A DNA stretch of 57,366 bases, filler included, from Porpidia crustulata (Eukaryota): assembly GCA_964255105.1 (NCBI GenBank). It is 7 parts of 7 records of this genome, joined end to end, with 100 filler letters (N's around TTAATTAATTAA, not from the genome) between each part and the next. Parts side by side here need not be neighbours in the genome. Positions count along the whole stretch, not along the records: positions 49,282 to 57,366 come from CAXUWE010001171.1; 6 more parts are not named here. One strand, written 5' to 3'. The notes under the pieces were generated by a model that was given only the letters and a program-made list of their open reading frames with translations, was not told where the DNA came from and made no database searches. This document shows, one piece after another, positions 1 through 57,366 of the stretch. The position numbers were made by a program, and so were the translations under genes. Numbering within the stretch: the stretch's first letter is position 1; each line of letters opens with the position of its first letter.

Positions 1-1072
1 GGGTTGGGTTTGTAGGTGTGGTCTTTTTTTTGCGTGAGGAGGTGCACTGAATGAAGACGAGGGTGAGATTTTGTGGTTTTGTGGTTTTTGGGGGAATAGG
101 GGGAGTTTATTTTGGTAGCGCGTTGGGGTGGCTAGGGTTTCAGTGCGGTTGTTGATTTTTTTGTCATTGTTGTTATTGTTATTGTGGTCATTGTGTCGTT
201 GCTTTTGTTGTCGCTGATGTCGTTATTGCTTTTGCCGTTGTTATCATTGTCGTTGTTGTTGCTATTATCGTTGTCAAATTTTCGATCGCGATTGAATTGC
301 CAAACATTCACATTGGCGATCAATCAGGGAGCCCATTTCACACCAAAGACAAACAACCCATCATGACTGTTCTTACCCACCGCTTCCCCCTCTTCAACCA
401 CACACCTTGAACCCGAAAATTGCAACTATCTCATTTCTTGCCAGAATTTCCTCCCTTTCCTGCTTTCCTCTCTTTCGAAAAAAAGGTATTTCAATGATTT
501 TCAAGATAAGCATGTTGATAAAGGGCGAAACGGGTCAGGAACAGCTTGTAGAAAAGACGTCGAAGAGGGTGTTGATGCTTTTGATTGTAGCTGTCTCGTC
601 AATCTTGAGCGACGACGAGGTAGCTGGTTACGTCTTGCAGACGCACCTGCTAGGATCTGACTCTTATTGAAACGGGTCGACGAACTTGTTCATGCGCGGT
701 ACGAATTGGTTGGAGGGAAAAAATGTGGTTCTTGGTTCCACGATTTAAAAGGGATTCGGGATGAACGATGGCGGTGCTCACGGCCAAGGCGATATATTTG
801 GAGTAGGGGGCGAGAAAGATATGAATCTGTGTGTTAGTGCGTCTCACGAAGCGGATTGGGAATTTTGAAACCTGTCATATGCGCATGAAGAAGTGGGAGT
901 CAGATCTGGAATATTTTCGGTATGTTGTTTCAGGTTTTGGCAATCGTCAAAGCAAGTAGGAGAAAACGCGGAAAATAATATGCCAAGGTCGGGATTTATC
1001 GGACTTGACCCATGACCCATTCTCCTCTTTTAGCAAATTTCGTCCATAATATTCCTCCACAATTCTTGACTA

Positions 1073-1695
1073 CTATATCTCACTCCACGGCGCACGAACC
1101 CGCGTCAAAGCCTCGGCGGCTTCCATCTCCCGAAGTACTGCTAGCTCCCCGCAAGTAGCCGCGAGATCTCGGTAACACTTGGCAACGGCCGCTTTACGCG
1201 TTGCTGATGCTAATTCTGGCGTGACCGGCTGCGGTGTAGCATGTGGTGAAACTTCACTAGATATCGGAGGCGTGTAAGCGGTCTGATCTATAGCTGATAC
1301 AGCTGGCGCGGTTTCTGTTGACATAACCGTAGACAACAAGGTCGCTTCCGAGATTGGCAATGTTTCGAACTGCGGGTCTGTACGAAGGTGTCAATAGGAG
1401 GAATGAAGGAAGAGGGGAGTCACTGACCTGAGGTGGGTAGATACGGACTCGGGAACTCCGGAGCCATGAAGCCTGCGCATTGACGTTGGAAACTTGCGTT
1501 GATCTGTTCGAAATGGCCAGGGCACCGTGGCTTGGGCTTATGCGTGGGCACTGCGGCGAAATCGTTTTCTTTCTGCTTTGCCTGTTTGGCCTCAATGTGC
1601 AAGCTATTACATCTGGCGATGAATTCTGCACGAATTTGGGCAGAGTCCTTCGAGTCTGGCTCTGGAGTGACTGGAGCATCCTCTTGGTCCGACAT
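1073..1695 (-). CDS. Hypothetical protein, 2 exons (1695-1428, 1377-1073)
   Basis: ORFs 1420..1695 and 1073..1360 are joined in frame by a 50-bp intron 1427-1378 (GTCAGT...ATTGAC...TACAG). No family recognised. Confidence 0.5.
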
Positions 1696-3796
1696 TGTAG
1701 AAATGGGCTGAAATTATGAATCAGTGACTGGCTTCATCGAGTATACTTGTGCATAGTTGACCGTGTCTGATGGCAACTTGTAACGCTCAGTCTGAGACTG
1801 AGATACTCAGGTAAGATACTGTCGCTTGTGATAACCTTTTCTTCAAGGGTCTCGTTGGTGATGAAGGAAGACGGTGGAGTTGATCACGCTGAGCCCACCG
1901 AGCTCGGATAATTCGAAATGTGAGGCTTCAGGTAAGAAACCACGCAGGAGCGTATAGCAGCATAATGCTTACCTCTTATTGATGTAGCTAGATTCATGTA
2001 TTCGTCTTATCTTAGCGACGCAGGTATCATACACCAACGGCTTTGAGTGTGTGAGCGTAACGCTCTGCGGTCGGATGTGCTTCGCTTTATAATTGGCAGG
2101 TAATATGATTTACCTACCCAGATCTCAATAGCCGTCATACAGCCTCAGAGAAATCGCGACTGTTGGCTTAGGAAATTGAGCAATGTGGGAATGTAGGAAA
2201 CTTTCACCAAATAGGAAGGATTGTCATGGGCCATGATTCTCGGTTCTACCCTTTTCTCCATGACTTAGATGGACTGGGATAGGAAGTTACTTGTATTTTT
2301 CTACTCGCACGGAAATACACAAAAATATGACAGCAATGGTGTCTTTGAATGCATTTGGCGCCGACGCAAGCACTACCGTGAAGAGGTTTCCGGGACATAC
2401 GTAGGGGTCAGTTCCTCTCCAGTCGTTTCACTCGTCTCGAGTCAAAATGCATCTATCCTAGGGAAAGGTAATGCACAGCCTTAGGTTACGAAGTAAAGAC
2501 AGAAAGGGCCTACCTTATCACAGACAATCTATCTCTCGCACTCGCCAGGATTGCTTGGAAATTAAGTCCTGTGTTTATAGAGCACGTTTCGAAATTTCCC
2601 AGCTAGCAACGTAAATACTTAAACAAAACTTCTTCGTGTGCAGGTGAAAAGGCGCCTTCTATTGAATAAATTGACTCCGGCCTACTGATTAAACTTTTCC
2701 CGGAATGTTTCATATGTAAAGCAAAGAGGGGTATCTGGCTCCTTGTTGGTGATTGCAGCCATTCGTCTTCAAGATTGGCCAGGAAGGAATCGAAAGCGAC
2801 GTTAAGGTCATCTTGGTGTCATCACCTGCGACTATTAATGGCGCTTTTATAAAACCCGGCGTCTAGACTTACGCCGAGCACCACAGGGAAAGCCGAACCA
2901 CATAACGCTGCTGCTATCAAGTACATGTACAGCATCTCAGGTTTGCTTAAGTCTTTGGTGTCCTGATCGTAATTGACGGAACCGGTATATGTCAAGTACC
3001 CGGCAGTAACACCCTGCCGATATCGTCTCCGGTCGTAAGTGCGTCAGGCTAGATCCTGAATTTGATAATGGAACCGGGTATATTTGGGGCGAAGATGTTG
3101 AGATACAAACAAGCAAAGAGAAAAATTGAGACCGAAAGGCTGCGCCCGGATGACTGACGTACACACATGTATACATGATATGAAATCAATTCGGATTTCA
3201 TGCTCGTCTCGTAGACATCTCGATTCATCCCAGTCCAACGAAATTCTTGCACATCACCTTGTTCCCCTTCTTTGGTCCTTATGTGGCATTCGATTCGCCG
3301 AATTTGGTTCATACAGATGATGTCTTTGTCGAATGAAGAAGGCCCATGTGGCCTTGAAGTAAGACTGCACCGTTGTATGATGATGGGAGTACATTGGGAG
3401 CTTGCGCATCAAACGAGAGAGTTGTTAAAAGATAAGTGCGGCGATTTCGACAATCCGCTGACCGACTTCCGCGTATGTCCCGCTGGACATGCCAGAAGTT
3501 TCACCAGACATCTGAGCGTCCCAAAGATTAGCCCCGATATGCCGCGTGCAAGGGGCTCGCCTGGGTTGTAACGCTGCCGGTAGAATTAGCTGGCTAAAAA
3601 AGGTACGGTGGACCTCAATCTTCAGTGACGATAGAAGGGAGGTGATTCGGCGTATTCGTGAGCAATTGAGCAGAACAAGGATCACACTCGTCCTACCCTG
3701 GGCATTGATGATAGATAAAGGGCGGTCGCAAGGTAACGCATAGTCGAGAGAGATGATAGCTCTTGGGCGATCTTTCGCAATTCCCAGGACGCTTTT

Positions 3797-4861
3797 TCAT
3801 ACAACAGAAAAGGTTGAGTTGTCGCCCTCTATTCCATGCATATTTTTGATACTATTGAAATTGTCGGTCGTGTAGTATATCGCGGCGCACTTACTTTGTC
3901 CCGGGGCCGGATCAACTCCAAAAAGACCGTTACCGAATACCACAGCTTGGTTGGCCTTTGCATCGTCGAATAGGGTCTGATACACGCTCTGGTTCCTGAT
4001 CTCTTGCCCCTGCCATACCACACTAAGGATATGGAAGGTAGATGTTGTCGGTCCATAATTGGTGATTGTTTGAGCGTTGTTTGAGAGACTGACATCTCCC
4101 GGCTTGAGGGTGTACTGTCCTGTGTCCTTGCATACGGCGAAGGTCCGAACGTCAGTTTGATTGTTGCTGCCGAAGCGGTGCAGCAGGGAAAGACATTTGG
4201 CAAAGCCAGGCCTGGAAAGATCTTATAATTAGCGATGGGTTTTACTGCAGTTTACTCGACAAGTGGGAGTCCGATTCGGGCCCGACTTAGGGATAAGTGA
4301 AACCTTATCGTACAGATAGTAATCGTGGGTATGGGAGAGAAGTCGACTAGATACATACCAGTTGTCACTAAAGGGCAAGTCATCGAAATTAATCACAATG
4401 TTGTCTCCTTGACGAAGTTTTGATATTGCTTCCGCAGTGACGTCTGCACGGCCATAAACAGCGGAGAGGATGGTGAGGGAGGCGGTAGGAGATGGCGAGG
4501 AGGTCAGACTTGATGTTGGTGAAACAGAGGAGGTCAGACTCGATGTTTGGGAGGCAGAGGAGCTAGACGTTTGGCTTCCTTCATGGTTTGGTTTACTTTT
4601 TTTCACCCCGACTCCCACACCGACTCCGACAGCTACGCCTACAACGACAATGCAGATGAGAGCAAGAACGATCCAGAATCGCTTCGAACGCCGCTTGCCT
4701 CCTTGTGGTCCCATCTCCAAGGTCGTTACCATCAGCGGCGATTTGTCCACGGCATGTGGCTGGATGGGCTGCGGTTGATTTGCAGGTATGAGTCCGTCTT
4801 CATATCGAGGAGCAGCTTCAGCTAGGGAGCCCTGCAATTCAGGTAAGGGAGAGGCCGACAT
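3797..4861 (-). CDS. Type II single-pass membrane protein with a Ser/Thr linker and two SUEL/DUF3395-like lectin-fold repeats, 2 exons (4861-4359, 4211-3797)
   Basis: Basic patch KRRSKR followed by TM helix FWIVLALICIVVVGVAVGVGVGV, then an S/T-rich stalk. Intron 4358-4212 (GTATGT...GCTAAT...TTCCAG) gives DNW|PGFAK in frame with ORF 3797..4021. Repeat motifs are ILSAVYGRADVT...FSDNWPGFAKCL and ILSVVWQG...FGVDPAPGQSKCAAIYY. Confidence 0.7.
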
Positions 4862-7211
4862 CAGGGTGATTCAAGGGTCAACAGTGTCTTGAAGGCTTGG
4901 GGCAGAATGTAATGCGCGATAGTTGGATGATATTGAGCACAAATAGAAACTGGTGAAAAGGAAAGTTCAACGACGAAGGAAGATTGGAATCCTAGAACTA
5001 GCAGTAAACACATCGTATTAATCGGTTCACCAGAGGCGGGGCAAGAGTGAGACTAGGCGGCGCATGCGATTTGGGTATGGCCCGATTTGCAATAACATAG
5101 GTGGACATTATGATCCTTCGCGTGCTGCTACCGTTGTACCAAAACAAAGTCTAGAAGAGCTAAGCCAGTGACATCCGAGCTCGCCGAGCGGAGTCGACAC
5201 GTTGTGCGTTTTGATGCGTCGGACTGATTCTTTCCTGAAGCTCCCCGAGGAGCCATTCAGAGCAAGACAGTCTTGATAGCATTGATGATTGATGAAGCGG
5301 ACCTTGAGGCTGTTGTACATGAATCCTGTAGTGCAGGACTCAGACTAACCCCCATCAAGTTAGATCAACATTACTTCTCCGTCAAGCAGCACCCCTCTTG
5401 TATCAGATTCTACCAATGATTTCGCAATTGGATCAGTGCCTTCGTACGATGGTGTAGTTTACGTGAAAGTTGGGCGTAGTATCCGCAAGGCTACGCTAGG
5501 CTATCCCTCGGAAGGTCACCGACAGGGTTTTCCGGATCATGGCGTGGTTAAAAATGTGAGTGTCCTTCGGGGGCGAAGTCGCCCTGTTTGCCCGTTCGAC
5601 AAGCCACTTTATTCCTTCGTCTGCAATGTCCGAGTAGCGTTCACAGTTTGACCCAGAAAAGCAAGATCCCAGGTAGATCCGGCACCTAGGGAGATTTAGC
5701 TACGGCCTAGAGCATCCCCGAGCATGCATCCTTTAGGGATCAGCCCTTCCCACCATACCGATAGCCCAGGAACTCGGCCCTATGAAACTGCTGGGCTCAC
5801 TCCTCATCTTGGGTCCATAGTCAATTTATATCCTGTCACCCCGTGAAGAAGGTCGTGATTATGCATCTCCTGCGGCGTCGAAGGATTCTTCAGCTACCAG
5901 ATAAGCTGCCGGGTTTTAGCAGGACGGATGTAATACTGTGTCGTGAAGTTTGATGCTGTATATGGACAAGCCACTCTACCAAAGTCACTCTCTTTCTTTA
6001 GTCTCTTTCACTCTCTGTAATTTGCTGATCCTCTATCTTGATTATTCGTTCTCTTGTTGCACTTTCGTTGATTTAGGTCGAGAGACACAGTAATGATGTT
6101 GGTTCTTTTCTTCTTGCATAGCCAGGAAGGCATTTCACCAGAATACTGTATGATATCGAACGTGACTTTTACATCGAATAACTGACTAACGAAACCCTCG
6201 TCGACCAATGACCCTTTGAATATGGCCTTTCGACAATTTCAGCCATCTGTGAGACTATTCTTATTATTCATGGGGATCCAATTCGCAACAAAAGAACGTG
6301 ATCGATCTGTAGAGATCGAGAGTGACTTTTTCATAGACCAATGGAAAGCGAGATTCACAAAGAACCCTGATGACACGCCGACAGTCCAGCCAGCTCGGAA
6401 ACCCTGAGGCTCAGCTCTACCGCGACGGTGGTGTAATGCTTATAGCTATTATTGAAGCTAAGATACCTTACTCATACTAACTCCTCAATGGGACAGTTAA
6501 ACCCCTCAAAAATGGTGAGACCTAACCCTAGGCCGACTCTCCAGTTGGGGGTCCAAAAACACTGCTTCTGGTGCAGCAGCCACCTCGAGCTCAATTAATG
6601 AGCTGTCACGCTGTAATATACTCAATGTTGTGAACTGAAGATACACATTTTTCTGCCCTCGTGTATATTGATCGTTGCGTCTGTCAATCGAAATCCTATT
6701 CAAGGCCCCTCTTCAAGTTCTTGATCAAGTCCTTTCTCCAATCCTGGTCACGCTACTTATGTTCTCAAGATCTCAAGAGCTCGACGTACACCATAATGTT
6801 ATTATAAACAAGGTTCATTGAATAATTAAAACTTTCATAATCAAGATATGCATAATGTTTTAGAAAATTGTTCGATTATTTCAACAGCTTCAAATTACTT
6901 TACTCGCTCAATCCACCCGATATGAACAACTTGCTTTATCAGCGTTTCACGCAAGATGCAAGTTTTATCAGTCCGTCGATAATGGAACGTTTATCCAAAG
7001 GTTGAAATTGTCACATTGCGACATCTGTCGTGTCCTGTTGCGTGCTTTGATGAACACGATCTGCGGTTGGCTGCAGGCCTGCGTGCCCCCCGACGCAGCC
7101 GAGGGCAAGAGAAGGGCATGCATTATGCTCGATAACGCTTAAGACCTAGGCATGGTCCTCACGGAATGCCGAGAAAGACGCTCATCTGTTTTGAACGTAA
7201 CTCGAGCGTGA

Positions 7212-8132
7212 ATGAAGCGAGACGCGAGAATCAAAAATGTCGCCGTGATCGGGGGAGGGATCAGTGGTGTCTCAGCGGCTGCTCACCTTCTTAAACAAGG
7301 CCTTGACGTCGTCCTGTTTGAAAGATCAAGCATTTGCGGAGGCGTTTGGCATTTTGATTCCAGAGCAGCACCAGACCCGGCATTCCCGAATGAGAAACCG
7401 TCGGTTGGGGACTATGAAGTTATACCTGAGGATACCTACGGTACTCTGCCTCCCGAGCCGGAGGATCTCGATGCCATGGAGGTGTCTCACGCCCCCCCCG
7501 GTCCATGTTATGCCGGGCTCAAGAACAATGTTTCGACTCCGCTCATGCGGACCACGTTGGGAGCCTGGCCGCCCGGAACACCCGACTTTGTGTCCCAGAA
7601 GGTGATTGAGGAGTACATCCAGCATATCTCGGAAACGAACGGGGTAACGGCCATCACAAAGTACAACACCCGAGTCGAGAACGTGCAAAAGCAGAACGAC
7701 GTCTGGAAACTCCGGACGACAAGCCTATCCAAAACCCCATCCGGCCCACGCATCCAAGAGCGCACCTCGTATTTCGATGCCGTCGTCGTGGCTTCTGGTC
7801 ATTACAACATGCCTCGCATACCCGACACGCCAGGCCTAAGCGAATGGAAAGCGTTGCGCCCAGACCGCGTCCAGCACTCCAAAAGCTACCGATCCCCCCA
7901 GGAATTCACCCGAAAAACAATCCTCCTCATCGGCGCCGGCGTCTCCTCCTGCGACATCGCCCGCGAATCCAGCCCTTACGCACAGCACATCTACCAGAGC
8001 TCCCGAGGCAGCGCCCTAGACCTCCCAGCAAGCTTCCTGCCCGCAAACGCAACCCGCATCGGCGCCATCCGCTCCTTCGACGTGGCCGCCGACACGCACC
8101 CCTCCACCCTTGCCTCAATAACCCTCCACAAC
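7212..8132 (+). CDS. Flavin-containing monooxygenase (FMO-like), 3'-truncated by contig end
   Basis: FAD motif VAVIGGGISG, GGVW, FDAVVVASGHY, FMO fingerprint variant RVQHSKSYR and NADPH motif LLIGAGVSSCD. Confidence 0.9.
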
Positions 8133-8232
8133 NNNNNNNNNNNNNNNNNNNNNNNNNNNNNNNNNNNNNNNNNNNNTTAATTAATTAANNNNNNNNNNNN
8201 NNNNNNNNNNNNNNNNNNNNNNNNNNNNNNNN
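8133..8232. other. Artificial contig linker (N44-TTAATTAATTAA-N44)
   Basis: 100-bp spacer with stops in all six frames, identical at all six junctions. Confidence 0.98.
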
Positions 8233-11200
8233 GGCGGCGTTGGGGGGGAGGTTTGTGCCGAGGGTTTCGTCGAAGGCGGAGACGGGGCCCATGCAGTGCA
8301 GGGGTGCGGCGTCATCCGCGGGCTGCTGGTCTTCTCCGGGGGGGGAGGAATCGTCATTGTAGGAGTATTTGAGCATGCGCCACACTTCGCCGTAGCACTG
8401 GACGTAGACTTTGCCGTCTTCCATGTTCCGGTCGGCTTGCAGGGTGAGCAGCCAGTCTGTCAGATGCGGTCTGGCGCATAATTGCCAGGTTCGGGGCGCT
8501 TTGCTGGTCAGAATTATAAGGCGGAACCAAGTAAGGATCCTGGCTGCTTCGGACGGTCGATGTAGGAAAAGGCTATCTGTGAGCAAGAGCGCGGCTCCAT
8601 GCGGAAAAAGTCGGTTCAAATGCGGATCTGGAGCTAGTGGCGAAGCAGTCATGTTGGTATTCCATACGTTGATGGGTTTTCTGAGCACGCGGGATAGATT
8701 CGGGATGCGCCAGAGGTCGAAGAAATCTTCGTGGATCTATGTTTACGTATCAGCGACCTTCTTGGGTGTGGCAAGGGATAGGAAGGCTTACAAGAATGAC
8801 CCCAGCATCAACCCGCGTCGAGAAATACTCCCATGCGCCTTTAATGTCAAATATAAATATGTTGCTTGCTTTATTGTGCTCCAGAAACTGAATGACAATA
8901 TCACGCTCTTTGTCCTTCGAAGCCGGAAATATTAAGAAGAAATTTTGCATGTCCGATGTTTTAGCTAAAGTGGTTGGTGCCGCCAGTCTTGAATATTCGA
9001 TATGATACATGACTCGGAATATTGCATTAATGCCACTTTCGCCATCTTTGACCGAGGTGGTCGGAGTAATGGCTTCGGTATTAGACGTGTTTCTGTCAAT
9101 TGTGCCAACCAAGTGGTCTATTGGCTCATCATATATTAGCTCTGGGAAAGCGCCGACCATCAAAAAGCGTAACTTTGCCTCACTAGGATGAACAGGAAGC
9201 TTTTCGTCCAAGAAAGCCCAATCGTCAGTAGCAGAGGGATATATCAGGATGGAAACGTCCTTCTCCAGGAACAATCCGCCAGACGCATTCATTTTGAGCA
9301 CTTCAGCCATCACATTTGCACCTTCCTCCGTCTGAGGAAATGGTGCTATGTAACCAGAGCACCCCCCTTGTCCCTATTGTACGAGTCAGCATGACTACTG
9401 CTAAATAACGTGGAGGCTTTACTCACCGCATAAAAGTGAGCTTTGAAATCTTCTGCATGAATGATCTGGCGAAACCAGATGTAAAGATCTCGAGATGCGC
9501 TTTTCATACCTAGAAGCTGACGCTTCGCATAAGCCTCGAGCCCTCTGAATCGAACAGCTCCGAGGGCTAGCCTATCTTGCCCAAGGTGAATTGTTGCATT
9601 CACTTGAAAGGGATCAAATGCGTTGTAGGGTACAATTTTGGGCGTATGTGAATCAGCGGCTGTGACTGGCTTTGTAATTCTTGGCTTTTCGCGTTGTGTA
9701 TATTCTTGGGTTGGTGATTGCCTTATCACATGCTGTGGGTTCGTGGATGTAGGAAATCTGTTAACGTAAACATTTGATGACGTCTCAGTACGAGGGGACA
9801 GCACTGAGCCGGCTCTTGGAATTGCCTGGTCATCAAATTGGATGGCCTGCTCTTTATCATCAAGAGCAGCTGGTAGACTTTGGACATTGCCAAGTGGCGA
9901 TAAGGATGTATTGTTATTAGCAAGCGCTGATCCCCTTTGCTCCTTAGGGAGACTCTCTTGATACAACTCGAAAGGTGTCTTGGTTGCTTTGGCAGCTTCT
10001 TTGATCACCGGCGATGGAAGAGATGGTTTTCGCAAGAAATCCTTCGGATCTCTGAGCGTTAAACTTTCAAGATTGGGTGCGCGTTCAGTCCGGCTAGCTT
10101 TCTCATATCTTCTTTTCGTCGAGAGCTTACTAAATCTCTCAGGTGGTTTGTCAATGTCAATCGGACCGTTCTGCAGTGGTAGCTGCTTTCTCCGGGGTTT
10201 CAAAACAGCGTTCCAATTTGCAAGAACAGCTGCTCCACTGACTCGTGGCTTCTTGCTAGCGCTTTTCAATTTCCGATCCGGCGCCAGTCGTAAAGGACCT
10301 CGGCCAACGCTTCCCATTTGGCTATCATTTTGAATGGAGACAGGTTTTCTGACAGGCTCAACTCGTGGTATCATTTGTGCCGTCAATACCTTTGGTTGAG
10401 GCATCGCACCCCCAAACCCAACATCTTTCGGACTTGCCCGGGTCAGGTTCAGTCCTTTAGGTCTCTCGGCTAAGGGCTTGCCTTGGTCGACAAGGCTACG
10501 AAGTTGAGTGGGCTTCTTGGTTTGCTGATCTACTACTTTCGAGTTAGACTCTTGAGTCTCATCCGGCATTGGTCCTTCAATTGAAGCTATATCTTTATCC
10601 CCGCCAATCCGATCGGTACTTCCAGATTTCCCAACCGTTCTGTCCTTACATTCGTTGCCAGCGAACCTGAGGTACTGCGGAACCTCTCTTCCGCTCTTGA
10701 TATAGTCCATTCTGAGCTTTAACGTCTTGGCTTCAAGATCGAGAGCATCCTTGTCCTTCAACTCCTGACTATTCGTCCCCGTGGGGCCAAACAAGCCGAG
10801 GATCTGATGCCAGAAAGGACCCTTCACGGTCTCGAGACCAACCTTTAGCGTGGTCTCTTCTTTGGGTGTCCATGTTCGATTAAGCCTTACTGGTAAGGTG
10901 GACTTAGTAGATACGGGACTTTCGCCAACAGGGCTACTCAAATCTCGACTTGCTATTGTAGAAGACCTCCGCCGTTTTTTGAGCGGTATATCAGAATCAC
11001 TGTCGCCCTGGTCGAGCGCCTCGTTGAACTCTTGGTCGCTACTGTCGCCTTCATTCTCAGAATTGCCTGTCAGGCCTAGGCTGATTTTCTTAGCTCTCCG
11101 ACGTGCTTTGCGCCTCTTAGTTTCCTCTGTCCAATTTTCAACCCTCAACTCCAAAGCGTCGACATCGTAAGGTGGATCAAGGCCTCTACTTATGCGCATC

Positions 11201-11436
11201 TTCCGATTTTGCCAGTCGTGGAACGTCTGTCCATCTTGGAAGCTGGATACAGGTTCCCAGGTACACCGCTCATCTGGGTATCCTTCCCATTTGACGAGAT
11301 ACCAAGCATCTCCATCTATTAACCTCTCGGCTATAATACCCTCAATTGGATACTTATCCTTCGGCTCACTCGGTGCTGTTGATGTGAGAGAAATCGAATC
11401 ATCATCATCTGATAGTGGCGATGCCATCGCTTTCAT
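8233..11436 (-). CDS. Chromodomain protein (Pezizomycotina Chp1-like) with an internal Tbf1-type Myb/telobox domain, 3'-truncated; exons 11436-9427, 9373-8792, 8736-8233
   Basis: Chromodomain YPIEGIIAER...WYLVKWEGYPDERCTWEP at about 11355-11200. Introns 9426-9374 (GTGAGT..GCTGAC..TAG) and 8791-8737 (GTAAGC..GCTGAT..TAG) join three ORFs in frame. C-terminal block RLFPHG..LLTD...ILTWF...WQL..RP resembles fungal Chp1-like proteins. Confidence 0.85.
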
Positions 11437-12884
11437 TCCTGGTGTTATGACGAAAACTGTATGTCAAAACATGGAGTGCCAACGTCCTTTCTCCTTATAC
11501 CCTTTGCGATAGTTTAATGCTAATCTAGGGATCTCAGGCTACCTGTAATATGTTCGAGTGCATACAAGTCCAACTATCTACTGAATACCACGATCGTTTT
11601 AGCACACTGGCAACTGATCCCAAATATGTAGACTCAGAGTTAGCGACTTCATTAATTAGGAATACGGAAAATTCTTGCGCTCCTTGCTATGATCAGGTCA
11701 TGGGAACAGTCATGCAATTCTATGTCATAGCAAGAGTAAGTTAATGGATTACTTTGAAAGGTGTATAGATAAGGTTGAAGTTTCAAGGTCTGAAATAAAC
11801 ATGACCGTTCAATGCACGTATTTGAGTGTTGTCTGCTAATCAGTTGGCAAATTTGGCCCCTGGACCGGTGCTGTAAGACATGAGATGAATGAATGAGACT
11901 AGGGAAAAGGATGGCATACCTTTAGCAGGACTGCGCTTTTGCCGCTTCTTACAAGCCTTTGAAACGGGGAAATTTCTAAGCTCTTGACAGTGAAGGAAGA
12001 AGCCAGATATTAGACTCACCCTGAAATTCATGCGTCACCCATTTTTCATCTGAGTGTTTCGATGATGCTTCTTGTCGAGAACGCTGAGACCAGGCAGATT
12101 GGAGGTGGTACACTGATGGGTAATGAAATTGGTAACCGTTGATCTTTAAAGATTTCTTTGACCAAATATCACTTGTCTCACCATCCAAAGAGTAGATCAA
12201 CACTTTCGTATCCTGCTCATACACAGATATCCATGGAAGCGATCTCTGACTGGAAATCAATCGGTGGGCTTATTTTTTACAGACAGCTCCTCAGGCAACT
12301 CAGTAAGAGAGAGTTCAACCCTCTGACGGATCGACTTGAGGCAAGCAATTGCGGAAACATGCATCGAAGAACGTTAGGCGTAGAACAAGCCCTCGACTTC
12401 GCCAATTATCACAGACCGGTCAATCGCAGTTCAGCTCAGCACAAGGTGAGCCTCACATGGAATAGGAATAGTAGTCCCAAAGGTGCACTCCTAATACAAA
12501 TGACTCAAAAGATGCATTTGCTCCTAGAATTCACCGCTTTTTGAATCAATGCCGCATAATTGATATTGAAAAGTCATTCGTGTAAGAGCAACTTTGCGCA
12601 GTGCAGGACGTGTTCCACAATCACCTCGGAAAAGTAGCAAGAACCAAAACCATACTAGAGGTCTCGGAGCTTTAGAACAGGGAATTGACGTGATTTCGGG
12701 CTCGTCCGCATCATCTTCTTACCGGTCATTATTTGCAAGGTTATTCAAATTATGAGCAATACTTTGCAGAATAATGAAGTGAAAGGCAAAATGTCAATAT
12801 ATAGGGCTGAGCTGATGCACCAATCGATTGGGCCCTGCTGCCTTATGTAATTATTTAGTCATGGAGTGGACAGGCCGCAAATAG

Positions 12885-14010
<1,126 letters not shown>

Positions 14011-14654
14011 ATAGGGCTTGGGGTGGTCATGGGTAGGTTAATCAGTGAATGCGGGAGAATCTTTTTAGTGGTGGATCCGAATCATGGTGTCCTTTTTTCT
14101 TGAGTCTCGATTCCTACGCATGCTGAATAGCTACAAAGGCGTCAATCGGTACTTCTTAGTAAGCAATGTGTTGTCAAACTGAGATACTACTTGTCCATTT
14201 GACCGAGTCTCACCATGGATCGTTGGTTCTCGCTGTTGAAGGCTGATAGTCTTTCTGCCTTATACGTGAGTGGTTCCTCAATGCTCAGGCAGAAATTGTT
14301 GTGGATCCGACCGCTGTGGAAGGGCTACAGCTACGACCACGAGTAAACCGCTGTTCTTGCCGAAAGAGATCATAAGTGTCCCGGCACTTCGTCCATATTA
14401 TGAACGCTGAAATTACATGACCAGCAGTGTGCATCTTGACTCGCACTTCGCTCATTATGTACAACCGAGTTGTTTAGAAAGGAATTAATCGGCCTCACTG
14501 CCGGTTGCTCCGAAACGGTGCGTATATGCGTCCTCATCAAAAGCGTTCGAGGTAATCGTGGATTTTTAAGCTGCTTTACGTTTCCAACTGCGATAGTAAA
14601 GGGAAAGTTGTTCAATGTGGTCGATCGAGGACTGATGCAAAGTCAGAGGTATGA

Positions 14655-15721
14655 CTACTGGAAGAAGTGTGATACTAGGTGAGAATACGAGAATGCGGGA
14701 CATACCTGGGTCAAATAGCCAGTATGGAGGATCATGGTACCTTCATGTCCTCGGTGAGTATATGGCTGAGTTGACGAGCGAGGTCCCAGACATTCTTGGA
14801 CGTGACGGAGAGACAATCCATAGCCAGGGATGAATAACCCAGTGTAGCACTCACACGGCGTGAGACTCATCTCTCCGTTTGATCGTTTGTGCTGATCTTC
14901 TCTTAAAAGAAACACTGATTTCCTTGCCTGCTCCTCCACCGCAAACCAAGCTTCTCCCTGTGTTTGTCCGTCCTGCAAAGATCTCGGCAGAAGAATACTG
15001 CGGAGCTCCTGTTCCGGCCGACTGCATCGCTCCTCGAATTGACCGCTGTCCGATGCATCTTTTATCCACCCAATAATGAAGGCGCGATTGTCCTGGAACA
15101 TGGCCGAAGTGATACCAACATCCTCCAATTCCCGACCAATCTGGCACCACATAGCTTCATCCCCATCCTCGGCTGAACTAATGGCAGAATTCGATAATAC
15201 TGACTCCTCGCGCAATCCTGATTGATGCTCGAGCACGAGCTGCCGTAAAAGCGTCTCTATCCGAGCTTGGCCAGCGCTGTATTGTGTTTTAGTCCGTGGC
15301 GTGCAGTTTTGAGGCTAAGGGAATGATTATACCCAAGAAGTCCCACGTTGAACGACGTGAGAAGACAAGTATTGGATACGATCCGCAGTCTAATGCTTTC
15401 GACATGGTCTTTGCTCCATCTCAACCTGTCCCACGTCCTTTTGCTTTGCGTACCGAGACTTTTGTACTCTGAGAGGAGAGATTGAAGCTCTCGAAGCACC
15501 TCAGTGCAGGCTCCAACCAATTGCTTGAGACCTTGCGGCTTTGTAAGGCCCATTCCTTGGCCTTGGACCGAATCTTGCACTTCCTTCAGAGCAAGCTGTA
15601 AGCATGCGACCTCTGATGAAACGGCACGGAACTCTTCTGGCGCGGCACGGCACTCACGCCATACATTTTGTGAAAGTTGCGTACAGAGGATAAAATCTCC
15701 TACACTGAAGCCAAAGCTCAT
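14655..15721 (-). CDS. HeLo-like / fungal STAND N-terminal domain protein with no NACHT domain visible; 3' end uncertain
   Basis: MSFGFSVGDFI...WRECRAAPEEF...C..VL.EL..LL..YKSLG...WDRLRW. Intron 15332-15277 joins in frame to ORF 14655..15236 (W.QIGRELEDVGITS...FIIGWI helical block). Confidence 0.75.
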
Positions 15722-16357
15722 GATGGGAGGAGGTGAGCTAGAAAATTTTATGTGAAACAACAACAGGATAGATTGAATGATGTCTTTTGTGAGCTGACAA
15801 TACTCAGAGACAGACAATCAATGTTGAACATGTACAGAAGAATGTTATACTACATGGTATGCACGAAATAGTAGAATACGGAGTAGAAACGAGACGATAG
15901 CATTGCCGATCAGCTTGTATCGACCACCTGCATATGCTGGCTTGACGCATGGTCTCCTTGAATGCCAACCAATCATCAACTTCATTGTCCTATCAGCCCA
16001 CGAGATACGTCCATTGAAGATCTCATGTTGCAATAAAAGGCAATTGTTAAAATCCACATTTCTTGGCAGCAGACTACTATAGTCAAGAACATTGACAGAA
16101 ACGTGCCTCGAAGGTAATAGTCCTTGACCTAAAGGAAAAAGCGTCTATCATACCGTGATTCATCGTCATAATCATCACGTCACGTGCTACTAGCCCTAAA
16201 GCGATGAAAGTATTACCATAGCCTTTATGTTCCATTCTTTACCTCACTCCAAAACTAACATGTCCATGCCATTACCACCACTTCAATAACCAACAAGCAG
16301 ATGAGGAAGTTCAAACCGTCGAATCTCCTCTGCACCAGTCACCATGTCCTGAAAGCC

Positions 16358-16457
16358 NNNNNNNNNNNNNNNNNNNNNNNNNNNNNNNNNNNNNNNNNNN
16401 NTTAATTAATTAANNNNNNNNNNNNNNNNNNNNNNNNNNNNNNNNNNNNNNNNNNNN
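16358..16457. other. Artificial contig linker
   Basis: N44-TTAATTAATTAA-N44. Confidence 0.98.
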
Positions 16458-17035
16458 CTCCAAGCACCGATGGAGGGCTATTCATTGATGAGGGAGATGA
16501 AAGGGATTGAAAAATTGTAGAAAAATTGTAAAAAAAAGAATGAGAAGGAGAATCTGTGAATGTGGATGTGATTTGGATGGTATAGTTTGGGGTTTGTGAG
16601 GCTGTGAAATGAGATGAGGGGAGGGGAGGGGAGAAAAGAGGGAGGAGAGGAAAGGGAAGGATATGCGTGGCGTGACGTGATGCTCGAAAATGCGGATTCG
16701 ATAATCGAGCGTGCGGGACGTTGAAGTTTATGATTCGATTGATGGGATTTTGTTATTTTCGAAAAAGGATTGGAGATTGTGAAATTCTGTGAAAAGCGGG
16801 AAGGGCGAAGGGGGAAGCGGGAAGAGAGAGACGGCTAGTTGGTGCATCACGATCGATAGAAAGCACGGGTGTGGGATGAGTAGGGAGGTTGGGAAGCCGA
16901 GACGGGCGGGCGACGTGGGATTTGGACTTCTAGGGTACAAGTAGCAATCTGTCACGCGCGATCCACTTGAATGAAGAAAGTCTTTTGATGTATTGGAAAG
17001 TTTATACGCGCTGAGAATTTAGCGACGAGACGGAT

Positions 17036-18137
17036 CTACACGTAGATGGGCTGGTTAACACCGTACTGATCGCGTGGAGAAGAAAAGTTACTGTCAGCGG
17101 ACGAATTACCCAAGCGCGCACGGAGCGAGATATGGGGGGGGGGAAGACTCACGTTCAAAGGATCATTAAACCTCAACCCCTTATCCAACCCCGAAATCTC
17201 CTCGACCTCCGCGTCCGCGAGATCGAAATTCGTAACCTCCAAGTTCTGCTTCAGCCGGGCTTGATTATTACTCTTTGGAATAACCGCAACCCCCCGCTGC
17301 GTGGCCCACCGCAGCAGAACCTGCGCGGGGGTCTTGCCGTGCTTGTCGGCGATGGCCTTGACCGTCGGGTTGTCGAATAGCAGGGGGGTGTCCTTGGCGC
17401 GTTGCATGTCGAGTTCGATGAAGGATTGCGGGCCGAAGGAGGAGTAGGCGGTGATGGCGATGCCTTCGGACTGGGCGAGGTGCAGCAGGCCCTCTTGCGT
17501 GAGGTAGGGGTGGTGTTCGATCTGGAGGGTGGCGGGGCGAGTTTTGGCGTAGCGGAGGAGGTCCATGAGGAGCTGGCCGTTGAAGTTGCTGATGCCGATG
17601 CTCTTGGCCAGGCCCTTGCGCTGGACTTCCTCCATGGCGGTCCAGGTCTCTTGGATGCTGGCGTTGCCGGGTACGACGTTCTTGCCGTCGTAGGTGAAGC
17701 CGGGGGGGTAGCGGACGGAGGGGTCGACGTATTTGAGGGAGATGGGGAAGTGAACTATGTAGAGGTCGAAGTAGTCGATGCCCCAGTCCTTGAGCTGTTT
17801 TTTGCAAATTGGCTCGACTTTGTCGCCATCGTGGAAGGAGTTCCAGAGTTTAGATACGAGAAAGAGATCTTCACGTTTGACGAGGCCGTCTTTAATGGCA
17901 CGGGCGACGCCTTGGCCGGACTCTACCTCGTTACCATAATCTGGGAACGTTAGCATGGCCTGAAGAGGGAAGCGTTTCTGGATTGTGAATACCGCATGCG
18001 CCATCGAAAAGACGGTATCCAGACTTGATGGCATTGTAGACTTGATCGGCGCACGTATCGTTATTGACCTTCCACAAGCCAAAGCCGACAATTGGCATTT
18101 GGTGGCCACTGTTCAATTTGACATTGGGGGTAGTCAT
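17036..18137 (-). CDS. xyl1: NAD(P)H-dependent D-xylose reductase (aldo-keto reductase family 2); exons 18137-17993, 17940-17153, 17065-17036
   Basis: [24 protein letters not shown] (catalytic D and Y), [41 protein letters not shown] and GLRFNDP. Confidence 0.95.
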
Positions 18138-18755
18138 GATGGCGTACGTTCTTGTAGTAGTTGGCAGAATTCGAACTGGGAATAGTAGATTTCGATATGC
18201 AATTGAAGATCGAGGGGTGAAGACGGAAGATGTGCTGCCAGTGTTAGCAGACTGTATTTCGCAGAGTATGAGTGGTCCAACACTCACCGAAGAAAGGGCT
18301 TGAGAATGTGCATTGAAATATGTCGGATGAAAACGATCAATTTAATGACCTGATTTGCCCCACCATCCCTCCGTCGTTACATTGAAAACCCAACGATGAC
18401 ATAATTCGTCAAACCACAATAGGCTATCAAACGCCTAGTAAATTTGAGATCCGGGGAACCTCGGCAGTTGCGTGCTGCTAAACGGCACAATAGCTAAATC
18501 CCGGTTGGAAAGGTCGAAAGAGATCCAACAGTATGGGATGAGACGAACAAGCAAGAGGCACCGTCATCTTCTTTGAATATTGAAACAAAACATATTACAT
18601 CCTAATATGAGAGCAAGATGCAGTGGTAAACGGGATTCTGAATGACCTGATCTCGCATACATCTAAACCTGAACGATGAGCGTCGTGATCCAGCGAGCTC
18701 GTAAAGCAACTTCCACCGCTTCGTCATGCGTACTTTGTACCGCCTCGTAACTTTA

Positions 18756-20162
18756 TCAAGATACTCGTACATAGGCTTAAAATGTTAGCCTAGAGTCCCC
18801 AGTTAAGAAATTCGGTCGACACGGGGTTAACATACTCGCATCAATCTGCTGAATCTGCGGTAAGGCCAGATGAACCTTGTGCCTGTACAAGGCCTCATTC
18901 CTCTTTTGTAGTGGATTTCCTTCAAAGTAAACCGTGCTTAATGCAGTCTTGTCTGCGAGCTCTTTCTCGACTTCGTCGAATGACGAGATCTGATTTGACG
19001 ACGCCCATACTTCTTCGAGATGTGTGAGATGCTTGAGATTGGTAAGATGAGAAATTTGATTGTTGGATATGTCAAGTACGCGAAGGTTGAAACTCTGGTC
19101 GAGACCGGATACTTCCGTAATAGCATTATGAGATATGTAGATTTCTTCAAGATTCGACAGGTCGGAAAGTCCAGAAATCTTGGTCAGTCGATTTGATTGT
19201 ATCGACAGGATTTTGAGGTTGCTCAGCAATGAAATATTCTTACAGAGCGTCAGTGAAAATCCAAGATTTGAGACATCTCCCCATACCTTTATTTCAGTGA
19301 TCTTGTTCTTGCCAAGCCATAGCTCTTCTAGTCCAGCCAAAGTATCCAAATTCTCAATTTCCTATGTCACCATCAATACACCTTCTTGCACAATTCTTGC
19401 CCAACGGACCCTTATACGATTAGCGGCCAGCTCCAGATTCCTTAATTTAACCAAGCCATCAAGCCCTTCAATCTTTTGTATTCTGTTCTGAACAAAGTAG
19501 AGGTCGCTCAATTTCTTCAGATGGTTCACGTTCTTAATATGTTTGATTTTATTGAAGCTGAGATCCAAGGAAGTGAGATGTAGAAGGCTATCCAAGCCCT
19601 TGATGTGTGAGATTAGGTTATCGTAAAGATCCAAGTCCTCCACCGTCGAGCCAAAAGCAGTTGGGATTTCGATATGGGATATCTGGTTTTGGCGGAGGCA
19701 TAATTTCTAGTAGCGGCTAGGGTCAGCTCCACCTCTCGACCTCTCGATCTCTTCCAGCGAGTGTTGGTACCTGAACTTTGGTGAAGCGTTCGAGATGAAG
19801 GGAAGGTATCGAGGAAATACGGCAGTGGACGAGATCAATATCCTAACGCAGCATTCGTTAGTACCATTCATAGGAGACAATGCAGCCCAGTATAGCATAC
19901 ATCAGCGTCCAGCTCATAGTCCTCGAGTAGGTCTGTCGTAGCAGGCAATTAGCGAATATGGAGCGACAGCTAGGCCAGACGTACCTTCGTCAGCACTTAT
20001 CTGCTCTACAGGCGGTGCATTCTCGTCGGAATATTCGGGGTCAGAAAGGATTTCTGCATTCGTGACGACGGCTTTCTTATCAAGCCGCAGTTTACCATCC
20101 CAGCCCTTGCTGTCTCGAAGGGAGGAGCCATTATTTGGGGGAGGGACATCGGGGAGATCCAT
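18756..20162 (-). CDS. sds22: Protein phosphatase 1 regulatory subunit Sds22 (LRR protein), multi-exon
   Basis: N-terminal KGWDGKLR..ILSDPEYSDE, SDS22-class LRRs (LDLYDNLI, LDLSFNKI, LELAANRI, LWLGKNKI, LSIQSNRL) and cap TVYFEGNPLQ...YR.KV.LALPQI.QIDA. The last exon encodes TYVRVS* ending at 18756. Confidence 0.93.
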
Positions 20163-21121
20163 CGCATTACAGAGATGAAGGGATTATCAACGAAGATAAA
20201 GCCATCTATCATTGCGCTATAGAGAGTCTCATACCTCGATATTACAATTCGTGTGTCCAGTTCTCAGAAACTATCAAGTCCACGGTTAGACATTTCTGGA
20301 TATTAGACATGACGAAATGCGGAATAGTTCCGTAACCATTTCCTATCAGGGTCACGAATAGTCAGAGCACCTGACGGTATGGTCCTCTTGATATCCGATC
20401 AGGAGCCATAATCAACATGTACGACTCCGTGAACGACCGAACCTCGCATCTTGCCAAAGACAGAACGCATCTGAAATCACACGGTCTTTACTATGCACGT
20501 TTCGGGCATAGCTAAATCACAGCATAATTTTGCATAAGTACTCACCCGTGCCAGATTACAGGGCAGATATTTTCCAAGAGCGTAGGGTATTCCACAGATA
20601 GACCTATTGCTTAGCTATGAATATACCTCCAGCTTCAACTCAATGCATCAAGCTCTCCATATGCCTATAACAAACAATGGTAGACTTCGCTAGGCAAAAA
20701 GCGCACACGAGTTCCAGCCCGCTAGAAATGAGTATAGGCTATCAACGCCTCCAAGATGCAACATAAGGAGATCGCTCGCAGGGAGCTATTTGGCTGAACA
20801 ATGAGGGGAGGCGATAAGTGAAGAGCCCAATCAAAAGGCTCCGAACAACCCTCGTGGCTAGTCCAAGAAAATGCGTTCCGCAATTTCTTCCCATGTATCA
20901 ATGCCTTCTCTCTTTTTACAAATTATCAAGTCTTTTGCTCGACAATATAATTCACTGCCGGACTTGGAAAATGCTGGTGTCGGACCCTAATGGAAGTGAA
21001 GAAAAATTAATCTTATTACAAAATTTACACGACACAATCTATTACCGACATGTATCGAGAACGCCGCTCACCGGCTGCTGATGCTGATTTGCCAATTGGG
21101 TATAGGAGCTTCGGGACCAGG

Positions 21122-23132
21122 TTATAATGCTACGTCGAGTACCATGCTGACATCGCGGACTTGGGAGCCTGCAAGATCTTCAAGAACGGGGATTAGATCC
21201 AAGAGCTCGTTGTCGTGGGCGTCAGAAAACCAGGAACTTATGGGGACAGCGTGTTGAGGATGAAAGATATAGGAGGTCGGAGAGTTGTCGATGATGATGG
21301 TCTCGCGCAAGTCGCGGCCTACTTGCGAGAGATCCTTCACATAGTTACCTTGGTGGTTGTAGCAGCTTTCCCGGAATAGTCTATGATGCACGACGCCATG
21401 AATGTCCAGCTGATCCAATAATGGATCCCCATACTATCGCATGTTAGCTCAGAAGATGTCAGAGATCTAGGAGAGGCCATACTTTGGAGACGGAAGCTGT
21501 GAAAACGACAACTTCGTAAAGTTCACCTACGCGTTTCATGAATTGGTCCACGCCAGGTCTTTTGATGACGTATACGTTATGGTATTGGCCCTCAATTTCA
21601 ACTGGTATCGTAAAGTCGGCTTGATGGAGTATCTGAAATATTTAGCCTATGGCAAAACAGCCGAGCTTTGAAACACGTACCTTGAAACTGCTGTGAACAA
21701 GGGTCTCGTCAAGATCTAAAACGAGGCACTTCTTACCCATGAATCGAGGTTGCAGAGGAGGAAGCAACCATTTCTGATTCTCATTGGGAGCCACGCCGTT
21801 CGAAGCCGTCCGGGTTTCGCTTGCCACCGGTCGCTCTTGACTACTTCGCGGTGGTGGAGGAGGTAGATTTAGTTGTGTCTGGCCAGTCTCTCTACTCTGT
21901 GTGCTACTGGCCTGCTCCTCTGGCATAATTGGTGGAGCGTCCATCATTTGCACATCGCTATCCCTCTTCTTTTGTTGAGGAGTCCTGTCATCAATTGCGG
22001 GAATTGCTGTCAACATATTTTCTTCGGGTTTCGATGAGGCAAGTGGCTCAACAGGCGCAATGATACCAGATGTTGTGGACAGGTCCGCCTTTGGATTATC
22101 CATCTCTACTTCAGGGTTTGCAGTAGGCGGCAAAGGCGGTAAAGGTTGGTTTCGGGTTTCATCCTGTCCTAGACTTTTGGTGGTTTCCGACACAGTCGGT
22201 TCAGTCTCAGTAGGTAACGCGGGTTTTTCCGCCAACAAAGAATCTCCTGCTTTCTGGCTCGACATCGTTGGCATTGCCGCCGCGGTAAGTTCTGAGTAAG
22301 GAGGACCCCCGATGTTATCTGGAACACCTTCTTTCGATTCTCCAGCACTTGATTCTGCCGCGCTTGCGTTTGCCTTCGTTCCCGGCGTCTCTTGCCTATT
22401 CCGATTCGTCTGCAACACTCTTGTCTTCTTTGCTGGTACAGCCTGATCATCAAGTTCAACCGGATTCGCATTGTCTGGGGCGCTGCAACAGTTCAAGAAG
22501 GTCAGGAATTTCGATACCCCTCGTTTCTTTTGTTTGGGCGCAACAGCTACGTTTCGCGGATTCTCTAATCCAGGCTTTTCCTCACTGCCGACGGCAGGCC
22601 CAACCGCCTTCTCTTTCCTCGATCGTTTGCTGCTAGCAATACTACCACTGCGATTCTTTGCCTTGACGCTCCCTGTGGAGCCGGACCGAGGGTTTTGAGC
22701 CAGATCATCAGTGGTTTGGCTATTCATCGGGGTTCCAACCGATGAGTTCAATTTCGAATTTGAGGACGAGCGTATGGGTACACTGGGTCCGAGTCTTCCC
22801 TCTGAAGCAGTATCTTGGTTAGAGACCGAGCCGATGAGAGTCGTAGAGTCCCTGTCGGCTGACGCGTCTGCGGCGGAAAGACCTGAAGCTGCCGTGGAAG
22901 GGCCGGTAATTATAGGATGGGCTTTTGAAGCGGGATTATCTGACTTTTCTGTGAGCATACTTGATTGTTCGAAAGATCGAAGATCTAATGACCACCTCCG
23001 ACTTGACATACCGTGACTCGCTGCGGAATTTGCGGATTGAGAGTGCTGCGGATTTTGGATTGCATTTGCAGTCGTATTGGCATTCGACAATGAAGTATCC
23101 TCTCTGGGCGCTTGCGCTATGTCGTCGCTCAT
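21122..23132 (-). CDS. psr1: Psr1/Psr2-type CTD small (SCP/NIF) HAD phosphatase, multi-exon
   Basis: [16 protein letters not shown] (DxDxT at about 21702-21716), [32 protein letters not shown] and WFSD..DNELLDL. Low-complexity N-terminus contains FLNCC. Confidence 0.92.
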
Positions 23133-24578
23133 GTGGGGCTATCCTCACACCTCCCTGAGGCCTTGAGATGCCTGCAGCACCCGTATTCTGATGAGAGCGC
23201 GGTCGTGTGACTCCTGAGTCCACCGCAAAAGTTTTGCCGTACCAAAAGCTTATTCCAATGGTGATGGGCGTCAAGCCTCGACGGCGAGAAACTTTGCTCC
23301 TGTATCCTTTCCTTTTTCATATATAATGGTATGCCTCCCTCGACCTCGTTGTAGTATTACGTGGTGATGCTGTCGCTCGTGTTGGTGGGTAGCGTGCTGG
23401 CGGAGAATTATGCGACCGGAGCGAAAGGATGACGAGGAACTTTGCGCGACCTGCTGACGGACGATGATCAAGCTTTGGTCGCCGTGGACGTAATGCTACT
23501 TGGAGGAGGATATTACGAGTGGAGGTTGGGTTGATCAGGCGTGGGGAGCAAGCAGTGTAGAGGTTGAACGAAACTGGAGGTCGCGATGCCATCCGTCAGC
23601 CACAGCCACATCTTGATTTGGCCAATCTAATTTCAAAGTTTCCCTCGACAAATCACAACCATCACACTTCATTGCACCTCACGCACCACGTTCTTTGCAT
23701 GACGACCGAGAGTTCTACGTTTGCTACGAATCATAACAATCTTCAGTAATTACTATCGCATCTCGTCTATCTCTACTAATGATCATGACAGGTCCACGAC
23801 ATGCCAGACGTGGAGGATTAGGTCGGAATAATCGGCCGTGAGGCGTAAGGGCGCTCTACGGGCGGCAAATCTTCTGGCAGGCCGCAAAATCAGGTTGTGC
23901 CTCCATCTAACGATCCTATCACACTTGATGCTGACCCTCCCTGAATGAGCGGGACGAGGAGCTAATCAGAGCTAGAAAGAGTACGGGGGAACCTAGGTCC
24001 ATTAGTGCGATATCATCACACTTCCTAAACTTGTCCATACCGATATTCTATATCAATATCGCATGCTCCTCTATTTGGATATAAGAAGGCTGGTTGAATG
24101 GGTAGGTTGACTGTCCTGATGGCAGTCAATAAAGACCGAGAAAAGAAGCATCGCATGTCGAAGCCAATTGAAAGAACAAATCCAAAAAGAGAGCTAACCT
24201 TAATTATCATTCAAGTTGATCAGATAACGGCTCTGCATTGCAGATCTTTGATCACATGTGGAGGTTTATAATCAGTGACGATGGCTTTATTCTTTTAGGT
24301 ATCCCATCCAGAAGACCTATATTCAGGTTTCGAAGAGAAATCATTGAATGGTCGAATCACGTGTGAGCTCCATATACCGCTGATTGAACGAACATGACAC
24401 TGCCGGTGTGTCTGGCATGCGAGCTCTATGTCAAAACCCTGGGTCCTCGAGGTCTGGCCTCATCAAAACCACCCAATATCGACATTCACAATATTGACAT
24501 TCAATTCCTGCCTTGTTTTCGCGTGCAACAAGTCCGATTCGGTGAATCCGATATCCCCATCTACACCATATCTATAAC

Positions 24579-24678
24579 NNNNNNNNNNNNNNNNNNNNNN
24601 NNNNNNNNNNNNNNNNNNNNNNTTAATTAATTAANNNNNNNNNNNNNNNNNNNNNNNNNNNNNNNNNNNNNNNNNNNN
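24579..24678. other. Artificial contig linker
   Basis: N44-TTAATTAATTAA-N44. Confidence 0.98.
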
Positions 24679-25075
24679 GGCCACAAAGGAACACCACTCA
24701 ATTACCCATTGGATAGCTTTTTGTCGTGTTCTGTTCCTTTCGTTGTTTTGCCCATCTAGAGAACTAGAGGTTTTTGCCCCGGGTTCTCTTTTGAGTTGCC
24801 TCATTAAGGTGTTTTGATTGTTCTAGATATCTTTGTTTGCGAAAATGCGGGTGTGAGGATGTTTAGTTAAGAAGTGGATAATCGTAGCGGAGGTAGGTGC
24901 CCACGATTAAGTGGGATTTTCGATTACGTTATATGGCATGATACCCATCCAGGCAGGTTTGGTTCGCAAAAGTTCCATTTAAAACTCCACGGGCTAATCT
25001 CGCGTCTTTGCATTCTCACGTAGTCGGACTACGAAAGAGCATCATAACCATCAACCCTAGCAGATTCCAGATCCA

Positions 25076-27040
25076 CTAATCATCCGGCTCGAAATCAAAC
25101 GTGAGATAGCTCAGCATCGCCTCCGTATGCTTCCTCTGAAACTCCTCCCTCTCAGCCCGAAACTCTTTCCTCATCTGCTCGCCATCCTCCAATGAGATCG
25201 GAAACCCATCCACCATCTCCACCACCAGGTCGAAAAGCTCGAACGGTAAATTTCTGAGGGCAGGGACTGTCTGGCGCAGTTCTTGGGCCCACCAGTCCCG
25301 GCGTTGGCAGGGAACCATGGCGGTTGACATGCAACGTCGGTTCGGATCGATGAGATGGAGCTCCAGGATCTTGCAGTGGCCTGATCGGGTCTTGTCGACC
25401 AGTTCCATGGAGTCGAGCCGGGTTTGGAAGGTATTGGGGAAGCAAATGACTCGGTTCTCCCTTGTCAGGACGTTACCGAGAACCTGCACGTCTGGGTCGC
25501 CGTCTTGCGCGCCGTATATTTCCGGGGCGAAAGGGGGTTCGAGGATTTCGCCATAGGCCAGATTTGCTTCTTCTAACATCACTCTTCGCTGGAAAGATAT
25601 CGAGCCATTGGTGATGTTTTGGCTGTCGTAGAAGTAGAATGCTGTGGCGCAAATACGCTCATTCTGGATTACACCGATTACCAAATGTCATGTGGAGAAC
25701 ATGGGAGAAGAAATGACGTACCGATTGACCTTGAACCTGCCAATCCCCCCCTTCATACACTCGAAGCGTTGGATCCAAACAGATATTTCTTAGCCTCAAG
25801 ACCATCTGAACTCCAATATTCCAAAATTCCTTCTTCAGGTCTACGTGCACCCAATCGACAAAGTCCGATTCACCATCTAAGTAGCAGCTGTAGGCCCGTT
25901 GTTGTGGAGGGCGAAACGGACCAGGTTCGCGCGCTATCAATGGTTCTCGGCCGAGGTCTACAGTTTGCCAGCGCTGATGAATGTATCCTGGCGCCTTCAG
26001 ATCCATGAGCGTCCTGTTGAACAGCGGAATCATGATATCTATGATCTTCTCAATCGTAGGATAAATAGCCTGTTGTCGGGTAGGATGAATATTGTTAATA
26101 TATGAGGCAATACTAGAGAGATATATCAATCCTGGTCCGTAATTTTCGAGACGATTCTCTGCTTGAGGGAGTATTCACCGTGAAGCTCCTTTCCCTTGAT
26201 CGGCAAACTTGATATCAAATGGCAGCCACTGAAAGCGTCTTGACCAAGCCATGTCATTAGGATACTTTCTTCTATCTTTCTGGATGCAATCTTCTTCCGA
26301 AGGCAACTTCCTGACCGTTCCGCCCTGACCGCACCTCGATATGCAATCTTGAGGTGCTATGGTGCCTTCTCTGATCATCCTCGTTCTTTCAAAACTCAAT
26401 GGAAACAGGAATGGATCTACAATATCCATGACCGGATGAAAGAGGGGTTGGTTGGAACTATGTACTGCAGCTTGCTCAATGTGCCTTACTGATGATGATA
26501 GGCTATGCTTGACATCTAGTGGTACGTAGTCATCCGATTTCAGAACTCCCCCGTCAATCGCTGGGACGAAGCATGAGGTGTAAAAATCCTGGACATTGTA
26601 CTTCACCTCCTCAATGCACTGTATATGATCAGTCAAAATATGCTAATCCCCTTCTCACGCTCTTCCAACCTACCCAATCAAGCATGGCTCTAGTCACATC
26701 TTGCCCAGTCATGATATTCCCCACTTTCCAGGTATCGACGAATGAACTGTCAAATATCTTTTGGTCCCAGCGCGCCATGTCAGTAAGACTGTTCATTAGA
26801 GCGATCATGGTTCTTTCGCGGACTGTGTAACAGAATTTTCTGAGCGTGATATGAGTGGCCAGACCTCTTCCAAGCTCTTCAATCCACTCACGGGTTCTCT
26901 GAGGCATCTAACGCCGAATAAAGGACTGTATTCTCATCTGCCTGGACTATCGGCTGATATCGCACACTCTGCATTTCTGGCCATCGTAGAGGTAGTCCAA
27001 AGCCCGGGACTGTCCATCCGATTTGCTTTCGAGATGCCAT
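25076..27040 (-). CDS. DUF4246-family protein (2OG-Fe(II) oxygenase-like fold), multi-exon
   Basis: VPGFGLPL, RERTM..LMNSLTD...W..KIFD, DIVDPFLFPL, FQWLP.D, SYINNIHP, YEGGDW, ICATAFYFYDSQNIT and DPNRR.MSTA.VPCQRRDWW. Five ORF pieces are joined by GT-AG introns. Confidence 0.85.
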
Positions 27041-27752
27041 TGTCGCACGCAAAATCTGGACAGGTGGGCCGAAGAACCGTAGAACAGCCAATTGTATTCT
27101 ATAGTCGAAATGCGGCGAATAAATATTCAGACTGGTAGCGCTCCTCAAAGTCTAATTATGGCTGCTAACTCCGCCCAAAAATGTCGTTAAAGAAAGTTTC
27201 CTTAATTGAGGCACTGGATCATCCTTCGGTCTCCCAAAACGTAATATTTTGGGTCAAAAGACATGCATGCATGCTCTCCGAAAACAACACAGGATGTGTT
27301 GTACCGGGTCCTTCGTGCGACAAAGAATGAACTCTCACTCGGTATTGGGTCCAATAAGTCATCTCATACACAACCTTTGCCTACACGCATTTGAAATTTG
27401 ACGCTTGCATAATAAATATCACAGTCCAAGCTGTTTAGTATCGATATTTGTTTGTTCGAGGAAGAGACATGGCCAGGGAATATCTACCGGCCATTTGAAA
27501 TGGTCGATGATTTCCTATCGGCAAAACTTGCCAATTATGGGCCGTCCCAGCAAGCTACTCTATACTAGTGGTTATTAATACAGACCGGTAAAGTTTGAGG
27601 CGAAGAAAATGTTGAAATTGGATGATAAGATCATCTTCACATCTGTGCCATTCTATGTCTATTGAATTGGCAGAGCAATTATGATCTGCCACTCTCACCA
27701 CTTTAACCCTTTCAATTTAAAGCTATCAATCCCAAGGTATGTCATCCACTTG

Positions 27753-30279
27753 CTACTGTTCAACCGTGTCTTCAAATATCTCCGGAGTAGAATCGCTATC
27801 CCAGATGTCTTGGGCGCTGAAGCTGGGGATTGGCTCGACATCCGTATTCATCTTGCTGGCTACCCTCGCTACCAGTTTCTGGAACGCCAGAGCGGTGTTT
27901 GGATCCGAGTTGTGTATCTGGACAAGCTCACGAGCCGTAAGATGGTCTTTGTTCCTAGCATCAAGATCCACATCGCCCAGATCAAAGTCTGACAGGTATT
28001 CGATGATATTAACGTCAGGAAACTTGGCCACGAGATATAACAGAGTCTCATCACCCTCGGACAAAAGGTTGTGCGTAGCTCCGGATAGTAGAAGGAGCTT
28101 CATGGATTCGAAGCGACTAAATTTGATTGACAAAGCGAGCGGCGATTGCCCTTCATTGTCCAGAATATCAAGGTCTGTACCGTTTTTTATTAGAAAGGTG
28201 GCGCTTCTTGGGTGATTCTGGACAATTGCTGATGATAGGGCGGTCTTTCCTGCGTATGTGCGCTTATCGATATCAGCACCATAATCAAGGAGAGGCTTGA
28301 CATAGGCTAGATCATCATTGAAAGCGCAAGCATAGTGGAGGGCATTCCAGCCTCTCATCTGTTGGGTGATTCTGACACCGTATTTGATCAGCATCAGGAT
28401 AATTTTTGGTGTTTTTGCTTGGGCCGCATAATGCAATGGTGTTGTATTTGTATTGTCATTACTGTTCGGATAAGCGCCGTATTCTGAGAGCATTCTGACC
28501 GCCTTAGCTTCACCCCTTTGTGCTGCCCAAGAAAGTGGAGACCTCCCAATGGAATCGACAGTGTCCAAATTTGCGGTAGACTTTTGCAGCTCTTCCTGAA
28601 TGTTGCCAGGTCGAATGTGAAGGATGATAGAATGTAGATCTGAGAATTTTCCGTGCTCCAGGAATTGTGTATCAAAAAATAATTTCCGTAGATTGTTGAT
28701 GACGGAGATCTCTGCACTGTTGCCCAGAATTTTGGCTCCTGCATAGTCTACAGCAGTCCTGCAAACAGTCAATCAACGCAGACTCTGGATCCCTAACAAT
28801 CGTCGAACTTACGTAGGTGCCTCAGTCTCCATATATGGGTGTCCCCCAGCCTGCAGGAGTAGCTTACAGATGTCGACTTGATTGTTCTGGATGGCATACT
28901 ACTCCATTCATTTACTTAGCAAGAACTGTATGTCAGAAACAAGGTCGACTTCCTCAAGAATACTTACATGAAAGGGAGTCCGCCCACTATCGAATCTGAC
29001 GTCGCTTGGCGACGCACGACCTCGTTCGAACAACTGTTTCATATTGCCAACATCTCCTGTGGTAGCATAATGAAAGACCAAGGCCTTTCCGTCAACAACG
29101 CGATTGAATCGCAAGGACAACTCTGGTCCATACATCGCCGTAGCCTCGGCCTTCAATTGAACCATTTGTGATATTACAAACCATCGAGGAAATTTGTATA
29201 CGAAACTCGCTGACGAGTCCTTCCGTCCACGATAAGAAACCTGGTCGCACTTTTGACTTGGTAGTGGTGAGCCAGAATATCCAACAAACAAAGTTCCTAG
29301 GAACCCATCCAGTAGACGCGGGGTATTGAGACGTCGGCGTATATGACAGGAGCATTTACAACTTCTGCTGCACTCAAATACGTTCCTCAGGTCAGCACAA
29401 ACACCAATGCTGCTCCATCGGCCGACTTGACTCGATACAAAATCTGACCCTAGGGAGCTATTTTCTGGAACAGCAGACAATTCCTGTACTTGCATGACGG
29501 AATTACCATGCTCGTTGGTCTGTAGAGCCTTGGTGATACTGTCGACTGATGGTTCTGGCTTCCCTTGAATATTCGTCCTATTGTGCTATGTTTCGCACCC
29601 ATACAACTGGAAATTTTCAAGTTGCGCTAAGACTTGTGCACAAAACTGGTCTTGAGCACATCGATCTTGATGACGCTCCTCAATGAGTTTATCTTCTAGA
29701 CGCCGCTGATTGACACTTGTATAATTAGTGACCATATAAATGTTTCGGACGTCAAGTTCAATACGTAGCGAAGAGGACCTGTACGCCATTAAATGAATGA
29801 ACACATCGGGTGAGTTCCTGAACTGGGCAAAGAACTTACGCATTGAAAGTTGCCAAGACAATTGATAGATTAATCCTGCCATCTCGTAACTCAGTTTGGA
29901 GACTTTGGACCTTTGATATCACTTTTAACCAGGATATTCGCGAGAATTCAGCTCCGTTAGATGTCGAAGAGGGCGGGTTTACACAAGAACGGAACAAAGC
30001 CTCCAGCTCTCGGGCTTTTTCACGGATATTCGTTAGAGCCAAGGTCAAATGTGATCCCTTATCACTTAATGAGTCTATTTTATTTTGAGACTCTTTCATG
30101 ACCCAGGCAACCTCTGTGACGGCCGCGGTAATATCAGCAACTTCGTTGTTTAGAGCCTCTAGTTGACCCGGCGCATCACGATAAGATTTGATCAGATGAA
30201 ACGCTTTTTCTAAGGTTGAAAGAACAGTGAGAGTGCTGGCGGTGATTGATAAAGGATCCATAGTGAGCAAAGACATCAC
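27753..30279 (-). pseudogene. HeLo-like N-terminal domain plus ankyrin-repeat protein with one in-frame TAG at 29586-29588
   Basis: MDPLSITAS...YRDAPGQLEALNNEV N-terminus, C.CSCH...G.LFVGYSG...Y.FPRWF middle block and ankyrin repeats (GRSPLSWAA, TPLHYAA, NALHYAC, GKTALSSAI). ORFs 29586..29882 and 28908..29495 are in the same frame, separated by a single TAG. Confidence 0.75.
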
Positions 30280-32792
30280 CCTTGCCAGATGTTTCTAAAT
30301 TCACTGATAGCCAGAAACCAATATGGTCTCGTTGATTGCTTTCTTCGTCGATTGGTACGAGAGGCTATTGGGGTTCACTCGTCTTTTCGCTGTTAGAAGC
30401 CACATGGTATGACTAGGGGCTATAGCAGACCAGCGTTCCTACTATGTCTACAGAGATTTCGAGGAGAACTCCCCTTTAAATCTCGTATCGTAGAATATCA
30501 GAGAAGCGCTCATAGCACACCAGCTATATTAGCGATTTTTGACATTTAACACTGTATCCCAAGCATCCGAATTAGAACCGATGCGAAGAGCAAGAAATGG
30601 CATTTAGGCAGCACCCTTGCTAACCCTAGGCAAGGCTCGAAATCGTTTGATCTTCGGACACTTAGGCGAATTCCGGCGCTGAAAAGATAAGCCAAGCTTG
30701 CGCGATGAAAGCGAAATAAAAATCTTGTGAACGCAAAACAGCGAATTTCGTTATGGTTTGATCATGAGTAACGTTCATAATCTAGAGTTTTGAATCGCAA
30801 TTCATTTCAACGTTTAATAATGCGTCGTTGTTGTGATCAAAATTGAAATATGAATCGTTAATTGATCCGAATCGGTTGATGATACGTCGTCACGACCATT
30901 AAATCGGACGCCTTCTCAGCTGCACATACAACATCCGCGTCCATCATTACTCGCGCAGGTGAGAATGCTGCCAAAGAAAATGTCAACGTGGAAACTGGCG
31001 TACCCAACGAACATGTGCCCGCCGGGAAACCTCATCATCAATATCAGAGGTAAATATATGTACATTGGAGAGACATAGATCCCATTCTGGCGTACCGTTA
31101 TAAGTATGGTAAAGCTTGTTCGTACGGGAAAATGACTGGCGGCAGGTATCAAGAAGAGGAAAATGAATTAAAGAACATGACGTAGAGGACGGCATGCGGA
31201 GATAAACATAACAGAACTTCAAGCGTGCAAAGCTTGCAATAGATTTCTGTACATGACATTCCCATGAGAGATTTGCTTTGTGCAACAGGCCCCTATTAAC
31301 TGTTGATGGTTTGAAATCTTTCTCGACTTGCTAGTTTCTTGAGTCGAGAAGGTCGGGACGCAAAGATCCACGAGGAGTATGAGGTTCCATCTCTTTGTGA
31401 TAAAGAAGACGAGAGCAACTCATTTCGTTAGTAAAAATATGATCCAAATTGGAGAAAGCCTATGTCATCGACGACGCGACGGTAATTCTTTCTCCTGTCA
31501 GCTTGTAATTCCCATCCAAAGACGGCAAACTATAGAGGAGGGTCTTTCAGGCTGGAACAATAATATTTGACCCATAACTGCATGTAATCATCTTAGGGAT
31601 GGATACGATTATGATCGATCCCTACAGACTATGTGAGTGCTTGAAGCCATTCAATGAGGTCTGCATACCCTCATCTGCCAAACCGACAAGCGAGCGGTGG
31701 TAACTTTTGGTTTCACGCCCGAATAAAGCTTCTTTGTACGGCTTAATATAGCGCTCTATAATGATTACATCGATGTGCTGCAAAAAGTGGTTGAGAATAT
31801 TACTTATAATTACATACTACAAGAGATATATGATTAGAATAATTGGTACTGCTAAAAGTGTTACAAACCCTGTCAGTCCGATGGAGCATAATGTTGGTGT
31901 AGAAACTGAAGTAAGAGATGAAGAATCGGAATTGATAATTTTCGTACCATTTTCAGATGCCGTGATAAAGCTTGGGCGGAATGTATCTGCTTTGGTCCCC
32001 TCTTGATGTGGATTGCATATTGATCCAGAGCGTCTCTTGAATTTCCAAAAATTGAACAGCAAGAAAACGCCTGAGCTTGAAAAAAAATCCACGAACTGAC
32101 AGCCGATGCCGATGGCAATTACATAAATCGAGTTGATCCGGTCTTGACAGTTGCTGTGTCTCTACGTATCCCTGCCACTTTAGATATGACACTAAGAATC
32201 AAGCGAGAGAAGTGCACGATAAACTAAAGACAGGAGATGAAGTAGAAATAAGGCGATAGTGGTTTCGTAGAGCCACGAGTACGTTGAGGGCTTCTCGTTA
32301 CACACGGCAGAGGATGCTTCACCACTTCGTGCGTTCTGAAAGGTGCTGCCAACATATCAGATACCAATATGACGTCGGCGAACAGTTCGTCTGCAGCAGA
32401 GGTTACACGAGGATGCACAGTCAAGTCCTCAAGATACAATGGTTCGACCTCAAGAACCAGCAAAGCTACCCTATTACTTAGCCTTTCCTCTAACGCAGGG
32501 CAAACTCAACCGCTGGAAATGGTTAGATGGTGCGAGGTGCTGCGATGGTACTATCTACCTCTCGAGCCTGAACGTATATGAAAGGCAGCTACTAGCCCAG
32601 ATTAAAGTCTTCTGCATCAAAGTGTCCATCTTGGCACAAGCTTGCGAACTGAACAGTCTAGAATTTTCTGGCAAGTAGTGCGGGAAGAAATCCGCCCAGG
32701 TGCAATGGTCAACATATCGAGATCGCGAGGATGCATTATGTAACGGTTGTCCCTTTAACAACACAAGATATAAACAGAGAGAGTAATAGACT

Positions 32793-32892
32793 NNNNNNNN
32801 NNNNNNNNNNNNNNNNNNNNNNNNNNNNNNNNNNNNTTAATTAATTAANNNNNNNNNNNNNNNNNNNNNNNNNNNNNNNNNNNNNNNNNNNN
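32793..32892. other. Artificial contig linker
   Basis: N44-TTAATTAATTAA-N44. Confidence 0.98.
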
Positions 32893-33436
32893 TTAGAGGT
32901 GATTCACAATGAGTTTCACACAATCAGACGGTTGTCGTGGGTAGTAGTGGCTTTGTAGAATCCCATCTATTCTCGCTCTCTTCTATGCTCATGCCCATGT
33001 TATGCTATGCCATGCCAACTTCACGCTATTTCATGCCCGTAAAACATATGCAACCATCCTCACTCATCCCAGCCTCCAACCTCCATGCTCCTGGGAACCA
33101 ACCTGCCGCTTTCCATCTCCGGATCTCAAACCCGCGTCCATCACGACCACGACCTTCTTTGAGCCCACCCATTCGCTCCCTTCTAACATACGCTTCCAAG
33201 CCTGACCGCCTGAACAGAACAGATGCACCCGCTAAAATGACAACAATGCCTCAAAAGGATGGGGTATAAAAGCTGCAAGAAAGACGGAAAACCATGCATC
33301 CTCTGAAACAATCATGGGTTCCCCAACGTAAGAATGCCGGGTACCTTTGAAGGCATCTTGACTCATCGCCTTCGTCGCCAATGGAATAACCATCACCTGC
33401 TGGCCTCGATCCATGCCCCTTTCTCACTGTTCCACA

Positions 33437-36400
33437 CTATACCTCCATATCCATCAACTCACTTTCATTGTTATTCCTACTCATGTTCTCTTTTCCTTTC
33501 CCAATGTCATCATCCTCTGCAGACGCTTCCTCACTCTCTGTCCCCATGCTCCTCTTTATTGTCTTCTCCGCCAACGGCGATTGGTCTTCGTTAGCAGCGT
33601 CTTTGTTCCTCGCCCACCAAATACCTTTTTCATTACTGCTTGTCTGGTATTCGCGATTGGTGGTAGAACGGAGGACGGTAGGAGAGCTCGCGTCCAGGGG
33701 CACGGAACCGAGCGACTTATTGACTGGTGATGACATAAGAGATTTGCCGGTACTTACACTTCCAGTTGTGCGCATCCTCTTCTTCTTAGGCTTTCTCTTC
33801 TTTTTCCCTCTGTTGCCAGTGGTTTCGCCCAAGGGCTGGGTTTCATTATCGAAGTGGGCTTTCTTAGGGGAAGGTTCTCTGATTTCGATAATGGTAGGCT
33901 CTTTTTCCGAATCTCTGATCAGCGTGGGCTGGAAAGTTTGCTGTTTCCTTTTTCTAGGTTTTAGGCTACCTGCGAATAATGGAGCAGTCTCTGCAGTGAC
34001 AAGTGGAGAATCTGGCAATCTGATTTTGGAGGGACAAGGGAACCCTAGCGAATCAAGGTCTACTAAGGCGTATTCGGCTTGCGTGTCGGCTATAGGTGGA
34101 TCATCTGATCTGACAGCATTCGGACAGATGTTTGTGGACCTGGGCTCAGACGGAGCAGTGTCATTTTCCAACAAAGTAAGTTCCTGCACAACGGTTGTGA
34201 GAGCCTCTTGAATTTGATTGAATTCGCCATTTATTATTTTAGGCGACGATTCTCCGCCGCTTTGGTCACCCCGAGGCTCAAGCCCAGCTATTACGCTCGA
34301 CGTTCGACGAGCAGGGCTCGATCTCACGTGAAGGGTTGGAAAGGGTGGAGGGACATAACACAACGGACTTGAGGTTGTCACAGCACAGCTATTTGTAGTA
34401 CGGATGCTCTCTGTGGATGCCGATCTGGAGTATTGGACTGGCGTACTTGGTGGACTGTAAATACGCTCAAGATTTTTTTCTATAGCTTGTGGCGATAACC
34501 CGTAAAGTCTCAAGCCATCTCTGAATGCCTCTCGATCAGCCGACTCCGGCGTACGAGGAGGTGAGAACCTCTCCCAATCTTCCGGGATATCGCAAGATGC
34601 AGTCCTCTTTCCGTCTATAGCTGTGGTCTCCAAGATGTCGTGGTCATTAATAAGTTCGGTATCGAGCAAAATTCGAGACAGCTGGCCACCATGACTTTGA
34701 GATGAGGCTAAGGTAAAAGCATTGGGAAAAGCTTCAGTCTCTACAGCCAGGGCGCAGGCGCTGGCTTCGCAGTTCCCCGAACCTTTTCCTGCAGCATCCT
34801 TTTCCCTGCCCCCAAGCGTTTTTCTTTGTTCCTCACAATCCTTGTGAAGTCCATTGTGGTGCGCTGAGGTCAACCGGTGGAAATTTTGGGTTCTTAGAAC
34901 AAGATCTTCAAATTCTTCATCGTCCAATTTCGTGTTTGTTACTCCCAGAATGTGTTTGCAGGATAGGCGGCCCTCATCTACTGACGACGTGGAGACTGAT
35001 AATCCCAGACTCTGTTGATCTGCGTCTTCCATATCCGTGTCGTAGCCTATTATACTATCGAAAAGACCTAAACGGTCTGATTCAGACTTCATTGAAACAA
35101 GGCCACTATCACTTTCAGCTTGTTGCTCATTACCCGACGAAGCCCCCCTCGGAGAATTCGAGCATCCTGTGTCCGTTGCATCTAGAACATTGCCAGAGAC
35201 TCTGTTATTAGCTTCTACATAGAAATCTAGCATTGGTGTTGGAGAACTCGAATACCGAGACTGAGCCTCAGAGTCTGTCGAAGCCTCGCATGAGCTTTCA
35301 AGAAGCTCAAGGGCTTCAAGCTTCTTCTGCAAAGAAGTATTCGAAGGGTTCCGCGACTCCAATACCATATTCTCGGTATCATTGCGTTCGGGAGTAGCTA
35401 GTCTGGCTTGCTGATGAACCTGGCTTAAGCTTACACCGTTCTTGTCGCCGGACCTTCGTACTAGCTTTCTTGAAGGCGATCTTGATAGTCCCAGTTCAGA
35501 ATCCGACCCTTGATCCGAGTATGTTGTTCCACTCATGGTCCGGATCGCAAGATAACGGTCGTTCCGATCTGCACGGGCTTCATCCCAAGCGTGTCGCGGC
35601 CCCATATAAGGTATGCCCGGGCTTGATGCTGCTGATTCCATACTGGTTTCATAGACATTTGAGGGAAGTCTGATATAAGAAGACCTTTCTATAGCTGCGG
35701 CAGTAGTTGGCTCTGGAGGATGGCACTCCAGAAAAAAGTCATAGCTGTGAGACCGATGAGCCAAAGGGCTATCCGGTTGATCTATCCGTGCGCCTGTCTG
35801 CACAGGTTCACTGGGGAATTTAGGCATGGACAACTCTGAGCGAATCACAGTCAATGGAGATTTCAAGGAGTTACCAGGTCCTGTGTCTGGAATAGCAGCA
35901 CTAACAAGAGGAGACCCTTGGCTCCCCTTGGCCTTTTGGTATGGTGATGGTGTTTGCTGGATTTGAACGCGAGCCTGGGTACCTTTGACAAACAAAGATC
36001 TAGCACTGATCGGGGTCCTTCTCGCTTGGGCCGTAAGCGGTGTGGAGTAGGACTGCGATGCTATGCTAGCCGGAGAAAAGCCGTCATTTTTGACAGGGTC
36101 ACCGATGCATTCGATATCTGAGGCGTAATCCTCTTGTTCCTGTGCAATATGCTTGTTGGCTCCGGATGTTGAACGGCATGAATCAAACATGGCCGAATCG
36201 TACATAACCTCGTGTGGAGGCTCAGTGTACGGATCATCCAAAAGTAAGGAATGTTTAGTAGAGCTAAGAGGCATGTTAATCATTGGCAGTGGTAGCGGCA
36301 CGAGATTTGTTGGACTCGGCCATAGTTGCTTAGGCGCATAATGACCATGGGCCACGGTCTGGTTCTCTATTTTCTTTGTAGGAGAATCTGAAGTGGGTCT

Positions 36401-36895
36401 ATCTCTCACAGATGTTTCTGTGAAAGAGTAGCTTGGGATATCGACGTCTAGGGAGGGGGCAGCTTCTACTGGTCTGGTGCGAAGAATTGTGGGTGTCTCG
36501 AGGCTATTGGCCACACTACCCTGACTGGTGTGGTCTGTAAGACCTTGACGGCCACGTGACGAGGACCAAATGGCAGGACGATGACCGGTTTTCCTAGGAG
36601 TCTTCACTTCAGAAGCGTCCGTGTTGGCTTTTTCCGATCTGTCTTGAGTGGTATAGAAAATCTGGGTTTTGGCGCGAATTGTATCCGAGAAGGCTTGAAA
36701 GGTCGTCGATGCGGCCTTGTGCAGTCTTCCTGGAGACACTTCTTGGATTGAACCTAGAAGACTGGAACTAGTTGTGCCCGAGTATTCTGTACTAGCTGAC
36801 GACATAGAAGTCCGATAACCTCCATGGAAATCACGATTGTTCTCATTGTTGCCTCGGTCCCACACTTTACTAAGTCTTTTGCGAATGAAAGACAT
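33437..36895 (-). CDS. Large Ser/Pro-rich, probably disordered hypothetical protein (1152 aa) with a C-terminal basic NLS-like patch
   Basis: 3.46-kb uninterrupted ORF with RGKKKRKPKKKRMR near the C-terminus. No recognised domain. Confidence 0.8.
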   Translation of the reverse strand: MSFIRKRLSKVWDRGNNENNRDFHGGYRTSMSSASTEYSGTTSSSLLGSIQEVSPGRLHKAASTTFQAFSDTIRAKTQIFYTTQDRSEKANTDASEVKTPRKTGHRPAIWSSSRGRQGLTDHTSQGSVANSLETPTILRTRPVEAAPSLDVDIPSYSFTETSVRDRPTSDSPTKKIENQTVAHGHYAPKQLWPSPTNLVPLPLPMINMPLSSTKHSLLLDDPYTEPPHEVMYDSAMFDSCRSTSGANKHIAQEQEDYASDIECIGDPVKNDGFSPASIASQSYSTPLTAQARRTPISARSLFVKGTQARVQIQQTPSPYQKAKGSQGSPLVSAAIPDTGPGNSLKSPLTVIRSELSMPKFPSEPVQTGARIDQPDSPLAHRSHSYDFFLECHPPEPTTAAAIERSSYIRLPSNVYETSMESAASSPGIPYMGPRHAWDEARADRNDRYLAIRTMSGTTYSDQGSDSELGLSRSPSRKLVRRSGDKNGVSLSQVHQQARLATPERNDTENMVLESRNPSNTSLQKKLEALELLESSCEASTDSEAQSRYSSSPTPMLDFYVEANNRVSGNVLDATDTGCSNSPRGASSGNEQQAESDSGLVSMKSESDRLGLFDSIIGYDTDMEDADQQSLGLSVSTSSVDEGRLSCKHILGVTNTKLDDEEFEDLVLRTQNFHRLTSAHHNGLHKDCEEQRKTLGGREKDAAGKGSGNCEASACALAVETEAFPNAFTLASSQSHGGQLSRILLDTELINDHDILETTAIDGKRTASCDIPEDWERFSPPRTPESADREAFRDGLRLYGLSPQAIEKNLERIYSPPSTPVQYSRSASTESIRTTNSCAVTTSSPLCYVPPPFPTLHVRSSPARRTSSVIAGLEPRGDQSGGESSPKIINGEFNQIQEALTTVVQELTLLENDTAPSEPRSTNICPNAVRSDDPPIADTQAEYALVDLDSLGFPCPSKIRLPDSPLVTAETAPLFAGSLKPRKRKQQTFQPTLIRDSEKEPTIIEIREPSPKKAHFDNETQPLGETTGNRGKKKRKPKKKRMRTTGSVSTGKSLMSSPVNKSLGSVPLDASSPTVLRSTTNREYQTSSNEKGIWWARNKDAANEDQSPLAEKTIKRSMGTESEEASAEDDDIGKGKENMSRNNNESELMDMEV

Positions 36896-37368
36896 TTTAC
36901 TTTGCCTTGAAAGCCTCTAAAGGGTCTAAACGATGTAGAGAATTGAGTAGATTGAGCCAAAGAAGGCTCAACAAGCAAAAAGGATAACACACAAGAATCC
37001 AAGAGTCCACAAGTGATGTGAGTAACAAGAGAGGAAGGGTAAGATCTCAAGGAAAGAAAGAGAAAGACTTACCTTACCTACCGACTGCCTAGCTACTTTC
37101 TACAATCATCAATTGATGTTCAAAATAGGTATGGAAGGAACGCTCGGTACTGAGCCCTAAATACATGAATACTGCGCTAAAGGTAATATTTCAAGCTGCG
37201 CGTGAATCGCGACCCTAATATGTAGATGACCATAGTACACCATAGTACAACAATTTCTAACGTATCCTCGATCTTTCAGAGCAACCCCACCGAGAGTTTA
37301 CTCGTTGATGTATCTCGTAGGCAGTGACATATAATTAGAGCAGTTTAGCGCATATTATTGGTAAAGTT

Positions 37369-38569
37369 ATGGCACCTGGGAGAACTGCTGTTTCGTTTGA
37401 CGAAATTATTCAAGCCGGTGAGTTCGAAAGCAAAGGTCAGCTCGGTCAATATGATGACACTTCTTTGCTAGATCGGCAACGAAGAAAGAATGAAGCACTA
37501 GCGAAGGAGATATTTGGTAAAGCAAAATATCGACGAGCCAGTGCACCTGGCAATGGAAGTCGCAAGGCAAGCACAGGACCTAGTCTGGCTAGCAGAGTCG
37601 GCGTCAACAAGGTACGCACTTTACTGACTTTGTCATTTCAAAATATGACACTCTCGGACTAATGATCTCTTTAGGTGTCTCAGCGTTCAGTGACGTCCGC
37701 GCAGCTACCGAAAGCCAATGTCGAGGCCAGCTGGGGTCACGATCTCCACCATGTGGACAATAACCAACCGTCCCGAGTATCTCGTATTTCTCGAAATAAT
37801 CCACTAACCCACATTACCCGAAACAACCGTCTTTTCGAAGCTATTACGGCAAAAGTATCTCAGACTGAGCCAAGTGATCAGGTCAATGCAAAAAAGCTAG
37901 GTGAAGAGATCACCATAAGAGGTTTAGCTGGCCCTTACGTGGTCGTTGGTACAAACTTTGCATCGGGGACCACTGCCGCCGATATTGAATCAGCTATGGT
38001 TCCTAGTGGCGGTGAAATGCAAACCTGCCGGATTATAGCCTCGGAACCAACTGTTGTTGCAGAAATGGTCTTTGCGGAGAAAGCAAATGCAGAACGGGTG
38101 ATTGCAACGTTCAATAATAAGAGGGTTAGAAGGCATCTCTTGAATTCAAGTTGCCCTGCTGACGCTCCGGATATAGGCCGATGGCCGTATACTTCACCTT
38201 TACATGAAGCAAGGAGGCCCGACGAGCCCTACTGTCACTCCAACTCCAGCTCCGAGCATTCCTAGCGAGCCTCGTGCAGCTCGAATTGATCCGCCTCACC
38301 CTGAGCCATCTTACGATGTTCAGAGAGAACAGTCAGACCGTAGGCGGCGAGCAGAACCTGAATTTCAGGATGGTAGCTACGGATTCGATTCGAAAGATGA
38401 TCGCATGGATGTGGACATGGATGATCGCCCCAATTCCTGGCAGAGCGCTCGCAAGGACAACGTGCGAGGCCGAGACGACAGGCATCGCGGGTACAATGGA
38501 CGAGGTAGAGATAATCGCCGCCTCTACAGCGATGATTTGTATCCACCTCGTGGTCGAGGATTTCGGTGA
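37369..38569 (+). CDS. Conserved fungal RRM-like RNA-binding protein with Aly/Yra1-like motifs, 4 exons
   Basis: SFDEIIQA|DRQRRKNEALA, SLASRVG, WGHDLH, RRM-like VVVGTNFASGTTAADIES...AEMVF....AERVIATFNNKR|ADGRILHLYM and an RG/RD-rich tail. Introns at 37418-37471, from 37612, and 38125-38176. Confidence 0.8.
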
Positions 38570-39401
38570 CATACCTATGATCCACTCACTGGTTGTGTCC
38601 TGCGAAGCGAGATCCTTAAATCCAATCTGAGAAGATGCAACACGCGGTAGAACTCTCCTCGAGGCATTGTTTGGAAATGCATAAAAATTAGTCAGGGGTT
38701 TTGTCCTGGGTTGATAGTGTAGGATAGGCAATGGCCATCCTTATCAACTTTGACGATCCTTCTTACGTATCCCAATCACATTATCATATAGAATTTGCTA
38801 ATAGCATTACCTCCTCTACACCTTCTGTTACTCATAATTCCGAGGCCTTTCCGACAATTCCTACCCATTTCCAAGAGCATTGTGCGTGTAAGGATCACGT
38901 GTAATATAAATAGCATGGTGTGTTTCTCCCATATAAGACGTCAATGGCGGACCTCTGCAGACAATTGCTCAATACTATGTATTCATACAGCGTTCTTGCC
39001 CTTCAGGTACTGTTCAAAAAAATCCATTTCGCAAACCCGACGTTCATCAGTATAAATCAGAATTGATGATTGTTTCGAGATATTTGATGATTCTACGTAG
39101 TCTAGCACTGTGTCGTTCAATCTCGTTTTTTGCGTTCCTCATAAATTGACTTTGTAGCGTTTATATGATGTGTTCTACATATACATCAATACAGTAGTAA
39201 AATTCATGGAGATCGAGTTTCGCGACATGGATTTTTCTGCTTCCCGGGTGAACATGGTTCTTGTGGATATTCTGATTGTATTGAATTTTACATACTCTAT
39301 TATAGTAGCGTGAAAAATAGCATACATCAATGCGGTCGTTACCACACGATGAATCTCTCCCAAACTTTACCCCAGTGCCTCGAATTCAAATATCATTCAA
39401 G

Positions 39402-40419
39402 ATGGCTGCAAAAACAGCGACATCCGTACCTCAATCTGATGCGGAAGTAGAATGCGACGAAGCCAAGATTATTGCCTCTCTTGCTCGGCTACAAGAAATG
39501 CATATTCAGGTGAGCTCTCCAGCAAATCCAAGTCTTTGCTGGCGTATTCTAACACCGACGACTGGTATCGTAGCTTCGCGAACTTCGCGACAGCGTTGCG
39601 CAGATTGTTGAACCAGCCATATTCCAACAAGCCTCGCCAGAAGACCTTTTCGTGAACTTCTCGCTTTCCGCCAAAAGCACAGCCAATGGAATTAAGAGCT
39701 TCACTAAGCTTCTAGGAGATACTCAAAGCAAGGAGATACTTGAGAAATCGAGGGAAAGGCGGGCCGTAGATCCGGAAGGTATTAAGGGGTGGTTGGTGAC
39801 CGAACATGAGGACTGGTTAGACGTGAGCAAAGAAGACGTTGCGGAGAACGGCGTGGTAGAAGAGTCAGAAGAGACTCATGAAAAGGCTTTAACTATTAAT
39901 ATGGACGACATACATGCGACTCTAGATAAATTCAAAGAGGTTCATCCAGAGATCAAAACATCACTGAGCAATAATTCGAAGATTGAAGTATGAGAATTTG
40001 TCGAGACACTATGCGATTTATGGCTAATAAAAGTAGGTATTTATGCCCGCTCCAGCTCAAATCAACTTTGAGGTTGAATGGCAAAACGCTCCAGGAACTC
40101 ACTCTATCTACAACGCCATCTGCAAAGGAAACTCTCGATTGCACACCGCCATTCAGCGTTCAGTTGCCGCCAGACCCCGACTCAACGACTTGGGTCACCT
40201 TCTGGCAAGTGCCCCTTCCTCTGAGATTTCATCTGTGCTAATAGCCTATAGGGGATGCTTGCGTCTTATACGGACTTGAAGTCTTCACCTTGTCTCAAGT
40301 GCCGGCGACTACTCGATCGAAATGCCCAATTCCCTGCGGTGAGAGCGCGAAGCAATACACGAGAAGCTGACGGTCGTTTCTCGCGACAATGGCAAGCGTT
40401 CCACGCCGGATGTATTTGA
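39402..40419 (+). CDS. med27: Mediator complex subunit Med27, 4 exons
   Basis: N-terminal LARLQEMHIQ|LRELR and W.VTEHEDWLD. Last exon MLASYTDLKSSPCLKCRRLL...P....WQAFHAGCI* matches the Med27 C-terminal CxxC...FHxxC zinc motif. Confidence 0.8.
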
Positions 40420-40445
40420 CAATCGGTCGACTGAGCGCCTATCGC

Positions 40446-40988
40446 TCACCAACCTTGACGGTCTCCGCTGTTCCAGTCCCAATATGGTGAACGGCGATTA
40501 TTGGCGAATGGATTTTCTGCTAGTCCAGCATTGAAGTAGCCATCATCAAAGTCAGGTTCAACGAACTGAACCCCAAATTGGTCTCGACGATAGAGCGGTA
40601 TGTGCGGCTCTTGATTGCTCCATTTCACATCACTCCAGACTCCGGCTCTTGGTCTTCTATACTTGCGAGATTTAAAGTCGTACCTCTCCTCTTCACCCCG
40701 TTGAGCCCAGGATGGCGGTAGCACTGAGTTTTTTTCCCGGTATAGGTACCCCAGATTGTTCCACCTGGGTGTGTCTGGGGGACAATATTCTCCTTTTGTT
40801 TCCCAGCCAGACCAGACGGGCCGATGTGGCTCCTTGGAGTATTGTCTTGAGATCCACATATCGGGGCCCTTTCCTGTGAATAAATCCCCTAGTCGGTCCC
40901 ATGTGCGGGCACCTTTCTGCTTCTTATCCCTTGGCCATACCACCTGCAGCTTCTTGTTACGTTTCCATGCTGTGGGATGCTCTTTAGG
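40446..40988 (-). CDS. Trp/Arg-rich hypothetical protein, 5'-truncated by contig end
   Basis: Reading frame is open from the contig edge (PKEHPTAWKRNKKLQVVWPRD...) to TGA at 40446. Protein-like composition, no recognised family. Confidence 0.6.
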   Translation of the reverse strand, partial: PKEHPTAWKRNKKLQVVWPRDKKQKGARTWDRLGDLFTGKGPDMWISRQYSKEPHRPVWSGWETKGEYCPPDTPRWNNLGYLYREKNSVLPPSWAQRGEEERYDFKSRKYRRPRAGVWSDVKWSNQEPHIPLYRRDQFGVQFVEPDFDDGYFNAGLAENPFANNRRSPYWDWNSGDRQGW

Positions 40989-40989
40989 T

Positions 40990-41089
40990 NNNNNNNNNNN
41001 NNNNNNNNNNNNNNNNNNNNNNNNNNNNNNNNNTTAATTAATTAANNNNNNNNNNNNNNNNNNNNNNNNNNNNNNNNNNNNNNNNNNNN
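40990..41089. other. Artificial contig linker
   Basis: N44-TTAATTAATTAA-N44. Confidence 0.98.
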
Positions 41090-43380
41090 GGGGTTCATGG
41101 GATGGGATGGTGGTGGGGGAGGTATCGGTGCCGTAGGGATGATAAGGTGGAGGTTTGAGTGTGGATAGTTTGTTTTCTTTTGCAATTGTGGGCTTGTTTC
41201 CAGTGGTATTCGCTCTCGTATTTCCAGCGGGATACGGTTGTCGGTTCGTGGGTGTACCCATATTGTTTAATCTGAGCGTTTGTTCCCGCGAATTTTTCCA
41301 CGTCTCGAAGTATTCCGTAAGTCCCGACCCTGTATCCTCCGTCAATAGAGGCAAATTCTCAGGCGACGGTCTCGCAAGCAAATCGCCTAGTCGGTAGTAT
41401 GCGCTTGGGGCTTTGGGTGTCTTGTATGCGTCGCTGCCGCCACCATTGTTCGTGATAGTTGAAGCCTCCGGGCTTCGACTTAGTCTTCGGGCATTTTTCA
41501 CGACGTCAATGTTCTCTCCATCCTCAGCTACTAATGGTACGGCATTAGCACCATGATCACGGCGACTTAACCGACGATTCTGCTTCTGATTCGCCGACTG
41601 TTCACTAGTCCTGGGTAACATCTGATGATTGGGATCTTTATGTCTCAGTACCGAATGCTCATTCGGCTCTACGCCCTTGCGTTTAGGAACATTTTGCATT
41701 TCAGGTTCAAGTCGACCATGATTCGTTGTGGTTAATTCGAGTTCACCACCGGATTCTTTTACCGAGAGGAGTTGTTGATTCGCGTCAACTTTCGCTCGCC
41801 TGTCCATGGTTTTCTCATTTTGCACGAATTGCTGAGCGCGAATTTTGTTTTTACCTCCTTGGAGCCACTTTGGAACTTTGAAATCCAACTCAGCCTGCTT
41901 TCGAGATTTATCCATGTTGCGTTGCTCGTCTTCCCAAAGCCTTACTCCGTATCCTTCCAGCTCCTTCGTACGAAAATCTCTGTTAAGAACGGGAGACTCT
42001 TTGGGTCTTAGCTCAGCTCCCTCGTCTCTACAATCATCATGGTTGATATCAGGATCGTTATCCTCGGGTACATAGTCCAATAGGACTTCACCCGTTTCTG
42101 TAGTGGTAGAGGCCTTGAGCATGGAGGGCCTCATACGCTGGAGCTCAAGGCGTCTCCTCTTCCTTGGTGTAAGAAGTCTGTTCCCAACTTCATCTAAATC
42201 CAGACTATCATCCAAACCTCCGAGCCCCATACCAAAACCAGGCGCAGCAGGACTGCTGGAATTTTGCTCGCTTTTGATACGTAAAGGCTTTGCAGCACTA
42301 CCGGTCACCTCAAGATCATTATCGTGTAACTCTTTATCATTATTATTGGCTGTTGGCTGAACTCTTTTTCTCTTCAGAGACCTCTCAAAGACGACGACGG
42401 GCGTATCAGCATCTGTTTCCACTAGTCCTATCACTGGATTCAGCTCCCGTGGCGTCTGATTCTTTTGATCATTGACGTGCCTATCCGCATTCAACTGTTT
42501 TTCAGGGTCGCTGAAAGCACTCAACGGCCTGATAGTTCCATCATTCGTAAGTGGATGTGTATCTTGCGTAAGAGCTTCGTGACCTGGGATTGCATTGGGA
42601 GTTTGGTGATAGTCATCCAGATTCAACCTGCAGTGCTGTCCTAGAAGATTTAAGTCTGTCTTCGCTTCCTGAGGTGAATCGAGTCTTGTCGGAGTGCCAG
42701 ATGATCCTGGTGGTAGAAACACGTCTTCATGAAACATAGGTGGGGCAGGTTCACCAGGGGTGTTTTGGTGCTCACCAGCTATCGTGGAGTTTGATTCTGT
42801 GGTATTCTCTGTGGAATCCTTAACTTTCAAGCTCCTGCCATGCCTCAACTCCTGCTCCCGCACGTAGGCTCGCGCTTTTTGGGCGACATCCTTGAAGAAC
42901 CTGCATCTGGCTTCTAAGGTGTTTCTTGCCGCAAAAAGCTTTCCATAATCTTGTTCTAGGCCAGCCAGACTATTCTGTAGCTGTATATGTTCTCTAACAT
43001 CAACACTGGAGCTTCGACGGGCTCGGAGGTCCTGGACTTCTTCCTCCAATTCCATTACCCTAGAAGCTTGTTGCCGTAGCAAAGTAATGGATTGGACATC
43101 GTCAAAGTTCCTTAGACCGACAGTCTGGCACCGTAAAATGAACTCTTCCGCCTTGTCTGCCCTTTGTTGGAGCTTGTGATTCTCATCTTCATACTTTTTC
43201 CTCTCAAAGGTAAAAGCATCATCACCTGTATGCAAGCATTAAGATTCTCGGTCGATAGGTGGGTGAAGGAAGATCGGACGCACGCCGAGCAAATTCTTCT
43301 TTCAGTATCTGATCGAAGTCATTCAATTCCTTGCTTAAAATGTTGGATAGAGATATTTTATGCTTCGCGAAGGCCTCCAT
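41090..43380 (-). CDS. Probable Sae2/CtIP/Ctp1 DNA end-resection factor (N-terminal coiled coil; conserved C-terminus lost at contig end)
   Basis: Exon 1 MEAFAKH...EEFARR starts at 43380 and a GTGCGT...ATACAG intron joins it in frame to the 733-aa ORF. N-terminal coiled coil, IKSEQNSSSP, SLDLDEVG..TPRKRR, VAEDGE and terminal P.HEP recall Pezizomycotina Sae2 proteins. The diagnostic CxxC/RHR region is not in the window. The CDS itself is secure, the product call is inferred. Confidence 0.55.
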
Positions 43381-43494
43381 CAGATAACAAACGTTTCATT
43401 TGGCAGTACGAGAAAGCCCAAGTATTACCAAAGGTATTCCTACTCAAGGCGGCTCCCTGGGCACTTTTGACTGAGTATTGCGATTCTGACAGAG

Positions 43495-43635
43495 ACGCGA
43501 CTTGGTCGGAAGACGCGAGGTTAGCTTTGGGTTTGTTATCTTATCTCCGACGAAAACCCGATAGATCTGTATCTTATCCTTGGATCTCCGCAATAGCTGT
43601 CAAATTTGCTTGAGGTAATCGATTTGTATACGCGT
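43495..43635. promoter_or_regulatory. MCB/MCB-like elements in a short divergent promoter
   Basis: ACGCGA at 43495 and 43513 and ACGCGT at 43630, within the 263 bp between the divergent start codons. Confidence 0.45.
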
Positions 43636-43643
43636 AGACTAAT

Positions 43644-45377
43644 ATGAGTAAGCGCAACTATGATTATGTTGATGAAGATGATGATGGCCGTTTGCCAAAG
43701 CGTCTGCGACCCACCGAGTCGGATCGTCTGTCTACCCTGAGTGATGAGCTTCTCTTAAAAATCCTCTCATACCTCCCGATCTCTGATCTCACGGTGTACC
43801 AAAGGTGCGTGCGGCGGATCTCCGCAGAAAATCTGGACTGACCGACTAGACTTTCGCATCGTCTGAAATCTCTGGCGGTTGACTCACAATTATGGAAGTC
43901 TGCGTATTACGATCGATTTGTGCGCCCTCGAGCGTCAAGAATACCTGGTATTCGAGATCAAGAGCTATCTGCAAGATCTCTGTTCTACTCATCCAGAGTC
44001 TCTAAATGGCTCGAAGACGACCATCTTGTAAGAGGGGGTAGAGCTACGAACTGGAAAAGACAATACAAATTGCGGCATAATTGGTCCAAGGGGAGTTGTA
44101 GTGTCACTGAAACGCAAGTGGCGAAACTACCTTCAATACCACCGCTGCTGGTCCGCTTGCACGGATGCACGGTAGTAGTGGCAGACTCTACCGGGGGATT
44201 GCGAGCATATCATACGATGGGAAAGCACCACCTGGTAGCGAGCACAAGTTGGCCTGATAATGAAGGATCCCTTACCATCCCAACCTCCTTGGCAATAGAC
44301 GTCTCTACTTTAAGCACTGATATACTGGACATCTCGGTCGGTTTCTCTGACGGAAGGTTTATGGTCTATCGACTTGACAACGCGAAACGGGGTTTCACAA
44401 TCCTATATACACACGCTCCATCATCTAACGGTGCCGTCTCCGCTATCGCCTTTGCTTCACCGTATCTTCTCACAATGACCGATGCACAGCTCCTATCCCT
44501 ATACATATTTCCGAACGTAGCTAACAACGACCCGAACGACCTTATCCTTGGACCACCTCACTTATTGTCATCTCTGAAATCACATACGGCATGGCCGCCG
44601 TTAGTACTGTCGATAAGAGCTTCTACAAAGAGTATCTATGCCTCAATAGCTTATTCGATGCCCACGTATCTTGCTGGATGGTCTGTTGGATTGCAAGAAC
44701 TTCGCCTTGCAACGGATGGTAGAATTCTAGAGTCGCGTTTGGCATCCGCTGTGAATCAAGGCTTTGTCCCGCTCTTTATGTCTTCTCCATCCTCATCTCG
44801 CTCGAGTCCAAGGGCAGGATCGTCACCCGCCCAAGCTGCCGTCTCTGCCCCCAGACCACCTTCCACTAGACCTACTTCGCTGTCATACACTCATCCCTAT
44901 CTCCTCGCGGCTCACCCAGACAATACCTTGACCCTCTATCTTGTGACATCGAACGCCGAAAGTCTGTCCATTGGGGCAGGAGAACGCTTATGGGGCCATA
45001 CATCGTCAGTCTCTGGCGCCCAGGTCGGCGATCGCGGCAAGGCTGTCTCCGTGAGCGCGCATGGCAACGAAATCAGAGTTTGGAATCTCGAGGGAGGCTT
45101 CTCATCCAATTCGTCGAAACGTCGTGTCGCTGCTGGCGAAGCTAGTGTTCAGGTTCGTCCGGAAAGAAAGAAAGACGAGAACGGCCGAGAAGAGTCCGAG
45201 ATGATGTCACGATATAACTTCCATCCGGGGTATCATGGTAACTTAGACCCCGAGGATATGGATCGTGAAGAGTTAACAATCACAAAGAATTGGGTGGGTT
45301 TTGATGACGAAAAGGTAGTATTACTTCGAGAAAAGATGCATGGAGCTCAAAATCTTGCAGTGTATGATTTTACTTGA
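43644..45377 (+). CDS. F-box protein with a degenerate WD40-like propeller; exons 43644-43804, 43850-45377
   Basis: F-box LSTLSDELLLKILSYLP....YQR|LSHRLKSLAVDSQLWK, NWKRQYKLRHNW and WD-like LWGHTSSVSG...EIRVWNLE. Intron 43805-43849. Confidence 0.9.
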
Positions 45378-45978
45378 TCTGATTGCAATAGATTATTAGG
45401 TATGTCACAGTATCTACATTGTCTATATGATTCTGCAGGATATGGAGGTAACACCTGCATCCACACAATCTCGATCAAACACACAATTGTGCCTGAAGAT
45501 ATGACAGCATTTCCGTTGACCGTAGAAAATTTTCCGTGAATTCCAAGGACTCATAATTTTATTTGGATTCAGACCAACCGCTGTCAAAAGCCGTTGCGAA
45601 TCCTTCAGCTATTGGTACTGGGAACCTGCCAGGGCTGCGAACTGAATCTATTCCACGGCTGGGGTCTTAAGCGAGCCAATAATGAGCTAGTAGTGCGAGG
45701 TACGCAAACTGCCGTCCCACAGCCAAGGGTATCAACCTACCGCAAATAATTCCTAGCAGTAAACTTCCGCGTCAACACAGCCTTTCACTTCAGCAACGCT
45801 TGAATTTCTCCACGCTTCTTGCTCTGCTCGATACATAGAAAATCTTTGTACATCAAACACCGATGTACGTATCTTCCGGCTTCGACCTTTCCTTACTCCT
45901 CCATAGAATCCTGAGCCTGGTCAAGGGCTACCAAACTGACCTTTCACCTCAGTAGTATATCAGAAACCACAAAACATC

Positions 45979-46933
45979 ATGGATTATCAGACTTCTGGCG
46001 GTCGCGGTTGCTACAATTGTGAGTCTAGATTGAATTTTCTACAGTCGCAATCCTGTTCTCCTAGTGACGCCTGCGCAATGAGGTGCCTTCTTGGAGGATC
46101 ACGTTTCGATGCCATGTTGTTGATCATGTCATAAGCATAATTCTCAAAAACTTGAAATGCCACGATCACAGAGTATACAACGACACTGAGCCCCACTTTT
46201 ACCTGGGGTTGCAGTATCTTAAAGCTCTCTTCCTGCTTGTTCTTGTGCTTTCCACCACTTTGCCTTCATTATTTTACGTTCGCTCTCGCAAAATCTTATT
46301 GCTATATTGCTTACATATCATTTCAGGTGGCGATAGCTCCCATCAAGCTCGAGATTGCCCAAAGCGCGGCACCCCAACCTGCTACAACTGCGGCGAGGAA
46401 GGTCATGTAAGCCGCGAATGCAACGCGCCCCAGAAAGAAAAGTCATGCTACCGCTGTGGTGAAGCCGGGCACATCTCACGCGATTGTCCAAACCCCGGTG
46501 CCGGTGGTGGAGGTGCTCCAAGTGGCGCAGGTGGATACTCCGGCGGTGGCGGAGGCGGACAGGAATGCTACAAGTGCGGCAAAGTCGGACACATTGCTCG
46601 TAACTGCACGGAGGGCTCATACGGAGGCGGTGGAGGAGGAGGATACGGTGGCCAGAGCCAAGGTGGTTATGGTGGTGGAGGCTACGGAGGTGGAGCTCGT
46701 CAAGGACAAACTTGCTACTCGTGCGGAGGATACGGCCACATGTCTCGCGACTGCACGCAAGGGCAAAAATGCTACAACTGTATGACCCTTTCCACCTCTT
46801 GGAGTTATTACTAACGGCCACAGGTGGTGAGGTTGGTCATCTGAGTCGCGACTGTCCCTCAGAGCCTTCATCTGAGCGCGTTTGCTACAAATGCAAGCAG
46901 CCCGGCCATGTCCAGGCAGCTTGCCCTAATTAG
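45979..46933 (+). CDS. byr3: CNBP/Byr3/Gis2 family CCHC zinc-knuckle protein (7 knuckles); exons 45979-46018, 46327-46779, 46824-46933
   Basis: Seven CYxCGxxGHxxRxC-type knuckles with Gly-rich linkers, ending [17 protein letters not shown] 5'UTR intron is likely at about 45865-45952. Confidence 0.93.
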
Positions 46934-47710
46934 CCACACCGCGGTCCTCCACGCTTAGTAGACGGGATGATCTAGGATACTCGCAACGGGGAATATGGTT
47001 CTTTCTGTCCCAGAAAAATTTCAATGGAACTCCAACTGCATGTGGAAGGAGGTGGCATCGGCCCGGAAGATTCTTTGAATTTTTCTTTCTTGTATAATCT
47101 TCGGAAAACATGCTGAAGGTTTGGCATTTTTTTCACGAAAAGCAGCGGCAGCGAAAAGAAACGTTCTACTTGTCTATTATCAGCCGATGGGGCGCTGCAT
47201 AGCATGCTACTCGCATCGGGGAATGGTATTCATGTACGCTATCGACGAATGTCTGTTACGGCCGCCGTGGATCATCCACGCGAAGATAGAAAGCTTTCAG
47301 GGAGAAATTTCGGCTACGCTTTGCCGCCTGTGCTGTGACGCTCCTACGTGCTGATGAAGCTGTCGTAGCTAATCTCTTTTCCATGGGTTCTTGAAAACTA
47401 TGCTGATTCTAGGACTGACGGCCCCAACCACTGACCTTTGCCATTGATTCTGCCACATGGCTCAATCCTAGCCTAGCATAGCCTTCGCATGGTCACCATC
47501 AGATCCAGTATCAGCCGTACCCAACGACCGTACTCCAGCAATCCAAATCTGGCATCAAAGAATCAGAAAGCTGCGATGGTAAGTATCTCACTAACCACCA
47601 ATAAGACTTGTCTCTCCCAAATGGAAAATCCTCATCATTCCTAAAGCTCATAGCATCAGAATTCGTCATCCTTGATTGATGCTTGTACCTAATCATCTGA
47701 TGCTTGACCT

Positions 47711-47729
47711 CTTCTTCTTCTTCTTCTTC
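47711..47729 (+). repeat. (CTT)6 microsatellite
   Basis: cttcttcttcttcttcttc. Confidence 0.8.
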
Positions 47730-49181
47730 GCTCAATCCTACGAAACAAAACGACAGCTTCCACGTCGTACGGAGCCTCCGAGCTTACGGGACATTTTACT
47801 GGGAATTTCTATTTGGACGGATGACGTTGCTGGATATCATCGACTATGCGGTGTCATTTACTAAGTCTGAACTGATTTATAGTAGGTACTTGTGGTATCA
47901 TGCTGATATACATTCAACGGTATTAGTAAGTAAGTAGATTGTCAACATTCCCAGCAAAATCCCGTTTTTCTATTGGAACATCAGCCTTCTACTAAATTGA
48001 TAAAACCGACCCGACAGCGATAGCAAGACAAAACCGCTCATCAAGAATTAATCCATACCATTCTCGCAAATCAATCCATCTCCCAATTCCCACAACCCAT
48101 TGACCTGCCCTACTGACGCCGCCAAATCCCCTACTCACTTTATCGTAAACCACTTTATATACGATAAGCCTCTCTGTTCCTCGAACTCGAAAAATCGTAT
48201 TATTGGTTCCTTTCGCCAGCTTCGAAGGTGTTGATTTTTTATCAACTACGGATCCGCTATTTTAATCAAATATATAGCAAACGATGGATTTGTGAGGAGA
48301 AGCCATACCCATACCTAGGCGGCCTGTTCCATAATTCTCCACCCAGCGCAGCCAAAGTTCCTCGTTCAACAGTAGTCACCTGGCGGTTTCATGTCATGTG
48401 AATTTCGAAGGGAAGGGTTAGGAGAGCTAGAGGGATTGGTTTTGGAGGAGATACGGGTGGGGATGGGGGAGCAATATATGGATTAGGTTTACGAGGAAGT
48501 CGGAATGATTGGGTAGGTGGTGATTGGTTTGAAGGTGTTGGAGCGGGGGTGTGGAGGATGGCGATGGGAGGGGTGTGAAGGTGTGGGATTGTGAGATGGA
48601 TGGAGTTAGTTTCGTTGATCACATATTCAGATATATAATCACGTATCGACAAGTAGACGTATTGCTATGCGGCGAGTCTTCTCATACGATCTTCAATCTC
48701 TTCACCGGACAATATCTAATAACCTTAACCGACAACAAACTTCAACCATGCACGCATTTCCATCATACATTAGACACCAACGTCAGTGAAAAGAGCCATC
48801 GCTGATGGTTTTGCTGTATACTGCCACTCAAGTAGAGTAACAGGAGATGGCCTTCGAGGCGTTGGGGTTCTGTGGGATATCGAGATGGTTTGATATTTAT
48901 GATGAGCATTGTTGTTGCGGAATCTACCCCTGTTTTTCAATGAGGGCGGACGAAATTGTTTTGTTATCATCACTTACTACAATGAAAACTATGCTTTCTT
49001 TCGAATAGAGCATGCGAGACGTGTTGCTGTGTGGCGCACTGAAGGTATGACTACCGCTGAGGAAGATGGTGTACGATCGAGCGAGTCGTCTATCTACAAA
49101 GGAAGCAATTCCAATCGATTTTTGCAAAGAAAAAAACAAGAGAGCGCTTGCGTTGATTTTTTTTCCGGATAGATGTTGATG

Positions 49182-49281
49182 NNNNNNNNNNNNNNNNNNN
49201 NNNNNNNNNNNNNNNNNNNNNNNNNTTAATTAATTAANNNNNNNNNNNNNNNNNNNNNNNNNNNNNNNNNNNNNNNNNNNN
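49182..49281. other. Artificial contig linker
   Basis: N44-TTAATTAATTAA-N44. Confidence 0.98.
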
Positions 49282-49477
49282 ACTCAATCCACAACCCTTT
49301 TCACCCTAAGTCAGCCCATCATATATCTCAACAGAAGCAATAATAAAAAACGAAGCAGTGAATAATGCACTGAATAAAGCCCTAGTTCAGTCTTAAACTC
49401 AGCAGTCGGATGTTAATGATTAATAACATTCAGCGTCAAGTACGCAATGGTCTGCCGTAATCGTACAATTCTGGATT

Positions 49478-49577
49478 AAATTTTTTAGCTTCTCTCTGAT
49501 TGAGCGTGTCATCCTTAGTGCAGGGGCCATGCTAATCTTCTCTGTATCGTTTCAAATTGACCAAATGCCCGAAGGCA
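49478..49577 (-). ncRNA. U6: U6 spliceosomal snRNA (intronless, atypical 3' end)
   Basis: Minus strand reads TGCCTTCGGGCATTTGGTCAATTTGAAACGATACAGAGAAGATTAGCATGGCCCCTGCACTAAGGATGACACGCTCAATCAGAGAGAAGCTA. It has the 5' stem-loop, internal A box TGGTCAATTTG, ACAGAGA box (49545-49539), AGC triad and ISL. Confidence 0.96.
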
Positions 49578-49598
49578 AATTTTTGTTAACGTAACTGA

Positions 49599-49606
49599 AT
49601 TATATA
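49599..49606 (-). promoter_or_regulatory. U6 TATA box
   Basis: TATATAAT about 23-30 bp upstream of the U6 5' end, the expected Pol III TATA position. Confidence 0.75.
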
Positions 49607-49854
49607 CTTTTTCAATAAAAAAAGTCGAGATTTTGCGATTTGCAGAAATAGGTATGCACGCTAGAGGCAGGAAAATCAACATCGCAAAACTTCATCCCTA
49701 TTAAAGTTGTAACTATGTATCTGCAGAACACACCATCTGAACGTTATTATTCACAAAGACAAATGATAACGAACGCAAATAACGAGATCGAATGGTACAC
49801 TATTAGACTACGTCGATTCTTCGAAATCTATCGCTGAAACAATCAACAAAATCT

Positions 49855-49899
49855 AATTAATACCGATGCGGATCGAATTAATACCGATGCGGATCGAAT
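49855..49899 (+). repeat. Perfect 21-bp tandem duplication
   Basis: AATTAATACCGATGCGGATCG twice, plus AAT. Confidence 0.9.
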
Positions 49900-50558
49900 C
49901 TTTCTACCTCTCCGCCTAATATAATAAAACAAATGCACAAGATATATATATCCCTTCAGCTGCCACTCGATGTACCATCTGGATCATCAAGTATCATACC
50001 TATTACCTACCTACACAGACTTATCTTACACTAGCCCTAACACTACATCCATATTCGACAAGCCTTCATCTTTTAGAGTAGCTGATACTGCTGATATGGG
50101 TAGGTATACCTAATGATTATCCGTCCAGATGTGGTGCCCGATAGAGTAATCAATCCTGATGGGCACACCGACTGGCCAGCTGAGGGGATGTTTATTGAAT
50201 TGTCGCAAACTATGATAGTAAGGTGGTTGGTATGATAGTTAGTCGCGGTGCAAACGGATATGCTTGAGGTGAAATGCGAATGTGAAATTGGGAAATCTAG
50301 TAACTCGAAAGTTCGATAATCAATCTAAGATGGTAGCCGTAATTAATGAGTTCTTGCATCCTACGAAAGTATTGCCGCATCCCCAACTACTACCCAGACA
50401 GACCATTTAACCCTCTCATGGACCAATATCAGCCATGGTCTATTGTCTAATGTCAATTCGATGTTGAAATTCAGAAACACTCGACAGCTCTCCATTTCGC
50501 AACCAGCTCGTTATCCACAGCTGATCAACATCAACATCAACATAAAGTCCGCCAGCCA

Positions 50559-52460
50559 TCAAGCCTCCTCCATCTGCCCCGGCGTCGACGAGGTGCTGGA
50601 ATCCTGACTCGCCTTCTCCTCACGATCGTGCTTCTTCTTGTACCGGAATGCAATTAGCTGCAACATCGCCGCAACGAACAAGCACCCACCGGACCAGTAC
50701 CCAATGCTATCGTAGTCGGCACTGGCTCCGTTCTTCACCAAGGCGCCGGTGGTCAAGGAGCCGCCGAGGGCGAACACGGAGGCCTGGCACCACATCTGAC
50801 CGGTCCAGTGACCGAGGGATTGCCGGTGATCGTGTGGAATCAAGTATGCCATACCGGCTGCTGGCATGCCGACGATGACGCCGCCGAAAATGCCGAAGAG
50901 AATGCAGAAAGCTACCGCTCCTTCGGTAGTGGTAACGAGTGGCCATAGCAGTAGGGTGAAGATGGCGGCAAGCACGGTCGCTGTTGCGTGGGTGTAGATG
51001 GGATTTGTCCAGCTGCTCGATAGTCAGTATTGACGTTCTTCGGCGAAGGGAGAATCATCGTACCTTCTCGACGCTACAACCGTGCCGCCGACTCGACCAA
51101 TGGCGCTGAACGCGTTTAGGATGCAGAGGAACCAAAATGTACGAAATCCGCTATCTCCTGGGACTACTCCCGTTCCTCCAAAGGTATCCTCCATTGTACC
51201 TATACTGTTCGCGTGCGCCCAGCGTGTGATATGAAAGGCGAGAGGATAGAACCCAAAGTAGACCATGCTTGTCGACATGCTGTATGCGAGAAATGCGGGG
51301 TTTCGATATGCATAGGGGTCGCACCAAGTGGAAAGTTGGAAAACTGGACCCATGCATCGGTATTGAACTTTGGGGTTTGGGCCGCAAAAGATAAAGGCGG
51401 TGAAAGTGGTGAGTCCGACAACGCCGGAAAAGATTTTAACGCCAGAAGTGAACCCCAATGTCGGGTTAGCGACGGCGAATTTGAAAACAAGAGGGTATAC
51501 CAGCCCCCCTGCATGTGTTAGCCAGAGCCATGTAGATTAGGACCGAGTGCGTTACCAAATGCGGCTCCACTGCTTGTGATACCGACCGCTATGTATCGGT
51601 GATGTGGAAACCAGTCGATGGCATTCTGCGACGAAAAGGTAAAAAAGCAGGACTGCCCCAGACCCGTCATTAAACCGGACGTTAGCCAGATGAGACCGTA
51701 GTTTCCATCGTCGGGGCCAGCCTTTCCACTCGTAAAACTCAGGCACAAGAATCCAAGAAAGTTCAGAGCGAATCCGGCAAAGCCCAGTATGTGATTGTAC
51801 CGTCCAGTGTCGAGCAACCGGCCAGCAATGAAACTAAAAAAGAGTAGGCAGAATGACTCGGTACCACCGATGAGGCTTAGTTGAGTGTCGCTAGCAAAAG
51901 TCATGAGATGTGCGTCATAGAATCCGAGAAAGGCGCCATAAGCCATGACAAGACCCCTAAGCATCTGTCAGCGACAATGACCGATGATCGATATATTCGA
52001 CTGACCAACAATTGAACATCATCATGAAACCGGACAGAAGGACAGTGTATGGACGCCACGATCGAGGCCATCCGTGGACCTCATTGACTTCTCCTGGCCC
52101 TTCTGGTGAGGCTAGAACCGGCCAACTGCCAGCAGCCGCTTTTTCGCCCGAAACAAGTTTCTTTCCTAGATAGAGAGTAATTCAGTATTCAGAGGTAGAG
52201 TGTTGGGCCATATTAGATCAAAAGCGAGAATGCAGGTTATAAGACAATCGAGCCATTAGGTTGTAAGAGACGAGGTCGTTTACAATATTACGATGAGAAC
52301 AGATGCCGAAATATAGGACGAAGAAGAAAAGACATTGCGTCCGTCAAACAGACGCCGGAAGTAGCAGGATTCAAGGTAGAGTAACGGCCTTGGAAGGGTT
52401 CATCACATACCTATGAAACTTGAACCTACCTTTAAATAGATCAAGCACCATGGTGGCCAT
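50559..52460 (-). CDS. MFS transporter, monocarboxylate porter family (Mch4/Mch5-like), multi-exon
   Basis: Exon ...W.R.WRPYTVLLSGFMMMFNC|WGLVMAYGAF, SLIGG...FIAGRLLDTG, WFPHHR.IAVGITSSGAAFG|G.VYP, LNAFSAIGR and FCILFGIFGG. The likely first exon MATMVLDLFKG (ATG 52460, donor GTAGGT) is phase-compatible with the acceptor at about 52166. Confidence 0.88.
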
Positions 52461-54884
52461 TGTACCGTTCAAGACAGAAGAAATTGCTCGAATTTATGAA
52501 AGATCAAGAGACAACGTTGAACGCAAACAAATACATCATATATATGAGCGTTTCAATGGGAGAGACACGGTCGAAACCCTCGCGGCAATTGGTGATACAG
52601 ATGACGGTACAGCCAGGCTTGGCCTCGTCGCCGCCAAGGAAAAACACGCTCCATTGAATCTCCTTGTCCTGGACTCGGAGTCCAACGTTCCGCATTGAAT
52701 GGATCGATTCCACTGTGGATCCTGTTTGAAGCTGCTCTTGGCGTGCTTCTGCCAAGAGTTCACGGTAAACAAGATATGCTTGCAGGATTCCGTGATATCT
52801 GAGAAGAGAAGGTCTATAATGGCAGTGCATAATAGTTGATTAAGAACGGTTCGACTGGGCTATCGTACCAACAGCGATGATGTTGCCATCTGCAAACTGT
52901 CCAGACATCGGCCTTGGCCGGCATATTAAGGTGGAGCTTCCACGTCAGCGTAGGGAGGTCGGGATTGTCTGAGATAGAGAAGCGATAGGCGCGCAATGAT
53001 GCTTCCAAAACTCAGGACGTTTTTCGCCATCTGCTTATCGGTGTAGCATAAACATCGACGCTGTGAAACATCATCGTGCTCAAGATGTCTTGTTCGGTCT
53101 TCGGTCGGCATGAGTACGACCTTGGCTTGACTTGGCTGGTCGTACGTTGTGCATGATTGAGTCTGGGCTAGATTGATACTTATCGTTTCATTGCAGCGGT
53201 CCGGAGGCGCGCCGACCCCGATCCGACACTCCTTTTCAAATAAACCGTTTCTCACTCCGTCCCACCCCTTGCACCCTAACAATACTTGCCTACTTCCTGG
53301 AGGCCAAGTCCCGGACTGAGGACATACAAATTGCGAAGCATAGATATTTCCTTGCAATAATTTTGCTTCGAAAATTCTAGAAGTGGTCTGCCAGATCACG
53401 CCGAGACAACAGACAGCAAAGGAACAATCACGGTACGTTTCAAGTGTCAACAAGTTCTTTGATGGAGGTGGATGCATGTGATGGACGGAGTGTGCGGGTA
53501 GTAAATTGTCAACTAAGCGCATTGTCTGAAAGGAGTATGGTCGATTTCATCTTACTTCGAGTAGACCGAATCTCCCAAAGAGTCCGCGTCACCTTGGATG
53601 TGAGATGCATAGAGGCCGACTATGACGCTGCTGCTCATGCAACTTGTAAAGTCAATATCACGGGTGTATATATACTCCGGCTATTACTTTCTGATTCGTC
53701 CCCGACAATCGTTTTCAACATGTGCCCGGTTTCTCGCAATACGATATCTCTTACCTCTCTGCTACGGTCCCGCAGCCATCGTATCGCCGTTCCTGTTGTA
53801 CTCGGCAGCTAAATGGGAGCACGGCAAAGCTGTTAGGGATGCGTACGTAGAGAGACCTTCTATTGTTCTGGTCGGACTCTTTCACCGAGATACTTAAATG
53901 CATCTATGGCGCAATAATCGCAATGACACTGAAAGTCCGAGTGGTTTTTAAAGCTCTCACAGCAAACCCGACAGGCAGTCTTCAAGTAAGGGGAGCTTTG
54001 AAGCGCTACAACATCAACGCTGTGTCACCGTCCCCCAAAAGGAAGCCGCTATATAAGCAACACATGCGCTCTGATGTCGCCTTGCTGAACGTATGGTAAA
54101 AGTTGAGTGATTCGTGAGGCCAGATTCTACGAGTATCTCAGTCCTGGCTTTAGGAGTCCAAACGTCTGACGCATCTGATGTACTGCGTATCGTAATTGTT
54201 TTTGTCCTGCCCTTAGGAACTCTACAGCCATTTCTGGAGTACAATTCCTCGTGAGATCTTTTACCTCGTTCTAAGGAGTGACTTCTCAATCTTCTGGAAA
54301 GGCCACAGTATTGTTGACTGTGTTCAGTGAGAAGGAATTTGCTACTGCGCTGGTACGAAGCTCTTGTTTTTCGAGCATATATCGACATGCGTGTGCGTAA
54401 ACCCGCCTGTCGGACAGTATCTTGTCTGCGGCCAGAATTTTAAAGGTTGGCCGACAAGGCTCTAAAGCGAAACTCTGGCGCCGGTTGTAGAAGCTCTTAT
54501 TCTCAATGTCTTCCGGCGTGACGTGGAATTGCGGGATCCCACTGAAAGTTGATGACCTGCTTGAAGGCCTGCCCGAAGATGAGTGAGAGCTGCCTTCTTC
54601 AGAGACATCAACACTTACGGTCGTTCAAACCATTGTGAAGTCATGCCTTTCTGCATTTTCACCTCCAATCTTTTTCTGCGAGCGGATTGGCGTCGAGCCT
54701 TGCGGTTGACATCCGAGAGCGCAGGCTGGTGCCAGCGTAGTGCCTGGCCTTTCAATCGAGATGTCGACGCTGACTAGGACGAGCTGCTGAGACATGATCG
54801 CGACATTTCCGAGTTGAAATTAAGGTGCGGTGAGGTCGGAGCAATCATTACAAACACGGAAACATCTAACACCGATCGCATAAG

Positions 54885-55236
54885 TAAGTGCGGTCAATGA
54901 AATAATTTTGTGGCATTTTGAAATGTGCGTGGACAACGAGGAGGTATGTGAGAGGGATGAAGGCAGTGGGGTAACCTCAATCATGGTCTCATGCTAGAGT
55001 GTGCTGAAGTGCGCGTCCCAACGACCCACGTCGAGTGGAAGCTACAGGGCTTCAACTTGTGGCCAGTGTGCGAGTGTGACAGCTTATCGATTACACTTTC
55101 GCTCTTCGCGCGTCTGCCTTGGGCGAGCGATAGTTCCGTGATCCGGTATCTAAATGCGGTACATGGAACAACGTTGTGGTAATTTTGGAGTGTGCATGGA
55201 CAATGGCGAGGTATGTGAGAGGGATTAAGGCAGCGA
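54885..55236 (+). repeat. Degenerate direct repeat of about 85 bp, 2 copies (about 54885-54968 and 55151-55236)
   Basis: taagtgcggt...ttgtggcattttgaaatgtgcgtggacaacgaggaggtatgtgagagggatgaaggcag versus taaatgcggt...ttgtggtaattttggagtgtgcatggacaatggcgaggtatgtgagagggattaaggcag. Confidence 0.8.
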
Positions 55237-55870
55237 GGCCAGTGTGTGTGTGTATATGTGTGTGAGAGAGATCAACGCAGCGGGTGTGTGTATGTGTGTG
55301 AGAGAGATCACCGCAGCGGGTGTGTGTTGTTTGTTATGTCAGGTTTATTGTCCTTATGCAAGCTAGGCTTATGAAAGACACACGACTAGTTACATTAAAC
55401 ACGCTTAATTGTGGGACGATTTTCTCGTAGGCCGAATTCTCGCTTAGCAAGTTCTCGAGACATAGCATCACTGCCGATACTGAGTTTCACAGTTCCCTCC
55501 ACCCTTACTAATTCTTAAGGAAAATGTATAAAACCCTAAGAACCCCGATATTTCCACAGCAGCTTAGTATAGCTAGCAGAAGCCTCCTTCTTGGCAGCAC
55601 CGTGTGACAGAGGTGGGATTCGAACCCACGAGCTTCGCGTTTCTCTAGCGGGGGCCGCCCTCCCCTAGCGCCTAGAGTATTAACTAGCCCTTCCAGAATG
55701 ATGCACTACCAACTGCACCACTCCCCCGTCACAGCGGGTGTGTATGTGTGTGTAAGAGCGATTAAGTCAGCGGGTGTGTGTATGTGTGTGAGAAGGACCA
55801 ATGCAGCGGGTGTGTGTACGTGTAGGAGAGAGATCAATCCAGCGGGGCCAGTGTGTGTGTGTATGGTGTG
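55231..55870 (+). repeat. TG-rich minisatellite with a 36-bp unit (about 6 copies), interrupted by a SINE
   Basis: Unit CAGCGGGTGTGTGTATGTGTGTGAGAGAGATCAACG. Copies start at 55231, 55278, 55314/55732, 55768, 55804 and 55840. Confidence 0.9.
55326..55731 (-). mobile_element. tRNA-derived SINE (about 406 bp) with 12-bp target-site duplication
   Basis: The minus-strand head (55730-55605) has A box TGGTGCAGTTGG and a perfect T arm/B box GTGGGTTCGAATCCCAC. It is followed by a tRNA-unrelated body of about 270 bp and a 3' tail ...ATAACAAACAAC. CAGCGGGTGTGT flanks it at 55314-55325 and 55732-55743. Confidence 0.8.
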
Positions 55871-56483
55871 TCACACAAGACCGTCGCTGCCCTCTAGGGG
55901 CCCTGAGCGCCCTCAATCCCTGTCGCCTCTCACCCTCTCACGCCTTTCTAGGAAAACTTCCAGAACATCAACGCATGGTGCAGCAAGGCAGTGTGGCAGT
56001 GTATTGGTCGCATTCCCGGAAGATGCAACGAATCAGACTTAGATAAATTGCGATACCGTGATGATAGGTTGACAGAATCTCGGCTACCAAGCCTCCATGG
56101 TCAGCGACGGGCCGAAGTCCTCTAAGGCCCATAGAATACACAACGCCGCAAAGTGGTGAATCCTCGTCGTCAGTCCTTGTCTGGGGCCAACGGTGAGTCT
56201 CGCTGCTGTCGCGGCATTTTACAGAGAACGTGAACTCCTGCTTCATGGAGCCGCACGGCTTCGCACTGCGAGGATTCTCTCTCATATCTAGACCTCTTGT
56301 ATAAAGACTTGGCTGCTCTCACCTCAGTTCATCGTCAAGTCGTCTTGTCTCACCTCGTCTCCGCTTCCTAACCCTTTCGCAGCAACCACCACATCGTTCT
56401 TGTTTTGTTGACTCGAGTTATTGTTTCTTCAAAGCATCTCTGGCCTGTTCTATCTTCCCCCCCTTCTCTCTGTCATTCACACC

Positions 56484-56988
56484 ATGCCTGCAGTCACATT
56501 TGCCGATCAGACCAATTCGAACGAGAATATCTATGTCCTTACAACCACCCGCATCTTGGTTGTCATCGGCATCTCTTTTCTAATTCGAAGCCTCTACCAG
56601 CTTCTTCGTTGGTCTAGAGGCTCTAATACTCTGCAACATGTAGCTAGCCCAGGTGGGTCGTCTTGTTCCTCCAAAGCATCCGATGTAGTCAACTAATATG
56701 CTTTCAGACACGCAAGTGTCCACTGATATCGATGCGGACCTCGACATTGAAGAATGTCTTTCCGGGAACGCAACAATACTATCCAATAATGTCAACGAAT
56801 ACGACACTATGGTCATTCGCCCTCTGCAGCCAGTTCACCATCGGCAAGATCGCCCAAGGCCCTACCGCCAATATCTACGCCCAAGCATTACTCGGCCGCA
56901 ATCAAACCCCCTCCCCACAACAGACAGACAGAAGGTGGACGACAGGAGCAGAGAGGCGGGACCCGATGGCGACAGGACCGAGGGATGA
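56484..56988 (+). CDS. Small single-TM hypothetical protein, 2 exons (56484-56652, 56709-56988)
   Basis: ACCATG context and TM segment ILVVIGISFLI. Intron GTGGGT...ACTAAT...TTCAG joins ORFs 56421..56696 and 56698..56988 in frame. TATAAA at 56300. Confidence 0.5.
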
Positions 56989-57366
56989 CTCACATAGTTT
57001 GATTCGGTTTATGAGAAACGACAAGTGCTTTTGTTCATGATATGATATCCGAGTTAAAACCCCTACCGCAACAGGCATGATAAAGATACAGGCTTCCAAC
57101 TCCTTCAACGACTATTGGTCACGATACCTCGATCTCGCAAGTCTTGTATGAGCACTTGAGCGCAAGCCTTTCCTCATCATTTCTCACCTCTCGCTCTCTT
57201 CCTCACCCTTACTTCCTCACCTTACTCTCAGCATCTCCAGCCTGACTTCGTCAACATCATTTCCTTTCTCTTCCTGCCCGACTCCTTTCTCCCTCCCTCT
57301 CTCCCTCCTCTCCCTTACTTTTCCAATCCTTTCTCCTTCATTCCCCTCCCCCTCATTCTTCATCCC

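Follow-up and report, generated by a model that had tools for sequence, protein, structure and literature searches.

Few SINEs have been characterised in fungi, and those covered by the available text of PMC5063351 come from pathogens and moulds, which agrees with the statement in the first-pass annotation of the locus studied here that described families of fungal SINEs are few. The same text places SINEs in a size range of approximately 100-600 bp. In Magnaporthe, the tRNA-derived SINE MgSINE is 472 bp long and present in about 100 copies (PMC5063351, available text), and its 3' end mimics the partner LINE MGL, according to the accessible part of PMC2104539, where MGL LINE-driven inserts are described with direct repeats of 10-20 bp, including repeats of 12 and 14 bp. 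In Aspergillus fumigatus, AfuSINE2-1a has a tRNA-related head, a low copy number, intact direct repeats (4-14 bp in the family), and a short non-poly(A) tail of terminal ACT repeats that is similar to the Tad-clade LINE I-1_AF (PMC5063351, available text). Filamentous ascomycetes also harbour other short retroposons of the Pol III type, present in tens to hundreds of copies: Foxy in Fusarium, Egr1, egh1, and SINE2-1_BG in powdery mildew, and nrs1 in Nectria, all of which are from plant pathogens in that text. LINE tails composed of short repeats are exemplified in the excerpt of PMC3747384 by the I element (TAA) and UnaL2 (TGTAA). In the literature on SINEs together with lichens or Lecanoromycetes, judged by titles, no paper was found on a characterised SINE of a lichen-forming fungus, and the words "SINE" and "LINE" have zero occurrences in PMC12387558.

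Here, we describe a 406-bp insert in the genome of Porpidia, an ascomycete of the lichen type. It is very probably one copy of a young tRNA-derived SINE with a low copy number (approximately 10-20). This reading is based on a tRNA-like head with internal boxes, the lack of coding capacity, precise ends that are common to several copies, a 12-bp duplication, and the absence of both inverted termini and poly(A). Against the background of fungal SINEs known from plant pathogens such as those harbouring Foxy, Egr1, egh1, SINE2-1_BG, and nrs1, the host differs in being of the lichen type.

The window, by which we mean the whole stretch of 57,366 nucleotides that was analysed, encodes ordinary fungal proteins, namely a pof12-type F-box propeller protein, Ras, an aldo-keto reductase, FMO, ankyrin, DUF4246, and MFS proteins. 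The best named relatives of the pof12-type ORF, at about 61% identity, are found in lichen-forming Lecanoromycetes (Xylographa, Pseudocyphellaria, Circinaria), and further relatives reach 70%. None of the 47 window ORFs scanned (10 + 14 + 23) contains a reverse transcriptase or endonuclease domain, and BLASTN revealed no second copy of the insert and no LINE tail within the 57-kb window, where the hits were just self-matches and a 12-mer of the surrounding minisatellite. The insert is situated in a non-coding stretch, roughly 3.4 kb from an ORF for an MFS transporter (51518-51967).

Some other features of the window were also recorded. Among three ORFs on the minus strand (15257-15817, 27753-28772, and 29836-30294), two contain N-terminal domains of the SesA type known from fungal NACHT/P-loop NTPases, and the third contains ankyrin repeats; these ORFs may be fungal NLR-like genes. 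The DUF4246 gene (25076-26642, minus strand) consists of three consecutive ORF pieces that correspond to profile positions 7-135, 137-277, and 273-401, and is interrupted by introns or frameshifts. The ORF at 46068-46814 (plus strand) contains four or more CCHC zinc knuckles and, as no other retroelement domain is located nearby, appears to encode a cellular nucleic-acid-binding protein and not Gag. Finally, six pairs of 44-N runs are placed about 8.2 kb apart (8133-8232, 16358-16457, 24579-24678, 32793-32892, 40990-41089, and 49182-49281), and such regularity suggests masking or scaffolding rather than biology.

The insert (55326-55731) breaks a minisatellite of TG-rich 36-bp units that extends from 55248 to 55846. 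The features of the locus, in the order of their coordinates, are:

55248..55325, no strand: left part of the 36-bp TG-rich minisatellite (Tandem Repeats Finder)
55314..55325, no strand: tail-adjacent copy of the target-site duplication, CAGCGGGTGTGT, 12/12 identical to 55732-55743, with one copy surplus to the 36-bp register
55326..55731, minus strand: inserted element, very probably a tRNA-derived SINE, 406 bp, bounded at both ends by the 12-bp duplication
55326..55334, minus strand: 3' tail ACAAACAAC, without poly(A); two other copies stop at the same base (loose ends at 55325)
55335..55604, minus strand: tRNA-unrelated body of about 270 bp, without an Rfam match at E-values up to 1
55605..55727, minus strand: tRNA-like head (Rfam RF00005, 27.5 bits, E 0.008, model positions 1-71 of 71)
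55616..55626, minus strand: B box GGTTCGAATCC, in the T arm, a perfect match to GGTTCGANNCC
55709..55720, minus strand: A-box-like stretch TGGTGCAGTTGG, at tRNA positions 8-19 in the Rfam alignment
55732..55743, no strand: head-adjacent copy of the target-site duplication, CAGCGGGTGTGT, recognised by identity and register
55744..55846, no strand: right part of the 36-bp TG-rich minisatellite (Tandem Repeats Finder)

Tandem Repeats Finder identified the 36-bp period both to the left of the insert (55248-55334), with 2.4 copies and 92% matches, and to its right (55732-55846), with 3.2 copies and 79% matches. The 12-mer CAGCGGGTGTGT starts at positions 55278, 55314/55732, 55768, and 55804; the unit that starts at 55840 is diverged. 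Because this 12-mer opens every unit of the minisatellite, its presence on both flanks is by itself weak proof of a duplication. The register of the array is more informative: when 55326-55743 was excised in silico and the remainder was written in 36-letter lines, all units fell into perfect register, and the exact 36-bp periodicity upon deletion claimed in the first-pass annotation is thereby reproduced. The two flanking copies are identical at 12 of 12 positions. Since 12 bases of one unit occur twice and other copies of the element break off at the same ends (see below), the flanks represent a true target-site duplication, as had also been proposed.

The same observations bear on the explanation that the insert is a degenerate or intron-bearing tRNA gene or pseudogene that is fixed at this locus and flanked by chance repeats from the minisatellite. 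The 12-mer recurs each 36 bp regardless of any insertion, and the tRNA-like head contains approximately 63 extra nucleotides where a tRNA intron would be located. However, the flank is doubled by 12 bases relative to the register, the 270-bp body is as multi-copy as the head, and the anticodon stem does not pair, which makes this explanation extremely improbable.

Just upstream of the minisatellite, there is a 57-bp direct repeat (54915-54971 and 55182-55238), of which the two copies are 84% alike and 267 bp apart. The second copy passes directly into the TG-rich minisatellite, which may therefore have expanded from this repeat. One contig (record 2) from the sequencing run X1, described below, matches 54977-55057 with nine differences, which points to a paralogue of part of this repeat region elsewhere.

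On the minus strand, the insert opens with TGACGGGGGAG, and its first 127 nucleotides hold a match to the full length of the Rfam tRNA model, with a score of 27.5 bits that is just below the gathering score of 29 for RF00005. The alignment places the extra nucleotides of the head in the anticodon region, and the anticodon arm is degenerate. In the predicted fold (z = -2.1), the T arm forms a hairpin and there is an acceptor-like stem. ARAGORN calls no tRNA genes across the whole window, so the head is tRNA-like and not a canonical tRNA. Compared to the A-box consensus, TRGCNNAGTGG, the stretch TGGTGCAGTTGG appears close in sequence. The pattern GGTTCGANNCC has a single match on either strand of the 57-kb window, where 0.35 matches are expected by chance, and this match is the B box in the T arm, located about 82 nucleotides from the A box. 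The head differs in two respects from the descriptions in the available text on AfuSINE2 elements: the heads of the latter do not fold as tRNAs, whereas the acceptor-like stem and T arm are retained here, and the second B' box of AfuSINE2-1a has no counterpart, the window containing one B box only.

The runs of four or more T residues within the element amount to two T4 runs and nothing longer, and there are none in the 400 nucleotides downstream of the element on the sense strand, so that a Pol III transcript of this copy would extend far into the flank. The tail, ACAAACAAC, adjoins the ACACAC of the target at this copy; it differs from the ACT-repeat tail reported for AfuSINE2-1a in the text available to us. 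The minus-strand order given in the first-pass annotation, with an A box, a B box, a body of about 270 bp with T4 as the longest T run, and a tail that runs into ACACAC, was recovered in all its parts. No significant stem-loop is predicted for the last 90 nucleotides of the element (z = -0.41), and the fold of the whole element is not significant either (z = -0.98). As for coding capacity, there is one overlapping ORF (55608-56042), without a Pfam match. As in SINE2 elements, the insert is short (406 bp) and non-coding, and it has a tRNA-related head with A and B boxes, albeit with an Rfam score below the gathering score. Judged by description, it is similar in size to the 472-bp MgSINE.

The dispersal of the element was studied in X1, the one public sequencing run listed as containing the stretch (share of words 0.99), the contigs of which were compared over 54800-56300. 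No RNA run was among the listed matches. X1 is probably the source sample of the window, and it is therefore not an independent confirmation of the locus. A total of 29 contigs matched this region, with identities of at least 99% for 22 contigs, 95-99% for four, 90-95% for two, and below 90% for one. Depths of individual contigs refer to those among the matches listed (8 pieces). The contigs in the flanks have depths of 11.9 (record 1) and 8.89 (record 7), and the contigs inside the insert have depths of 181.5 (312 nt, 55355-55666, no differences, covering most of the body), 161 (54 nt, 55331-55384, no differences), and 122.9 (94 nt, 55637-55730, one difference). The ratio of insert to flank depth, roughly 10-20, suggests approximately 10-20 near-identical copies, with the reservation that contig depth is not true copy number and that the conversion assumes that all copies reside in one genome at about 10x. 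Since a 312-nt contig with no differences has such a high depth, these 312 bp are identical in most copies, which indicates that the family is young. By comparison, about 100 copies are given for MgSINE in the available text, and the Porpidia lineage is of the lichen type and far from Magnaporthe; a low copy number is a trait shared with AfuSINE2-1a, as are the tRNA-related head, the short tail without poly(A), and the intact direct repeats, the 12-bp repeat being within the 4-14 bp range of that family (PMC5063351, available text).

Depth bins of 430 and 265 near the tail were considered as extra copies of the tail, possibly from a LINE, and rejected, as overlapping short contigs had been counted twice. 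Due to this double-counting (for example, of records 4 and 5 over 55355-55384), depths of single contigs are used throughout rather than sums.

Several contigs leave the insert for unrelated sequence precisely at its ends. On the tail side, two contigs depart at 55325, and the agreement of 0.63 between them indicates two different flanks. On the head side, one contig each departs at 55730, 55731, and 55732, and all three continue differently. These loose ends coincide with the ends of the element that are predicted from the 12-bp duplication. The element, with both ends shared, is present at several loci (at least four when the window copy is counted). The X1 contigs thus contain dispersed, albeit partial, copies with differing flanks and common ends, rather than the single copy without dispersed homologues that would have spoken against a SINE. 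Taken together with the tRNA-like head, the perfect B box, and the duplication, the presence at several loci bears out the initial proposal of a tRNA-derived SINE in a TG-rich minisatellite.

The high depth could alternatively stem from a more abundant organism in the sample or from a collapsed assembly, in which case the insertion would effectively be confined to a single locus. X1 comprises 111 Mb of contigs, which is more than one fungal genome and signifies a mixed sample, and the sum of contig depths does not equal copy number. Yet at least three different head-side flanks and two tail-side flanks are attached to the element at its two shared ends, which implies several loci whatever the organism, and the window copy itself lies within fungal DNA with a depth of about 10x. 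We therefore regard this alternative as very unlikely.

For the left junction, positions 55238-55311 were excluded from the contig comparison by the repeat filter, and at the right junction record 7 extends 29 letters into the insert, where bridging needs 31. Among the X1 contigs, there was no joint across the insert of the kind expected from an empty-site allele. The consensus on the tail side merges the two contigs mentioned above, and loose ends from the head and the tail cannot be paired into duplications. In two runs from other organisms in the same study, X2 and X3, no contigs match the stretch, which is not proof of absence. Exact-pattern searches for relatives in metagenome contigs gave no matches to a 24-mer from the tail or to a gapped pattern of the A box and B box, and a search of the same type in viral contigs gave no matches to a 27-mer comprising the B box and the downstream sequence.

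At position 55688, the copy in the window has a C and the contig with a depth of 122.9 has a G, and the window copy thus carries a minority variant. The change is a transversion and not the C-to-T change expected from repeat-induced point mutation. Furthermore, one X1 contig tracks the element as far as 55666, beyond which its sequence is unrelated; it may represent a 5'-truncated copy or a variant or subfamily head.

The precise ends and the branch at 55666 also bear on the alternative that the insert is another short repeat, that is, a solo LTR, a MITE, or part of some larger composite element with a tRNA-like stretch, which we consider quite unlikely given that the head spans the whole tRNA model and contains a perfect B box. 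If the ends are moved two bases on the plus strand, the insert reads TG...CA, which is LTR-like. However, LTR elements generate duplications of 4-6 bp, the observed duplication of 12 bp is too long, and no duplication of 4-6 bp fits the moved ends; moreover, the other copies end at 55325/55326 and not two bases inward. A MITE needs inverted termini, and no terminal inverted repeats were found in the element. The contig that departs at 55666 could mean that the body occurs in another context, as in a composite element, but it can equally well be explained by a 5'-truncated copy, and 5' truncation is typical of reverse-transcribed elements. The insert is thus best explained as a copy of a tRNA-derived SINE.

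The suggested preference for (CA/TG)n targets did not find the same support. Neither the three flanks on the head side nor the merged consensus of the two flanks on the tail side consists of TG/CA repeats, and a strict preference is accordingly not supported, although five flanks are a small sample for a weak preference. In these other copies from X1, the tail ends with the same AAC and is not extended by ACAC. Microsatellite-targeting non-LTR elements, which Kojima and Fujiwara reportedly described in 2004, are said to have a 3' end that matches a simple repeat and to reside almost always within their own repeat; the element here differs from them in that its other flanks are not TG repeats. 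At the copy in the window, the AAC tail runs into ACACAC, so that microhomology between primer and template is possible. A more far-reaching scenario is that of an active SINE family confined to the lichen-forming lineage, in which microhomology of the AAC-type tail would bias, rather than restrict, insertion to TG microsatellites, and in which a length of 406 bp would allow escape from repeat-induced point mutation and explain the 10-20 near-identical copies; we consider it unlikely as a whole.

The structure of the element is compatible with the following likely mechanism, which is modelled on established target-primed reverse transcription and agrees with fungal precedent. Guided by the internal A and B boxes, RNA polymerase III would start at or just before the tRNA-like head and read through the body and the tail into the flanking DNA. 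The reverse transcriptase and endonuclease encoded by a LINE would then take the RNA by its 3' region, and by analogy with other Pezizomycotina, this partner is probably a Tad/I-type element. The element is located on the minus strand, and the cDNA therefore has plus-strand sense, which means that the primer must be the 3' end of the plus strand, ...GGGTGTGT, at 55325. The plus strand would accordingly be nicked after ...GGGTGTGT, and the freed 3' end would prime cDNA synthesis from the AAC-type tail, with the complement of the AAC tail as the first bases copied. A second nick in the other strand, 12 bp away, would give rise to the 12-bp duplication, a length that falls within the 10-20 bp of the MGL-driven inserts in Magnaporthe.

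Based on a comparison with known fungal SINEs by description only, the family seems to be undescribed. It also looks recently active, and because the copies are nearly identical and the duplication is perfect, it is probably still moving. The mechanism is textbook and the kind of element ordinary, and the value of the finding is therefore descriptive. A family that is still moving would provide insertion-polymorphism markers for populations of lichen fungi, and it would help to identify the LINE that is active in the genomes of lichen fungi.
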